The notes beneath the pieces are model-generated. The model was not told the DNA's origin, searched no databases, and saw only the letters and a list, made by a program, of their open reading frames with translations. Position numbers and translations under genes: made by a program. Shown one piece after another: positions 1 to 64,000 of a stretch of 64,000 bases of DNA; within the stretch, counting starts at the first letter, position 1, and the number at the start of each line of letters is the position of its first letter. The DNA lies in assembly GCA_050246755.1 (NCBI GenBank), contig JBFWVL010000007.1, forward strand, positions 39,155 to 103,154, in the 5' to 3' direction. Source of the stretch: Bacteriovoracia bacterium. GTDB taxonomy: Bacteria > Bdellovibrionota > UBA1018 > CAIPTA01.

Positions 1-516
1 GGCTTGGGCGAAGATGGAACTACGATCGATATGGTTCGCCAGGAGCAAATTCCCTTCGTGGAAGCGGTGGTGAACGGAGTGCCGGTGCCAGGTAACGCAT
101 CGGTGGGCGTGAAGGTGAAAGTGACTCCTACCATTTCTGGCGACCAGCGTCTGAACCTCAATACGGATCTCTCCTTCGAAGTTCCCACGGGCAATGGCGC
201 CGGCGGCAAGCCGCGCACCGTGCGCACGGCTATTACGAATACCGTGGGCCTTAAATCGGGTGACAGCTGCGCCCTCGGCGGATTAATTCAGAGCAGTACT
301 TCGAAAGATATCGATAAGGATCCGGAAACTTCATCCGGCGCCGCCGGTAGCGCACTTTTCACACTGCTCCGGTCGAAATCCTTCCGTAATAGCAAGACTC
401 AGTTCGTGGTTTTCGTGACGCCGAAAATAGTTGATGATGCAGCGGAAGGAACCGCTGACATTAAGGCGAAAATCCTCAATAATAGTCAGAAGAAACGCCG
501 TCGCATCGTTAACTAA
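1..516 (+). CDS. Tad/Flp pilus secretin (RcpA/CpaC-like), C-terminal part, truncated by window start
   Basis: Secretin C-terminal signature (ALGGLIQ...LFTLLRSKSFRNSKTQFVVFVTPKI); lies directly upstream of tadA. Confidence 0.85.
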   Translation, partial: GLGEDGTTIDMVRQEQIPFVEAVVNGVPVPGNASVGVKVKVTPTISGDQRLNLNTDLSFEVPTGNGAGGKPRTVRTAITNTVGLKSGDSCALGGLIQSSTSKDIDKDPETSSGAAGSALFTLLRSKSFRNSKTQFVVFVTPKIVDDAAEGTADIKAKILNNSQKKRRRIVN

Positions 517-540
517 AAAAGCGGCGGCTGGGAGCCAAGG

Positions 541-2709
541 ATGGCAGGACACGTCATTTCGGTTATTGGGGGCAAGGGCGGGGTGGGCAAAAGCGTATTT
601 GCCTCCAACCTCGCGCTCGCATTTCTGAAAGAATTTAATATGAAGCCGCTCCTAGTAGACCAGGACTTTGCGGCCTGCGGCGATCAAAACCTGATTCTCG
701 GCATTCGTCCGCCCAAGGGTTTGTTCGAGGCTTTACAAAATCCCGGCGCCTTCGATCAGGCCGCGATGATCAAGCTAGTGGCCCAGCATCCGAGCGGGCT
801 GCATTATCTTTCCGCGCCCGCCACCACCGCGCAAGCGCGTTCGATGAATCCAGATTTGCTGGGTAAGCTCTATAAGGCGATGCCCAATGTGTATCCCCTC
901 ACCGTGATCGACTGCGGCTCCACGATGGATGCCTTTACGATTAAGGCGATGGAATTTTCCACGCTGATCCTGCTCGTAACGAACCCCGATATCCTCGTGA
1001 TGCACCAAACCCGGCGCATGCTCACCGAGATCGTGGAGTCTCTTTTTCCCCTGGATATGATCGAGATCGTGCTCAATCGCTATACGCAGAATGCAGCCGT
1101 GCTTCCCGCCACGATCCAAAAAAATCTCGGCAAAGCGGTATACGCCGCGATTCCCGAAGACGCCGCCTCGCATGCGGCCGCGCTTTCTTCGGGGAAGCCG
1201 CTGATTCTCGCTGCGCCGAACGCGCCTAGCACGCGCGCCATCCACGAAATGGTGCGCAAGATGCAGCAGACGCAGCTGCTGCAGAAGCTTTCCGGTCTCA
1301 AGAAGCCTTCGCGCGCCCAAATTGCGGCCGCCAACAAGCCCATCGCGGGCACGAGCGCCGCCGCGAGCGCCAATGCGAAGAAAGCGGAAGAATCTTCCGC
1401 TCCGAGAATTCCCGGCCAGCACGTGCAGGCCACTGATCCTTGGAGCTCGCTGAAGCTCCGCGTGCACAAAGAGCTCGTGGAGAAGATTGATTTCAAGAAG
1501 GAAGGGAATAATCCCGGCAACCTAAAGGCTCTTCGGGAAAAATGCCGGGCGGCGGTGGTGGAGATCCTCAATACCGAAGATACGAACTCGGTAGCGCCCA
1601 CGCGGGAAGACCTCCAGCAGCTCGTGAAGGAAATCCTCGACGAAGCGCTCGGGTTCGGCCCGCTCGAAGATCTCCTTGCCGACGATGCCGTGACCGAGAT
1701 CATGGTGAACTCGGCCAGCCAGATCTACATGGAGAAGGCGGGTAAGCCCGCGCTCTCCAAAGTTACTTTTTCTTCGAACCAGCAGCTCATGAATGTGATC
1801 GAGCGGATCGTGATGCCCCTCGGCCGCCGCATCGACGAGAAAAGCCCTTACGTGGACGCTCGCTTGCCCGATGGCTCCCGGGTGCACGCGATCATCCCTC
1901 CGCTCGCGATCCGCGGCCCCACCGTAACGATCCGGAAGTTTCCTAAGAAACGCTTTATCTGGCAGGATCTCGTGAACTACGGATCGATCACCGCCGAGAT
2001 CGCGGATTTTTTACGGCTATGCGTGGAGAGCCGGCTGAACATTGTGGTGTCCGGGGGCACGGGCTCCGGAAAGACTACGCTGCTGAACGTGCTCTCCAGC
2101 TTCATTCCCGCCACCGAGCGGATCATCACGGTGGAGGATTCCGCCGAGCTTTCCCTCGCGCAGGAGCACGTGGTTCGTCTCGAGACCCGCCCCGCGAATA
2201 TCGAGGGGGAAGGGGAAGTTTCCATCCGCGATCTCGTGAAGCAAACGCTGCGGATGCGGCCCGATCGGATCATCGTAGGGGAGTGCCGCGCAGGGGAAGC
2301 CCTCGACATGCTCCAGGCCATGAATACCGGGCACGACGGCTCGCTCACTACGATTCACTCCAATACCCCGCGCGATTGTATCGCGCGTCTCGAAACTCTC
2401 GTGATGATGGCCGGCATGAGCTTGCCGGCTAAAGCGATTCGCGAGCAAGTGGCGGCGGCGGTGCACTTGATTGTGCAGCAGAGCCGGATGTCGGATGGTT
2501 CGAGGAAAATTACCTATATAACCGAGGTAGTGGGAATTCAGGGTGATACCGTGAGCTTGCAGGATATTTTCACCTACAAACAGGAAGGGCTCGATAAGCG
2601 CCGCAAAGTGCAAGGCCGCTTTGTGGCTTCCGGTTTCATTCCTAAGTTCGTCGAGCAGATCGAAGCGAAGGGGCTGAAAATCCCCCGTTCGCTCTTCACC
2701 ACGAAGTAA
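541..2709 (+). CDS. tadA: CpaE/TadZ(MinD-like)-TadA/CpaF fusion, Tad pilus assembly ATPase
   Basis: N-terminal deviant Walker A KGGVGKS; C-terminal GGTGSGKTT, TVEDSAEL, LRMRPDRIIVGECR, AMNTGHDGSLTTIH. Confidence 0.93.
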   Translation: MAGHVISVIGGKGGVGKSVFASNLALAFLKEFNMKPLLVDQDFAACGDQNLILGIRPPKGLFEALQNPGAFDQAAMIKLVAQHPSGLHYLSAPATTAQARSMNPDLLGKLYKAMPNVYPLTVIDCGSTMDAFTIKAMEFSTLILLVTNPDILVMHQTRRMLTEIVESLFPLDMIEIVLNRYTQNAAVLPATIQKNLGKAVYAAIPEDAASHAAALSSGKPLILAAPNAPSTRAIHEMVRKMQQTQLLQKLSGLKKPSRAQIAAANKPIAGTSAAASANAKKAEESSAPRIPGQHVQATDPWSSLKLRVHKELVEKIDFKKEGNNPGNLKALREKCRAAVVEILNTEDTNSVAPTREDLQQLVKEILDEALGFGPLEDLLADDAVTEIMVNSASQIYMEKAGKPALSKVTFSSNQQLMNVIERIVMPLGRRIDEKSPYVDARLPDGSRVHAIIPPLAIRGPTVTIRKFPKKRFIWQDLVNYGSITAEIADFLRLCVESRLNIVVSGGTGSGKTTLLNVLSSFIPATERIITVEDSAELSLAQEHVVRLETRPANIEGEGEVSIRDLVKQTLRMRPDRIIVGECRAGEALDMLQAMNTGHDGSLTTIHSNTPRDCIARLETLVMMAGMSLPAKAIREQVAAAVHLIVQQSRMSDGSRKITYITEVVGIQGDTVSLQDIFTYKQEGLDKRRKVQGRFVASGFIPKFVEQIEAKGLKIPRSLFTTK

Positions 2710-2723
2710 AAGGAGGCGGATCT

Positions 2724-3599
2724 GTGAAGGAGATATTTAATTCGCTAACCATTTCTCTTTTCGTGGGCGCGATGGTTTTTTTCGTGGCCTACTCGAACGC
2801 GGCGCGTTTCCTCGAATGGATGCGCTGGCAGTCCATCGGCACCCGCGACTATATCGTAGAAAAATTAGCGATGATGTTCATCGACGTGACTCCCAATCAG
2901 GTGCTGGGCGGAATGATCGCCACCTCCGTGATTCCCGCGCTAATCGTTTTTATCGTGATCTTGCCCCAGCTCATTCCGGCCACGCTCCTCGCTTTTCTGG
3001 TTGGCGTAGGGTTATGGTTCGTGCCCCGAATGGTAGTGGATTCGATGTTCAATAAACGCGTAGAAACCTTCAACTACCAGATGATCGACGGCCTCGGCCT
3101 CATGGCGAACGGGATGAAATCGGGGCTTTCGATCGTGCAGGCGCTCGGCATGGTGAAGAATGAAATGCCCAACCCTCTCGGGCAGGAATTCGACTACGTG
3201 CTCAAGCAGCAGCTGCTAGGGGTTTCGGTGGAAGACGCATTTCAAAACTTGGCCAAACGAATTCCGTCGGAAGACGTGAACATGTTTGTTACCTCGGTGG
3301 TGATCCTGAAGGAAACCGGCGGTAACTTGGCCGAAACCTTCGAGACCATCGTGATGGTGATCCGGGAGCGGGTAAAGATTGAAAAGAAAATTTCCGCGAT
3401 GATGCGGCAAAACTTGGCCCAGGGGGCGATCGTATTCATGATGCCCTACGCAATGGTGGCGATGTTCTATTTTTCCGATCCTGATTTTTTAACGCCGATG
3501 TTCCAGGAGCCGATCGGATGGGCGATGCTTTTCGTCGCCACGGCGCTTCAGTGGACGGGTGGTTTTATGATTTATAAGCTAGTGCAAATTAAGGTATGA
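2724..3599 (+). CDS. tadB: Tad pilus inner-membrane platform protein TadB (T2SS F family)
   Basis: TM helices, GMKSGLSIVQAL and ETGGNLAETF motifs; follows tadA. Confidence 0.9.
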   Translation: MKEIFNSLTISLFVGAMVFFVAYSNAARFLEWMRWQSIGTRDYIVEKLAMMFIDVTPNQVLGGMIATSVIPALIVFIVILPQLIPATLLAFLVGVGLWFVPRMVVDSMFNKRVETFNYQMIDGLGLMANGMKSGLSIVQALGMVKNEMPNPLGQEFDYVLKQQLLGVSVEDAFQNLAKRIPSEDVNMFVTSVVILKETGGNLAETFETIVMVIRERVKIEKKISAMMRQNLAQGAIVFMMPYAMVAMFYFSDPDFLTPMFQEPIGWAMLFVATALQWTGGFMIYKLVQIKV

Positions 3600-3628
3600 T
3601 TTTGGGTAATTCTTTTAGGAGTAAGCAA

Positions 3629-5425
3629 ATGATGAAACGGCAAAAATATTTTTTCTCGGGTTTGGCTGCGGCCGCCGTTTTAGGTTTTTCCGCTCCTGCC
3701 GAAGCGATGGTGGCCATTGGTAACGGAAACTACTTCATCGGCTTCACCGACCTCGAGCACGAAGCGCCGGTAAATTCTTTTCAGCTGAAGATCCAGCGCA
3801 CGAATAACTCCCGCTCCCAGTTCGATGGCCTTTTCGGCTACGGTTGGGGCTCCGACTACGAAGCTTTTCTTCTTCCTTCTTCCGACGGCAGTGTGGTGAT
3901 TCAAGAAAGCGGCGGTGGAGATAAGACGCGCTTTTCCCCGAAAGAGTTTTCCAAGGCCGCGCTCGAGAAGCAGGTGGACCGCCTGCTGGAGGCTTACGGG
4001 AAAAAAAATAGGGCTACCGGCACCGTCCTTAAAGCCAAGCGTGAGAAATGGATCGGCGATGCGAATGAGCGCGACGAAGAGAGCCGCAACTTAGGTATTT
4101 TTCCGGAATTGCCCGTGGGCACGAAGCTCTATAGTACGCAACGCGGCGACAAGCAGACCCTTACCGTGATCAAGGGCGGCTACGTGCGTGAATACGGCGA
4201 CGGAAAACAAGAGTTATTTAACGTGAAGGTGGATGTGGCCGATCAGGGCGTGGATCCAGCCAAGCGCCGTGTCCTTAAGGGCGTGCTGAAAGTAAGCCGT
4301 CTCGTGGACCCCGTGCGCAAAGCCCAGGTTTTTTATGAGTACGACCCTAGCGGTCGCCTCACCACCGTTACCGACAAGAAAACCCAGACCGTGCGTGTTC
4401 GCTACGGCGTTAACGGCAAGATCTCGGAAGTAGCCGATTCCCGCGGAAATAAAGCCACCTATGAGTATTGCGACTCTGCCGCGGCCTATAATACCGCCAA
4501 GAAATGCGGCAAAGGCGATCTTGTGCGCTCTAAGGATACGTCGGGTTCCGTCTATAGCTACCAATACGATGCTTTGCATAACCTGATCCGCGTGGGCTAT
4601 CCACGTGATGGCAAACCCGATCAGGAATTCGAGGAGATCGCTTATTGGCCGATGGGGGGCGATGGGCAGGGTGGAGTGAAGTCCGTGAAAAACCAGAACG
4701 GCGCCCTTTCGGAATACAGCTACTGGCAAGACCCTAAAGACAAAGAAGGCCACTATAAGACCGAGGTGAAGACCACGTACCAGAGCGGTAAGTCTTCCAC
4801 TTCGTCCTACGAATACTACGAGAAAAAACGGGCCGACGGCTCGCGCTATCGATATAAGTTAGTGGCTGTCACCGACGGTGATAAAACGGAAACTATCTAT
4901 AACGAATGTTGCGGCCAGCCCCTGCAGATCGTAAACGGTGGCGGTACCACCAAGTTCGAATACTATGCTGGCACCGGCCTTCCCCGCGAGAAGGATACTC
5001 CTTCCGAAAATATCCAATGGCAGTACCATCCGAAATTTCACGGCAAGATCACCAAAGTGACCGTAAGCGATAAGGCCGCCAAATCGGCGAAGAGCAGCGA
5101 GTTCCAGTACGACGACAAGAACGGCCAGCTCACGAAAGCACGTACTTCGGATGGTAAGGGAATCGTGTTGATGTACGACGGACAGGGCCGCATCGCCCAA
5201 ATGATCGATCAGGATAAGCGTAAAATCGTGTTCAAGTACACGAGCTCCTCTAAGCCCGCCGAAATCATGCAGGACGGCGTGGGCTCGATTCAGGTGAGCT
5301 ACGACAAAGGCGGCAATATTAAGGACGTAAAATCCAAGGGCGGCCGCCAAATCGCCATCTCCGTGGCGGCGGCTTTTCAAAATTTGCTGGAAATCATTAA
5401 GCCGGCGGGAATTCAGCCGATATAG
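3629..5425 (+). CDS. Secreted YD/RHS-repeat protein, Bd0109-like, with no C-terminal toxin domain
   Basis: Signal peptide; DUF6531-like head (NSRSQFDGLFGYGWGSDYE); many YD repeats (YEYDPSGRL, YQYDALHNL, YDGQGRI); start set at the ATG after AGGAG; synteny with tadAB. Confidence 0.85.
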   Translation: MMKRQKYFFSGLAAAAVLGFSAPAEAMVAIGNGNYFIGFTDLEHEAPVNSFQLKIQRTNNSRSQFDGLFGYGWGSDYEAFLLPSSDGSVVIQESGGGDKTRFSPKEFSKAALEKQVDRLLEAYGKKNRATGTVLKAKREKWIGDANERDEESRNLGIFPELPVGTKLYSTQRGDKQTLTVIKGGYVREYGDGKQELFNVKVDVADQGVDPAKRRVLKGVLKVSRLVDPVRKAQVFYEYDPSGRLTTVTDKKTQTVRVRYGVNGKISEVADSRGNKATYEYCDSAAAYNTAKKCGKGDLVRSKDTSGSVYSYQYDALHNLIRVGYPRDGKPDQEFEEIAYWPMGGDGQGGVKSVKNQNGALSEYSYWQDPKDKEGHYKTEVKTTYQSGKSSTSSYEYYEKKRADGSRYRYKLVAVTDGDKTETIYNECCGQPLQIVNGGGTTKFEYYAGTGLPREKDTPSENIQWQYHPKFHGKITKVTVSDKAAKSAKSSEFQYDDKNGQLTKARTSDGKGIVLMYDGQGRIAQMIDQDKRKIVFKYTSSSKPAEIMQDGVGSIQVSYDKGGNIKDVKSKGGRQIAISVAAAFQNLLEIIKPAGIQPI

Positions 5426-5458
5426 CTAAGGTAGGGGCTTAGTTTTCGAGCGCTGCAC

Positions 5459-5495
5459 TGTTGAAAGTTTAGGCAGGCTGTCTAAACTTTAGGCA
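5459..5495. promoter_or_regulatory. Tandem 17-bp dyad sites, candidate enhancer (UAS) for a sigma54 activator
   Basis: TGTTGA-AAGTT-TAGGCA (5459) and TGTCTA-AACTT-TAGGCA (5479), 20 bp apart, 60-100 bp upstream of a -24/-12 promoter. Confidence 0.55.
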
Positions 5496-5556
5496 GGGGC
5501 TAGGGGAAAACTGAAAAAAACCTACGGGATATCAAGGGTTAGGTCCCCCGTCTTCG

Positions 5557-5572
5557 TGGCATGGCCCTTGCT
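5557..5572 (+). promoter_or_regulatory. sigma54 (-24/-12) promoter
   Basis: TGGCATGGCCCTTGCT = GG-N10-GC, 38 bp upstream of ATG 5611. Confidence 0.8.
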
Positions 5573-5610
5573 CTGTCGGTAGTAGGTAGTTTTTAAAGGA
5601 GAGAGAATTT

Positions 5611-5808
5611 ATGAAAAAGATTTTGATGTTAGTGATCGCGTCTTCTTTGGTTGGCGCATCCGCTATGGCAGTAGGTCCCAATAAGGAAATCAACTGCAAA
5701 GACGTAGTGAAAAAAGTTAAGGAAATGCAGGACAAAAAGGCTGCCGCCAACGGCCAAGCCGACGAGTCCGCACCCGCCGCTAAAGGCAACAGCAAAGACG
5801 CTAACTAA
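5611..5808 (+). CDS. Small secreted protein at the Bd0108 (hit) position
   Basis: Strong RBS AAGGAG, Sec signal peptide (..ASAMA), low-complexity mature part with one Cys, own terminator. Confidence 0.8.
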   Translation: MKKILMLVIASSLVGASAMAVGPNKEINCKDVVKKVKEMQDKKAAANGQADESAPAAKGNSKDAN

Positions 5809-5835
5809 TTTTCAGTTAGTTTAGTTTCTCGAATC

Positions 5836-5871
5836 GGCCAGGCCCTCACGGGTGCTGGCCTTTTCTTTTTT
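5836..5871 (+). terminator. Rho-independent terminator
   Basis: GGCCAG-GCCC...GGGT-G-CTGGCC stem followed by TTTTCTTTTTT. Confidence 0.8.
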
Positions 5872-6266
5872 CCGTTTCCAAAATCCCCTTCGGGCTCCTC
5901 CCATTTCCGGTGTTACAGCCCCGATTCCCTCGGCCTCTAAGGCCTCCAGGCGGCCCCCAGCGCCCTTCCATACCCCCGCCTGGTCTTCTCTTCCTCTTCC
6001 TCTTTTTGCCCCTATGCCCCTTATCCTTTCCCAGTTGCCGTTCTTTCGTTCTCCATCGTCTAGTTTCTAGGCGCCTATTCCGACCGTGCCCAAGTCCTGG
6101 AATTGAGCTGGGTTTACGTTTCATGTTCGCGCGGAGACGGGGTGTACTACGCGCATACTAGTGTAAAAAAACTAGACGCTCTCGTGGCCTAAATGAGGCG
6201 GGTCGGAATGGAGTCATAAACGATATCTCTTTGATTCTACTTGGTAAAAGTAAGTTTTGAGCAGGT

Positions 6267-6282
6267 TGGCAAGCTGGTTGCA
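6267..6282 (+). promoter_or_regulatory. sigma54 (-24/-12) promoter
   Basis: TGGCAAGCTGGTTGCA = GG-N10-GC, upstream of ORF 6378. Confidence 0.75.
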
Positions 6283-6377
6283 ATACCTGTTCGCGTAGGA
6301 ATAGTTTTCCATTTGCACCTCTGGTTCCCAGGAGCCGGCGGCCGCAACTGGTGATGTTGTGTAGAGAGGTATAAAAG

Positions 6378-6599
6378 ATGAAGTCGTTAAAAGTTGTATT
6401 CGTAGCCGCTGCGCTCTTAGTTTCTGGTTCTGCCATGGCGTCCGTAGGTGACTTCCGTAGCACCGGAGAAGAACTCCGCAATGGCCAATTGATTTGCCCT
6501 AAACTGGCTGATTCCGCTTACAAAAAAGCGAATATCAATGCCCAGTCTTCCGGCGAAGTAGCCCGCGACGTTGCTAGCAGCTCGCACAGCGCGAACTAA
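6378..6599 (+). CDS. Small secreted protein (73 aa)
   Basis: RBS GAGGT, signal peptide ending GSAMA, one Cys; same layout as 5611..5808. Confidence 0.8.
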   Translation: MKSLKVVFVAAALLVSGSAMASVGDFRSTGEELRNGQLICPKLADSAYKKANINAQSSGEVARDVASSSHSAN

Positions 6600-6620
6600 G
6601 TAGCTTACGGCACCACTGCT

Positions 6621-7007
6621 TTACGGCATGGTGCCTGGCTTAACCATTAGTTCGAGCCGGTGAGCCAGCGTTTGGCGCAGTGAATCCGTGGTAAAGGGGT
6701 AGACCAAGACGTCTTGTGCCCCGAAGCGGAACGCTTTGTCGATCGCGGATCGCGTGCTCAGGCGCGTGATCAGCAGGAAAGTCGCGCTCTCATTCACCTT
6801 CTTCAGTATTTTCATGATCTCGAGCCCGTTGGTTCCGGGAATGAACAAGTCTACTATCACCAGCGGAGCGGCGCTTTCCATCATCGCTTCAGTCACACCC
6901 TTGGCTCCGAATACTTCCTTCGTGATTTTTAGCGGCAATTCATCTACCGCCGCGCGTATCACTTTCCGCAGCTCCGCATCGTTGCAGACTACTAGCAGAT
7001 TCGTCAT
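6621..7007 (-). CDS. Single-domain response regulator (atypical receiver)
   Basis: LVIVDLFIPGTNGLE; the acidic pocket (CND) and the conserved Lys (LVYPF) are degenerate. Confidence 0.8.
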   Translation of the reverse strand: MTNLLVVCNDAELRKVIRAAVDELPLKITKEVFGAKGVTEAMMESAAPLVIVDLFIPGTNGLEIMKILKKVNESATFLLITRLSTRSAIDKAFRFGAQDVLVYPFTTDSLRQTLAHRLELMVKPGTMP

Positions 7008-8275
7008 TCACCGCCTCCTGCTTCGTCTTCGTCGGTTCGGTGTACCGTTACGATAACGGTCTCGATGGCTTTCTCCGAAGCGCGGTGTACCCGAATCTTG
7101 AAGTTGGCGAAGTAGAGTTCGTCTCCTACCGAAGGAATTCGATTAAATTGCTGGAGTAAAAAACCAGAAAGGGTTTCGTATTCTCCCTTGGGCACGTGAA
7201 TCTTCAGACGTTCATTGAGCTCATTTACGGGCATATTCACCTGCACTAGGTAGGAATTGGTGCCGATCTCCATGATGCCGAGGTTGTTTTCATCCCATTC
7301 GTCGGAGATATCTCCCACGATTTCCTCGAGTACGTCTTCCTTGGTCACGATGCCCACGGCGCCACCGTATTCGTCTACCACCACCGCCAGCTCCGCTTCT
7401 TGCAGTTCTTTCGTGAGGGTTTCCAGCTGCTGCACCTCGGGCACAAAGAGCGCGGGGCGCATAAAGCGGCTGACTTTTTCCTGATCGGGATCGCGGCAGC
7501 CGAATACATCGGGGAAGTAGAGGATGCCCACGATATTATCGATCCTTTCCTCGTATACCGGGAGCCGCGAATGGCGCAGGGTCTCGAACATGTCGATCGC
7601 TTCCTGAACGGTGGAGTCTCTCTCGATTGCATCTACGTTCACGAACGGCAGCATCACCTTTTTCACGTTTTGCTGGGAGAACTCGAGAATCCTGCGGATC
7701 ATCCGCTTGTGTCCGAGTTGAATTTCGCTTTCTTCGTCGGATTCGGACAGCAGGGCCTGAAGCTCTTCCCGGGTGCGCTTGCGCCGGCTAAGGGCATCTT
7801 GGCCGCCTAGGCCCACCATTCGCGTAAGACGAACCGTATAAAGGGAGATCAGAAACAACGCGGGACTAGCCATCTTGGAGAAGAAAAATAGGGGAGCGGC
7901 GAACCAAAGACTGATGCGCTCCGGGAAGGTGCGGGCGATCACTTTCGGCATGCTATCGGAGAATATGAGAATAAGAGGGGCGCAGATCGCAAACATGAGC
8001 CATTCCCGCTCCACGCCGATCCGGTGCATGAGCAGAGTGGCTAAGGTGGTAGCGGCCGCGATGCCAAGGTTGGCGCCGAATTGCGTGGTGGAAAGCAGGT
8101 AGTCGAGATTTTCGAGTTGTTTGAGCGCCAATGCCGCATTGCGGTTGCCTTCTTTTTTCCTTTTATTCAGAAAAATGCGGTCCGCGCTGATCAACGCGGT
8201 TTCGGCCCCCGTAAAAAAAGCGGTAGCGAATACGCCTAGCACCACGCCGATACCGAGGAAAACTACGCCGGTCAT
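7004..8275 (-). CDS. CNNM/hemolysin-family (DUF21-CBS-CorC) Mg/Co transport protein
   Basis: [42 protein letters not shown]; start placed at the ATGA overlap. Confidence 0.9.
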
Positions 8276-9279
8276 CGCTTCTGCTCCCATAGCTCGCCGA
8301 ACATTTGCTCGAGAATATCCTCCATCGTGATCACCGCGATGGAGATGCCGGCTTTATTTTCAATCACGGCGATGTGGCGTTTTAACTGGCGAAAACGGCG
8401 GAAAAGCGTTTCTGCCTTCATCTGCGGCTCCACCGTGAGCGGCTCCTTCATCAGATCGCGCACGGTCATTTCCTGTTCGTCGCGGCTGATATAGTTCAGC
8501 AAGTCTTTGGCGTAGAGGATTCCCACCACTTTCGATTTTTCTTCGCCGATCACGGGTATGCGCGCGTAGAAATTCTTCCCGAGCTTGTCGATCACCCGTT
8601 TGGGGCTATCGTCCTGGAGCACGGTAAAGCACTCCTGCAGGGGAGTGGCAAGGTCGATCACCTTATCGTCGTCGATCTCGAAGAGGTTTTCGATGATGTC
8701 CTGCTCCACGCTGTGGATGGCGCCTTTTCGTTTTCCATCTTCGAGCAGGGTCCGGATATCGTCTTCATTTATGGGCTCATCGTTCTTAGGGTGACGTTTA
8801 CGCAGCCGCCGGGTAAGAAACTCTACGGCGTGCTCGAGGAAAAAGCGCACGGGAAAAGCCGCGCGGTAGAACCACCAGAAAGGGGTGATGAAGAGAGTGG
8901 CAACGGTGGTATTGGCTTTGGCCCCGATCACCTTTGGGGTGATTTCGCCGAAGATCAAGATGATCGGCATGACGGTGACCAGGTTCACTACCGTGATCCA
9001 AAAGGGAGTGAATTGCTGTCGCTGGTAAAAGGAGGCGAGCAAATTGGAAATGAAAACGTTGGTGAGTTCATTGCCGAGCAGCACGGTGGCCACGAACGCG
9101 CTCGGATGGTCGAGGAGGTGGCGAATCCGGGAAAAAACGTCGGGATTTTTTTGCTTTAGCTGACGAAGCTGAAAGCGCGAAAGGCTGAAGAACGCCGTTT
9201 CCGACGCGGAAAAAAATGCACAAAGAGTGATAAGGAAAACAGCTGGAAGTAGAGGAAAACTGTCAGGGAGCGCGTTCAC
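8272..9279 (-). CDS. CNNM (DUF21-CBS) membrane protein
   Basis: AFFSASETAFFSL, FGEITPK, CBS pair, TMEDILEQMFGE. Confidence 0.9.
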   Translation of the reverse strand: MNALPDSFPLLPAVFLITLCAFFSASETAFFSLSRFQLRQLKQKNPDVFSRIRHLLDHPSAFVATVLLGNELTNVFISNLLASFYQRQQFTPFWITVVNLVTVMPIILIFGEITPKVIGAKANTTVATLFITPFWWFYRAAFPVRFFLEHAVEFLTRRLRKRHPKNDEPINEDDIRTLLEDGKRKGAIHSVEQDIIENLFEIDDDKVIDLATPLQECFTVLQDDSPKRVIDKLGKNFYARIPVIGEEKSKVVGILYAKDLLNYISRDEQEMTVRDLMKEPLTVEPQMKAETLFRRFRQLKRHIAVIENKAGISIAVITMEDILEQMFGELWEQKR

Positions 9280-9347
9280 GGTGCCTTAACTATAGCATTA
9301 GCCTCGAGGGCAAGCTATCCGGCACCGTGTTCAGGCCCATTACTAGA

Positions 9348-11786
9348 CTAGGCTACGCGGTCGGAAGCAGAGAGGCGTTCACGCGAGCGGCCACCGCCGC
9401 CCGAGCTCTTCTTCTCTTTTTTCACCGCCGCCGTAGGCGATTTCGCCAGGGCGAACTGTAAAGCTTCGTCTACGTGCTTCACCGGGAGGAACTCGATCTT
9501 CTCGCGGTACTCTTCCGGGATCTCTTCCACGTCTTTGAGGTTCTTGTACGGGATGATGATCTTGGTAATGCCGTGGCGCATTGCTGCAAGGGCCTTCTCC
9601 TTGAGACCGCCGATCGGCAGAGCCTTTCCAGTGAGAGAGATCTCGCCCGTCATTGCCACGTCTTTCCGAACTTGGATGCCGGTAAGGCGGGAAACAATTG
9701 CGGTTGCCATCGCTAGGCCGGCCGAGGGGCCGTCCTTCGGGATCGCTCCGGCGGGGATGTGAATATGCACATCGTGCTCGCCGTACGTTTTCTCGTCGAT
9801 GCCGTAGCGATCCGCGTTGCCGCGGATATAGCTCATGGCGGTCGAAGCGCTTTCTTTCATCACGTCGCCCATCTGGCCGGTGAGCATTACGCCACCCTTG
9901 CCGCGATTCATCGAAGTTTCGATATAGAGAATTTCTCCTCCGGCTTGGGTCCAGGCGAGGCCGGTGGAAATTCCCACTTCGTCGCGGTCTTGGCGTTCTT
10001 CGCGGGAGTACACGGGAGCACCCAAGAACTTGCAAACCATGTCGGGAGTAACTTTTACGCGTTCCTTCTCGCCTTCGGCAACCTTGCGGGCCACTTTACG
10101 GCAGAGGGTACCTACTAAGCGCTCAAGATTACGGAGACCGGCTTCGCGGGTATAGTTCTCGATCGTGAATTTCAGGGCGTCGTCGCCGAGATCGATGAAC
10201 TTATCGGTGATGCCGTTCTCTTTGATCTGCTTGGGCACTAGATACTGCTTCGCGATCTTAAGCTTCTCGTCTTCGGTATAGCCGGAGAGCTGAATGATCT
10301 CCATGCGGTCGCGGAGGGCGGCCGGAATGGTCTCGAGCACGTTGGCGGTGGCCAAGAACATCACGTTCGAGAGATCGAACGGGATATTGAGGTAGTGGTC
10401 GCGGAAAGTATTATTCTGTTCCGGATCCAAAACTTCGAGCAGGGCGGAGGCGGGATCGCCGCGGAAATCGTTACCAAGCTTATCGATCTCATCGAGCATA
10501 ATGATCGGGTTTTTGCTCTTCACTTGCTTAAGGCCCTGGATAATTTTTCCCGGCATCGCACCCACGTAGGTGCGGCGGTGGCCGCGGATTTCGGCTTCAT
10601 CTTTCACGCCGCCGAGGGAAATCCGGAGAAATTCGCGCCCTAGGGCTCTAGCCACCGAGCGGCCGAGCGAGGTTTTTCCTACGCCGGGAGGTCCCGAGAA
10701 GCAAAGGATAGGGCCTTTCATGGACTTATTCAGCTTTTTTACGGCCAGATATTCGAGGCAGCGCTCTTTGATCTTCTGGAGATCGAAGTGATCTTCATCG
10801 AGAACTTTTTTCGCGTGCTTGATGTCCAAATTGTCTTCGGTTTGCTTCGCCCAGGGGAGATCCACCACGAGCTCCAGGTAGGAGCGGAGGATAGAGGCTT
10901 CCGAGGAGTCGGGATGCATACGCTCGAGGCGGCCAAGCTGCTTGAGCACTTCGGATTCCGCTTCTTCGCCCATCTTCGCTTCGAGAACTTTTTGGCGCAG
11001 GTCGGCGATTTCTTCGCCTTTATTGTCGCCGTCGCCGAGCTCATTCTTAATGGCGCGGATTTGCTCACGGAGGAAGTATTCTTTTTGACTCTTGGTCATC
11101 TCATCTTTAGCTTGCGAGCGGATCTTCGCCTGCATGGTGAGCACTTCGAGTTCGCGGATCAAGATTTCGTTTACGGTCTTGATGCGCACGAGGGAATCGT
11201 TCATCTCGAGGAGAGACTGGGCTTCCGCCATTTTGAGACCGAGGTTAGAGGCCACGAGATCGGCGAGGCGCCCTGGATCGGCCACGTCGTCGAGAACCAT
11301 CAGAATGTCGGGGGAAAGCACTTTACCCAGGGAGATTACCTTTTCCAGATTCTCCCGAACATTTCTCATGAGGGCTTCGGCTTCCACGGTGTCTTTTTCG
11401 TCGAGCTGGCGCTCTTCTACTTTTTCGATGCTTACGCGGTAGAAGGGTTCGCTCTGGGTGAATTCTAAAGTTTTGGCTTTGGTGAGGCCCTGGGCCAGGA
11501 TCTTGATGCGGCCGTCGGGCAGCTTGCGCATGCGCATGATCATGGCGATCGTCCCTACGGGATAAATTCCGTCCGGCTGGGGGAATTCGTCGGCGGTATT
11601 CTTCTGCGAAGAGAGAAAGATAAGGCGATCGTTACGGGCGAGAGCTTCCTCCACCGCTTTGATCGAGCTATCTCGACCCACAAACAAAGGAAGGATCATG
11701 AAGGGGAAGATGACAATATCGCGAACCGGAAGCATCGGAAGATTTTCCGGGATCTGGATTTGTTCGCCTTCGTAATTCGTTACCAT
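9348..11786 (-). CDS. lon: ATP-dependent protease La
   Basis: Lon N-domain, GPPGVGKTS, IRGHRRTYVGAMPG, PKDGPSAG catalytic motif. Confidence 0.98.
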   Translation of the reverse strand: MVTNYEGEQIQIPENLPMLPVRDIVIFPFMILPLFVGRDSSIKAVEEALARNDRLIFLSSQKNTADEFPQPDGIYPVGTIAMIMRMRKLPDGRIKILAQGLTKAKTLEFTQSEPFYRVSIEKVEERQLDEKDTVEAEALMRNVRENLEKVISLGKVLSPDILMVLDDVADPGRLADLVASNLGLKMAEAQSLLEMNDSLVRIKTVNEILIRELEVLTMQAKIRSQAKDEMTKSQKEYFLREQIRAIKNELGDGDNKGEEIADLRQKVLEAKMGEEAESEVLKQLGRLERMHPDSSEASILRSYLELVVDLPWAKQTEDNLDIKHAKKVLDEDHFDLQKIKERCLEYLAVKKLNKSMKGPILCFSGPPGVGKTSLGRSVARALGREFLRISLGGVKDEAEIRGHRRTYVGAMPGKIIQGLKQVKSKNPIIMLDEIDKLGNDFRGDPASALLEVLDPEQNNTFRDHYLNIPFDLSNVMFLATANVLETIPAALRDRMEIIQLSGYTEDEKLKIAKQYLVPKQIKENGITDKFIDLGDDALKFTIENYTREAGLRNLERLVGTLCRKVARKVAEGEKERVKVTPDMVCKFLGAPVYSREERQDRDEVGISTGLAWTQAGGEILYIETSMNRGKGGVMLTGQMGDVMKESASTAMSYIRGNADRYGIDEKTYGEHDVHIHIPAGAIPKDGPSAGLAMATAIVSRLTGIQVRKDVAMTGEISLTGKALPIGGLKEKALAAMRHGITKIIIPYKNLKDVEEIPEEYREKIEFLPVKHVDEALQFALAKSPTAAVKKEKKSSGGGGRSRERLSASDRVA

Positions 11787-11840
11787 ATTCTCTCCAACAG
11801 GTTTCAGAAACTAAATTTATGCCGCTACAACTGGTTGCTA

Positions 11841-12209
11841 CTAAGCTACGTAGAACTTCTTCTGCTTCTCTTCTTGTTCTTCCTGATGCGTTATGCAGAG
11901 ACGAGCGGTAGGATAGATCTCCAACCGTTTGGCCCCGATTTCATCTTCACAGTCTTCACAGAGCCCGTAAGTGCCTTCTTCCATTCTCTGGAGAGCAGCG
12001 TCGATCGCGGCGAGGGTACGTTGCTCTTTCTCGCGGAGGGTGAATACCACGCCCTGAGAAAGCTCTACGCTCGTTAGATCGGTTTCGTCCGCCAGGTCAT
12101 CGGTGGCGATCGTAAACTCTGCTTTGCGGGAAATCGCGGCGCTAGCTAGCAACCGTTCTTTTTCCGCTAACATTTTTTTCTTCAGCTTCGCCAAATCTTT
12201 GCTATTCAT
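11841..12209 (-). CDS. dksA: DksA/TraR family zinc-finger transcription factor
   Basis: DETD coiled-coil tip, GTYGLCEDC...RL...PTARLCITH. Confidence 0.9.
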   Translation of the reverse strand: MNSKDLAKLKKKMLAEKERLLASAAISRKAEFTIATDDLADETDLTSVELSQGVVFTLREKEQRTLAAIDAALQRMEEGTYGLCEDCEDEIGAKRLEIYPTARLCITHQEEQEEKQKKFYVA

Positions 12210-12322
12210 TTTCTGCTCCTACAAGCTCGTGTGCTTGAGAACTCTTCGGAGCTGAATGCAAGAGGCTTGAGAACTAATTACTTGAGCGGGATCGCGAGCT
12301 TAACCATCGCTCTTACCTGCCA

Positions 12323-12955
12323 CTAGTTAGACGAACACACCTGTTCCCGACACCCCGTTCGCCACATGTAGGCGTGTGTGTTCACTTCGTTCTGCGAGCG
12401 GTTTATTTCGCCGGAAATGAAATCGTTCAAGCGGGAGAGTGAGCTGATTTCACTTTCTATTTCGCTTTGCTGGAGAGTAAACTTCTGGCTAGAAATCGTT
12501 AGCGCAGATTCTTGAGTTTTTAGTTTTTGTCGCCGCTCCACCAGGTAGCGCTCGTCCCATTCCGTACTAAGTTGGTCGAGTAGAAAAATATTTTCCAGCG
12601 AGGGAGAACCCACAAAAAGTTCGGGAGAATTTTCTTTTTTTTGCCCGAGATCGTCGAGAAAACGCATTTCGGCGCGCGCGGATGCCAGCTGCGCCTCAAC
12701 TCCGGCAAGCGCGGTGGAAACGGTCACGTTCTGCTGCCGGCGCGCCGCGAGATCTTTTGCGGCCTCCGCTCCCTGATGCTTATATTCGTTCGTTTTCCCC
12801 TGGCAAATTGCTTCGGCAGCGCGAGCGTTTTGCAGGCAGGCGCTTAGAGCAGCGCTATTGCAGGGGCGGCTGCCGGGGCCAGGCTCTCCGCCGTTTTCGG
12901 CTCGCCCGGAGAATGCGCTTACGCTCACCATAATCTGTAATAAAATAATAATCAT
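12323..12955 (-). CDS. Hypothetical secreted coiled-coil protein with N- and C-terminal cysteines
   Basis: Hydrophobic N-terminus, long heptad-rich helices, 3 Cys near the N-terminus and 2 near the C-terminus. Confidence 0.65.
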   Translation of the reverse strand: MIIILLQIMVSVSAFSGRAENGGEPGPGSRPCNSAALSACLQNARAAEAICQGKTNEYKHQGAEAAKDLAARRQQNVTVSTALAGVEAQLASARAEMRFLDDLGQKKENSPELFVGSPSLENIFLLDQLSTEWDERYLVERRQKLKTQESALTISSQKFTLQQSEIESEISSLSRLNDFISGEINRSQNEVNTHAYMWRTGCREQVCSSN

Positions 12956-12992
12956 TTATTTTTCCTAGTTGGTTTTTAAGTTTGGCGGTCTT

Positions 12993-13814
12993 CTAGTTTG
13001 CGTAACGGGTGAGCAGCCGGGCACGTGCGGGCAGCGCAACGCGCATAAGCTGCCAGGCCCTTTCGCCGCTGGGAAGCCAGGGATCAAATTCGGCCGGTAG
13101 TTCTGCGCCGGAAGTCGGATCCGCGAAGGCGGAGAGAAAACGCCAGCAGCGAAGGCGGAGATCATCGGTCACGAGTGGATTGCAGTGATCCATCAGCAGC
13201 GCGGCGGCGGCACTGGGATCCATGGTTCGGAGCGCAAGGTAGGTGAAGCGGTAGTCGGCGGGTGACCGAGCGCCACCGCCCTGCAGGAGCTGGCCGATCT
13301 CTTCTGCGTCCAGCAGGCCTATGCTAGGGTGAGAGCGCTCCCATATAAGTACGGCCTTGGCACGCAACCACACGGGATCGTGCTTCAGCAGCTTTAATAT
13401 TTCCTTCAGCGCTCCTGTATTCAGCCGATCCAGCGCATTTTCGCTGCGAATCGCCGCGATTGCGAAGCTGCGGTTATAAGTTGCCTGGTGTACCGCGGTG
13501 TCTTCCAGCACCGCCGAGCGTTCTTTTCCCATGCTCCAGGCGAGCAGGCACGCCGGCCCAAGGTCCGGCCGCGCCGTTTCTATTTTTAGGCAGCGCTCGG
13601 CGTCCGCGGAGCTAAGGGGAAGGCCGGCTCTCATGGTGGCGGCCAGCGCGGCTAGTACGGATTCGGAATCGAAGCGTTCGGTGCTTTCGAGGATTAGCTT
13701 TATTTGACGGCTGATTCCTATGCCTTTTGCCGCTGGCATGGCCGTTTGAGAATTTTCTTTGCTACAGCCCAAGAGAGCGGTGAGAAGAACTAGGCTAAAG
13801 ATGGTTTTATTCAT
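12993..13814 (-). CDS. Hypothetical all-helical lipoprotein
   Basis: Lipobox LLGC after a signal peptide; ATGA overlap with the upstream gene. Confidence 0.75.
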   Translation of the reverse strand: MNKTIFSLVLLTALLGCSKENSQTAMPAAKGIGISRQIKLILESTERFDSESVLAALAATMRAGLPLSSADAERCLKIETARPDLGPACLLAWSMGKERSAVLEDTAVHQATYNRSFAIAAIRSENALDRLNTGALKEILKLLKHDPVWLRAKAVLIWERSHPSIGLLDAEEIGQLLQGGGARSPADYRFTYLALRTMDPSAAAALLMDHCNPLVTDDLRLRCWRFLSAFADPTSGAELPAEFDPWLPSGERAWQLMRVALPARARLLTRYAN

Positions 13815-14782
13815 ACGGCCTCCGCACGTGAGTTGGAGCGTAGGTGAGCCTGGTATTTGATCTTGGGAATATCAATTTCGTAGCGGCGGATTTTTTCAAT
13901 CAGCGTAACCTTGGAAAGGCCCGTGCGTTTTGCCGTAAGATTTATCCTCCCCTCGAAACGTAGTAAAATTTCTGACAGGTAAGTCTTCTCGAAAAGCGAT
14001 TTCGCTTCACGGTAATCAGCCGGGAGATTTTCGCAGGGAATAGATCCGGCGGTGGATTTGGTTTTTTCTCTTACCTGGGGAGGCAAGTTTTCCGGCAAGA
14101 GCACTTCTCCAGCGCACATCGCCACCGCGTAGTCCACGCAGTTCTTGAGCTCGCGCACATTTCCCGGCCAGGAATGAGATTCGAGGGCCGCGATAAATTC
14201 AGGCGCGACAAGCGGCACCTCGCGGTTCGACTTTTCGGCCGAATTCGCCACGAATCCCACTGTGAGGGCACGGATGCGCTCCGGCTCGGAGGCCAGGCAG
14301 GCGAGGCGCACTTCAAAAGTATTGAGGCGGAAGTAGAGATCTTCGCGGAATTGCCCGGATTGGACGAGGGTGGGCAGGTCGCGGTTAGTGGCCGCCACGA
14401 TGCGGATATCGAGCCGAATTTCCCGGTTCGATCCTACCGGAGAAATTGTCTGGCTATTGAGGGCCTCCAGCAATTTAGTTTGCAGGCGGGGAGGGAGCTC
14501 CCCGATCTCGTCGAGAAATATGGTTCCGCCGTTTCCGCTCTCTAGTTTACCCACCCGCTTACAATCGGCTCCCGAGAACGCTCCCTTTTCATGACCGAAA
14601 AGCTCGCTTTCGATCAGGTTTTCACTGAGCGTAGCGAGATTCACCGCCACGAAGCGGGCCGTGCTCCGGTTGCTCCACTCGTGAATTTTTTTTGCTAAGT
14701 GTGATTTTCCGGTGCCGGTGCGGCCCGTAATCAATACCGTGTGCGCCGTGGCGGCGATTTTTTTTAATTGAGCGGGATTCAC
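13811..14782 (-). CDS. sigma54 enhancer-binding protein without a sensory domain (PspF-like architecture)
   Basis: Begins almost directly at the AAA+ domain (GRTGTGKS), ESELFGHEKGAFSGA, FLDEIGE, WPGNVREL, C-terminal Fis-type HTH. Confidence 0.92.
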   Translation of the reverse strand: MNPAQLKKIAATAHTVLITGRTGTGKSHLAKKIHEWSNRSTARFVAVNLATLSENLIESELFGHEKGAFSGADCKRVGKLESGNGGTIFLDEIGELPPRLQTKLLEALNSQTISPVGSNREIRLDIRIVAATNRDLPTLVQSGQFREDLYFRLNTFEVRLACLASEPERIRALTVGFVANSAEKSNREVPLVAPEFIAALESHSWPGNVRELKNCVDYAVAMCAGEVLLPENLPPQVREKTKSTAGSIPCENLPADYREAKSLFEKTYLSEILLRFEGRINLTAKRTGLSKVTLIEKIRRYEIDIPKIKYQAHLRSNSRAEAV

Positions 14783-14922
14783 GCTTGGCCGCCTTCCCAG
14801 TCGCCGAGCCAGCTATCCACGCCTTGCCACAAATATTCTCCGGCGGGAGCTACTTCGTTGATCTCGACGTATTCGTTCAGTGCCTCGGCGGTAAAGTCAT
14901 CTTCAAATAGTTTGCTTATCAT
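14779..14922 (-). CDS. Unannotated 47-aa acidic peptide MISKLFEDDFTAEALNEYVEINEVAPAGEYLWQGVDSWLGDWEGGQA
   Basis: Translated by hand; RBS AGGAGA, upstream sigma54 promoter, stop TGA overlaps the GTG of the activator (GTGA). Confidence 0.75.
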   Translation of the reverse strand: MISKLFEDDFTAEALNEYVEINEVAPAGEYLWQGVDSWLGDWEGGQA

Positions 14923-14952
14923 TGGGTATTCTCCTGAATTGCGAACCGCTAG

Positions 14953-14968
14953 AGCAAATGCCGTACCA
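14953..14968 (-). promoter_or_regulatory. sigma54 (-24/-12) promoter
   Basis: Minus strand TGGTACGGCATTTGCT = GG-N10-GC, 30 bp upstream of the peptide ATG. Confidence 0.8.
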
Positions 14969-15088
14969 GGTAAAAATTTGCACTAGATCATCCGGAAAGG
15001 GGTGATTACGCGTTTCTGCCGTATGGGCGTTGTGGGGAGCACCCAACAATTGTAGGAATTTACCTTAGGCCCGGAGTAAAATCTCACC

Positions 15089-16449
15089 ATGCGGATCTCT
15101 CTTTTACTCGCGGAAGACGAAGCGGCTACGCGCTCCCTAATGACCGAGCTCCTGCGGGATTGGCCCGGAGGGGAGTTGAGCCTAGTGGCGGCGGCGAGCC
15201 CTGAGGAAGCCCTGGCGGCCGCTGAGGAGCGCGCCTTTACGATCGCCCTCGTAGATCTTCATTACGAAACCAGCAAAAGTGACGGTTTCGCGCTGCTAGA
15301 GGCACTCAGGAAAAAAGATTCTAGGATGGAGCTGATAGTACTCAGCAGCGCAAATACTTTCGCGGCGGTTCAGCAGGCGCTCCGCGCAGGCGCCAACGAT
15401 TATTTAGCCAAAGGGTTCGGGCGAGGAGAGCTCTACCATGTGCTGGATCGCGCCCTGGAGCGCCGCCGCTGGCGGCAAATGGAAGGCCGGCTGAAACAGG
15501 AGAATGGACCGGTGCTAGCGATGGCCGGCACCTCTTCCGCCATGAAATCAATGGCCGTAAATCTCCGTAAATTCGGCCCGAGCGCGGCCCCCGTGCTTAT
15601 TTTCGGAGAAACGGGCACCGGTAAAGAGCTCGCCGCCCGCGGGCTTCACGCATATGGCGCCGACCCCGCTGCTTCTTTCGTGGCGGTGAATTGCGCGGCT
15701 ATCCCGGCCTCCACCGTAGACTCTTTTTTCTTCGGGCACGAGCGAGGAGCCTTTACCGGCGCTGATCGCGCCCGCGCCGGAGTCTTCGAAGAGGCGGAAG
15801 GTGGAACGCTTTTTCTCGACGAGGTAAATAGCCTTCCACCCGAAATGCAAGGGCGGCTTCTGCGCGTGCTCGAACAAAAAGAGATCCGCCGCCTCGGCGG
15901 AAGCCGGGTAGTACCCGTGCATTTTCGCCTGCTGGCGGCCACGAACGGAGACCTCGATGAGCTCGTGAAAAGCGGAAGCTTCCGGGAGGATTTGCTGTAT
16001 CGCCTGAACACGCTTCAGCTCAAATTGCCTCCTCTGAGGGAAAGGCTCGAGGATCTTCCCGATCTGGCTAAACTCTTTCAGCCGGACAGAAAAATTTCGC
16101 GGGAGCTTTGGGATCTCTGGAATTCCTATGCCTGGCCGGGAAATGTTCGTGAGTTCCGCAATTTGCTCCTCGCCATGGACGCAATGGCCGAGCCTGGCGA
16201 GATGCTGAGCGCCGAGCATATTCCTGAGCACTTACTACGCAAATTTTCGGATCCCCCTAACGACCAAAGCGAGATTCCGGATGATCTTTCCAGCTTCGCG
16301 GGCGCGCAGGCGGAGAGGGAGACGGATTCCTACGGCGGGCCTACCGGAGCGCAGGTGGAAATATAAGCCGTATGGCGAGGGTACTAGGAGCGGACCGCTC
16401 GCACCTGCACCAAAAGCTCGTGAAGCTCCATATTCATCGTGCGAAGTAG
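15089..16449 (+). pseudogene. NtrC-family sigma54 response regulator, frameshifted just before the HTH (real mutation or sequencing error)
   Basis: REC and AAA+ (GETGTGKE, GAFTGA) in the ORF ending 16366; the Fis HTH GFLRRAYRSAGGNISRMARVLGADRSHLHQKL continues in the -1 frame from about 16324 to TAG 16449. Confidence 0.85.
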
Positions 16450-16465
16450 GCTTTTTTAGCCAAGC

Positions 16466-17467
16466 TTAAGGCTTCAAGAACGAAGCGCTCCACATGGCGA
16501 ATTCTTTGGCAAAGGCGCCGGGGTTCGCGCCCAGAAGTCCCAGTTTTACGGCTTCCTGCACGCCTTTGCCATCGATACCTTGCCAGGTAACGAAGTTTGG
16601 TAGGCGATTGAAGGTGCGGTTCGCGGCTAGTCGTTTAAAGAAAATGGCATCCTGGAGCGCGAAGGGAGTTTTTACTTCCTTCAGATCGATCCCCACCGCG
16701 GCGAGGCCGGGGGTTTCGATGAGGTCGAGAATATTATCGGGATTCTGGGCTACCAGCACCTTCACGTAACGGGAATTGAGCTGGGTCTGCATTTTTTCCA
16801 CCAGGGCCTTGTCCCAGCTATGCAGCAATACCACCTTGGGGGTAATTCCCTCGAGGGCGATCTCTAGGTTCAGCATCGTTTCGTAGAGGGAGCGGGGGAG
16901 CAGGAGGGTGAGTTTCTGGGTGCCGTAGCTGGGGACGGTAACGGGGCAAAGCAGAACCACGTATTCTTCCCGGTTAATGAAGCTCGAGATATGGATCGAT
17001 TCGTCGGGATAAACTTTTTTATTAAAATCCATCCGCAGGTGAATGTCCTTCGCCGTGAGGGTACGGAAGGCACGGTCGAGTATTCCGCAAAGCTGGTTGC
17101 CTACTTCGCCGAAGCTGTCTTGATCGGTAGCGTCGAACAACTCGTCCTTAAGCTTCTGTTCGAACGCGGACGGAGCCATCATGCGCATCAGCGCGCCCAG
17201 CACGATCGCGGTACGCAGCTCGAAGAACCAGTAGAGCTCGCCCACAAAATCCTTTTCGGCGTGAATCTTCACGAGCACGGATTTTTTTTTGTAAGCGGAT
17301 ATATAAGTTTCTACGGGCATCAAAAAAGGCTCGAAATTTCCGATTTGGATCTTGTTTTCACCTTCGGCGGCCAGCATGAAATTCAGGGCGTGCTCGAGCC
17401 CGTTCCTCACCTTGTCGTTGAAGGTGCGGATTTTTTCGTTGGTGATGATGCGAACCGGTTTTTCCAT
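16466..17467 (-). CDS. CheC/CheX-like phosphatase domain with a degenerate receiver-like C-terminus
   Basis: DSFGEVGN (E-x2-N) motif; lies downstream of cheY. Confidence 0.6.
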   Translation of the reverse strand: MEKPVRIITNEKIRTFNDKVRNGLEHALNFMLAAEGENKIQIGNFEPFLMPVETYISAYKKKSVLVKIHAEKDFVGELYWFFELRTAIVLGALMRMMAPSAFEQKLKDELFDATDQDSFGEVGNQLCGILDRAFRTLTAKDIHLRMDFNKKVYPDESIHISSFINREEYVVLLCPVTVPSYGTQKLTLLLPRSLYETMLNLEIALEGITPKVVLLHSWDKALVEKMQTQLNSRYVKVLVAQNPDNILDLIETPGLAAVGIDLKEVKTPFALQDAIFFKRLAANRTFNRLPNFVTWQGIDGKGVQEAVKLGLLGANPGAFAKEFAMWSASFLKP

Positions 17468-17471
17468 CTGG

Positions 17472-17837
17472 TTATTTCTTAATGAGGGGGCCTAAAACTT
17501 TTTTCAGTTCTTCGGGAGGAAATGGTTTGGTGATGATTCCATTCGCGCCGGCCGCGAGCATCTGTTGCTTCAGATCCGGACTGGATTCCGTGGTTACCAT
17601 CACCACCGGCAGGTTAGGCATTTTTAGCTTCACTACTTTTACCATCTCGATTCCCGTAATGTCTGGCATATTCACGTCGGACAAAACGAGATCGATTCCG
17701 CCGGCGGCGAGCTTTTGCAGGGCTTCTTTGGCTCCGCTGGCCTCAATCACGGTAGCGGCTTCGAATCCGGCTTGCCGGAGCGATTTAATCACGATCATGC
17801 GCATGGTAGCAGAATCGTCTACAACCAGAATGTTCAT
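17472..17837 (-). CDS. cheY: Chemotaxis response regulator CheY
   Basis: MNILVVDDSATMR, LSDVNMP, MVTTE, KPF; RBS GAGG before ATG 17837. Confidence 0.88.
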   Translation of the reverse strand: MNILVVDDSATMRMIVIKSLRQAGFEAATVIEASGAKEALQKLAAGGIDLVLSDVNMPDITGIEMVKVVKLKMPNLPVVMVTTESSPDLKQQMLAAGANGIITKPFPPEELKKVLGPLIKK

Positions 17838-17890
17838 AAAATTCAACCTCGTGGCCAGATTTAACCTAATCAGAGAACACTGCATCAGGC

Positions 17891-17918
17891 GTATCGGGAC
17901 GCTCAATTCTTAACTTTA
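17891..17918 (-). promoter_or_regulatory. sigma28 (FliA)-like promoter for cheY
   Basis: Minus strand TAAA-N16-CCCGATAC. Confidence 0.6.
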
Positions 17919-17931
17919 GCATTAGAATCTT

Positions 17932-17959
17932 TAAACTTTGTTCCTATTCGTGCCGAAAT
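17932..17959 (+). promoter_or_regulatory. sigma28 (FliA)-like promoter for mcp-cheW-cheA
   Basis: TAAA-N16-GCCGAAAT. Confidence 0.65.
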
Positions 17960-17976
17960 ATCGTGTGGAGGAACAA

Positions 17977-19818
17977 GTGCAACCAAACGGCGAACTACCC
18001 CATTTGAAGATCTACTTCTGGGAAAAAATCGCGTTTCGTATTTCGATCGGTTTTCTTTTGCCGATCGCGGTGAGTGCTTATGCCCTCTATTCTGTATCCA
18101 CGGTTTTTACCGAGCTTTCCGAGCATCGCGAGCGGGTACAAAGGGTTTGGAATTCCATCCATCTCACCGAAAGCAAAGCGGTGCTCGCCATCACCAAGCT
18201 GCGCATGAGGGCCCAGAGCTTTTTGATCGAACCAAATCCCAATTTCATGCTCCAGGGCCAGAATGAGGCTCGCAGTTTCCGTTTGGACATGGATCAGGCA
18301 AAGAAGCAGACCCAGCGGCTAGCGGCGGAAAGCGCCATTTCCATGGACCTGCAAATTGAAAAGTTCTACGGACAGCTCTTTGATCTGCAAAAAGAGTTTA
18401 CCATCGAGATGGAACGGCTTGGTTCTATCCCTAGGGGTAGCGCAGACGCTTTCGCTTCGCGCCGCCGCATTGACGCCGCCGCTGAAAATATCGAGATGGT
18501 GCTAGGTAAGCTTCGGGCCGCCAATGAATTGCTCGAGCTGAAGATTTTAGAAAAACTTCAGGAGCAGGAAGAGCAATCGGGCCGAACGCTCGCTTTTTTT
18601 CTCCTTGCGGTAGCGGTGTTCGGGGTTGGTGCCGCTGCCGTAGTTACCGTGAGCATTACCGGCCCGGTGAAACGGGTCTTGTTCCGTATCGTGGATATCG
18701 CTACCGGCGACGGAGATCTCACCAAGCGGATCACCACGCGTGGCGGGGGCGAGATGGGCGAGCTCGCCGCCTGGGTAAATAATTTTCTGGAAAAAACGCA
18801 TACCATCATCGCCACTATCTCGAATGGCAGCCAGACGGTGCGGCATACCACCGATCAAGTGAGCATTCATATCCGTAAGACTACCTTGGCGGCGGCGGGC
18901 ATTACCCGCACTACCATGGAGCAGTCGATGAACATCGATGAGTGCACGAACTCTCTGGGCAGCATCGATGATTTGATCCAGACCGCCGGCGAAAGCACGC
19001 GCCAAGCCGCCAGTTTATCAAAAGTGGCGATGGATCGTGCGCTGCAGGGGGGGGCTTCGGTGCATGAGACGATCGAAGCGATGGAGAAGATCGAAGAATC
19101 CTCCCGTAAGATCGATGAGCTCGTGAGCTCTATCAACGAAATCGCTTCGCAGACCAACCTTTTGGCCATCAACGCCGCGATCGAGGCTACTAAGGCCGGT
19201 GAGCATGGTAAGGGTTTCGCGGTGGTAGCCGAAGAAGTGCGTAAGCTCGCCGAGCGCGCCCGCAAGCTTACGGGCGAAGTGACTTCTTTGATGTCGGAAT
19301 CGGGTTCCCGCGTGAAGGCCGGGGTTACCCTGGCGAAGAACGCCGGTGTTTCCTTGGACGGAATTATTAAAGACGTAGAAGCCGTTTCCTCCCTCATCCA
19401 GCGCATCGCGGCCTCCTCGGTGAAGCAAACCGAAAGCTCCGCTTTGGTACTCGAGTTCATGCAAAAAGTTTCCGATTCCGTGCGCTCCAACCTTCGGGAG
19501 ATGAAGGAAGTTTCTAGAGCTACGGAGCTCACTTCGATGGAAGTGCAGAAGCTGGATAGTCTCGTGGGGCAGCTCAATCAGATCGTGGGCCAATTCCGCC
19601 TGGACCCTGATGCCGTGAACGCCGTGGACCATTTCCGTGAAAGCAAAGCGGCCGAGCACGAAGATTCTTCTCTGCCTCGCGGTTTGCTGCCGATGCCGGA
19701 GGCGGCCCTCAGCGCACACCATGCCGAAGAAAGCGGACAGCCTGAGTCGCCTAAATTCCCGCCATTGCCGCCGAAGATTTCCGGAACCGAGGGCGGAGGG
19801 GAAGAGGACGCCGCATGA
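17977..19818 (+). CDS. Methyl-accepting chemotaxis protein
   Basis: Two TM helices, HAMP (GDGDLTKRI), [16 protein letters not shown]...[15 protein letters not shown]; GTG start after GGAGG. Confidence 0.95.
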
Positions 19819-20303
19819 ACACCCAGGAGCTCTTGGTGTTTGAGCTGGCCGGCGCCGAATTCGCGGTTTCCCTCTCGCTGGTGGAAGAAGTGATTCCCGC
19901 CAGCCAGATCACGCCCATTCCCAATTCTCCCAATTTTTTGCTAGGCCTCGCCGCCGTGCGCGGCCGCGCCATGGGCGTGATCGATGCCGCCAAACGATAC
20001 GGTATTGGGCCGGCCTTCAACGCCTATTTCTTGGTTTGCCAGGTACGCGGAAATTCCACGGCCGTGGCCATCGACCGTCCGGTGGTGGCCGGCGCGGTGC
20101 CCACCCGAGTTTTATCACCGGAGCAGGTGGCGGAATTGATCAAGCGTGCTCGCATCGATCAAAAATTCGTAAAGGGTGGCTACGAGCTTTTCGAAGCCGG
20201 TGCCGATGGAGCGCCCGCCACTTCCACCGGGGTGCATTTCCTCGAGGTAGACGCGGATTTATTCGTGAGCAACGAAATGGCCAGCCGTCTGGGAGAAAAT
20301 TAA
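19815..20303 (+). CDS. cheW: Chemotaxis coupling protein CheW
   Basis: LLVFEL...VEEVI...[17 protein letters not shown]. Confidence 0.9.
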
Positions 20304-22039
20304 TGAGCTCCGTGGATGATATCGAGCTGAGAAAGGCGTTTTTCGGCGAAGCCGTGGACATTCTCGATCGCCTGGATACCGATATCGCTGCACTCGACGG
20401 AAATCTTACCGACAAGAACATCATCAACGCCATTTTCCGCGGTCTCCACACCATCAAAGGAAATTCCAGCTTTTTGAATCTCGAGAAAATTACCCGCCTG
20501 GGGCACGTCGCCGAGACCGTCCTCGATAAGGTGCGTAACGGCGAAGTTTCCATTTCGCTGGAACTGGTAGAGCTGGTACGCCAGGTTTCCGCGAGTTTAC
20601 GCGTAATGATCGAGCAGCAGGATTTCAGCGCCGATACTTCCAGGCTGACCATTGCCCTCGAGGAAATTTCTTCGGGCCAGAAAGTAAAAGCGACCACCAA
20701 ACCGGTTTCCGCGGCCAGCCCGGAGAAAGCTAGCCTGGCCGCATCCGAGAAGAAGGTTCTTCTCGCCGGCGTGGTGCGCGTGGACGAGGCGAAGATCAAC
20801 CGTATCCTCGGCCTCGTGAGCGAACTGGAGCTCCTTCGTTATTCTCTTGAGCAGATGCCAGAAAAGATGGATCTCCTCGGCGCTCCCGCCGAAGACCTGC
20901 GTTTCGAGCTCGACCTTCAGCTTTCCAAACTTTCCCGCCTCACGCGTTCTCTGAGCGGGATCGTGTTCGGGGTGCGCCTTCTTCCCGTGAACCAAGTTTT
21001 CCAGCGCTTTCCCCGCGTGGTGCAAGATTTGGCCAAGAAGTTGGGAAAAGAAATCAACCTCCAGGTGGTGCGCGGCGATGCCGAGCTCGATAAAACCATC
21101 GTGGAGGCGATTGCCGATCCCATGACCCATTTGATCCGCAATTCCTGCGATCACGGGATCGAGCCTTCGGAAGAGCGCAAGAATAAAGGCAAGCGGCCCG
21201 GCGGTACGATCCGCCTAAACAGCTACGTGAAGGGCAATTTCGTGTACATTGAGATCGCCGACGACGGGCGCGGCATCGACGGGGACAAAGTTTTAAAGAA
21301 GGCCGTGGAAAAGGGAATCGTGCCCGCCGAGCGCGCCGCCTCTTTCACCGAACAGCAGAAGCTGGGTTTGATCTTCGCTCCGGGATTTTCTATGGCCGCC
21401 GCCGTTACCGATATCTCGGGTCGTGGAGTGGGCATGGACGTGGTGAAAAGTAATATCAACCGCCTCAAGGGAACGGTGATCATCGATTCCAAGGTGGGGC
21501 GCGGCACCGTGATTCAGCTGCGCTTTCCGATGAGCATGGCCGTTCTCTTCTCGCTCTTCTTTGACGTGGAACAGACCGGTTGCGCCATTCCCGTTTCCGA
21601 AATCGAGGAATCCATCAACTACCGCCCCGCCGAGCTTTTCGAGAGAATTCCGGAAGGAGAGGATCCCGCCAATTTTCACGCGCTCTATTCTTTGCGATCT
21701 TTGCTCTGGGGGCGGCCCGAAATGAGCGGCCATAAACCTGTGTATCATGTGCTTCGTTTCCGCGAGAAGAGCGGGCGGCATATGGCTTTCATCGTGGACG
21801 ACTTCTCTTCGATCGAAGAGGCCATCGTACAGTCGGTGGATTCCTATATCGCGGCGCTGCCCGGGTTACAGGGCGCGACCGTAAGAAAAGACGGTAGCGT
21901 GGCGCTAGTCTTGAATCCCCAGAGCATCATCGCCCGCGCTTTGAAGGCGCCGCCCTTCGCCTACGCGCGCATTCAAATCAAAGAAAAGTCGGATGCTTCC
22001 ACGCTTTCGGATTTCCTAGGGGTAACGGGAGCGGCTTAG
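20303..22039 (+). CDS. cheA: Chemotaxis histidine kinase CheA (apparently lacking P2)
   Basis: Hpt FRGLHTIKGNS, HLIRNSCDHGIE, DDGRGID, ISGRGVGMDVVK, CheW domain; true start is the ATG at 20303 (TAATG overlap). Confidence 0.95.
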   Translation: MSSVDDIELRKAFFGEAVDILDRLDTDIAALDGNLTDKNIINAIFRGLHTIKGNSSFLNLEKITRLGHVAETVLDKVRNGEVSISLELVELVRQVSASLRVMIEQQDFSADTSRLTIALEEISSGQKVKATTKPVSAASPEKASLAASEKKVLLAGVVRVDEAKINRILGLVSELELLRYSLEQMPEKMDLLGAPAEDLRFELDLQLSKLSRLTRSLSGIVFGVRLLPVNQVFQRFPRVVQDLAKKLGKEINLQVVRGDAELDKTIVEAIADPMTHLIRNSCDHGIEPSEERKNKGKRPGGTIRLNSYVKGNFVYIEIADDGRGIDGDKVLKKAVEKGIVPAERAASFTEQQKLGLIFAPGFSMAAAVTDISGRGVGMDVVKSNINRLKGTVIIDSKVGRGTVIQLRFPMSMAVLFSLFFDVEQTGCAIPVSEIEESINYRPAELFERIPEGEDPANFHALYSLRSLLWGRPEMSGHKPVYHVLRFREKSGRHMAFIVDDFSSIEEAIVQSVDSYIAALPGLQGATVRKDGSVALVLNPQSIIARALKAPPFAYARIQIKEKSDASTLSDFLGVTGAA

Positions 22040-22045
22040 GAATCA

Positions 22046-22186
22046 GAAAGCGGACTGGGATCGGATGCTGCAATCCGCCTTCCGAATGGAAATCAGAAGA
22101 CTGATTCAGATCCGAGACGGAATCAGGTCAGAGCCAGAGATCCGATATCTATTCCGATTACTGAAGACCGAATCCGATCCGCTTTC
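22046..22186. repeat. About 140-bp intergenic element with imperfect terminal inverted repeats and degenerate hexamer repeats
   Basis: GAAAGCGGA..GGATCGGAT versus ATCCGATCCGCTTTC; the interior is rich in ATCCGA/ATCAGA. Confidence 0.5.
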
Positions 22187-22190
22187 CGAA

Positions 22191-23228
22191 TTACTTCTCG
22201 AACTTGCTCGTGCTATGCCCCGGGAACGCCTTCGCGGTGGGGTCGATCCTTACTTTCGCGAAATTGGCGGCGATGGCGGCTTCGCCCACGCCGGTAGCGA
22301 TGAGCTTTAATTTTCCGCCGTGGGTGGCCACGTCGCCGACCGCGAAAATTCCGGGAATATTCGTTTCCATCTTATCGTTCACCTTGATGGAATTGCCCTG
22401 CATCTCGAGGCCGGATTCTTTCACGAAATCGAGCTTCGCGATGTAGCCCGCACACACGATGATATCGTCCACGATCCGCGTATGGGTTTCCTTGGTGAGA
22501 TTCTGGATCAGCGTCACGCTCAGGCGCTGGCGGCCCTGGTGTTCCACGTCGGCAATGCCCTGAAGTTCCATATGCGTCTGAACTTTGCCGTGGGAAAGAT
22601 TCTTGATGAGGTCGATGGTGGCTTCATGGGCCGAGAATTTATCCGTGCGGTGGATCATGGTCACCGAATTCGAAAGGGGCTTGCCGTGGGCGTCGGGGGC
22701 GGCGAGGGCGAGGGTCCAGTCCGCGGCGGAATCTCCGCCGCCGATCACCAGCACATCTTTGTCTTTATAATGGCTCAGCGTTTTCACTACGTAGTGAATG
22801 GATTTTCCTTCGCGTTCTTCGAGGCCGGCGAGTTCTAATTTGCGGGGCTTGAATGCGCCCATGCCGAGGGCGAGCACCACCGTTTTGGTGTGAAAGTTTT
22901 CGCCGCTCTCGCAATGCAGAACGAAGTGGCGATTGTCTTTTTCTTCGACCGTTACGATCCGGGTGATTTTCCGGCCGAAATGCACATCGGGCTTGCCGAG
23001 CTGGGCTTGTTCCCAGAGTTGGCGCACTAAGTCTTTGGCCATCACCTTCGGGAAGCCGGGCATATCGTAGATATATTTTTCGGGATAGAGCGCGTTAAGC
23101 TGGCCGCCCGCCATCTCGAGGCTATCGATGAGGTTGATCGACATTTGCCTCATACCGGCATAAAAAACGCCGAATAAGCCAACGGGCCCAGCGCCAACCA
23201 CGGTGATATCGTAGAGCTTCTTTTCCAT
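22191..23228 (-). CDS. Ferredoxin--NADP reductase (thioredoxin-reductase-like, YumC type)
   Basis: GAGPVGL, GGQL..LYPEKYIYD, GGGDSA.DW, LKLIATG.GEA, PGHS; no CxxC. Confidence 0.9.
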   Translation of the reverse strand: MEKKLYDITVVGAGPVGLFGVFYAGMRQMSINLIDSLEMAGGQLNALYPEKYIYDMPGFPKVMAKDLVRQLWEQAQLGKPDVHFGRKITRIVTVEEKDNRHFVLHCESGENFHTKTVVLALGMGAFKPRKLELAGLEEREGKSIHYVVKTLSHYKDKDVLVIGGGDSAADWTLALAAPDAHGKPLSNSVTMIHRTDKFSAHEATIDLIKNLSHGKVQTHMELQGIADVEHQGRQRLSVTLIQNLTKETHTRIVDDIIVCAGYIAKLDFVKESGLEMQGNSIKVNDKMETNIPGIFAVGDVATHGGKLKLIATGVGEAAIAANFAKVRIDPTAKAFPGHSTSKFEK

Positions 23229-23262
23229 TTTCCTCGTATAGCATTTGGGCTAGAGTTTGCCC

Positions 23263-23943
23263 ATGAAAAGCCGGATTCAACGCAAAGCGAAAAAAACTTC
23301 CACCAAAGAAAAATCAAAGAAATCCAGAGGAATCTTCCTCACTTTCGAAGGGGGAGAAGGCGTGGGCAAAACCACCCAGATCGCCAAGCTCGCGCATGCT
23401 TTTGAGGCGGCGGGGCATCGCGTGGTGGTAACGAGGGAGCCGGGGGGAACAAAGATCGCTAACCGCATTCGTTCGCTGCTGTTGGATCCCGAAATGAAGG
23501 GCCTTATTCCTCTTGCTGAACTTTTGCTCTATGAAGCTAGCCGTGCTCAACATGTGGCCGAAGTAATTAAGCCCGCGCTCGCCGCCGGAAAAGTAGTGAT
23601 CTGCGATCGCTTCGCGGACTCTTCGCTAGTATACCAAGGTGCGGCCCGTGGGGTGGCGGGGGCTTTAGTGAAGCAGCTCAACGAGGTAGCTACCGGCGGC
23701 CTCAAACCGAAGCTTACCTTTATTTTTGACCTCGATCCCCGGATCGGGCTCGCCCGCGTGGGTGCCAGAGGAATTTTAGACAGAGTGGAAAAGGAAGCCC
23801 TTTCCTTTCATAAAGCCGTGCGCCGCGGGTACTTGAACTTAGTGAAATCCGATCCGCGCCGCTGCCGGCGCATCGATGCGAGTCAGAGCCGCGATGCGAT
23901 CCACGAACAGCTGCTCGAGGAGTTAGCCGCTTGGTTGCGTTAA
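23263..23943 (+). CDS. tmk: Thymidylate kinase
   Basis: TFEGGEGVGKTTQ, TREPGGT, CDRFADSS.VYQG. Confidence 0.96.
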   Translation: MKSRIQRKAKKTSTKEKSKKSRGIFLTFEGGEGVGKTTQIAKLAHAFEAAGHRVVVTREPGGTKIANRIRSLLLDPEMKGLIPLAELLLYEASRAQHVAEVIKPALAAGKVVICDRFADSSLVYQGAARGVAGALVKQLNEVATGGLKPKLTFIFDLDPRIGLARVGARGILDRVEKEALSFHKAVRRGYLNLVKSDPRRCRRIDASQSRDAIHEQLLEELAAWLR

Positions 23944-24956
23944 GCCGAAATACCGCTATTTTGGAAGGGCTACGCCGCTCGCGTGCGGAGAACCGCTTGC
24001 ACCACGCCTATATCCTGAGCGGCCCCGAAGGCGGCGCTAAGCTCGATTGCGTGGAGAGGTTTGCTGCCGAAATTTTTGCCGAAGGCAGCGGTGGCGGATT
24101 ATTTGGCGGATCGGCGCCCGCCGGGGATCTCTCTCAAAGCTTCCGCCGGATCCAGCAGCGCAACCATCCGGACTTCACCGTGCTGCAGCCGGTGAACGAA
24201 GTCTTGGGCGTGAATGAAGTGAGAGAACTCCCGCGGCTACTTGCCTTTCCGCCCCTGGAATCCACGCAGCGAGTGGTGCTGATCGCGGGGGCCGGGTGCA
24301 TGAACAATCAGGCTGCCAACGCGCTCCTGAAAATATTGGAGGAGCCGCCGGGGCATACGATGTTTTTCCTCCTTTGCCGCGATCCGTCCGAGCTCTTGCC
24401 CACGATCATTTCGCGTTGCCAGGTACTGCGTTTCGCGCCCATGGCGGAGCCGGAGCTGATGCGGTCGATTGGGGAAAGCGCGGCCGATCCGGCGGCGCTT
24501 TCTTCGGTAGTGGCGTTTGCCGAAGGCTCGCTTGATCGGGCGAAAATTTTACTGGCCCAGGAAGATGGCCTGGAGCTCCGGCGGGCTGCCGGTGAAAACT
24601 TGCTGGCGCTTTGGGAGGCTTCACCGCGTGTTCCTTCCGCGGTAGCCCACTGGGCGGAGACCTTGCAAGACGAGGAAAGCTGCCGCGTGGCCATCGACTC
24701 TTGGACCCAGCTGCTGCGCGATCTCCTTTTCACGCTATCAGGTGCGCAGGCTAAGGATCTTTTGTTTAAGGACCTGTACCCTCGACTGCAGGCACTAGGA
24801 AAAGCCCCCAACGACAAATTGTGGGAGGAAGCGGCCTCTAAATCCTCGACGATAAACCGCTTTCGTGTGTACCGGGAGTTCAACGGGAATCTCCGGCTGG
24901 ATCTGACCTCACTTCTCGCCGACCTCCAGCTGATTTCTGTGGGGAAACGCGGCTAA
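23931..24956 (+). CDS. holB: DNA polymerase III subunit delta'
   Basis: RLHHAY, NHPDF, AANALLKILEEPP, LLPTIISRC; tmk-holB synteny. Confidence 0.93.
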   Translation: MVALSRNTAILEGLRRSRAENRLHHAYILSGPEGGAKLDCVERFAAEIFAEGSGGGLFGGSAPAGDLSQSFRRIQQRNHPDFTVLQPVNEVLGVNEVRELPRLLAFPPLESTQRVVLIAGAGCMNNQAANALLKILEEPPGHTMFFLLCRDPSELLPTIISRCQVLRFAPMAEPELMRSIGESAADPAALSSVVAFAEGSLDRAKILLAQEDGLELRRAAGENLLALWEASPRVPSAVAHWAETLQDEESCRVAIDSWTQLLRDLLFTLSGAQAKDLLFKDLYPRLQALGKAPNDKLWEEAASKSSTINRFRVYREFNGNLRLDLTSLLADLQLISVGKRG

Positions 24957-24974
24957 ACTGATTAAAATAGATCG

Positions 24975-26618
24975 ATGGCCAATTTCTCCAGGAAGGAGCA
25001 TTTAGACCGTCTGACGGAGCGCGAGTTTGATTTACTCGTGATCGGCGGCGGCATCACGGGAGCGGGCATCGCGCGCGACGCGGCGATGCGTGGGCTTAGC
25101 GTTGCCCTCGTGGAGGCCCGGGATTTTTGCTCCGGCACCAGCTCTAAGAGCTCGAAAATGCTTCATGGCGGAATCCGCTACCTCGAGCAATTTCATTTAG
25201 GATTGGTCTTCGAGGCCAGCCAGGAACGCCGCCTTCATACCGACCTGCTCGCCCCTCATCTCGCCTCCGCCGTGCCTTTTCTTATCCCCGTTTATCCCTG
25301 GAGCCCGCACGGCATGATGGCAATCTCCGCGGGCGTATTCCTCTACGACACCCTCGCGCTCTTCCGCAACCACGGCACCCGCGTGCTCGGCCGAGAAAAG
25401 GCGCTGCAGGAAGAGTCCCGCATCGAGGGCAAGGGGCTTAAGGGGGGAGTGGTCTACCACGACGTGGTGATGGACGATGCACGGATCGGCTTCGAGAACG
25501 TGCGTTCGGCGGCCCACCACGGGGCCGTGACAGTAAATTATGTTTATGTGCGTGGGTTCGAGAAGGACGGTACCGGGAAAATCCGCGGCGTGTGGGTGAA
25601 GGACGCCACCAATTCCCAGAAGCAGGATTTCCTGGTGAAGGCGAAGACTTACGTGAACGCCTCCGGCCCCTGGTGCGACTATATCCGCCGCCTCGCCAGC
25701 CCCGAGCTGAAATCTATGCTCCGCCCGACCAAGGGCACGCATATCGTGCTGCCGAATGATCGCTTAGGGAAAAAACACGCCTTCGTGCTCACCGCCAAAA
25801 CCGACGACCGCGTCTTTTTCAGTATTCCCTGGTTCGACCGTACCCTCGTGGGCACCACGGACACCGACTACGATCCCGCTACGGACGGCCCGCTCGAAGA
25901 CATTCATGCGACCCAGAACGACGTAGATTATTTAATGGAAAGCGTGAAGCGCACTTTTCCGGGATCCACCGTGGGCGAAAGCGATATCCAGTCTTCGTTC
26001 GCGGGTTTGCGTCCGCTCGTTTCCGAAGGAGACGCGAACAACCCTTCGGCCGTATCGCGCGAGCACAAAATTTGGCAGGAGCCTTCCGGGCTATTTTCGA
26101 TTGCCGGTGGAAAATACACTACCTACCGCGTGATGGCCCAGCAGATGGTGGATAGGGTAGTAAAGTTCCTCGTGCAAGAGGGCCTGGTGCCCGACATGAA
26201 CCGGCGCTGCGTAACCCATCTCGAGCCGATTGTGCTGCCTCCGACGATGACCGAGGTTAAGAGTTTTGTGCGTCTGATGGATGAATACAGCTCGGCCCTC
26301 GATCCCCAAGCCGTGCAACACCTGCAGCAGCGCTACGGCGCGCGCTGGCAGCGCGTGGCCGATTTAGCCGTGCAGAATCCGGAGTTGCGGGAACGCGTGA
26401 TCAGCAGCGAGCCGGATATTTTGGCCGAAGTGGTTTACTCTCGCGAATTCGAAATGGCCGTGAGCTTCGAGGATTTCCTGCGCCGCCGCACCATGCTCGC
26501 CCTAAAAGCTCCGCTCGCCATGCAATTTGAGCGCCTGCAAAAAGCTGCTAAATTATTTGGCGGCCCGGCGATCACGGCCGCGCAAGTAGCCCATTGGCAA
26601 GGACGTGATTTAAAATGA
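24975..26618 (+). CDS. glpD: FAD-dependent glycerol-3-phosphate dehydrogenase
   Basis: IGGGITGAGIARDAA.RGL, GTSSKSSKMLHGGIRYL, GGKYTTYR. Confidence 0.93.
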   Translation: MANFSRKEHLDRLTEREFDLLVIGGGITGAGIARDAAMRGLSVALVEARDFCSGTSSKSSKMLHGGIRYLEQFHLGLVFEASQERRLHTDLLAPHLASAVPFLIPVYPWSPHGMMAISAGVFLYDTLALFRNHGTRVLGREKALQEESRIEGKGLKGGVVYHDVVMDDARIGFENVRSAAHHGAVTVNYVYVRGFEKDGTGKIRGVWVKDATNSQKQDFLVKAKTYVNASGPWCDYIRRLASPELKSMLRPTKGTHIVLPNDRLGKKHAFVLTAKTDDRVFFSIPWFDRTLVGTTDTDYDPATDGPLEDIHATQNDVDYLMESVKRTFPGSTVGESDIQSSFAGLRPLVSEGDANNPSAVSREHKIWQEPSGLFSIAGGKYTTYRVMAQQMVDRVVKFLVQEGLVPDMNRRCVTHLEPIVLPPTMTEVKSFVRLMDEYSSALDPQAVQHLQQRYGARWQRVADLAVQNPELRERVISSEPDILAEVVYSREFEMAVSFEDFLRRRTMLALKAPLAMQFERLQKAAKLFGGPAITAAQVAHWQGRDLK

Positions 26619-26815
26619 GCGCCCAGAATTTCGAAAAAATCGCGCATGATTTACGTGGGCCGCTGGCCCGCGCAAAAACTCTTCTTAAGCTTCTGCGTGA
26701 CGCGCGCGGCGTGGAGAGTGCCCGTTATTGCGGTATGCTAGAGGAGGCGCTCAACGAGCTGGACCTTCGCCTCGTGCATTTCGTGGAAAAAGTGGACGAA
26801 ACGGGCGCCGGCTGA
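26615..26815 (+). CDS. Stand-alone HisKA (DHp)-like microprotein
   Basis: H-box IAHDLRGPL in a 66-aa two-helix ORF; ATGA overlap with glpD. Confidence 0.7.
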   Translation: MSAQNFEKIAHDLRGPLARAKTLLKLLRDARGVESARYCGMLEEALNELDLRLVHFVEKVDETGAG

Positions 26816-26900
26816 GCGCGGGAACCTCCTTTTTTTCCCCATTTTTCGCCCTGATCACCGTGTACTGGCTATTAGCGATAGCAGAGCGATGCGCTTCCGC

Positions 26901-26916
26901 TGGCATCTCCGTTGCA
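26901..26916 (+). promoter_or_regulatory. sigma54 (-24/-12) promoter
   Basis: TGGCATCTCCGTTGCA = GG-N10-GC upstream of ORF 26958. Confidence 0.8.
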
Positions 26917-26957
26917 AATAACTCGCTTCATAAACCAATTATTTTCAAGGAGAAACC

Positions 26958-27308
26958 ATGCAATTTATCAAATCTCTAATTTTAGCTGCCGTACTCATCG
27001 CTTCTACCGCTCTTCCCTCTTTCGCGAGCGAAGAATTCTCGCTTGGTGGTGATGAAGGCATGGCTGCCGCTTCAGATGCCGCCATTGCTTCCGATGATGG
27101 TTTTTCTGCCGATGCGCGCCGTGATTGCGGCCGTGACTGGCGCCGTCCTCGCCGTCCCGTAACTTGCTATGCCCGTAACATTACCGGCCGCACTTTCGCG
27201 GCTCGGGACTGGAACGCCCGCCGCGCTCAATACAATGCCGTACGCGCTTGCCGCTCGCGCAGCTTCGGCCCAATCGGCCAGTCTTGCCGCGCTGTTGGCT
27301 GCCGTTAG
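26958..27308 (+). CDS. Secreted protein with an acidic linker and an Arg/Cys-rich C-terminal domain
   Basis: RBS AAGGAG, signal peptide, 5 Cys and 17 Arg in the last ~63 aa. Confidence 0.85.
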   Translation: MQFIKSLILAAVLIASTALPSFASEEFSLGGDEGMAAASDAAIASDDGFSADARRDCGRDWRRPRRPVTCYARNITGRTFAARDWNARRAQYNAVRACRSRSFGPIGQSCRAVGCR

Positions 27309-27342
27309 TATTTAGCCATTGAGTGAGGGAAAGGTGCAGGTC

Positions 27343-29189
<1,847 letters not shown>

Positions 29190-29202
<13 letters not shown>

Positions 29203-30536
29203 AAATCCAAAAGTTCCTTTACGAAATTTTCTAGGGGATCGAGGGAAATTATTTTTTCGGTGCGCGCGTTCATGTCTTTGAGCTTAATTTCTTTTTTCTG
29301 CCATTCGTCGGCGCCGAGGGAGGCCACGAAGGGAATTTTGCGGTCGTCGGCGTATTTGAACTGGTTCTTTAGCTTTGCGGCATCGGGAAAAACATCGGCG
29401 CGGACTCCGTGCTTACGTAGCTCCCCGGCGATCTCCAGAACCGGGCCGCGTAGGGAAGCATCGAAGAGCGGGAAAAAAACCTGGGGCGCGGCCGCATTGG
29501 TTTCCGTTTTTCCCATTTCCTGGAGAAGGAGATCTAAGCGCTCGAAACCGATACTGCCGCCGAAAGCGGGCGTGTCGGGACTGCCAAAAATTTCTAGGAG
29601 CCGGTTATAGCGACCTCCGCCGCCAAGGGAGCCGGAGATTTTTTCGTGGCGTAGCTCGAAAATGGTGCCAGTATAATAATCTTGCCCGCGAATCAGCGTG
29701 GGGCTGATGGTGATTTTCGCTTCGGCGCCTAAAGTTTGGCGCAGGAGCTTTTGGATCTCTCCCAGAGATTCGTGGCTGGCGGGATCTATGGCCGCCATGA
29801 TCATTCCGTCTCCCACGAATAAAGCACTCAAAAGTGGCTCAGCCGCCGCGAGATCCACTTGGCCCGCGATCAATTCTTGGTGAAGCTGCTCGCGCACTTT
29901 GCTGGGCTCTATTTTATCGAGCTTGTCCAGAATGACGAGGCACTTACTCCAGGTGGTAGGGGGGGCGCCGATTTTTTCGCCGAGGGCCGTGAGGAAGCGG
30001 CGGTCGTTCAAGACGATCTCCACTCCCGGGATCTTTAACTCGCTGAAAACCTGGTAGATGGCGTTGATGCAGTCCACCTCGGCCCCGATTTCTTTGGCGC
30101 CAACAATGTCTACATCGCACTGGAAAAATTCGCGGTAGCGGCCCTTCTGCGGGCGGTCGGCGCGCCAGACCGGACCAATTTGAAAAACCTTAAAGGGCTT
30201 GGGTAACTGCTCGCGGAAACGCGCGCAGTATCTCGCGAGGGGAAGCGTGAGATCGAAGCGCAGGCCCATATCGGCGAATTCGTTCTTTCCTGCGTCCACC
30301 GCCCGAGACAGCTCTTCTCCGCGTTTGAGGATTTTAAAAATTAGTTTTTCGTTGTCGGTTCCCCCACCTTTGCCCTGCAGGGTATCCAGGCTCTCCAGCA
30401 TCGAGATTCCGATCGGCTGGAAACCATGAGCCATATAAGTGCGCGTGATGGCGGCGATGAGCGCGAGCCGGCCGGCCGCTTCGCCGGGCAGAAAATCGCG
30501 AAAACCTGAGGGTGGGAGTACGGGCACTTTACTCAT
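29190..30536 (-). CDS. hisS: Histidine--tRNA ligase
   Basis: GFRDFLP, LRFDLT, WRADRPQKGRYREF.QCD.D, RGQDYYTG, GGGRY. Confidence 0.97.
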
Positions 30537-30599
30537 CCCGTCTATACTACCCGGTTTCCCCGTGGAGAAAAGCGTGAAACTCCTTTAGACTCAATAGCA

Positions 30600-31337
30600 A
30601 TGGCTCGTTCACTCTCGTTCCTATTTTTGGCCTTTTTTCTGCTTGGCGGAATGCCGTTCGTCCCCACGGCGTTCGCCGGCGATGAAGACGCGAAGAAGGA
30701 AAAAGTGAAGCAGGAGCCGGTGGAGCCCGAATCCACCGAGGCGCCTTCGGAGCCGGAGGCGCCCGATCTCAGTATGGGTGAGGAACCTAGCCCGGTTTTC
30801 GAGGAAGCGAAGCCCGACGCTCCGCCTCCGCCGCGTCGTGCACGAGCCATGCGTAAACCTTGGGATGCCGATGCAAATGTGGATTACTCCGAACTTTTGG
30901 GAAGAGTGGAAGCCAGTGAAGCGGGGCGCGGAATTTTGCCTCCGGCGCTGGGTTTTCGAGGGTATTTGCCGAATATGGTGGCTCTTTCGGCGGGGGACCG
31001 TACTCCGGGCTACGGAGCGATCGTGGAGTATAGCCGTAACCGCCTAGGGTTGGGAGCCTACTACTCCTATCGTTACTTGCATGATGCTGACCTTTACGCC
31101 TTTTCCCAAAGTTTTTTTGGCGCGTACGGAACCTACCGCTGGCTGCCTTTTGCCATTTCTCCGCTTTTTCTTCTTGGTCTTGAGGTGGGAACCGGCACGT
31201 CGGAAGCTTTTGGCGGTATTGCGGGCCTGGGAATAGATGCCCGTATCTATTCCGGCTGGACGGCCTTAATCGGCTATACCTACCATAGTACGGTGCATCG
31301 AGGTTTTCTCGGGGGGGGCTTAGGGTGGTCGTTTTGA
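30600..31337 (+). CDS. Putative outer-membrane beta-barrel protein with an acidic/Pro-rich N-terminus
   Basis: Signal peptide, amphipathic strands, C-terminal GLGWSF. Confidence 0.65.
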   Translation: MARSLSFLFLAFFLLGGMPFVPTAFAGDEDAKKEKVKQEPVEPESTEAPSEPEAPDLSMGEEPSPVFEEAKPDAPPPPRRARAMRKPWDADANVDYSELLGRVEASEAGRGILPPALGFRGYLPNMVALSAGDRTPGYGAIVEYSRNRLGLGAYYSYRYLHDADLYAFSQSFFGAYGTYRWLPFAISPLFLLGLEVGTGTSEAFGGIAGLGIDARIYSGWTALIGYTYHSTVHRGFLGGGLGWSF

Positions 31338-31678
31338 AAATACCAAAGAAAATTTGGTCTTTACTGGGATTATTTTTGTTTCTAGGAACGAGCTGCACCA
31401 GCACCACGCGAATGCTGCTCACGGCCGATCTTCCCTCTACCCAAACCAACTATAAAAAAGTGCATGTTTATTTCCAGGAGCCACCTAAAAAATCCCGGCC
31501 CCTGGCTCTGATCGCGGTGGCGCGAGACGGAGAAAACGCCGCCTGGGCGGTGGAGATCCTGAAAATGGAAGCGGCCGTGATCGGCGCCGATGCGCTCTCC
31601 AATTTGGAAGTTACTTATACGACCGGATTTTTTCCTAATCTGCGCGTGCAAGGATTGGCGGTGAAGTATGTGGAATAA
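31334..31678 (+). CDS. Small lipoprotein (YbjQ-like fold suspected)
   Basis: Lipobox-like GTSC; LKMEAAVIGADAL...VQGLAVKY pattern. Confidence 0.65.
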   Translation: MKIPKKIWSLLGLFLFLGTSCTSTTRMLLTADLPSTQTNYKKVHVYFQEPPKKSRPLALIAVARDGENAAWAVEILKMEAAVIGADALSNLEVTYTTGFFPNLRVQGLAVKYVE

Positions 31679-32012
31679 ATTTCTATGGCCACTGCTGCCT
31701 TTTCTGCTTTGTGCCTGCTCATATTCTACTTTTTATGTGCCGGTGGAGCGCCTAGTCTATACGCCCAGCAACCCGGCGAGTATCGCGGTTTCTTCCCAGA
31801 AAACGGTAAAAACCCCCCATAAAATCCTCGGCCGCGTGGCTGCCATCACTTGGGGCGGCGGCGACAGCGCACGGGCGCAAATCCAAGAAGAAGCCGCGCG
31901 TCTGGGCGCGAACCTGATCATCGACCTGCGCCTAGAAAAAGGATTTGCGCGCACCTCAGCCAGCGGCATCGCGGTGCTGGTTCTGCCGGAATCGGAACCA
32001 ACTTCCCTCTAG
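31668..32012 (+). CDS. Small lipoprotein, paralogous to the upstream gene
   Basis: LCAC lipobox; IQEEAARLGANLII...ASGIAV pattern. Confidence 0.7.
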   Translation: MWNKFLWPLLPFLLCACSYSTFYVPVERLVYTPSNPASIAVSSQKTVKTPHKILGRVAAITWGGGDSARAQIQEEAARLGANLIIDLRLEKGFARTSASGIAVLVLPESEPTSL

Positions 32013-32743
32013 AAATTAAGGTTCAGGGAAAAGGCGGCGTAGGGGGTTTCATGATGAAACTTTTTTACCAGCCCCGAGTCGGCCTTCACGACCGTTTCTC
32101 CCTGGCTGCGGGATTTTCCGGTGAGGTCGCCTTCGGTGCCGTAAGTAAATTTATCCACCGTATATTTGCGGTATCCAAGCTCGAACTGCATGCTATAGTT
32201 CTGCACGAAAAAAAACTCATACCCCGCGCCGGCGATATATTCCTGTCCGCTCCCCTTGGCTTTTTCGGTATAGGTAGTGGAGCCGGCCGTGTAGGTGCGG
32301 GAGTTTTTAAGGCTCGTAGACACATTACTTCCGCCGAGCACGATATAAGTGCGGTGGAGAAAATTTTCGGAATAGAAAGGCACGAGGAGCAGCTGAATTC
32401 CGTAGGCAAAGGAGCTCGCATCGCTGGTTTCGCTGAAGGCGCCGCTACCGTCGTTTCCGTCGGCACTGAACAGGGGATAGTTGTGAATGGCGCCGCTCAC
32501 GCGCAGGATGAAATTTCCGAAATCAAGGAAGGGTTCAAAAGCAAAAAATTTTCCGTAGGTACCGTCCACCTTCTGCGGATCCACGAGAAAATCAGTGCGG
32601 GGGCTTTTTTCTAAGCCCGCTTTGAAGCCGAGGCCCAGCGGAGTGCCCGTAAAAAAGTTTTGGGTGCGCGCAAAAGCCGAGGGGGCACAGCATAACGCCA
32701 GGGAAAAAAGGGCGGCTAATTTAGCGCTTCGCCCGGACATCAA
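32009..32743 (-). CDS. Outer-membrane beta-barrel protein
   Basis: Signal peptide, alternating aromatic strands, C-terminal FSLNLNF. Confidence 0.7.
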   Translation of the reverse strand: MMSGRSAKLAALFSLALCCAPSAFARTQNFFTGTPLGLGFKAGLEKSPRTDFLVDPQKVDGTYGKFFAFEPFLDFGNFILRVSGAIHNYPLFSADGNDGSGAFSETSDASSFAYGIQLLLVPFYSENFLHRTYIVLGGSNVSTSLKNSRTYTAGSTTYTEKAKGSGQEYIAGAGYEFFFVQNYSMQFELGYRKYTVDKFTYGTEGDLTGKSRSQGETVVKADSGLVKKFHHETPYAAFSLNLNF

Positions 32744-33230
32744 TCACGATTCTAGGAGGATTGACGAGGTAGAAAGACTCCACGTCCACCGCGGCGCGGG
32801 TACGAAACTCCATGGCGGCTAAATCGCCTTCAAGGCCAGGAGCCAAATAGGCCTGGGAAATAAGCGAGCTCTTTGCTACCGCGCGCTCCAGGGCCGAGCT
32901 GCTGAGGTCGCGGCGGGAGACGCCGCGGATGCTCAAGTTAATCGAGCCGGAACGGCTGTCTTGGCCAACTTGAAAGTAAGGAGGGGCTTTCGCTTGCCAG
33001 CCGGCACCTTCGCCCGCGAGATCCACCACGATCCTTTCATAGCCAGCCGGATTTTTTGCCCAGCGCACACCGGAGAGATTCATGGGATCGGCCAGCGCAT
33101 CACCTCCGCAGATCATGGAATCACTCACGTACACGTTCCGTTTCACTTGTTCAGCCGAAACGACCTCGTTGGGAGAAAAAGCGAAGGCGGAGGGCAGGAA
33201 AAATAGGGGTACTAAATAAATGAGTTTCAT
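32721..33230 (-). CDS. Secreted AMIN-like domain protein
   Basis: Signal peptide; YERIVVDL and FYLVNPPRIVIDV motifs. Confidence 0.65.
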   Translation of the reverse strand: MKLIYLVPLFFLPSAFAFSPNEVVSAEQVKRNVYVSDSMICGGDALADPMNLSGVRWAKNPAGYERIVVDLAGEGAGWQAKAPPYFQVGQDSRSGSINLSIRGVSRRDLSSSALERAVAKSSLISQAYLAPGLEGDLAAMEFRTRAAVDVESFYLVNPPRIVIDVRAKR

Positions 33231-33246
33231 CCCCTAAAGTGTAACT

Positions 33247-34911
33247 TTAGCGGCGGATTCTTACAAGTATGCTCGCGCGGCGGCGCAGCAATATGCAGGC
33301 CTGGATAAGGGCTGTGCCCACGAGGAGCTGCATTAGGCCGCCGGAAAATGGATTGTCATCAATGGGGCCGAGCGTACCGCAGCCGGAAGATTTTTTCTCG
33401 TCCTCTGTTTTGCTGGAGGCCGGTGCCCGCCAAGTGGCGGACTGAGCACGATTATTCAGCGTTACGCAAGCCGACATATCGCCGCTGGCAAGAGCCCCGT
33501 AGCTTCCGTTTACTCCCAGCGCGAGGAGATAGTGCCCGTCGCGATCCAGCAAGTCGTAGCCGGCCGAAAAACTAGAAGAGGGAACCCGGGTAGAGCTCGC
33601 GCTCACGGCGATCACGTAGTCTCCCTGAAGATTATTTCCCTGGGCCAGGGAATCATAGTTGGTATAGCCACCGGGCATCGGCGCCTCGATATTGTCGGTG
33701 GAAGAGGCGCCGGCCACGGAGTTTCCGCCGCTGGTGAGAATACGCACGCTCAGGTCCAGCGGAGAATAGATGGAGTAAGCAATGGCTCGGGCCACTAGGT
33801 CGCCATTTACGCCCGTCACGCGGTAGTAGTGTGTCTCTCCGGGACGGAGAGTGCCGAAAACAGAGGCCCCGTCGCCGCCGAGGTCGCGGGCCGAAGCGAG
33901 CGAGAGCGGTGAGCCCTGTGGATTTCCGATCTGGGCGCAGGACGGAGAAAGGGTGCCGATATTCGTTGTGGAACCGTTGGCGACTTCCACCACCCCCGCC
34001 TGGGCCGATCCGCAGGTGCCGAAGAAGCGGCGGCGGAAATTTGCGCCCGAGCAAAAATGATGGTCTACGTTCTGGAAATACGAAGAAATGGAAGAAGTGT
34101 CGGCGGCGTAGGGCTCGATCAGGACAGAGTATTTTCCGGGCGGAAGATCTCCAATGCGCACACTGCCGTCCGAATTGGAAAGTGCGCCGGCCTCTACCTT
34201 ACCGGTGGCTAGATTGATCGCCTCGATGTGGGCGCCGAAAATCCCGCCGTTCGTACCCTGCACGCTTGCTTCGATGGCGCCGCGCGCGCCACCGCCCGGA
34301 TACAGGCTGCTGATCGCGCTCTGGTCGTCGCCACCGAGAAAGAATTGCCCGCTGAAGGCCGTATAGATCATGCTGCTGAGGTTTACCGAGCTATGGTCGA
34401 TGCCGAACACGTGCCCTGCTTCGTGGGTGGCCACGTCGCGCAGGTAAATGGCGGTGCGGCCGCCGATCGTTTTGCCGGTGTCGCCGGCGTTAGCCGTAAA
34501 TAAAAATTGATTGTCGTTGAACGACATATCGGTTTCGGCGATCCGCCCGTCGCTTAGGTAGTAGAAAACTTCGGTGAGGGCGATCACGCCATAGTCCATG
34601 CGGCGGCCGGAGCGAGAGGCGAAATAAATCGTATTCAGGCCGTCGACGGCGGTATTGGCCGCAAAGTTGACGGAAACGGCCACGCTAGGATTTATCTGCG
34701 TGCCCGGTACGCTTTTCCAGGCGGTAAATGCCTGGTTCAGCATCGTGGTAACGGAGGCCTCACTGAGGCCGCTGGAATTGCTGGGGTTCACGCGCAGGCC
34801 GACGCTGGAATTCGCCCAGTAGAGCGGGCGTCCCGTTTCCGAGATGGTGCGTACGTAGGCCTGAGCGGCAAGCGGAAGAAAAAATAGAACGGCGGCCAGC
34901 TTTACGATCAT
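33247..34911 (-). CDS. Matrixin-like (metzincin) metalloprotease with a C-terminal Cys/TM/Arg sorting signal
   Basis: HEAGHVFGIDH with Met-turn (SSMIY), carboxypeptidase-regulatory-like domain, tail SSGCG...hydrophobic...LLRRR. Confidence 0.88.
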   Translation of the reverse strand: MIVKLAAVLFFLPLAAQAYVRTISETGRPLYWANSSVGLRVNPSNSSGLSEASVTTMLNQAFTAWKSVPGTQINPSVAVSVNFAANTAVDGLNTIYFASRSGRRMDYGVIALTEVFYYLSDGRIAETDMSFNDNQFLFTANAGDTGKTIGGRTAIYLRDVATHEAGHVFGIDHSSVNLSSMIYTAFSGQFFLGGDDQSAISSLYPGGGARGAIEASVQGTNGGIFGAHIEAINLATGKVEAGALSNSDGSVRIGDLPPGKYSVLIEPYAADTSSISSYFQNVDHHFCSGANFRRRFFGTCGSAQAGVVEVANGSTTNIGTLSPSCAQIGNPQGSPLSLASARDLGGDGASVFGTLRPGETHYYRVTGVNGDLVARAIAYSIYSPLDLSVRILTSGGNSVAGASSTDNIEAPMPGGYTNYDSLAQGNNLQGDYVIAVSASSTRVPSSSFSAGYDLLDRDGHYLLALGVNGSYGALASGDMSACVTLNNRAQSATWRAPASSKTEDEKKSSGCGTLGPIDDNPFSGGLMQLLVGTALIQACILLRRRASILVRIRR

Positions 34912-34958
34912 GAAGAGTGCCCCTCGCGTATCGGCGACGGGTCACTCGGGGGAGGCGG

Positions 34959-35804
34959 CTACCTTCGCAGCACCGCCGCGAGGGCCAACAAAATGGCCAA
35001 GGCGATGATCGCGAAAATCCAGAAACCCCGGGAATTTCCCGTTAATTTCTTTTCGGGCTCTTCGGAGGCTGCCTTGAATGGATTCGCGCCCGGATCGGAT
35101 TTACCGGGAAGAATACCTGCTTTGTTTTGGGTGTCGGCGCTTACCCTGGCCGCCCTCATTTGGGCTACTTCCTGCTCGGCACGCGCTAGGGCAGGGTTTT
35201 CGTGGTGATCGTGGTCAATGGCACTACCGGAAACGGGAGCGCGATTGACGAAAATAGTTTTATCGCTCTGGGTTTCGCGGCCGGAAGCGGCTCTTCTTAG
35301 TACTTGGCCGAATTGATCGGCGGTAATTGGATTTCCATCGGCCGCGGTCACCACCGGGCCTAGCCCACTTTTCACGGTTTTGCCGCCATCCTCCACCGTG
35401 TATTTCCCGCTGGAAAGGCCTACTACCTCCTTTACGGCGCGCTCGTTGGTATCCCGCAGAGCCACGAATACTTCCTCATCATCACGAAAGCTGGCGGAGC
35501 TCGCCACGTGGTAGCCCACGGGACCGATCTCTCCACCCGGTGAGCGAATCTCGATTTGCGCGCCGAGGGGGGCACCCAGGGGCTGATCGATCACGGAAAG
35601 TTTCCAGTAAGTATAGGGTTGCTTCACGTTCGGCTCCATGGCGATGGAGGCATTGCCCACGATTTTCCCGTGCACGAAGTACTGCGCGTTGCGGACTTGT
35701 TCGGTGAGGGGAATGGGGCCAAAAGAAGTGGCGGACGCCGAGGGAGAAACTAAACTAGAGAAGAATAAGAGCGAGGAAAAAAAAAGGGAGGCGATCGATT
35801 CCAT
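34959..35804 (-). CDS. Hypothetical exported protein with a C-terminal membrane anchor
   Basis: Signal peptide after RBS GGAGG, LTEQVRNAQYFVHGKIV N-domain, C-terminal TM followed by RR. Confidence 0.7.
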   Translation of the reverse strand: MESIASLFFSSLLFFSSLVSPSASATSFGPIPLTEQVRNAQYFVHGKIVGNASIAMEPNVKQPYTYWKLSVIDQPLGAPLGAQIEIRSPGGEIGPVGYHVASSASFRDDEEVFVALRDTNERAVKEVVGLSSGKYTVEDGGKTVKSGLGPVVTAADGNPITADQFGQVLRRAASGRETQSDKTIFVNRAPVSGSAIDHDHHENPALARAEQEVAQMRAARVSADTQNKAGILPGKSDPGANPFKAASEEPEKKLTGNSRGFWIFAIIALAILLALAAVLRR

Positions 35805-35999
35805 GATCAAAAGACGCTTCCTCCATGAAAGCCCCCTCCACATAAAAATCGTAACGACTGAATCCAAGTAGGTCAATAACCTTCGCAAATATCTTTTCAT
35901 AATTCGCACTTTTTTTTCGTACGGAGAAAAAGCGGGGGAGGGGGCACGAAATTTTCGAGTTGGCGGTTTGCGTACGCGTTAATGAGCCGGGAAAAGAGA

Positions 36000-37223
36000 C
36001 TAATGGAGCATCCGTTGCAGAATAGGGGCGAGATTTTCGGCGATTTTTCGGTACCCCAGGCTATTCAGCTGCAAAATATCGCCCCGATACCACGACGAGC
36101 GGTCGAACTTGAGGATAAAAGCACGGGTACGCGGAGAGAACTCTTCCAGCCAGTGAACTTGGCGCGAAAAAAAATCACGCTCGGCCTGGTTCGGAGAAGT
36201 CGAAAGCAGGGCCCGCACGGAGAGGTATTCGGTGCCGGGGTAGGCCTGCTTTAGCCGCAGGTATTCCTCCTCGGGCATGAGGTTACTGGCCTGGTCGAGC
36301 AGGAGCACGGGAATACCGTGCGCGCGCAGAGAGTTCATTAGCTCGCGGGTCACTTGCTGCCAGGCCACGATATTTTCTCGTAAATTGCGGGCGGTTAAAT
36401 AGTTGGTAAATAGAGAAAAAAGATAAGAACGATTCAATCGGCTGGCGAGCAGTCTTACGTTCCACTTCGCCACCGTACGCTCCACTTTGCCGCCGGGGGA
36501 AAAGAAAATTTCCGGCCAGCTGAGCAGAGGATTCTTGGTGGTTAAAACTGCATCCATCAGCCCGTAGTCGAGCACCACGAGGTCCGGCGCGATGGTCTCC
36601 AGATCTCGGTGTAGTAATGCTAGGCCCTTGATCGCCGTGCTGGTCAATAGTCCCGCGTTCCACACTTCGTAGCGGTATTTTCCTTTGGGGCCGTTCAGTA
36701 TTTTTTCGGTCACGCGGGGGAAAGCGTCGTCGTCATTTACGCCGAACCCAAAGGTTTGGTAAGCCCCGAGCACCAGAATGCGCCGGGTATTTTTATTGCG
36801 CGCGGGCCGTTCGGGGTCGCGGAAGCCGAGGGAATTTGTGGAGACGGAGAAAGCCCTTAGGCGCCCCAATTCGGGGGAGAGGAGAAAGTTCTCCGTTTGT
36901 ATCCGGATCGAGGGAGGAAGCTTCGCGTACGGATAAATTTCCGTCAGGATATTTGGCTCTTGCCAGCGGTTATTCACGTAGTTTCGCTGGCCATTGAGCA
37001 AAAGGTAATCCGCGGGCGGATTTCCCGGAAAAACCGACAGCAGGCGGTGATTCATCCCCGCCGATAGTTCCAGCATGCCCGGCCGAGCCTGCTCTGGGCC
37101 GATCCAATCCCGCAGGAATAACTCCTGCCTGGCCCAAGAGTTCAGGCGTAGAAGTCCTTCGGCGGCCACCAAGAAAAGCGGGATCGCGGCAAAGGCGATG
37201 AGGAAAATCCGCGCACGGCTCAT
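36000..37223 (-). CDS. SGNH/GDSL hydrolase-fold membrane protein with degenerate catalytic residues
   Basis: TNSLGFRD, RILVLGAYQTFG.GV (block I), EVWNAG, GDILQLNSLGY (block V). Confidence 0.75.
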   Translation of the reverse strand: MSRARIFLIAFAAIPLFLVAAEGLLRLNSWARQELFLRDWIGPEQARPGMLELSAGMNHRLLSVFPGNPPADYLLLNGQRNYVNNRWQEPNILTEIYPYAKLPPSIRIQTENFLLSPELGRLRAFSVSTNSLGFRDPERPARNKNTRRILVLGAYQTFGFGVNDDDAFPRVTEKILNGPKGKYRYEVWNAGLLTSTAIKGLALLHRDLETIAPDLVVLDYGLMDAVLTTKNPLLSWPEIFFSPGGKVERTVAKWNVRLLASRLNRSYLFSLFTNYLTARNLRENIVAWQQVTRELMNSLRAHGIPVLLLDQASNLMPEEEYLRLKQAYPGTEYLSVRALLSTSPNQAERDFFSRQVHWLEEFSPRTRAFILKFDRSSWYRGDILQLNSLGYRKIAENLAPILQRMLH

Positions 37224-40093
37224 TTTTTATGAGCCGCCAGAACTTCGGCCAAATAGGGCGCCGTTACCGATTTTTTCGCCTTGGCCACCGTCTCCGGAGT
37301 TCCTTCGGCCACGATGAATCCGCCATTAGCGCCGCCGCCGGGACCGAGATCGATCAGCCAATCCGCCTGGGCGGCGAGGTCCATATTGTGCTCAATGAAT
37401 AGTACGGTATGGCCTTTTCCCACGAGCTTCTGGAAAACGTCCATCAAGCGCTTTACGTCATGGATGTGCAGGCCGGTGGTAGGCTCGTCGAAAATATAAA
37501 GGCTATGGCTGGCCTTGCCGCTCTGCTCGTCGAGCGTAGACGCGATCTTTAGACGCTGGCACTCGCCGCCGGAAAGGGACGATACCGACTGCCCGAGCTG
37601 CAGGTAACCGAGGCCTACGTCTTCTAGGAGCGTGCACTTGTCCACGATGATCCGTGATTCGGCGAAGAGCGATTTGGCCTCCTTCACCGTAGTGTGGAGG
37701 ATATCGTCGATGTTCTTGTCTTTGAAGCGCACTTCGAGAATATGCTTCTTGAAGCGCTTGCCTTCACACTCGTCGCAGACGAGGCGCATGTCGGCCATGA
37801 AGTGCATGTCCACTTCCACGTACCCATCCCCTTTGCAAACGGGGCAGCGGCCCCCGTCTACGTTGAAAGAAAAGTCCGTGGGGGTGAGGTGACGGCGCGC
37901 GGAAGCCGCCTGGCTGGCCATGATCCGGCGAATCTCGTCGTACATCTTGAGGTAAGTGGCGGTATTCGAGCGGGAGCTGCGGCCGATCGGGGTTTGGTCG
38001 AGCAGGAGCAGCTGCCCGATATTTTCCCAACCTTTGATCGAATCGCATTTTCCTATCTCGTGGGAAGGAATCGCTTCGTGGAGAACCAGGCGGGCCAATT
38101 GTTTGTAGAGCGTATCGCAGATGAGCGTGCTTTTCCCCGAACCGGACACGCCGGTAACACCGATGAGCGAACCAAGGGGAATAGTAAGGTCCACGTTCTG
38201 CAGGTTATTTTCCCGGCAGCCCAGCAGCTGCAGGGTCTTGCCATTACCCTTGCGGCGCGCGCCGGGAGGCTGGATATAGAGCTCGCCGCTGAGGTAGCGC
38301 GCGGTAAGCGAAACGCGGTTGCGCAGGAATTCCGCTTTGGTGCCGAAAGCCACGATCGTGCCCCCGTCGGTACCGGCGAGAGGGCCCACTTCCACGAGGT
38401 AGTCCGCCGAGCGCATCATGCTCGCATCGTGCTCTACCACCACGAGGGTGTTTCCGTGATCGCGGAGAGCGTGCACTACCTGAATGAGCTTATCGGTATC
38501 CAGGGGGTGCAGGCCGATCGACGGCTCGTCGAGTACGTAGAGCGTATTGGAAAGTTTGGAACCAAGCTGCGAAGCGAGGGAAATCCGCTGGTATTCGCCG
38601 CCGGAGAGGGTATTGCCCTTGCGGTTCAGCTTCAAGTAGCCCACGCCCACGAGGCTCAAAAACTCGAGCCGCTCTTTTACCTGGCGAAGCACTTCCTTGA
38701 TCTGCTTCTTCACGCCTTCCGGGATCTCGATCTGCTTGATCCAGGCGAGCGAATCGTCCACCGTGAGCTCTAAAAATTCCGCCACGTTTTTCCCGCTCAC
38801 GCGGAAGCGCAACGGGGCCTCGGCGAGGCGGGAGCCTCGGCAATCAGGGCAAGTGCGCAGCGATTGAAAGCGGCGGATGAAAACCCGAACGTGCAGCTTG
38901 TATTTCCAGGGCTTGAGCTGCTCGAAGTAACCGTTGATGCCAGGAAAGGTATCGTCACCTTCCCACAAGTATTTTTTCTGGTCGGCCTTGAGCTCCTTAT
39001 AGCGCGTGTAGCCGGGAACGCCCTTCTTCTCCATCGCCCGGAGCATTTCCTTTTCCCAGTCTTTATAGGAGGGTTTGGAGAGCGGATCCACGGCGCCGTC
39101 GCGCAGGCTTTTCTCGCGGTCGGGCACGATCAGTTCTTCGTCGAGCTCGAGGATCTCACCGAATCCGCTGCAAGTTTGGCAGGCGCCGAGAGGAGAGTTG
39201 CTGGAAAAAAGTGCCGCGTTGGGCGGCATATGCAGCTCACCGCAATTGGAGCAGGCGTATCCCTGCGAAGCCTTGATGCGAATGGTTCCGTCGGGAGAGC
39301 GAAACTCCACTTTTCCTTCGCCGATCAGCAGGCCTTGTTCCACTGAGTCCACGAGCCGCGTGCTGTCTTCCCGACTGGAGGCCGTGATCGCCAGGCGATC
39401 CACGAGCACGAAGGCTTCTTCCTGGTCAGGAATATAGATTTGTCCTTCGGCGGTGGAAAGGTCCACCACTTCGCCGTTCACGAGCAATCGCTGGTAGCCG
39501 CGCTTGAAGAGCTCTTGGCCGGCGAACGAAGAAATGCCTTCCTTCTTTTTCGCTTTCCCTTTTTTCTTCTTCGCGCCGCTTTCTTCCTCCTCGGGCGGAA
39601 CGAGCGAAGGAAGCTTGGCGAGCAGGTAGAGGCGGGTGCCGTCGGGAAGCGCCAGGATACGTGCCGCGATCGAATCGGCGTCGTGCATTTTGACTTCGGG
39701 AAATCCACAGGCCTTGCAGCTCGTGCGCCCGGCCGCCGCGAAGAGCAGGCGGAGGTAATCGTAAATTTCGGTCATGGTGGCCATCGTGGTGCGATTGTTC
39801 ACGATGGAGTTGCGCTGCTCGAGCGCGATGGCCGGAGGCACGTTGTAGATGGCTTCCACCTCGGGGCGCGGGAGCTTTTCCAGGAATTGGCGCGCGTACG
39901 TGGAAAGGCTCTCCATGTAGCGTCGGGATCCTTCCGCATAGAGAGTATCGAAGGCGAGCGAGCTTTTTCCCGAACCGGACACGCCGGTGACCACGGTGAG
40001 TTTTCCGAGCGGAATATCGATAGTAATATTTTTGAGGTTATTCTGCCGTACGCCCAGAAGGCGAATCGGAGGACGCTCTTTGTTCACTTCCAT
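37220..40093 (-). CDS. uvrA: Excinuclease ABC subunit A
   Basis: Two GVSGSGKS Walker A motifs, [10 protein letters not shown], zinc fingers, [23 protein letters not shown]. Confidence 0.97.
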
Positions 40094-41445
40094 CAGTCAG
40101 TCAGTGTACTTGGAGATACCGCTTTAGGGGAAGTTTGATCGGTTATAATGAGGCGGAAATGCAGCATGTCTTGCTTCGATTTCGGTTCGCAGCCTACCGC
40201 GTAGACGGCGATGCGTTTTTTCCCCACCGGCTTCCATAAGGCCGAAGCGGTGCGGGCGCAGCTGGTTGCGGCAATCTCCGGCTGGCCGGGACCGGGGCGG
40301 ATCACATCGACGGTTACTTTGGCAGAATCCGGCAGCTCGGACGGTAGGTCTACCGTCACGAACGCGTAGGGAAATACCCAGCCATCGATATTGGCTGGGA
40401 AGGCGGAAATGGTTTTGTAGCTGGCGATGGGCGGTACGGAAATGCCGATCTTAGACGGGCGATCCCAGGAAAGGGGCAACGACCAGCCGTAGTTGGCGGA
40501 ATTGAACAGATAGGAGACGAAGCTACTATAAATAGCGTCGAAGCTATGGGGATTGCCGGTTCGCTGCGAAAAGAGGGATTCCACTGCGTCGCGTCCTTTG
40601 AGGGGCATCCGGGAAAGCTCCGAGAGGTTCCATATTCCCCCTGGATTGGAATCCAGAAGGAAGGAAGCGAACAGGAGCTGGATGCCGTAGGTAACGTAAG
40701 TGGTAGAAACCAAGGGCGCGGTACCACTGCTTTTGGCCATTTGGTTCACGTGTAACTGATCGGAGAAATGCCCGGTGGCCAGCATTGCGCCTTCGGCGAG
40801 GGTCTCGGAAAGCCAGGTGTCTTTCGTGGTATCGCCGGACGGATCGTAGGTGAGGAGGTGCTGGAGCTCGTGGGCAATCACACCATTGGTATAGGCCTCA
40901 TCGCGCCGGAAGCCGTTGATATAAATTATGTTGGCTTCATTCGAATGCTGTTCTTCTTTTTGCGCTTCTGCTTCGCTGAGCTGGTCGTAGGCATTGAAAA
41001 AGCCGTCGAACTCGTGGTCCTTATATTTGCCTAAATTGGCAAAAAGTACGATCAGGCGCTCTTCGCCGGCTTTTTTTGGCAAAGCCCCAAAATACGTTTC
41101 TTCAAACGGAACCACGCCAGTGCCCGAAATTAATGCGCCGGCAGGGCTGGAGGTTTCCAACATATTATTGAGGCCGCGGAGGTAATCGGAATTCAGTTCC
41201 TTGGAGGCAAAATTCTTCTCTACGTAAATCAGACTACGGCTGCCGCTGAGCTGAAGAACAGCGGTGGCGCGCCGAAAGCCAGGGGGCATCACGTTTAAGT
41301 CCCAAACCCAGAATTCTCTTTCGCTTCCAATTTCTGGAACCGAGGAGGCCGCGAACACCGTGAGGCAGGCGCTCAGCAGCAATAGCCAGCAGAAGGCGAG
41401 AACACGCCAGTACCGAGTGATGGGTCGTAAAGAAATAACGCGCAT
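40093..41445 (-). CDS. Secreted zinc metallopeptidase (M30-like)
   Basis: Signal peptide, [15 protein letters not shown] followed by WLSE. Confidence 0.75.
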
Positions 41446-41583
41446 AGTATTTTGGTAGATTTTTGTACCCGCTCAGGCACCCTTTGTCGAGAATAAGGCG
41501 GGCTAGAAATCACTATAAATGCATTGCGTCATTGGCATTAAAGAAAAACCACTTATATTTCAATGGTCGAAAAAAGAAATTCC

Positions 41584-42102
41584 TTAGGGGGCTTTTACGA
41601 AGCTCAAATAGTGATTCAATTCGGCGATGGACTCGTGAATATCGTCGAGAGCGCGGTGCGAGCCCTTTTTGTCGTAGTGGACCTTATATTTTTCCTGGAA
41701 CACTACTTTATAGCTCGTAACGTCGAGCATGCGGTAGTGGAGGCGCTTGGCGAGCGTGGGCATATAGGCATCAATAAATTTTCTATCTTGGCCGATGGAA
41801 TTTCCGCAAAGAAGGGGGCGCTCGCTCGAGCCAAAGTGGCGATCAATGAGCGCCACTAGCTCTTTTTCCACCTGGGCTTCCGGTTTACCGGTGGCAACGG
41901 CGGCGGTGAGCCCGCTCTTGCCATGATTTTCCGTGCACCATGCGTCCATCGCCGCCAGCACCGAAGGTGGTTGAAAAACGGCCGTATGATATTGCTCCAG
42001 GGGCTTGAAGTTTTCGTCGGTAACTACGGCGGCCACTTCGAGAATCCGGCAGGATTCCACGCTGAGGCCGCTCATTTCCATGTCTACCCAGAGGTAATTC
42101 AC
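41584..42102 (-). CDS. orn: Oligoribonuclease
   Basis: WVDMEMSGL, HGKSGL, CGNSIGQDRKF, LHYRMLDV, HRALDDI.ESI.EL. Confidence 0.96.
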   Translation of the reverse strand: MNYLWVDMEMSGLSVESCRILEVAAVVTDENFKPLEQYHTAVFQPPSVLAAMDAWCTENHGKSGLTAAVATGKPEAQVEKELVALIDRHFGSSERPLLCGNSIGQDRKFIDAYMPTLAKRLHYRMLDVTSYKVVFQEKYKVHYDKKGSHRALDDIHESIAELNHYLSFVKAP

Positions 42103-43418
42103 TATTTCGCTTTCGCCGATTCCAGCATCAGCTGCATGGCTTTGCGGCGCTGAAGCTCGCTGGCCAGCTCTTCCCTGCGGTTCTTATTGTCGTTGTAGAA
42201 TTTTTCCACGGCGTCGGCCTTCTGGCCGCTCTGTTTAATGATTTCCTGGAAGTAGTTTTTAAAATCTTCTTCGGACGCGGTGATTTTTTCTGCCTCCACC
42301 ACTTTGGGAAGGAGCAGTGCAAGCTTCACTTCGCGCTCGGCGCGCGATTTGAAATCCTCGCTGTGCTTGCGCAAGTAATCCTGGATCAAATTATCGCCGA
42401 AGCGCTGCTTGCGGAGTAGGTCCGCCACGTCGGACAGGATCGCCTGTAACTGGCGTTGCACGAGACTGGGGGGAACGTCGGCCGGGTTGGCTTCGAGGAA
42501 CGCGAGTAGGACCTCTTCCTGGGTTTGCTGCTTCTGTTCGGCCGTCAGCTCGTCCTCGAGGGATTTACGGATTTTCGCGCGCAGGTCGGCGGCGCTTTCG
42601 GCCTGTAGTTCTTTCGCGATCTCATCTGTGAGCTCGGGGAAGTTTTTTTGCTTAATTTCGTGGAGGGTCACGGCGTAGACAACTTTTTTGCCGGCCACCT
42701 CTGGGTTTTTATAATCGGCCGGATAATTCACGTCGATTTCTTTGCTTTCGCCGGCCTTCATGCCGATCAGGCCGTTCTGGAAATCTTCCACGGAATTTTG
42801 TTCGCCCACTTCGAGAAGAAAATTTTTCGCGGTCGCATCGGCCACGCTTTTTCCATCGAGCTTGCCTTCGAAATCGATGATCACGGAATTGCCTTTAGCT
42901 ACTTTGGCCTTGGCGTCGAGGTTCACGAGCTCGGCTTTGGGCTCGAGCAGATTTTTCACCACGAGCTCTACGTCCTCCTCTTGGATCTTGCCTTCCTTCT
43001 TGGTTACCGGCAGGCCTTTGTATTTTTTCACCGTTACTTCGGGGATCAAATCCACCTGGGCGGTATACTTCAGCGTCTCGCCTTCTTTCCATTCGTTCAG
43101 GTTGGTTTGGGTGATGTAGGGATCGCTGGCCACGCGAACTTTATGCTCGGTAGCGCCTTTGCGGTAGGTTTCGTTCACCACCTGGTTGAACACATCGTGC
43201 AAAACGTCTTCGTGGTATTTTTTCTTCACGAGATCGAGCGGAACTTTTCCCTCGCGGAAGCCGGGCAGCTTCGCTTTTTTCTGCAAACGTCCAAAGGCTT
43301 CCTGCATCTTCGATTGGATGAGGCTGGCGTGCACGTTCACTTCGAATTCTCCCAAGATAGGGGTCTTCTGCGTGTATTTGATTTCGGGAACAGGTAAAAA
43401 GCTCTGGGTATTATTCAT
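42102..43418 (-). CDS. tig: Trigger factor
   Basis: LPGFREGKVP ribosome-binding signature, FKBP domain, C-terminal chaperone domain. Confidence 0.95.
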   Translation of the reverse strand: MNNTQSFLPVPEIKYTQKTPILGEFEVNVHASLIQSKMQEAFGRLQKKAKLPGFREGKVPLDLVKKKYHEDVLHDVFNQVVNETYRKGATEHKVRVASDPYITQTNLNEWKEGETLKYTAQVDLIPEVTVKKYKGLPVTKKEGKIQEEDVELVVKNLLEPKAELVNLDAKAKVAKGNSVIIDFEGKLDGKSVADATAKNFLLEVGEQNSVEDFQNGLIGMKAGESKEIDVNYPADYKNPEVAGKKVVYAVTLHEIKQKNFPELTDEIAKELQAESAADLRAKIRKSLEDELTAEQKQQTQEEVLLAFLEANPADVPPSLVQRQLQAILSDVADLLRKQRFGDNLIQDYLRKHSEDFKSRAEREVKLALLLPKVVEAEKITASEEDFKNYFQEIIKQSGQKADAVEKFYNDNKNRREELASELQRRKAMQLMLESAKAK

Positions 43419-43480
43419 AGACCGGTAGGATTAGCATAATTCGTTTGTCTTCAAAACTCGTTTTGCTAGACTTTAACTCT

Positions 43481-44425
43481 ATGACATCCTTCCGATTTTC
43501 AGCATTTTTTTGCGGTGCTTCGTTTCTTTTGCTCCTGCTAGCGGGAGGACCGGCTTTTTCCGCCGACGATTTGCCTCCTCCTAGCGACGGTAGCCTCGAC
43601 GAGCTTCCCTCTTCTCCGGAACCGCAAACTCCCTTGGCGGATGAAGGCGAAATGCCGGCCCCATCTTTGGGTGAAGATAGCCTGCCGGCCCCCACGGGAG
43701 GCTCGCTGGAAAGTAGTAAAAATCAGGTAAACGTTTCTGACGCTCCGGATAATATTTATCTGCCTACTCCCGGCGGCAATAGCGAGATTAACTACGCTCC
43801 GATTAGTTCCTACGCCGGAAATTCCAGCTCCACCTACACGGGCAACCCCGACGAATGGAAGTCCGGGATGCAGAACCGCCCGGTATTCAGCCTGGGCGCT
43901 GGCTATGCGATGAGAAACTACGCCACCACCCTCGTTCCCGGCACCACTTCGGGCTTCGGCGTGAACGCTTCCTTGCGTTTGTTCGACCTCGGCCAGACTA
44001 TTTTTCTCCACGCCCTGGGTGGAGCTTCTTTCTTTCAGGTGGGCGACGTGGGCAAGGGTGAAGCGGCCGTCTCCTACAGCGGGGTGAGCGATAAAACCTA
44101 CCATGCCGGAGCAATGCTCGAGATCGGTATCGGCCGCCGCCTTTCTCTCTTTGGAACCGTGATGCGCCGCTGGAACGATATTGGCTTTAATCCCGCAAGC
44201 GGGTTGGCTCTCGCGCAGCGCGATCCAGCCCAGCTGCAATATATCGGGGAAGAGCCTTCGATTAAGCTGGGCATCGGTGGGCAGTATGATTTCTACGTGA
44301 TTCCTCACGGGAGCATCGGCGTGCAAGCCCGGCTGGAACAGGACTATTTTTATCTAGGTCTCTCGATGGCGCTCGAGCCGGCGCCCCGTAAAAAAATGAA
44401 CATGAACTTCGAGTCGCTCCGCTAG
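43481..44425 (+). CDS. Putative outer-membrane protein with a Pro/acidic disordered N-terminus
   Basis: Signal peptide, repeated LP.P motifs, then beta-barrel-like strands. Confidence 0.65.
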   Translation: MTSFRFSAFFCGASFLLLLLAGGPAFSADDLPPPSDGSLDELPSSPEPQTPLADEGEMPAPSLGEDSLPAPTGGSLESSKNQVNVSDAPDNIYLPTPGGNSEINYAPISSYAGNSSSTYTGNPDEWKSGMQNRPVFSLGAGYAMRNYATTLVPGTTSGFGVNASLRLFDLGQTIFLHALGGASFFQVGDVGKGEAAVSYSGVSDKTYHAGAMLEIGIGRRLSLFGTVMRRWNDIGFNPASGLALAQRDPAQLQYIGEEPSIKLGIGGQYDFYVIPHGSIGVQARLEQDYFYLGLSMALEPAPRKKMNMNFESLR

Positions 44426-45300
44426 TAACCCACATTATCCAAAAATAGGCCGTTGGCCGGTGCCGTCATTCCGCCGGCTTTTCTATTTTTTTCCTGCAAA
44501 ATAGCGCTCATTTGTTCGGGAGCGATTCTTCCGCGTCCCACTTCCACCACCGTGCCCACGATGGCACGCACCATCTGCTTTAGGAAACCACTGCCCGTCA
44601 CGCGAATTTCTATAAGCCGCGCCTCTAAATCCGGCCCCGGCATCCAGGGCGGGCTATCCAGGCCCTTTTCATTTCCGTGCACGATCAAGCGCGCTTCGTG
44701 AATTTCCCTCACCGTTGATTTCACCGGCGTGCCGCGATTTTGAAACGAACTGAAATCATGCTCGCCTTCGAGTTCTTTCAGCGCGAGCTTCATCGCTTCG
44801 AGATCGAGAGCATGCGTGATGAACCAGGTATAAGGCCGTAGGAAAGGCCAATGGACGGGATCTCCGCCCCGGTTCGTATTGAGGATGAAATAACGATAGG
44901 TTTTTTGTTCGGCATCCAGCTGTGAATGAAAGTCTTCAGCGCAGGGTTCGAGGCGCAGGATGCGGATGTCTTCGGGCAAATGGGCGTTTATCGCTTTGAT
45001 CAGCACGCTGGCGGGCAGATCCACGGCGGCTCGCAGGTGGGCTATTTGTGCCCGCGCGTGCACGCCCGCGTCGGTGCGGCCGCTGCCGTGAATGATCACG
45101 CGCTTAGCCTTCATCACTTTGCCCGCCGCCTTCTCTAGCATTTCCTGCACTGTGGCCGGGCCATCGGCTCTGGCCTGTTTTTGCCAGCCCTGGTAGTTCG
45201 TGCCCACGTAGGCAATGGCGAGCCGAAAGCTTTTCATTTCGGTTTCTTCGGCGCGCGGGGTTTTGGCGGGTGCTCGCTTTAGGCGGCGCGGTTTTTCCAT
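44422..45300 (-). CDS. truA: tRNA pseudouridine(38-40) synthase
   Basis: Y.GTNYQGWQKQ, SGRTDAGVHA, GEHDFSSF, GFLKQMVR, TAPANGLFL. Confidence 0.97.
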   Translation of the reverse strand: MEKPRRLKRAPAKTPRAEETEMKSFRLAIAYVGTNYQGWQKQARADGPATVQEMLEKAAGKVMKAKRVIIHGSGRTDAGVHARAQIAHLRAAVDLPASVLIKAINAHLPEDIRILRLEPCAEDFHSQLDAEQKTYRYFILNTNRGGDPVHWPFLRPYTWFITHALDLEAMKLALKELEGEHDFSSFQNRGTPVKSTVREIHEARLIVHGNEKGLDSPPWMPGPDLEARLIEIRVTGSGFLKQMVRAIVGTVVEVGRGRIAPEQMSAILQEKNRKAGGMTAPANGLFLDNVGY

Positions 45301-46079
45301 TGCGCTTTCCAAGTGCGGGCGAGATCGAATCCGAGCGAAATCACGATATAGCCAATGAGCAGTAAAAAGGCCGTGGTTTCAAACCAGCTAATCAGCACAA
45401 AGAGGGCCGCGAAAGAAAATGCGATCGGGGTAAAGGGCCGGCGGTGACGCAAATGAATGTCCTTGAAGCTAGGAAAGCGGAAAGTGGAAACCATCAAGAG
45501 GCCCAGCGCCGCCGTTAGCGCCAAGAAAGCGGGATTATGGAGGATCTCGATAGAAAATTCGCGGGCAAAAAAAATCGAAGTGCATACTGCTCCCGCCGCC
45601 ATGGGAATCGGTAGCCCCTGAAAATAACTTTTGGGCAATACCTCGGCCATCACGTTAAAGCGCGCCAAGCGCAGCGCACCGCAAAGCGCGAATACTAGGG
45701 CGGCCACCATTCCGATCCGTCCAAAAGGTTTCAGGGCGGCGTAGTACATGAGAATAGAGGGTGCCACGCCGAACGAGACGAGGTCGCAGAGGGAATCGTA
45801 TTCTACGCCGAATCGTGAGGTAGTATTCGTGAGCCGCGCCACCCGCCCGTCGAGGGTATCGAAAACGGAGGCCAGGAGAATCGCCCAAGCACTGCGCTCG
45901 AAGCGGCCATCCACGGCGGCGATGATCGAAAGGTAGCCGAGCACCAGGTTCATCGACGTGAATAGATTGGGGAGGGCGTATACGTACATGCCTCGCTTGC
46001 GCATGCGCACGAGGGCGCGCAGCTCATCGCGCTGTGCCGGTGGTTTTTCGAAGGGAGGAACCATGCTTTTGGTTAACAC
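45279..46079 (-). CDS. pssA: CDP-diacylglycerol--serine O-phosphatidyltransferase
   Basis: LPNLFT, DTLDGRVAR...FGVEYDSLCDLVSFGVAP, LRLARFN, FQGLPIP. Confidence 0.93.
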   Translation of the reverse strand: MLTKSMVPPFEKPPAQRDELRALVRMRKRGMYVYALPNLFTSMNLVLGYLSIIAAVDGRFERSAWAILLASVFDTLDGRVARLTNTTSRFGVEYDSLCDLVSFGVAPSILMYYAALKPFGRIGMVAALVFALCGALRLARFNVMAEVLPKSYFQGLPIPMAAGAVCTSIFFAREFSIEILHNPAFLALTAALGLLMVSTFRFPSFKDIHLRHRRPFTPIAFSFAALFVLISWFETTAFLLLIGYIVISLGFDLARTWKAQWKNRAA

Positions 46080-46111
46080 AGCCTGGAGATTGGGGCTAGG
46101 GGCAATGGGCC

Positions 46112-46714
46112 TTAGCGGATGAGCTGGCTGAAGGCGGCCGAATCTATTTGCAAACCCTCGAGGGACGCGCCGGGCTGTACTTCGGGGTACATCACGTCGG
46201 AGCTATTGGAATTATGCTGCAGGCCAAGAAAGTGCCCGAGCTCATGTGCAAAGACTTTTCTTTCGCTTGCTCCGAAATTTCCCACGCAATTTCCCACGCA
46301 GAGCCCGGCGCCTGAATTGATCATGATCACCGAAGAAAGCAGGTCGCTTCTTTGGGAAAACACGATCGTCTGAGCCGCGATGTTCTGGGAAAAAGGCCAG
46401 CTGCGCTCGAAGTAAATTACGTTTCCGAATAGGGCATCCGGGCGGTTCGGATCCCCATTGAACGGCGGGAGCTGGCCGGTCCAGGCACCGCGGAAATCGA
46501 ATAGTTTTTTTCCCGCCCTATTTTCCCAGAAGGCCATCGCTTCATTGAAATCGTTGTGGGTAGCGGCGCTGGAGACGATGGCGGGATCGGCGTAAATCGC
46601 CACGGGCAGAGAGGTCCAGCGGGGAGGTCCGCTATTCTCCTTTTTTTTCGAACCGCAGCTTGTGAGCGCTATTGTGCAGAGAAATAGAACTAGTAAACGG
46701 CTTGGCCTATCCAT
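46112..46714 (-). CDS. Matrixin-family metalloprotease lipoprotein
   Basis: LTSC lipobox, HELGHFLGLQH, VMYP Met-turn. Confidence 0.88.
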   Translation of the reverse strand: MDRPSRLLVLFLCTIALTSCGSKKKENSGPPRWTSLPVAIYADPAIVSSAATHNDFNEAMAFWENRAGKKLFDFRGAWTGQLPPFNGDPNRPDALFGNVIYFERSWPFSQNIAAQTIVFSQRSDLLSSVIMINSGAGLCVGNCVGNFGASERKVFAHELGHFLGLQHNSNSSDVMYPEVQPGASLEGLQIDSAAFSQLIR

Positions 46715-46740
46715 GGCAGCCCCCCATCTCTATAGCGTAT

Positions 46741-46756
46741 CGCAAACGAAGGGCCA
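46741..46756 (-). promoter_or_regulatory. sigma54 (-24/-12) promoter
   Basis: Minus strand TGGCCCTTCGTTTGCG = GG-N10-GC. Confidence 0.7.
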
Positions 46757-47045
46757 GCGAGAAGGCTTCAAAATCCGTCTTTTCGGGAAAAATCTTCAGC
46801 AGATCCAAAGGGTTTACGAAAGGCGGCGAGCCAATATTTTGACGCTGCCTAAAATGGTATCGGAATGGCCCGGGTAAATTTGATTCTAGCTGGTCTACTT
46901 GATTGTTGTTTTTGCAGTGATTCGCGCATGAGTTCACGGGAATGCCTTCAGGTGGTATGGATCCGAAACCATTTTAAAAATTTTCGAACGACTACATGCG
47001 GTTAGCCGCTTCCAACAACAATTAAGTGGGCCAGGTCGAATTGGA

Positions 47046-47438
47046 TTAGATGCTGGGACGGCCGAGAATTTTTTCCAGCTGAGCTAGCAAGTCTTTTTGC
47101 TCGAAGGGTTTCACGATCGCTCCCTGAATTTGCGAGGCGATTTTCAGGACTAGGTGTCTATCCAGGTGTCCGCTTACCACGAGCACGGGCGTGCTGGTAT
47201 TGGAGCTGTCTTTGCGGTGACGCACGAATTCTATCAAATCTTCGCCGGTTTCTTCTCCGAGGCGCATATCGAGCAGGATGCACGCATACTTCTGGTTTTT
47301 TAGTTTGAACATGGCCTCGCGGGCGGAGGTTACGCCGGTAGGGCGGTAGCCTTGGCGCGAGAGCGCGGTAAGGATCGCGTTGCACACCTCTACGTCGTCC
47401 TCTACTACTAGTATTTGCTTTGCTTCGTTCTTGGACAT
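47046..47438 (-). CDS. Single-domain response regulator
   Basis: ILVVEDD, ILLDMRL, VSG, KPF. Confidence 0.9.
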   Translation of the reverse strand: MSKNEAKQILVVEDDVEVCNAILTALSRQGYRPTGVTSAREAMFKLKNQKYACILLDMRLGEETGEDLIEFVRHRKDSSNTSTPVLVVSGHLDRHLVLKIASQIQGAIVKPFEQKDLLAQLEKILGRPSI

Positions 47439-47446
47439 CTTTCTGC

Positions 47447-48202
47447 CTACTTCAAGGGGATAAAGGATTTTGTCTTTAGTACGTTAAGGAGCTCGACGAA
47501 GGGCTTACGGCACTCCTCATCAAGGGCTACGAATTCCACGCCGCAGCCACGAGGTTCGGTCGGGCCTTTCGCCGGTTCCCGTCTCCAGCGGACGATGCCG
47601 CGGCCGGAAACGATCATCCGGGGATCTTGCTCTACGGTGATGGCGAAGTCTATTTGGTCTCCCACGGCCGGCAGCTTACCGCTAAACTCCGCGAAGAATC
47701 CGCCTCGGCCGAGATTATGTATTCTCGAAATCGAATGCTCCGAGCCCGTAACGGGCCGAAGCGCGGCGTCCATTTTTACCTCCACCCGCATGGCCTTGCG
47801 GTTGAAGCGGTTTTCGGGTGGTTGAAGGCAGCGCTCCACGGCTTCTTGGAGAGCTTTTCGGTCAAAGGGCTTGGGAAAAACGGCGTCGGCGCCGCGGTCG
47901 TAGGCCTCTTCGAGAGTGATGTCGGCAAAACCCGTAATGAACATCACTACCGGAGAAAACACATTTTTCTTTTTTATCGCTTCGAGCAGCTCGAGTCCGT
48001 TTCCGTTGGGCATGCGCACATCGGAAATCACAACGTCTACGTTGGCCGAATCGAGAACGGTTAGGGCATCGCGTCCGCAGCCCGCGCTCAGGACGTTATA
48101 GCCCTTACGGCGAAAATCGAAGCATACGGCATCGCGGAGGAGTTCTTCGTCGTCCACGACGAGGATCGTAAAATGTTGCGGGGTCCTGAGCGTTCCGTTC
48201 AC
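47447..48202 (-). CDS. Response regulator with a C-terminal PilZ domain
   Basis: REC (VVDDE, SDVRMP, KPF) plus RKAMR...NLGRGG and GCGVEF PilZ motifs. Confidence 0.88.
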   Translation of the reverse strand: MNGTLRTPQHFTILVVDDEELLRDAVCFDFRRKGYNVLSAGCGRDALTVLDSANVDVVISDVRMPNGNGLELLEAIKKKNVFSPVVMFITGFADITLEEAYDRGADAVFPKPFDRKALQEAVERCLQPPENRFNRKAMRVEVKMDAALRPVTGSEHSISRIHNLGRGGFFAEFSGKLPAVGDQIDFAITVEQDPRMIVSGRGIVRWRREPAKGPTEPRGCGVEFVALDEECRKPFVELLNVLKTKSFIPLK

Positions 48203-48414
48203 GTGGGGGCTCTTTCGATGAGAAGCTGGCGGCGCGCTTGCACCATGAGGCCGGCTCTTTTGGTCTGCTCTAGGCAGCGCTGCAATAGCTGCAGCGCTTC
48301 GGCTTGCTCCTCGGGCTTCTTATCTTCCAGCATCATGATGGCATTATCGAGGTTGAGCTGAATGGTGGTGAGGGGGGAGGCAATGTCGTGGAGAAATTTT
48401 CGTTCTTCGTTCAT
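48199..48414 (-). CDS. Stand-alone HisKA (DHp)-like microprotein (71 aa)
   Basis: H-box FLHDIASPL; RBS GAGG before ATG 48414; GTGA overlap with the REC-PilZ gene. Confidence 0.75.
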   Translation of the reverse strand: MNEERKFLHDIASPLTTIQLNLDNAIMMLEDKKPEEQAEALQLLQRCLEQTKRAGLMVQARRQLLIERAPT

Positions 48415-48599
48415 TTCCGTGCCTCGCCTCGATGGTGGGTAGGAAATAAGCATAACATTTTTGGAAAGGGGGGGCGATCCGGCAGCAGGTGAACCGAAGA
48501 AACCTAGATAAAATTACGTGACCAAGAAAAGCAGATGGTTAGGTAAATAGCCAAATATGTCTAGGCTATCACCTAATGAGGTAGGTCGCTTGCCGAAGG

Positions 48600-48998
48600 C
48601 TAGGCCTGGACGGCCTCTTGAGCCGGCCCGCAGAACTTCGTGACCGTGGCCCACAACTCTTCCAGGCGGATCGGTTTTTTGATCGTTCCGTCGGTGTCCA
48701 GGGGAGTGGGGTCTTCCAAGCTTTGGTTCGCGGCCACGGCCGAGACGGTCACGAATTTATGATCCAGAGACGTTTTGATCTTGTCTTTTTCATCGAGAAA
48801 TTCCCAGCCGTTCATCGCGGGCATCATTAGGTCTACGAGCACTAGCGTAGGGGTCGTAGATTCTTTCAGCTTCGTAAGTCCCACTTGGCCATCTTCGGCA
48901 AACTCGGTTTCGTATCCTTCGTCTGCCAGGGCACTTGTGATGGCCTCACGAATATCTTCATTGTCTTCAATTACCAGGATTTTTTTGCACAAGCTCAT
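48600..48998 (-). CDS. Single-domain response regulator
   Basis: ILVIEDN, LVDLMMPAMNGWEFL, VSA, KP. Confidence 0.9.
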   Translation of the reverse strand: MSLCKKILVIEDNEDIREAITSALADEGYETEFAEDGQVGLTKLKESTTPTLVLVDLMMPAMNGWEFLDEKDKIKTSLDHKFVTVSAVAANQSLEDPTPLDTDGTIKKPIRLEELWATVTKFCGPAQEAVQA

Positions 48999-49054
48999 GG
49001 GGACCTTCTTATTACCTATTTTGGTAGACGTTTTCGGTTTGTCGCTAAAATTTC

Positions 49055-49091
49055 AAAAAAATCGGCAAGGCACGTGAGCGCCTTGCCGATT
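49055..49091 (-). terminator. Rho-independent terminator
   Basis: ATCGGCAAGGC / GCCTTGCCGAT stem followed by a T-run on the minus strand. Confidence 0.8.
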
Positions 49092-49122
49092 CGCTTTCCA
49101 GCCTATCGTGGGGCCGAAAAAA

Positions 49123-49251
49123 CTAATGGCCGCGCAGCAAGAAAATGAAGAAGAGCACGCTGGCCGGAACGCCGAGCATCCAAGCCACGAGGTATCCCAC
49201 GCGGCCTTCTTGATTTTTTAGTTGGGCACCAAATTTATTTAAGTGTTTCAT
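49123..49251 (-). CDS. Unannotated 42-aa membrane protein MKHLNKFGAQLKNQEGRVGYLVAWMLGVPASVLFFIFLLRGH
   Basis: Translated by hand; RBS AAGGAG, one hydrophobic W..GVP segment, terminator downstream. Confidence 0.75.
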   Translation of the reverse strand: MKHLNKFGAQLKNQEGRVGYLVAWMLGVPASVLFFIFLLRGH

Positions 49252-49295
49252 GTTCTCTCCTTGAATTTCGTCGTCAAAATTCTGCCGAACCTAAG

Positions 49296-49481
49296 CTAAG
49301 GAATATTTCTTGGGCCACCGCGGCCAGAAACTAAGCTCACTACAAAGCTGATTACGGCGAGTACCAAGAATACGAATAACAGCATGCGCCCGATTTCCAT
49401 GGAAATGCCCGCGATATTGCCGGCTCCCAGGACGATCGCAACCAAGGCTAGAACGAAAAAGGCAATTGCGGCTCTCAACAT
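49296..49481 (-). CDS. DUF1328 (YtjA/UPF0391) small membrane protein
   Basis: MLRAAIAFFVLALVA..LG.G.IAG.S.EI...L.FVFLVL pattern. Confidence 0.9.
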   Translation of the reverse strand: MLRAAIAFFVLALVAIVLGAGNIAGISMEIGRMLLFVFLVLAVISFVVSLVSGRGGPRNIP

Positions 49482-49530
49482 GATCAGTCCCTCTCAAATG
49501 TTTTATCGCTCATTGCGATACTTTCTTTAT

Positions 49531-49546
49531 TGCAAGGGAAGGCCCA
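49531..49546 (-). promoter_or_regulatory. sigma54 (-24/-12) promoter
   Basis: Minus strand TGGGCCTTCCCTTGCA = GG-N10-GC. Confidence 0.6.
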
Positions 49547-49622
49547 CTTTTTAAAGCTCGTGGAATCGGGGGGTTACACGGGAAGGAGTTTTATTTGGGG
49601 CAAAAAAACACGCGAACGGGGC

Positions 49623-50792
49623 TTAAACGGACTGAAGGGAAAGAGCGGGGAGAGGAAGATTCACCACGAAGGTAGATCCTTTGCCTAGCTCGCTTTCCAC
49701 GCGAATTTTTCCACCGTGGCTTTCTACGATTTGCTTACAGATATAAAGCCCTAGTCCCAGTCCGTCGATATTTCTCGAGTTGGCGGCACGCTCAAAGCGG
49801 CGGAATATTTTTTCCTGATTCTCGGGAGCGATTCCATGGCCTTGGTCGCGCACCTCAAGCACGGCGTATGCGCCCTCACGTCGGGCCGCGATTGATATGG
49901 GTTTTCCCGCGGCGTAGCGAATGGCATTGGTAAGCAGGTTAATAATCACCTGCTCAATACGGTAACGATCCCAGTTTCCGACAAGGCCCGGGCAAGAATG
50001 TACGCTGAGCTCGCAGCCCGCCGCGGCAAGCTGGGGGGAAATACGGTCTACGATTTCGTCTACTAGGTCACTTAAGTCTACTGAACTCATCTCAAGTTTC
50101 AGTTTGCCGGTATTAATGCGGGATACGTCGAGCATATCCTCTACGAGCCGGGCTAACCGATCCACTTGGCGGCTAGTATTTTCTACAAGTTTGTATACGA
50201 ATTCCGTATTAGGAATACCGCCTGATTTTTTGAGCATGCGCTGGTTTAGCTGCGTTTGTAGTTTTAGGGAAGTGAGTGGGGTCTTCAATTCGTGGCTGGC
50301 CACCGAGATAAATTCGTCTCGCATCTCGGTAGCGGCCTGCTGCTTTTTTAAAAGCTCTCTTACCTGGTATTGCCGCCGGCGAGCACGGATGGCCACTTGT
50401 ACGGTGCTCACGAGCGTAATGGGACGGAAGGGGCGCTCGAGCAGGGTTACGTTTCCCGCCGTGCTCAGCTCCTTGGAAATCCGTAAACTAGCGAGAGTGG
50501 TTTCTCCTCCGGTAGTCATGAGGATGAGAGGGATATCCGACCACGCGCCCTGCGCCGAAAGAATTTCATTAAGGCGCTGCAGGGAAAGCCGGTTCAAGGC
50601 TTCTTCGGCGATGACCATCGCCCCAAAATCGTTTTTTGCGTATTCGGCCAGGGCATCGATGTTCGCGAACACATCGGCATCGAGATTTTCCTTGCGCAAA
50701 ACTTGAGAAATTAGCGTCGCATCTTGCCCCGTGGGAGCCAAAACCAGGATGGTTTCTGATCTTTCTTTGGCGATGAACTGGGGCAAAGCCAT
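49623..50792 (-). CDS. Cytoplasmic histidine kinase with an N-terminal pseudo-receiver (KaiC-associated type)
   Basis: LVLAPTGQDA...IAEEAL...NVTLLERPF pseudo-REC; ASHELKTPLT, NLLTNAIRY, DQGHGI, GLGLGL. Confidence 0.92.
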   Translation of the reverse strand: MALPQFIAKERSETILVLAPTGQDATLISQVLRKENLDADVFANIDALAEYAKNDFGAMVIAEEALNRLSLQRLNEILSAQGAWSDIPLILMTTGGETTLASLRISKELSTAGNVTLLERPFRPITLVSTVQVAIRARRRQYQVRELLKKQQAATEMRDEFISVASHELKTPLTSLKLQTQLNQRMLKKSGGIPNTEFVYKLVENTSRQVDRLARLVEDMLDVSRINTGKLKLEMSSVDLSDLVDEIVDRISPQLAAAGCELSVHSCPGLVGNWDRYRIEQVIINLLTNAIRYAAGKPISIAARREGAYAVLEVRDQGHGIAPENQEKIFRRFERAANSRNIDGLGLGLYICKQIVESHGGKIRVESELGKGSTFVVNLPLPALSLQSV

Positions 50793-50793
50793 T

Positions 50794-52290
50794 TTACTCC
50801 TCTAGTACCTTATCTAGCGCATTCTTACGCAGAGTGGGAACGCCGGTGAGCACGCCTTGAAACTGTTCGAGTGGCTGCCCGACATTAATGCCATTTTTAC
50901 TCACGGAAAATTCCCGGATGGTGGATTCGTGGGCGCCGCCACGCTTTTTGATAATCGAAACCGCTTTTTTTACGGCGCCGCTGGCCTCAAAGTAGCGAGT
51001 GATCAGCACCGTATCGGCCAGGTAGGTGAGGTCGATGGGCGTGCTCATCATGGCGCCCATTAGCCCTTGCTGGGCTAGCACCATGATCGTCGTTACCCCT
51101 TGGTTTCCTAAAAAAGAAAGCAGCTCATGGAGCTGGAGAATCAAAAATTGCTCCTGGGGCATCGCGTGCATATAACCGTTGAGGCTATCGATGATCACCA
51201 TCTGGGTTTTCTTTTTGATCACGGAATTCCGGATTAAATCGGCGAACTCTCCGGGAGAGAGCTCCGCGGGGTCGATTTTCTGGATCGAGAGCATTCCGCT
51301 AGCGAGGTGCTTTTCCAGATTCATTCCTAAAGAATTGGTGCGCGCAAGAAGAGTTTTGATGCTTTCTTCGAAGGCATAGATAGAAACATGCTCCCCGCGA
51401 TTGCAGGCGGCCATCGCGTACTGCATCGCGAGGGTGGACTTGCCTGTTCCGGCGGGACCCATAAATAAATTACTGGTGCCGCGGTCGAGTCCTCCGCCCA
51501 CAAGCTTATCCAATTCCAGCAGTTCGCTTTTTATCGCGGTTCTCTCGTAGGGGAGCGGGTTCATTTCGGCCACCATGCGGGGAAATACCTTCACGCCGCC
51601 GTGCTCGATGATGTAGTCGTGGTGGCCGCCGGAGAAATGCACGCCCCGGATTTTAACGATATTCAGGCGACGCCGTTCATCGCCGAACTCAGGGTGCAGT
51701 TTCTGCAGGTTGATTACCCCATGCACGATGCTTTGAACCTGAAGGTCCTTAGGGGAGGCGGTGAGGTCGTCGAGCAAAAGAACCGTGCAGTTTTTGGTGG
51801 CAAAAAATTGCTTCAGGGCCAGCATCTGGCGGCGGTAACGCAGCGAGGTTTCGGCCAGCATTCTCATTTCGGAAACGGAATCGAAAACCACGCGCGTGGG
51901 TTTCACTCGGTCCACTTCGTCCATCAGGAGCCGCGCGGTTTCATTCATCTCTACCTCGGCGGGATGGAATACGGTATTTTGCGATTCCGGCTTTAATTGC
52001 TGCTCAATCGCCGATAGTTCCAGCAGAGAAATAGAGTCTAAGTTCCACCCATGAGAGCGAGCCACCGCCTGCAGTTCCTCCTTGGTTTCGGAAAAGGTGA
52101 TATAGAGGCATTTTTCCCCTTTTCGGGCTCCCTCAAAAAGAAACTGGAGAGAAAGCGTGGTTTTGCCGGTGCCCGGCTCGCCCTGCAGCAAATAGAGGCG
52201 ATTGCGCGGAAGTCCGCCCTTTAGAATTTGATCGAATCCGGGAATTCCAGTTTCGCAAATAGTTGGTTTAGTGGCTTCAAGTGTTTTCAT
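50794..52290 (-). CDS. kaiC: KaiC-like double RecA-domain ATPase
   Basis: TGIPGFDQILKGGLP, GEPGTGKTT and GPAGTGKST, KKRGGAHESTIREF; phospho-site region reads LTYLADT. Confidence 0.88.
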   Translation of the reverse strand: MKTLEATKPTICETGIPGFDQILKGGLPRNRLYLLQGEPGTGKTTLSLQFLFEGARKGEKCLYITFSETKEELQAVARSHGWNLDSISLLELSAIEQQLKPESQNTVFHPAEVEMNETARLLMDEVDRVKPTRVVFDSVSEMRMLAETSLRYRRQMLALKQFFATKNCTVLLLDDLTASPKDLQVQSIVHGVINLQKLHPEFGDERRRLNIVKIRGVHFSGGHHDYIIEHGGVKVFPRMVAEMNPLPYERTAIKSELLELDKLVGGGLDRGTSNLFMGPAGTGKSTLAMQYAMAACNRGEHVSIYAFEESIKTLLARTNSLGMNLEKHLASGMLSIQKIDPAELSPGEFADLIRNSVIKKKTQMVIIDSLNGYMHAMPQEQFLILQLHELLSFLGNQGVTTIMVLAQQGLMGAMMSTPIDLTYLADTVLITRYFEASGAVKKAVSIIKKRGGAHESTIREFSVSKNGINVGQPLEQFQGVLTGVPTLRKNALDKVLEE

Positions 52291-52344
52291 TTTGGGTCTC
52301 CGATCTCTTTTTTTAAGGAGGGGCGAAATGGCAAACTCTATAAA

Positions 52345-52360
52345 GGCAAGTTCGGGGCCA
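52345..52360 (-). promoter_or_regulatory. sigma54 (-24/-12) promoter candidate for the kaiC-kinase operon
   Basis: Minus strand TGGCCCCGAACTTGCC = GG-N10-GC. Confidence 0.6.
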
Positions 52361-52398
52361 AAGTGGATTGAAATGATAATAAACTAGGCCAGCTAGAT

Positions 52399-52797
52399 TT
52401 AAATGACGCTAGGTTTGAAGTCAATTTTGAGACGGCGGGAATAGCGAAAACTGGCGTGGCAATATAGCGCGCTTCCGTTTTGACTTTTTCGAAAGAGGAT
52501 CCATCTTAGATAAATGCAATCACCTATCTCGTTATGCTTTAAGCGCTGGGCTTTTTTGTAATACGGGAGTGCCTTATCGAACTCCTGCATCTTCGCGTAC
52601 GCGGTGGCAATAAAAAATGCCTGCGTTCCGTCGGTGTCCGCCGAGGTCATGGCTTCGGCTTCCGCTACCGCGCGTGCGTAGTCTCCTTTTTGAAACGCTT
52701 CAAACGCGCTGGCTGGCGGGGCATCGGATGCGCGTGCATTTCCGTGGAAAGCAAAACAAAGCGCGAGGCAGGCAAATTGTAGGATGGAATTTTTTAT
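52399..52797 (-). pseudogene. Truncated secreted TPR protein remnant
   Basis: The frame of ORF 52399..52650 extends upstream through a signal peptide (KNSILQFACLALCFAFHGNARA) to ATA 52797; about two TPR motifs, then unrelated-looking sequence. Confidence 0.6.
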
Positions 52798-54140
52798 AAG
52801 CCGTCCACCTTGATTTGAATGTTCACGGCCGAGGTATTGATATTGTCCAATACCTTATCCGGGCGGCACGTGATGCACGTGGGATCGTCCGTGGGCTCTT
52901 TGGGCGGGGGAGGAAGAGTATTGGGTGGCGGCATCGTACCGGGCAGGGGTGGCATCTGCATATTGGGCGGCGGCGCGAAGGTATTTCCGGAAGCCGAGGG
53001 TGTGAATAATTTTTCGAAGGAAGTTTGCTGGCCCGCGAGCTCGGGGCGCATGGCGAAGTTCAGGAGGTTCGTCATCGAATTTCCCGGCTGGGATCTCGCC
53101 TCCGGCACAAATCCCTTCACCGCGTCGAGCGCCACGCCTTTGGGCGGAACATACATTCCGGATTTTGCGTCGAACTGGCCCATCGCCCGGGGAGGCAGGT
53201 AAACTCCGGTATTAGGATCAAAACTCGATCCTGGCGGTGGTGGTACGTAGAGTCCCGTGGCGAGATCGATGAATCCGCCCGCTCGCGGGGCGTAGGCGCC
53301 GGTCTTAGCATCGAAGAATCCTTCGGGGGGAATATCGGAAGGCGCTGCATTTTCCATGGGCTTTCCCGCCGAGTCCGCCATGGCTTGCTCAGCTCCGGAG
53401 GAGAAGAGCCTGGGGTCCACGCCGGGCGGCATGGGAGAGGCGAGCGCATCCGCTTTTGCCGCCGCTTTATCCATGCCTTCGTAATTTTCGTTCCGGCGCA
53501 GTGTTTCGAGCTGGGCGGGAGAAATCTTCACCGGCACCGAGGCCTGAGCCTGGCCGGGATTGGTCCCTGAAAATTGACCGGGTCCCACCGACTGAACCTG
53601 GGAAGAATCCGCCAGCGCTTGGGCTGCCGATTCGTTGCCTTCGATTTTTGCCATGGCCACATTTCCTTCAAAGGTCACGAGGGCGGTGGAATTATTGGCC
53701 TGGTTAAAGCTCACGTTGAAGTCGGTGCCGCGGATCCCCATCGCTGCGGTTTTGGTCTTGATCTGGAGTTTGTCCGCGGAGGAGCCGCCTCCTTCCTGCA
53801 ATAGATCTTTCGTAACTTTGGCGCGGATCTGCCCGCCCACCAGATTTACCAGGCTGGGTTCTCCCGCCTGAGTGGTCTCCAGTTTCAGGGTTGTGTCGGG
53901 CCCCACGTTCACCTGTGACTTATCCTGGAAAAGCAGCTTCACGAAAGAGCGCGCGCTCGTTTTCACGGTGTTTCCGGGAGAAACCTCATCCTTTAGTTGA
54001 AGGGGTTTGCCGCCATTGAGCGAGGCGGTGCCGCGCAACAATATTACCGTGGCCGCGCCGCTATTGGCGCCCGCGCTGAGCGGCAAAGCCAGCAAACCGG
54101 CGGCGAGCAAACAAAAGACATTCATGATTTTCCCCTGCAA
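52794..54140 (-). CDS. Secreted FecR-domain protein with Pro/Gly-rich repeats
   Basis: Signal peptide, TKTAAMGIRGTDF FecR motif, D..TG.Y.PP repeats, C-terminal CITC. Confidence 0.82.
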   Translation of the reverse strand: MQGKIMNVFCLLAAGLLALPLSAGANSGAATVILLRGTASLNGGKPLQLKDEVSPGNTVKTSARSFVKLLFQDKSQVNVGPDTTLKLETTQAGEPSLVNLVGGQIRAKVTKDLLQEGGGSSADKLQIKTKTAAMGIRGTDFNVSFNQANNSTALVTFEGNVAMAKIEGNESAAQALADSSQVQSVGPGQFSGTNPGQAQASVPVKISPAQLETLRRNENYEGMDKAAAKADALASPMPPGVDPRLFSSGAEQAMADSAGKPMENAAPSDIPPEGFFDAKTGAYAPRAGGFIDLATGLYVPPPPGSSFDPNTGVYLPPRAMGQFDAKSGMYVPPKGVALDAVKGFVPEARSQPGNSMTNLLNFAMRPELAGQQTSFEKLFTPSASGNTFAPPPNMQMPPLPGTMPPPNTLPPPPKEPTDDPTCITCRPDKVLDNINTSAVNIQIKVDGL

Positions 54141-54295
54141 AAATTCTATGCAGTGGCGCGCCTCCCGGCAAGGAGAAAGCGGCGGATCGCGCTAAGCGTT
54201 AAAAGAATTGCAAGGGTTAAAAAGGTTGAGGCCCGATTTCCAGTGGGGGGGGAACTGGAGTCGGGCCTCGGGGGGCTTATGGGAGATGACAGTAA

Positions 54296-54466
54296 CTAGG
54301 GCGTAAGCGAAGGGATCATATAGCGGTTCGATAAATCTAAAAGGTAGATTGAAGGAGCGCTGAGGCCGAAGGCCAGCGACTCGGTTTCCACCGACGATAA
54401 TCCGAGGAGAATCGTGAGCGTGAGGGTGAGCGTCCAGCGAATTTTGCGTAGTTTCGTTTTGTTCAT
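54296..54466 (-). CDS. Unannotated 56-aa protein MNKTKLRKIRWTLTLTLTILLGLSSVETESLAFGLSAPSIYLLDLSNRYMIPSLTP
   Basis: Translated by hand; very strong RBS TAAGGAGGGTG and a sigma54 promoter upstream. Confidence 0.65.
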   Translation of the reverse strand: MNKTKLRKIRWTLTLTLTILLGLSSVETESLAFGLSAPSIYLLDLSNRYMIPSLTP

Positions 54467-54491
54467 CTCACCCTCCTTATACTCCTACTAT

Positions 54492-54507
54492 TGCGAGGAG
54501 GATGCCA
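54492..54507 (-). promoter_or_regulatory. sigma54 (-24/-12) promoter
   Basis: Minus strand TGGCATCCTCCTCGCA = GG-N10-GC. Confidence 0.65.
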
Positions 54508-54662
54508 AGGCCGGCTCTTTGTGAAATCAACGCCCTGGCCCGGTGTTTCCGCTGGGATACACGAGGCGGCCCTTCAACAGCCGTCCACCTCTTAGTCAGT
54601 GGGAATTGACAGGGGCTTCCTCCGGGCCTAGCGTAGATCCAGACCATCTTTTAGGAGATCTT

Positions 54663-54998
54663 ATGAAAATCAATTTTTCTCTACTCGTGCTATCAGCCCT
54701 CATTACCGCCCTTCCCGCGTTCGCGGAAAAAGAAGAGGCCGATCATCCCTGCGTGAAGGTAAAGGCCGCCTGCGAAGCCGCCGGCTTTAAAAAGGGCGCC
54801 CATAAAGAAGGCAAGGGCCTGATCAAGGATTGCATCAAGAAGGTGATGGACGGCGAGACCGTGGTGGGCGTGACCGTTCCGGCCGAAGAAGTGACCGCCT
54901 GCAAAGAGAAACGCGTGGAGCGCCAGCAAAAACGCGAAGTGAAGAGAATGGAAAATGCGGGAAAAGCAGGCCCTGGAAAAATGCATCCTACCAAGTAG
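54663..54998 (+). CDS. Small secreted 4-Cys helical protein
   Basis: RBS AGGAG, signal peptide, HPC...AAC..AGF..G...GKGL..DC...AC pattern. Confidence 0.8.
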   Translation: MKINFSLLVLSALITALPAFAEKEEADHPCVKVKAACEAAGFKKGAHKEGKGLIKDCIKKVMDGETVVGVTVPAEEVTACKEKRVERQQKREVKRMENAGKAGPGKMHPTK

Positions 54999-55001
54999 AA
55001 T

Positions 55002-56297
55002 TTATTTTCGGCGCAGCTTCCGCACTACGTCTCCGCGCTCGAGGCTGCGCTTATGCGCTGAATGCACCCGCACGAAGAGGCCTTCACCGGCCGGCGCTTC
55101 ACTCACGGCGCTCTCTCCGCCCATGCTCGCCAGCAAGCGCCCAACCGCCATTTGATTCTCTTCGTCGTTCAGATTAAGCGAGCCGTCTTTTTCGCGCGTC
55201 TTGGGTGCGGCCACCACCGTCTCCACCGGTTTTTTGTCCAAGGTGGTGGCAACGGGGCTCGCGGACACATCAGAGTCGGCAGCGGCTAAAGCGGCCGCGA
55301 GCGCAAGGATCTCGGGATCCTGGCTGCCTTCATTTTCCGCGAGGAAATTTTCCAGTTTTTCGCGTAGGCTCGCGTCTTTCACCAGCTGCGCGATTTTTTC
55401 ATTGCCCGACGCCTTCAGCAGGGCCTTGATATCCGTATCTGCTACCGCACCTATTTTTTCATTGCCGGATTTTCCCGCGCGGTCGATGGCCTTATCCTTA
55501 TCGCCGGCGAGCAAGTTTTTATTTTTGCTCACGTCCGACGCATCGCCGTTTCTGGTGGAGGATGTATCCCATTTTTCCTTCAGTCCGTACTCGGGAGAAT
55601 CAGCGTAGGAGAAAAACTTTGCGGCCATCAGCGGATCTTTTTTTCCGGGAGCCTTATAATATTCCACGGCTTCCGCGTGGCGCTGCTGCCGCTCCGCCAT
55701 CATGGTCTGCAGCTTCACCGCCTCGGCAAAGGCCACCTGATTTTCGGCGGCGGCTTTGGCTTGCAGCGAATCTAACGAGGCGGAACGTATCGGCTCTACC
55801 GGTGCGGGCGCTTCTTCCTGGGCGGCTATTTCTGGCTCCGTTTCGGTGGCGGTAGACGTAGCGGTCTGAGTGGAAGTAAGGACGGGCGTCGTGGAAGAGC
55901 TGGTTTGCGTAGTGGTGCTTGTCGGCGTAAAGCTGCTGGTATAAGTGGAAGTACTGGGGTGAGTAGGGCTGCTCGTGTGAGTACTAGAAGAAGTACTGCC
56001 ATGCGAGCTGGTACTCGTATGGGGACTGCTACTGGTCTGAGTGCTCGTCGCGTTACTGCTGCTTGAGGACGATACGAGCTGGAAATTAGGCGAAATGCAA
56101 TAACTTGGTTCGTCGCCGGTGCTCATGCATTTCGGGTAGTACTGCTGGCAGGCGGACGAGCTCGAAGATGAATACGTCTTGCCCGTAAGGTCGGTACAGG
56201 TCCACGCCGAGAAAGCCGTGAGCGGAAACAGCGCGTTCGCCGCGGCCGCTACCAGCACGATTCTTCGGCGCAGGATATTTGGCAGTTCGTGCATCAT
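55002..56297 (-). CDS. Secreted protein with a small 4-Cys head, a Ser/Thr/His-rich stalk and a helical C-terminus
   Basis: Signal peptide (Arg-rich n-region), low-complexity S/T tract of about 80 aa. Confidence 0.75.
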   Translation of the reverse strand: MMHELPNILRRRIVLVAAAANALFPLTAFSAWTCTDLTGKTYSSSSSSACQQYYPKCMSTGDEPSYCISPNFQLVSSSSSSNATSTQTSSSPHTSTSSHGSTSSSTHTSSPTHPSTSTYTSSFTPTSTTTQTSSSTTPVLTSTQTATSTATETEPEIAAQEEAPAPVEPIRSASLDSLQAKAAAENQVAFAEAVKLQTMMAERQQRHAEAVEYYKAPGKKDPLMAAKFFSYADSPEYGLKEKWDTSSTRNGDASDVSKNKNLLAGDKDKAIDRAGKSGNEKIGAVADTDIKALLKASGNEKIAQLVKDASLREKLENFLAENEGSQDPEILALAAALAAADSDVSASPVATTLDKKPVETVVAAPKTREKDGSLNLNDEENQMAVGRLLASMGGESAVSEAPAGEGLFVRVHSAHKRSLERGDVVRKLRRK

Positions 56298-56302
56298 TTG
56301 AA

Positions 56303-57046
56303 TTATTGTCCCACCGCTTTAGCCATATCGTCCCTGGAAGGAATACTGCCTTGAGAAGGAGCATATACCTTGCAGCCAATCGCATTAGCTGCGCATGCGA
56401 CGGGTGAAATAGTCGGGTCGTCGGATCCGATTTGGTTACCTGAGGCGGGAGCTCTTCCGTTCATGGTGCTATCTGAATGATTGCTTTCTCCTTGGTTCGC
56501 GGCAAACGCGGCGGGAGGAGGCGCTATGGTCTGATCACCGGTTCTCGGCGACGCTATCGTTTCTTCGTCATTGCCGAGCAGCACCTTATTGCCCGTAATA
56601 GAGCTGAGCGCCACTTGGCCTTCGCCGGCCGCATTCATCATGCTTTCGTGGGCACTGAGCGCCTTTTGGTCGATCGTATTTCCCGCGCCCACGCAATTCG
56701 CCTGGGTCGTGCAATCGATCTGGCTTACGCTCATGATCTCGTTGCGGGCCGTTTGCTCGGCCGCATCGTAACTCTGCGCAACCGCGCGCATGTTTTCGTA
56801 AGTGGTCACGCAACGGGGGGCCTTGCCAGGTAAACCGTTTTCATTTGGCCGATCCACCATGTCGATTTTGCCGGCGATCGAAGCCGCGCAGCGCTGGCTG
56901 ATCTCTTCGTCCGTAAGAGCGTAGGCTCCCACCACCGCATCACCCTCCGCTCCGTGCGCGGGCTGAGCCGTGCCGGCGTAAACGCAGATGGTAGCGATTA
57001 AAATACGTTGAAACGCAGAAGCTGGCTGTGAGCGTACGTACCGCAT
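56303..57046 (-). CDS. Secreted hypothetical protein with paired cysteines
   Basis: Signal peptide (..PAHG), three Cys pairs; 5 bp from the downstream gene. Confidence 0.7.
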   Translation of the reverse strand: MRYVRSQPASAFQRILIATICVYAGTAQPAHGAEGDAVVGAYALTDEEISQRCAASIAGKIDMVDRPNENGLPGKAPRCVTTYENMRAVAQSYDAAEQTARNEIMSVSQIDCTTQANCVGAGNTIDQKALSAHESMMNAAGEGQVALSSITGNKVLLGNDEETIASPRTGDQTIAPPPAAFAANQGESNHSDSTMNGRAPASGNQIGSDDPTISPVACAANAIGCKVYAPSQGSIPSRDDMAKAVGQ

Positions 57047-57069
57047 AGAACCCCCTAGTCCCAGAGGCT

Positions 57070-57097
57070 ATATCGGATATCTTGAGTAAAATATTCA
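57070..57097 (-). promoter_or_regulatory. sigma28 (FliA)-like promoter candidate
   Basis: Minus strand TGAA-N16-TCCGATAT, same spacing as the two che promoters. Confidence 0.5.
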
Positions 57098-57197
57098 GGA
57101 TTTAGAAAATAAGGGTTATGTTTCGGGGGGTTACGGGGAAAATACCTTTGCCCCACAGGCCAGCCAAAGGGTCCAATTTCATGTATAGTAAAGCCTC

Positions 57198-57550
57198 GGG
57201 GGTGACCTGGTTTCGACAGGGTCAAGAAGCCCGTTCGTGCACGTCGTGGTGCCATCAGGCCACGTTAAACCGGTGGCATTTGTTATTCGGCAACGAATAC
57301 GCACTTGCAGCTTAATTAGTTAAGCAGCACGAGTACCCTGGGTTTGCCCATGCATCCGGGAGTGCTCGTTATGTTCATGGGATAGGGTAGTGTTGCTGGC
57401 ATGCCGGCATTACTCGAAACTTTAGTAGGCTTCGCTCGGGAGTAATTTGTGCGTAGATGCCTCCCGAGTAAGAAAAAATACGTACTAAACGTGTAGTTCG
57501 GCGGCGTAGACAGACTTTGGACGTGGGTTCGATTCCCACCACCTCCACCA
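57198..57550 (+). ncRNA. ssrA: tmRNA (SsrA), tag peptide (A)GNEYALAA
   Basis: 5' GGGGGTGACCTGGTTTCGAC, tag ORF GGCAACGAATACGCACTTGCAGCTTAA, 3' GTGGGTTCGATTCCCACCACCTCCACCA. Confidence 0.97.
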
Positions 57551-59378
57551 ACTTAAGACTTGGAAGAACCCCCGTCCGGGGCTCTTCCAGGTTGATTTCC
57601 CCTTTTTTCCCGCCTTTAGATTCTGAGCCCTTTCGGTCAAAAAGATCGGCGTCGGCCTGCCCATAATATTGGGCATGTATCTTATTCTTGCCGACGGTTA
57701 TGCGGTGAACGAAGCCGTCGATTAGTTCCCTTTGCTCAAGCGGGGTTAGCCTATCGAATTCGTTCCGGTTGAAGATTTGGAGATATTTAAACACGAATTG
57801 CATATCTACCAATTGGTTCGCGCTCTGAGCTTCGGCTTCAAGGGCTTTGAGTCCAGCGATAGCAGCCTCTTTTTTTGATTCAAGCTTTTGCAAGCTTTCA
57901 AGAAGGCCGTCTGTGGGGAAATCTTTAGGTAGGCTTGCGATCCGTTCTGCTAAATTACTGATCTTCGACTTGGTGTCCGAGATCTCCGCCTTTTTAAGCT
58001 CTATGAGCCTTTCGTTGTTTTGTGTGCCATGGCCCATTGTCCGTTGGCTATCCTTGGCAATTTGAGCCGCGAGCTTCGGATCTTTGGCAAGAAGGCGTAT
58101 CCTCGCAAGCATGGTTGATTCCAGCTCTAAGGCAGGGATGCGCTCAAGAGGGCAGCGCTTGGTGTGGGCGTCGTTCTTGTTGGTGAATTTTCGATTGTGC
58201 CCGTAGTAGTAATGTACTTTGTTGCGGCCAGTAGCAGACTTTCCAACTAGGCTTTCTCCGCACAGCTCGCAAAATGCTTTCGTAGAGTAGGCATAAACGT
58301 GCCGGTATTTGCGGAGAGTTTTCGCATTTTTCTCTAAGCGCTCCTGGACGGTACGGAAAACTTCGGATTGTACTAAGGCAGGCCAAACGGCTTTGGCAAC
58401 CCGATATCGTTCATGGGGCTCAAGATCCTCCTGATGAGCTGAGCGTTTGGCTTTATTGAATTCGCGGAGGCCCAGGTATGTCTTATTGGTAAGTAAAGAC
58501 AGTAGCGACGAATGAGTAAACTCTTTACCTCCATGATGTTCACCTTTCTTAGAAACATATGCTTTGGTGCGATAGCCTTTGTTATTTAGCCATGTCCTCG
58601 TTTTTTCCACGGTCCCAAGTTCAAGGAACTTTTCGAAAATCAGTTTAACCACAGGGCGCTCGGCGTCGTTCACCACAAGATAGTTTTTGCGATGAGGGTC
58701 AATATCGTATCCTAGGCAGCGCTGGCTTCCCTGAGAAAGCCCACGCTCAGCCCGGGCGCGCGCTCCGTAACGAATCCGCTCAACGATGGAATTTCTCTCA
58801 AATTGCGCGAAGCTCACGCTTTGAATGACCATCATTTCACCGATGGCAGTAGACGTATCAAAGTTCTCTTTAAGGGAGAAAAATTTTCCATTGTAGCGCT
58901 TAAGGAATTCCCAAAACTGCAAAAAGTCCTTCACGTTACGATTTAGCCGGGAAAGTTCCGTGACGATCACGCCATTGATGTGGCCTGATTTTATGTCGGC
59001 GAGCATACTTAAATATGCGGGGCGGTTCATGTTCTTTCCTGACATGTCTTTGTCTTCGTACTTTTCTACAATCGTTCCCCAGTCGGGCGTCTGGAGATTT
59101 TTGTGTTTAACGTACTCCTGAATGCGCTGGGGATGGGAAATCAAAGAACCCTCATCGCGGACTTCGTCGCTTGGCGAGAGACGAATGTACATACCGAGGC
59201 GGTACTGAAACTTATTTTCTGAGGCGCTTTTCAAGGTCTTCCGAGATTTCTTCGAAGATCGCCCCGCTTTCATCCACTCCTCGATTTGAAATGTCTTTTC
59301 CATCTGGTCGGCCTCGTCTTGAGGTGAGATCGCGGTAGATCCTGATGATGCTTTCCGAGAGTTTTTGGATTCGTTCAT
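57375..59378 (-). CDS. Large serine recombinase (integrase); the C-terminus is read antisense through the 3' half of tmRNA
   Basis: YIRLS catalytic motif, SGKNMNRP, ELSRLNRN, AQFERNSIVER, recombinase domain, CELCG zinc ribbon, coiled coil; the start may be the downstream MEKTF. Confidence 0.93.
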   Translation of the reverse strand: MNESKNSRKASSGSTAISPQDEADQMEKTFQIEEWMKAGRSSKKSRKTLKSASENKFQYRLGMYIRLSPSDEVRDEGSLISHPQRIQEYVKHKNLQTPDWGTIVEKYEDKDMSGKNMNRPAYLSMLADIKSGHINGVIVTELSRLNRNVKDFLQFWEFLKRYNGKFFSLKENFDTSTAIGEMMVIQSVSFAQFERNSIVERIRYGARARAERGLSQGSQRCLGYDIDPHRKNYLVVNDAERPVVKLIFEKFLELGTVEKTRTWLNNKGYRTKAYVSKKGEHHGGKEFTHSSLLSLLTNKTYLGLREFNKAKRSAHQEDLEPHERYRVAKAVWPALVQSEVFRTVQERLEKNAKTLRKYRHVYAYSTKAFCELCGESLVGKSATGRNKVHYYYGHNRKFTNKNDAHTKRCPLERIPALELESTMLARIRLLAKDPKLAAQIAKDSQRTMGHGTQNNERLIELKKAEISDTKSKISNLAERIASLPKDFPTDGLLESLQKLESKKEAAIAGLKALEAEAQSANQLVDMQFVFKYLQIFNRNEFDRLTPLEQRELIDGFVHRITVGKNKIHAQYYGQADADLFDRKGSESKGGKKGEINLEEPRTGVLPSLKLVEVVGIEPTSKVCLRRRTTRLVRIFSYSGGIYAQITPERSLLKFRVMPACQQHYPIP
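57561..57589 (+). terminator. Hairpin just 3' of tmRNA, inside the integrase coding region
   Basis: TGGAAGA-A-CCCC / GGGG-C-TCTTCCA followed by a pyrimidine-rich tract. Confidence 0.55.
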
Positions 59379-59472
59379 TATTTTCTTCCTCAGTTAGAAC
59401 AAATAGGGATTCTTCTAATTCGATAGACCGGCACTTTTCTGCATGGGTTCGCAATCGTCGGATTGCACCCAT
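59212..59472 (-). CDS. Small helical protein overlapping the integrase 5' end
   Basis: GGAGG RBS immediately before the ATG; protein-like charged helical sequence. Confidence 0.5.
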   Translation of the reverse strand: MGAIRRLRTHAEKCRSIELEESLFVLTEEENNERIQKLSESIIRIYRDLTSRRGRPDGKDISNRGVDESGAIFEEISEDLEKRLRK

Positions 59473-59498
59473 TTTGCCTCCACGTATCTAGGGCGTTT

Positions 59499-59726
59499 TC
59501 ATTTCCTGGCTCCGTAGGCTTGCAGCTTGGCTAAAAATTTCTTTGCATCTCTTTCGGGCAAGCTGTTCAGAAATAAAACTAATCGGCGAATTGTCTCGGA
59601 AGGCATCCTAGCTCCAGCCTCCCACCTATACACCGTTAGTCTCCCTTGAACACCGAGCGCCTTCGCTAAGTCTTCTTGGCTTAGGCCGAGTCTTTCTCGT
59701 AGTCGTAAAAATGCCTTTTCGCTCAT
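59499..59726 (-). CDS. XRE-family helix-turn-helix protein
   Basis: LRERLGLSQEDLAKALGV...TVYRWEAG.RMP. Confidence 0.9.
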   Translation of the reverse strand: MSEKAFLRLRERLGLSQEDLAKALGVQGRLTVYRWEAGARMPSETIRRLVLFLNSLPERDAKKFLAKLQAYGARK

Positions 59727-59816
59727 CCCTTATGTATTCCATTGGACTACTTTAGGCTGCAAGAGAAATCGCTGAAAACAGTGCTGGGTGTTTGAGCGCA
59801 GCACCGCACATGTCCG

Positions 59817-60158
59817 CTACTCCTTGTCTTTGGTGCGCAAGACCGGCCCCGAAGGGGCCGACCGCTGCCGCTGTAGAACGGGGGTAAGAAGGTCTTGGAC
59901 GATCAGGGGCGCGTTGGTTTTCTTCGCTTCCTTGAGCTGCCTAACCACTGACTCTAGGTGGGCGATCTCGTCAAAGTGGTCCCCCCGGATTTTTTCGATT
60001 TGCTTGGGGGTCATGGACACGCAAGAGTTTATGAGCAGCCAAGAGGCGATCTGCCCTTTAGTGATTCGGCCCGGAATTCCATCGTTCACCTTTCTATACA
60101 GGCTATCCACGGATTGGTCAGCGGCGAGGGTTATAGCGATTTTCGGAAGTTGCTCCAT
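59817..60158 (-). CDS. Hypothetical protein (possible DNA-binding protein of the element)
   Basis: RBS AAGGA, 113-aa ORF co-oriented with the XRE and integrase genes. Confidence 0.6.
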   Translation of the reverse strand: MEQLPKIAITLAADQSVDSLYRKVNDGIPGRITKGQIASWLLINSCVSMTPKQIEKIRGDHFDEIAHLESVVRQLKEAKKTNAPLIVQDLLTPVLQRQRSAPSGPVLRTKDKE

Positions 60159-60177
60159 ATGTTTCCTTTTAAAATGA

Positions 60178-60197
60178 GGGGCGGCGCAAGCCGCCCC
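60178..60197 (-). terminator. GC-rich hairpin after the P-type ATPase gene
   Basis: GGGGCGGC-GCAA-GCCGCCCC. Confidence 0.65.
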
Positions 60198-60203
60198 GAA
60201 GGG

Positions 60204-62456
60204 TTAGCAGTTGGAAAACACGTAGACCTGACTGTTGTGAGGTACGAAAGTATAAGCTTTTATCCGCAAGAGCCGCAGGGAATTGAAAATCACCAGAAGC
60301 GAAGCACCGGTGTCGGCGCCGACGGCTAGCCAGAGATTTGCGAATCCCAGAAAAGTAAGCACCAGGAAGGCCGCTTTTAGTAAAATGGCAAAACCGATAT
60401 TGAATCGGATCACGGAGAGCGCCCGGCGGCCTTGCTTGATCGCAACTACTACTTGCTTCAGATCATCTCGCATCAGAGCCACATCGGCCGTTTCGATCGC
60501 CGTATCGGTACCGATACCGCCCATGGCAATTCCCACGGAGGCTTCTGCTAGCGCTGGCGCATCGTTGATTCCGTCCCCGATCATTGCCACCACGCCATAT
60601 TTTTGAACGAGGCGCTTCATTTCCGAAACTTTTCCTTCGGGAAGTAGATCTCCGATGGCTTCCGATATACCGGCCGAGCTAGCTATCGCTGTTGCCGTTC
60701 GTTGATTATCGCCACTCAGCATAATCATGGATTCAATCCCGGCGTCTCTTAGTTCCTGAACCGCTTGCTTTGCGTCCTTCCGTATCACGTCACCCACTGC
60801 CAGGATGCCCAGTACCTCACCTTTGCAGCCAGAATGGGGGCGATGACCGACCACAATTACCGATAGAGATTTCTCTTCTAAGCCCGCGAGTTGCTTTTCG
60901 AGCTCGGGAGTACAAACCCCAAGCTCATGGGCAAAGCGATGGTTTCCGAGAAAGTATTCGTGTCCTTCAATTTTGGCTTCTGCGCCTTTCCCCAGGATAT
61001 TTTTGAAATCCGTGGCGGGCTTCAATGGGATCGATAACCCCTCGGAATAGCGCACCACCGCCACGGCCAAAGGATGCGAAGAGAGTTTTTCCACCGAGGC
61101 CGCTACTTGAACCACATTCTGCTCCGTAGCGTCGCCGATAAGAATTACCTGGTGGACAGTAGGGGTGCCTTCCGTGATCGTGCCGGTTTTATCTACGGCG
61201 ATTGCTCTTACTTTGCCCAAAATCTCCAAAAATGCGCCGCCTTTTACCAGAACACCCTTCCTCGCAAGAGCGGTCAACGCCGAAACGATGGATACTGGAG
61301 TGGAAATCACCAGAGCACAAGGGCAAGCAACAACAAGCAGCACCAACGCTTTATAAAACCACACGCTCCACTCCTGATGAAAAGCGAGTGGGGGAACTGC
61401 AAGAGTTAGAATGGCTAGTACGAAAACTGCGGGGGTATAAATTTTCGCAAAGGAATCTACGAAACGCTCAGAGGGAGCCTTTTGTCCCTGCGCTTCCTCC
61501 ACCATGCGGATGATCTGCGCAACCTTGGAATTTTCGGAAGAAGAGGACACGAGAATTTCCAAAACACTCGACTCGTTAATTGTTCCAGCGAATACGTTAT
61601 CGCCGACCTTTTTTTCAACCGGTGCCGATTCACCAGTGAGTGCCGCCTGATTTACGTAGGACGTTCCATTTTTGACCACTCCATCCATAGGAATTCGCTC
61701 GCCGGATTTTACGAGAATCAGAGATCCGATCACGATGCTTTCGGTCGCGATCTCGCTATGCTTTCCCCTAGAATCAATCAAGGTGGCTGTTTCGGGAGTG
61801 ATGGTGAGCACTTCCCCAATGGCTTTCCGGGCTCTAGCCACGCTAAGAGCTTCCAGCAGTTCTGAGAGGGAAAACAAAAATACAACCGTTGCAGCTTCCG
61901 TCCATTGGCGGATTCCAACCGCGCCTAAAACCGCGACACTCATCAGAACGTTCATGTCCAAGCTTCGTTGTACAAGGGAGCGCCACGCTTTTGGAAAAAC
62001 TAGTGAACCACCAAAAAGCACTGAGGCCCCGCTGAGAGCGGCGGTAACACCCAGGCTGCTCCCCATGCTTTCGGCCCCGAACGCAAGACCGGCGAAGACT
62101 CCTGATAAAAGTACGAGAGCAACTCGTCGCTTATCTGTCGTCTGAACGCCCTTGTCCGGATTTGCTACTCTCACTCCAGTTGACTCGATCTTTTTGCGGA
62201 TTATATCGCTGGAGATTTCCCTGGAGTGCTGAACCTTTACGGTAGAAGCCATCAAGTTAGCCTGAATTTGGCCCACTCCGGGAATAGCTAATGCCTGTTC
62301 AATTGCTTTGATTTCGTCGCCGCAATCCATGCCTGCCACGAGAAATGAACTTATCAGAGTGTTCGGATCACTCTTGAATTCCCGAGGTGGAAGAGTGGCA
62401 GCCGGGTGAATATGGTCATGCCCGCAGCAGTCATCCTTGTGGCCTGGTTTATTCAT
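60204..62456 (-). CDS. zntA: Heavy-metal (Zn/Cd/Pb) P1B-type ATPase, ZntA/CadA-like
   Basis: His/Cys-rich N-terminus, GMDC HMA domain, TGES, CPCALVISTP, DKTGT, GDGINDAP. Confidence 0.93.
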   Translation of the reverse strand: MNKPGHKDDCCGHDHIHPAATLPPREFKSDPNTLISSFLVAGMDCGDEIKAIEQALAIPGVGQIQANLMASTVKVQHSREISSDIIRKKIESTGVRVANPDKGVQTTDKRRVALVLLSGVFAGLAFGAESMGSSLGVTAALSGASVLFGGSLVFPKAWRSLVQRSLDMNVLMSVAVLGAVGIRQWTEAATVVFLFSLSELLEALSVARARKAIGEVLTITPETATLIDSRGKHSEIATESIVIGSLILVKSGERIPMDGVVKNGTSYVNQAALTGESAPVEKKVGDNVFAGTINESSVLEILVSSSSENSKVAQIIRMVEEAQGQKAPSERFVDSFAKIYTPAVFVLAILTLAVPPLAFHQEWSVWFYKALVLLVVACPCALVISTPVSIVSALTALARKGVLVKGGAFLEILGKVRAIAVDKTGTITEGTPTVHQVILIGDATEQNVVQVAASVEKLSSHPLAVAVVRYSEGLSIPLKPATDFKNILGKGAEAKIEGHEYFLGNHRFAHELGVCTPELEKQLAGLEEKSLSVIVVGHRPHSGCKGEVLGILAVGDVIRKDAKQAVQELRDAGIESMIMLSGDNQRTATAIASSAGISEAIGDLLPEGKVSEMKRLVQKYGVVAMIGDGINDAPALAEASVGIAMGGIGTDTAIETADVALMRDDLKQVVVAIKQGRRALSVIRFNIGFAILLKAAFLVLTFLGFANLWLAVGADTGASLLVIFNSLRLLRIKAYTFVPHNSQVYVFSNC

Positions 62457-62480
62457 ATCAATTTGCCTCGCCTTGTATAA

Positions 62481-63410
62481 TCACACGACATTATCTGGTT
62501 CCAGATGGCAGCCAGAGGCGTCTTTTGCCGTTTCAATTTGAACAGTAGAGTGGTGAATCTTAAAGTCGTGATCCAGTTGCTTGGATAAATTTTTTAAAAA
62601 CTCGTCGCCCGGATGACCGGACGGCATGTGCAAGTGCGCAGTAAGTGCGTTTTCAGTCGTGCTCATTGGCCACACGTGCAAATCATGAACGGATGAAACC
62701 CCTGGCTGGGTCTCTAGAAAAGTTTTCAGTTTTTCCAATTCAATTCCTTCCGGGACTCCCAAGGTAATTAGATGCAATGAATCTTTGAGCAAGCGCCAAG
62801 TGCCAAAAAGGATTACCAAACTAATGGCCAGGCTAATTGCAGGATCAAGCCAAATCCATCCAGTTTTTAGGATAAGAAAACCAGCTATCACCACGCCAAG
62901 AGATACTGCCGCATCAGCTGCCATATGAAGGTAGGCTCCCCGAATATTAATATCGCCCTTACGGCCCGACATAAAAAGGAGAGCAGTGGCAGAATTAATT
63001 ACGATACCAATTCCCGCCACGACTATTACGGTTCCGCCAGCAACCGGCTCTGGGTGAGAAAGCCGACCAATTGCTTCCCAGGCGATCCCGCCGATAGCAA
63101 CCAGAAGGAGCAGGGCGTTCGCGAGCGCCGCAAGAATGGAAGTGCTTCGAAACCCGTAGGTGTAGTGCTTTGAGGGTTTTTTATTGGAAAGCCAAATTGC
63201 TCCCCAGGCCAAGGCTAGCCCCAGAACGTCGCTCAGATTGTGCCCGGCATCTGCCATAAGCGCCAGTGAGTGAGAGAGGTACCCGTAAATGCCTTCCACC
63301 AAAACAAAACCAAAATTCAGCGCGATCCCCACGGCAAAGGCAAAATTATAGTTTGCGGGCCCGTGCGAGTGCCCGTGAGGATGGCCGGCATGATCGTGGT
63401 GATCGCTCAT
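62481..63410 (-). CDS. czcD: Cation diffusion facilitator (Co/Zn/Cd efflux)
   Basis: His-rich N-terminus, SLALMADAGHNLSD, NIRGAYLHMAADA, VHDLHVW, HSTVQIE. Confidence 0.93.
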   Translation of the reverse strand: MSDHHDHAGHPHGHSHGPANYNFAFAVGIALNFGFVLVEGIYGYLSHSLALMADAGHNLSDVLGLALAWGAIWLSNKKPSKHYTYGFRSTSILAALANALLLLVAIGGIAWEAIGRLSHPEPVAGGTVIVVAGIGIVINSATALLFMSGRKGDINIRGAYLHMAADAAVSLGVVIAGFLILKTGWIWLDPAISLAISLVILFGTWRLLKDSLHLITLGVPEGIELEKLKTFLETQPGVSSVHDLHVWPMSTTENALTAHLHMPSGHPGDEFLKNLSKQLDHDFKIHHSTVQIETAKDASGCHLEPDNVV

Positions 63411-63446
63411 AATTTTCTGCTCCAAATGTCGTTAGGACTTTAAGGA

Positions 63447-63495
63447 GTATACCCCCATACCCCTTATTGACAAGTGCTCGGCAGGGGAATAGTTT
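63447..63495 (+). promoter_or_regulatory. CsoR/RcnR-type operator and sigma70 promoter
   Basis: GTAT-ACCCCC-ATAC dyad around a C-tract (63447-63460); TTGACA-N17-TAGTTT (63467-63495). Confidence 0.6.
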
Positions 63496-63502
63496 GAATG
63501 AA

Positions 63503-63781
63503 ATGGCCCACAAAAAACACGCTCATGAAGACAAGCAGGCGCTCAAAGTAAGGGTTCGAAAGATTGCAGGCCAGCTCAAGGCCATTGAACAAATGATTGA
63601 GGAAGATAGTGAGTGCCCCGATATTCTCACGCAGGTGGTTTCTGCTAGGAGAGGCTTAAAATCATTTGCGGAAAAGTTGATGCAGGAGCACATGCATCAT
63701 TGCATTTTTGAAGCAGAAAAAGATCAAAGCAAAAAGGGACTAAAGAGCCTTTTGGAAGTGCTAGAGCGGTACGTGGAATAA
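63503..63781 (+). CDS. CsoR/RcnR-family metal-sensing repressor
   Basis: R.RKI.GQ..AI..M.EED.EC.DIL.QV.SAR.GL...EH.HHC; divergent from czcD-zntA. Confidence 0.93.
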   Translation: MAHKKHAHEDKQALKVRVRKIAGQLKAIEQMIEEDSECPDILTQVVSARRGLKSFAEKLMQEHMHHCIFEAEKDQSKKGLKSLLEVLERYVE

Positions 63782-64000
63782 GCGCTTCGAAAAAACACAA
63801 TCGCATGAACGTGTGTATACGTATAAAAATTCTGAAGTATCGGTTTGCCTACGCGGTAGACTGTCCCATTCCGGAGACATGTTAAAATCGGTTGCAGTAT
63901 CTAGCGAAACAAAACACTCAATTGCGCCTTTCAAATGCCGATGGTATTCTAAGATGGTGAAAAGACTTTTAGCATTCTTCCTCGTTATTGCAGCACTGCT

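Follow-up and report, generated by a model that had tools for sequence, protein, structure and literature searches.

The 64,000-nt stretch of DNA analysed here (the window) very probably contains the attL of a metal-efflux island of about 19.3 kb, the attP of which lies inside the gene for its own large serine integrase (LSR) and the integration of which splits that gene. The target of the element (the attB side) is the tmRNA gene. The following features make up this part of the window.

57198-57550, + strand: tmRNA gene (ssrA) with tag GNEYALAA (ARAGORN; full-length match to Rfam RF00023, 175 bits)
57375-59378, - strand: LSR ORF in its integrated form, 667 aa (ORF listing, Pfam)
57375-57550, - strand: LSR tail of 58 codons plus stop codon, antisense to the 3' part of tmRNA

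The preliminary description had reported that the LSR ORF lacks a stop codon before the CCA end of tmRNA and that its last 58 codons are antisense to tmRNA, and both statements were confirmed by the ORF listing and the tmRNA coordinates: residues 1-609 are encoded by the element, and codons 610-667 with the stop codon fall on the antisense strand of tmRNA bases 57375-57550. Pfam domains were Resolvase (PF00239, residues 63-213, 2.3e-29) and, above the curated cut-offs, Recombinase (PF07508, residues 240-351, 5.2e-17) and Zn_ribbon_recom (PF13408, residues 365-428, 4.2e-06), that is, the N-terminal resolvase catalytic domain, then the Recombinase domain, then the zinc ribbon by which the LSR class is defined. 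Residues R66, S68 (the putative catalytic nucleophile) and R144, as well as the zinc-ribbon cysteines C370, C373 and C409, were invariant in an alignment of 14 LSR sequences (alignment A1).

A scan of genome contigs with the window LSR protein as single query gave zero matches, and a family alignment was used afterwards, with which 38 loci were fetched; the relatives are bacterial MAGs. The 3' end of the LSR gene overlapped a called tRNA (14 loci) or tmRNA (12 loci) in antisense in 26 of the 38, and in all 26 the ORF had no stop before the CCA. The other 12 loci comprised four with tRNA-antisense-like tails, one complete locus without any, and seven that were cut or partial. The same antisense adjacency was found in 8 of 12 loci for relatives of the window's own genome, the contigs of which partly overlap the 38-locus set. 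Both ssrA adjacency and read-through, for which a survey of homologues had been proposed, were therefore present in relatives, and antisense read-through into a tRNA or tmRNA 3' end is, judging from these sequences, a family trait of the LSR clade, which has so far been seen mostly in Bdellovibrionota-type genomes. Domains, overlap and family association together support the tie of the LSR to the tmRNA 3' end that the preliminary description had drawn. The missing stop before the CCA is not due to chance, since it was true of 26 of 26 related loci with a called tRNA or tmRNA; how far the tail stays open may well be due to chance, because an open stretch of 58 codons would be expected in about 6% of random cases by our own estimate and the same antisense frame holds stops in four of the seven related tmRNA genes matched. 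Scanning IMG/VR with the LSR family alignment gave zero relatives, and the LSRs of the phage and plasmid collections searched were at most 29% identical to the window enzyme.

Contig C7 ends at window base 64000, and the sole match to its final 127 nt is the reverse end of contig C3 (100%), into which the low GC content runs on for approximately 17.5 kb. With the two contigs joined through this overlap, the island would total about 19.3 kb. Its part in the window, and both cores and the near arm of the att site, are as follows.

57551-64000: in-window part of the island, GC 0.47-0.52 as against 0.55-0.59 in the flank, continuing into C3
59499-59726, - strand: XRE-type HTH protein of 75 aa just upstream of the LSR (Pfam HTH_3)
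60204-62456, - strand: P1B-type heavy-metal ATPase, cargo (Pfam E1-E2_ATPase, Hydrolase, HMA)
62481-63425, - strand: cation diffusion facilitator, cargo (Pfam Cation_efflux, ZT_dimer)
63467-63781, + strand: CsoR/RcnR-type metal-sensing repressor, cargo (Pfam Trns_repr_metal)
57543-57550, + strand: attL core CTCCACCA, 8 nt repeated at the far end (junction comparison)
57551-57578, + strand: att-site P' arm, which falls within the LSR coding sequence
L023:7060-7067: far-end core TGGTGGAG, antisense of the last 8 nt of tmRNA (junction comparison)

A second att site had been predicted beyond window base 64000, and it was found off-window at about 309,682 of G000:C3 (L023:7060-7089), where the 13 bp after the core repeat part of the P' arm (57558-57570 in the window) perfectly in inverted orientation. 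It was located only after comparison of genomes G061 and G062 had led to an ORF at the far end; motif scans for the far-end arm gave no usable match, and no displaced copy of the tmRNA 3' end of at least 12 nt was found in the assembly or in related contigs by blastn-short or by fuzzy patterns (from 12 nt without mismatch to 26 nt with four), because the real repeat is just 8 nt. The Islander definition of tDNA islands (tDNA, displaced tDNA fragment and tyrosine integrase) does not describe this element, since only 8 nt are repeated, no fragment of at least 12 nt is present and no tyrosine integrase domain was found among the 29 island-region ORFs scanned with Pfam. An empty site was sought through synteny with same-genus genomes and was not found, their flanks not being syntenic.

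Both ends were mapped for five elements, inserted at tmRNA (window and G061), tRNA-Arg (G000:C6), tRNA-Ser (G035) and tRNA-Pro (G006). The cores common to both ends were 3 to 8 nt long and always included the CCA, the only bases common to both ends in all five. Perfect inverted repeats of 13 (window), 10 (G000:C6), 13 (G061), 14 (G035) and 6 bp (G006) flanked a centre of 20-36 nt. By comparative inference, the sites in these five elements thus have the form expected of LSR att sites (short, approximately 40-50 bp, imperfectly dyad-symmetric and with a minimal shared core). Within the P' arm, the bases at 57566-57577 (GAACCCCCGTCC) mimic the T-arm of tmRNA (57519-57530, GGACGTGGGTTC) in inverted orientation, with 11 of 12 positions identical. 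Across the family, the DNA motif after the CCA is retained whichever of two LSR reading frames runs through it, and it appears to covary in part with the T-arm of the target (6.22/9 for cognate versus 5.51/9 for non-cognate pairs, reached by 2 of 10,000 permutations of loci that are not independent).

Whether the window copy still moves bears on a reading in which it is a fixed relic, with LSR and tail decaying and the island now ordinary chromosome. The order tmRNA, LSR, cargo also occurs in an approximately 95% identical contig of another study's run (X3 record 18), so that the island is stably inherited and the window copy may no longer move. A truncated AcrB fragment adjoins the far end of the island, and neither a circular nor an empty-site contig was seen among the assembled contigs. 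The contigs of the source run and of other runs, which would miss rare forms, held no joint or loose end at 57548-57552 attributable to excision; loose ends at 57519 and 57552 resemble tmRNA genes of other organisms with a common T-arm. However, the LSR ORF is intact and conserved, with R66, S68, R144 and the zinc-ribbon cysteines among its invariant positions, both att arms are intact (perfect 13-bp inverted repeat, 8-nt core) and so is the ORF at the far end, all of which makes a relic rather unlikely.

The LSR frame continues in phase into the far-end ORF (150-175 aa) in all five mapped elements, with a probability of about 0.004 by chance. The LSR genes use differing phases relative to the CCA, yet the far-end frames agree in five of five, and the far-end ORFs open straight from the junction. 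Contiguous proteins consisting of LSR plus this extension were also found (P0121, 730 aa, and P0122, 731 aa), and the extension of P0122 was 67% identical to the far-end ORF of G000:C6, starting from the first residue of that ORF after the junction. Searching with a single sequence gave no longer proteins containing the extension, and a search with the extension profile returned two LSR fusions among five matches. Extensions of this kind form a conserved family (alignment A2), found in 22 of 61 relatives. The extension matched Pfam HTH_23/24 and Recombinase (N-terminal half of the domain), as well as the start of the recombinase domain (RD) of the A118 integrase (E 4e-4). The best Foldseek matches of its AF2 model (pLDDT 78.6) were all LSRs (E 0.0075-0.05, 80-86 columns at 2.1-2.7 A). 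From this model and these matches, the extension looks like an HTH followed by a second recombinase-domain-like module, putatively DNA-binding. The sequence retrieved for G007:C20 (two LSRs; 40 of 46 kb) and G026:C25 (20 of 48 kb) yielded no homologue of the extension, and in G022:C1, G014:C12 and G055:C30 an LSR and an extension share a contig in a geometry that does not fit the model.

The far-end ORF could instead be a gene in its own right that encodes, for instance, a regulator or directionality factor; its frame match would then be coincidental, and the LSR would simply borrow the stop of its target. To gene callers the ORF would be a separate protein of 150-190 aa, its family recurs in 22 of the 61 relatives, and an ATG is formed at the junction in three of nine far ends (window, G035 and G055), so that the extension could also be translated separately. 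An independent gene is nevertheless improbable, given five of five agreeing frames despite the differing LSR phases, the lack of any Met in the 151 aa of the G061 copy, the ORFs open from the junction and the fusions P0121 and P0122. The split-gene reading, and with it the earlier proposal of an att site inside the integrase gene, was supported by the in-phase far-end ORFs and these two fusions. The idea that the C-terminus should differ between the integrated and the excised form was likewise supported by the reconstructed junction, according to which the excised form would end in a conserved extension of approximately 159 aa and not just in another short tail.

Crossover most likely takes place inside the terminal CCA (57548-57550), judging from the common cores; the centre of symmetry of the inverted repeats lies 1-3 nt off the CC, which counts against a crossover exactly there. 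Alternatively, the element may carry the 3' part or all of tmRNA; crossover would then take place further inside the gene or at the 5' end, as happens with tyrosine-integrase islands, and the tail would be partly element-encoded. Genomes G061 and G062 share a 61.6-kb block of 99.96% identity that includes the whole tmRNA with zero mismatches and has its boundary no more than 2-3 nt from the tmRNA 5' end, their remaining DNA being 70-74% identical; as the block covers the whole tmRNA, this co-transfer is unexplained by a CCA crossover. By eye, the 3' third of the window tmRNA is also nearer to that of another genus (G008) than to same-genus copies. Against an element-borne tmRNA stand the single tmRNA without displaced fragment in each genome searched, common cores of merely 3-8 nt, and the host-specific RNA bodies beside near-identical elements, which argue that the RNA gene is host-derived: the LSRs of L058 and L059 are 96% identical in nucleotides and their P' arms identical, with tRNA-Pro bodies that diverge from -8 upward, and those of L031 and L032 are 98% identical in amino acids beside tmRNAs merely ~67% identical. 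An element-borne tmRNA is therefore very improbable.

With crossover in the CCA, the 58-codon antisense tail looks like a by-product of integration, because tails after the CCA vary from about 3 to about 240 codons among the 26 related loci. The preliminary description had proposed that tmRNA pairs with the integrase mRNA over 176 nt and that cleavage there yields a non-stop message, tagged by tmRNA itself, which locks the element in. The overlap is real, the convergent arrangement would in principle permit pairing, and the tail is retained in the nearest homologues P0001 (97% identity), P0002 (77%) and P0004 (70%); but tmRNA is highly structured and protein-bound, the common tail of close homologues reflects tmRNA conservation, and with tail lengths this variable and overlaps of just 13-90 nt in the tRNA-targeting members, such a lock is unsupported and highly implausible.

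The preliminary description had also noted a hairpin within the LSR ORF that could terminate tmRNA.

57557-57593, + strand: hairpin within the LSR coding sequence, with a T-rich tract behind it (-23.5 kcal/mol, z = -2.8)

The fold is real, its stability being equalled by 1 of 200 shuffles, and TTGATTTCCCCTTTTTT follows directly after it. Its role as replacement terminator for tmRNA stays that of a candidate, as a simple terminator scan did not call it. A strict but crude script found a comparable hairpin and T-run at 8 of 26 junctions, and by eye more junctions were terminator-like.

According to the proposed mechanism, an LSR of this clade would insert at the very 3' end of a tRNA or tmRNA gene, where crossover in the CCA would keep the RNA gene whole, the element supplying at most the last base or two and, by its hairpin, a new terminator for the RNA gene. 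On the circular element, the ORF would extend across attP into the C-terminal extension of ~159 aa, giving a protein of ~768 aa. After integration, attL would keep the catalytic, recombinase and zinc-ribbon domains, to which the antisense strand of tmRNA would add a meaningless tail and its stop codon, and the extension would be stranded at attR, 19 kb away. Tentatively, the state of the DNA may set the isoform: the circle alone would give the full-length protein of ~768 aa, and the severed module could act as a switch that controls directionality or locks the element, without a classical directionality factor, in a bacterial serine counterpart of the archaeal 'suicidal' integrases that is retargetable via att arms mimicking the T-arm. 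What the extra DNA-binding module does to integration and excision could be tested directly on the two natural isoforms.

The long-held view has been that tRNA and tmRNA genes are targeted by tyrosine integrases only. Here the invariant CCA end serves a whole serine-integrase clade, whose att arms are copies of the T-arm. Island finders that rely on a displaced tDNA fragment will miss such elements, because the repeat is only 3-8 nt, and gene prediction will yield a chimeric integrase together with an 'HTH protein' that looks like an orphan. In the source genome, the element would account for the ~19-kb block of metal-efflux genes beside ssrA.

The LSRs of A118/LI, Bxb1, phiC31 and TP901-1 resemble the window enzyme in the order Resolvase, Recombinase, zinc ribbon and in att sites that are short, have imperfect inverted repeats and share very few core bases, and their recombinase domain is the fold matched by the extension of the window family. 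They differ in that the window family targets the CCA end of tRNA and tmRNA genes, has attP inside its gene and carries an extra C-terminal module (HTH plus RD-like) that is removed by integration. The available text of a large LSR survey does not contain the word 'tRNA' (Durrant 2022, PMC10083194), and a literature search of full texts found no serine integrase split at a tRNA or tmRNA CCA end. Calling the window enzyme the first serine-type version was nonetheless too strong, as it is preceded by phiRSM1 (tRNA-Ser 3' end) and Mycobacterium AICEs (tRNA-Leu), described in the accessible passages as rare serine enzymes at tRNA genes (Ghinet 2011, PMC3218068), and by streptococcal ICEs in rumA (PMC4701971). 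Compared by description, phiRSM1 has a small resolvase-like enzyme unlike the window LSR, and those passages mention neither a split integrase gene nor a tmRNA target for phiRSM1 or the AICEs (PMC3218068). In the rumA ICEs, according to the sections available, the C-terminus of the serine integrase changes sequence and length on integration (Ambroset 2016, PMC4701971); these integrases share with the window family the serine type, one att site inside their own gene and short repeats. Their target is a protein gene, the 3' end of which is also exchanged, whereas the window family keeps its RNA gene intact, loses a conserved ~150-aa module and belongs to a different bacterial phylum (PMC4701971).

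In Myxococcus phage Mx8, as far as the excerpts describe it, attP lies within the integrase gene intP, the C-terminal part of IntP is swapped for a short tail and the modified integrase is less active (PMC4701971, PMC4383910). IntP belongs to the tyrosine recombinases and has a long identical core, the window family being of serine type with a core of 3-8 nt (PMC4701971, PMC4383910). The analogy drawn with Mx8 at the outset is apt, in that attP lies within the integrase gene and the C-terminus is swapped in both. SSV-type integrases have tRNA genes as their targets. These 'suicidal' integrases carry the recombination site inside their gene, which is fragmented on integration, and in the part of the review available self-splitting tyrosine recombinases are given as exclusive to archaea (Badel et al. 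2021, PMC8371274); a self-splitting integrase here would be a bacterial, serine-type case set against that claim. They are archaeal tyrosine enzymes, whereas the window enzyme has serine-type domains and relatives in bacterial MAGs, and its attL fragment keeps all canonical LSR domains (PMC8371274). The att site inside the ORF and the partitioned gene are common to both, as the five agreeing frames and the proteins P0121 and P0122 indicate, and the window LSR works like the 'suicidal' integrase family without being a member of it.

The tmRNA gene (ssrA) of the window was called at full length by both ARAGORN and Rfam, and the ORF of the large serine recombinase (LSR) adjoining it ran antisense into that gene without a stop codon of its own, as the preliminary description had reported; ORF coordinates, the two RNA calls and direct reading of the sequence all bore this out.

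57198-57550, + strand: full-length tmRNA gene (ARAGORN and Rfam)
57375-59378, - strand: LSR ORF, 667 aa (Pfam Resolvase, Recombinase, Zn_ribbon_recom)

By sequence reading, codon 610 (TTG) of the LSR straddles the terminal A of tmRNA, and codons 611-667 together with the stop correspond to the last 176 nt of tmRNA read on the opposite strand. The hairpin previously described within the LSR ORF does exist (57557-57593; -23.5 kcal/mol, z -2.8, equalled by 1 of 200 shuffles) and is followed by a T-rich tract; a simple terminator scan did not call it. On the host side of ssrA lie two ORFs (55002-57046, - strand; 431 and 247 aa) without a Pfam match, the first carrying long Ser/Thr-rich low-complexity runs.

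Within a set of 5.8 billion proteins, the nearest proteins to the window LSR all finished in the pattern ...GV(L/R)PxFxLVExxGIEP..., the peptide obtained when a tRNA-type acceptor and T-arm are translated on the antisense strand. A family-alignment scan, with one genome per species, gave 38 LSR loci, nearly all in MAGs labelled Bdellovibrionota, Oligoflexia, Bacteriovoracaceae and similar. The LSR 3' end lay antisense over a tRNA gene (14 loci; types Pro, Ala, Met, Val, Ser and Arg) or a tmRNA gene (12 loci) in 26 of the 38, with a stop before the CCA in none of the 26. Four further loci had a tRNA-antisense-like tail where no RNA gene was called (three of them cut by a contig end), one was complete and had no tRNA, and seven were cut or partial and uninformative. 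The overlap was also found in 8 of 12 loci from relatives of the window's genome, partly on the same contigs as the 38-locus set. As far as these sequences go, reading into the RNA gene is a family trait of this LSR clade. Among relatives, tails past the CCA were between ~3 and ~240 codons long, and stops were present in the same antisense frame in four of seven related tmRNA genes, so the long tail in the window is not a conserved feature.

The far end of the window island was traced through two MAGs, G061 (loci L071, L068, L067, L032) and G062 (loci L072, L070, L069, L033), whose identity over a randomly chosen 8-kb piece is only 70-74% and which share a 61.6-kb block of 99.96% identity containing an LSR of the window clade. 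One end of this block stops abruptly at a tRNA-3'-end-like sequence finishing in CCA, and when that end was joined by script to the LSR at the common CCA, the LSR was in frame with a far-end ORF of 151 aa with zero Met. The window ends with its contig (C7), whose last 127 nt match the right end of contig C3 in reverse orientation (100% identity, unique match), and homology to the G061 far-end ORF placed the corresponding 'extension' ORF at L023:7059-7538 (C3:309,681-310,160). The start of this ORF reads TGGTGGAG, the antisense of the last 8 nt of tmRNA, and 10 bases beyond stands a perfect 13-bp inverted repeat of window 57558-57570. The second att site, expected beyond position 64000, was located on C3 at ~309,682, but with only 8 nt repeated; the usual island signature fails here because there is no second copy of at least 12 nt of the tmRNA 3' end anywhere in the assembly. 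The core and the inverted repeat together delimit an island of ~19.3 kb, from window 57551 to C3 ~309,682.

Cargo over both contigs includes a P1B ATPase, a CDF transporter, a CsoR-like repressor, an RND pump with outer-membrane factor, a patatin-like protein and a YkuD-domain protein, and no tyrosine integrase was found among the scanned island-region ORFs. Just inside the far end, a truncated RND-pump gene (L023:7797-8663), covering only the first 276 of 1021 ACR_tran profile positions, adjoins the extension ORF. Summed contig depth jumped at window 60421-60821 in all four metagenome runs (for example, 70 versus ~20 in X1), probably reflecting a P-type ATPase motif common to many other metagenome organisms. 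Low GC (0.46-0.52) runs on for ~17.5 kb into C3, followed by 0.55-0.59 beside a tRNA-Arg(tcg) gene. The last ~4.8 kb of low-GC DNA, from the island far end to this tRNA gene, whose 3' end faces it (L023:2243-7058; C3 ~304,865-309,680), codes for an HTH protein, an AAA-like protein and an MqsA/SocA-type antitoxin, without an integrase; it is not part of the island and may be a remnant of another.

Both junctions were written out for five elements, among them a second one in the same genome (G000:C6:135,322-167,504; loci L026, L027), whose LSR (C6:165594-167504) reads right through tRNA-Arg(tct) and whose far end, ~32 kb away, carries an in-phase extension ORF of 174 aa.

Junctions of the five mapped elements (target gene; shared core; perfect inverted repeat)
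Window: tmRNA; 8 nt; 13 bp
G000:C6: tRNA-Arg; 4 nt; 10 bp
G061: tmRNA; 3 nt; 13 bp
G035: tRNA-Ser; 7 nt; 14 bp
G006: tRNA-Pro; 7 nt; 6 bp

Since CCA provides the sole bases common to both ends in all five, the crossover most likely falls within it; the symmetry centre of the inverted repeats lies 1-3 nt toward the acceptor side of CCA. In each of the five, the LSR frame and the far-end ORF frame place the T of the antisense TGG at the same codon position, while that position varies between elements (chance of such agreement ~0.004). Two database proteins, P0121 (730 aa) and P0122 (731 aa), hold LSR and extension in a single chain, which is independent support for the predicted continuity of the two. 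The P0122 extension is 67% identical to the C6 far-end ORF from the first post-junction residue, unlike its LSR body, which shares just 30% identity with the C6 LSR; this suggests module exchange at the att site. The earlier core reading, an LSR at ssrA with its att site inside the gene and tails differing between forms, held up, with more to the case than had been proposed; the lock through tmRNA pairing and tagging that went with it was unsupported. For several other LSR loci, the search of fetched contig parts for extension homologues found no far end, and three same-contig LSR/extension pairs outside the five-element set show unexpected geometry. On G007:C20 (L016/L017, 2884-36120), a tmRNA and a tRNA-Leu(caa), each accompanied by an antisense LSR, lie in facing orientation 33 kb apart, with no extension homologue found between them in the fetched part.

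The extension family is present in 22 of 61 related genomes, and ten far-end ORFs align well. Pfam matches were to an HTH (HTH_23/24) and to the N-terminal half of Recombinase; among PDB sequences, the profile hit resolvase/transposase HTHs and, at E 4e-4, the beginning of the recombinase domain of A118 integrase. The best Foldseek matches of the AlphaFold model (pLDDT 78.6) were all LSR structures (Bxb1, A118, phiC31), at weak E values (0.0075-0.05) yet over 80-86 columns at 2.1-2.7 A. The part lost on integration therefore looks like a second DNA-binding module, as predicted from profiles and model.

Alignment of 28 junctions revealed a conserved DNA block just past the CCA, in the att arm inside the LSR gene (P'): A(A/T)TTGAA..., (A/C)CGAAC, four variable bases and G(T/A)CC. 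The variable-loop, T-stem and T-loop region of the target recurs in this block as an inverted pseudo-copy; in the window, GGACGTGGGTTC (57519-57530) faces GAACCCCCGTCC (57566-57577), and at L041 arm and target T-arm match at 12 of 12 positions. Cognate pairs matched at 6.22 of 9 positions versus 5.51 for non-cognate pairs, a difference reached by 2 of 10,000 permutations (42 of 10,000 for tRNA loci alone), a significance overstated because the loci are related. Two sub-clades that translate the block in different frames (GVRPxFxLV versus SPVVQIGGGG) both retain it, which argues for a constraint on DNA and not on protein alone. In many loci (8 of 26 under strict scripted criteria) these bases double as the 5' side of a hairpin with a T-run behind it, suggesting that the element would provide the RNA gene with a substitute terminator.

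The RNA gene appears to be the host's own: at L058 and L059 the LSRs are 96% identical and the P' arms identical, whereas the tRNA-Pro bodies diverge from position -8 upward; at L031 and L032 the LSRs are 98% identical in amino acids and the tmRNAs only ~67%; and all five genomes searched had a single tmRNA and no displaced fragment. Against host origin stands the identical G061/G062 block, which takes in all of the tmRNA gene and stops where that gene begins, at the 5' end; a CCA crossover does not account for this. At L013 (G008:C82; 2297-2312 and 2574-2589), the tmRNA 3' end (16-18 nt) is directly repeated 265 nt downstream of the gene, probably left behind as a scar or remnant by another element, of the long-core (tyrosine) type.

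The contigs of four metagenome runs showed no excision product, no circle and no empty site. In X3, a run from another study, a ~95%-identical strain has the same arrangement, with a contig of 30,856 nt spanning the junction.

The window element is best read as an integrative element of the LSR kind: it targets the CCA end, its arms mimic the T-arm, and its self-splitting gene would shed a putative DNA-binding module. The full-text literature searched yielded no description of this combination, a serine integrase split at the CCA end of a tRNA or tmRNA gene. According to the Islander paper, no serine integrase is known to use a tRNA gene as its target (PMC4383910), and a text search of a large LSR survey gave no mention of tRNA (PMC10083194). 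Ghinet 2011 describes a serine recombinase at a tRNA gene as rare, naming phiRSM1 and a group of Mycobacterium elements (PMC3218068), and a 2021 review places integrases that fragment their own gene only in archaea (PMC8371274). In Ambroset 2016, the serine integrases of streptococcal ICEs have their att site within their own gene, and integration into rumA alters the integrase C-terminus, with Mx8 drawn as a parallel (PMC4701971).
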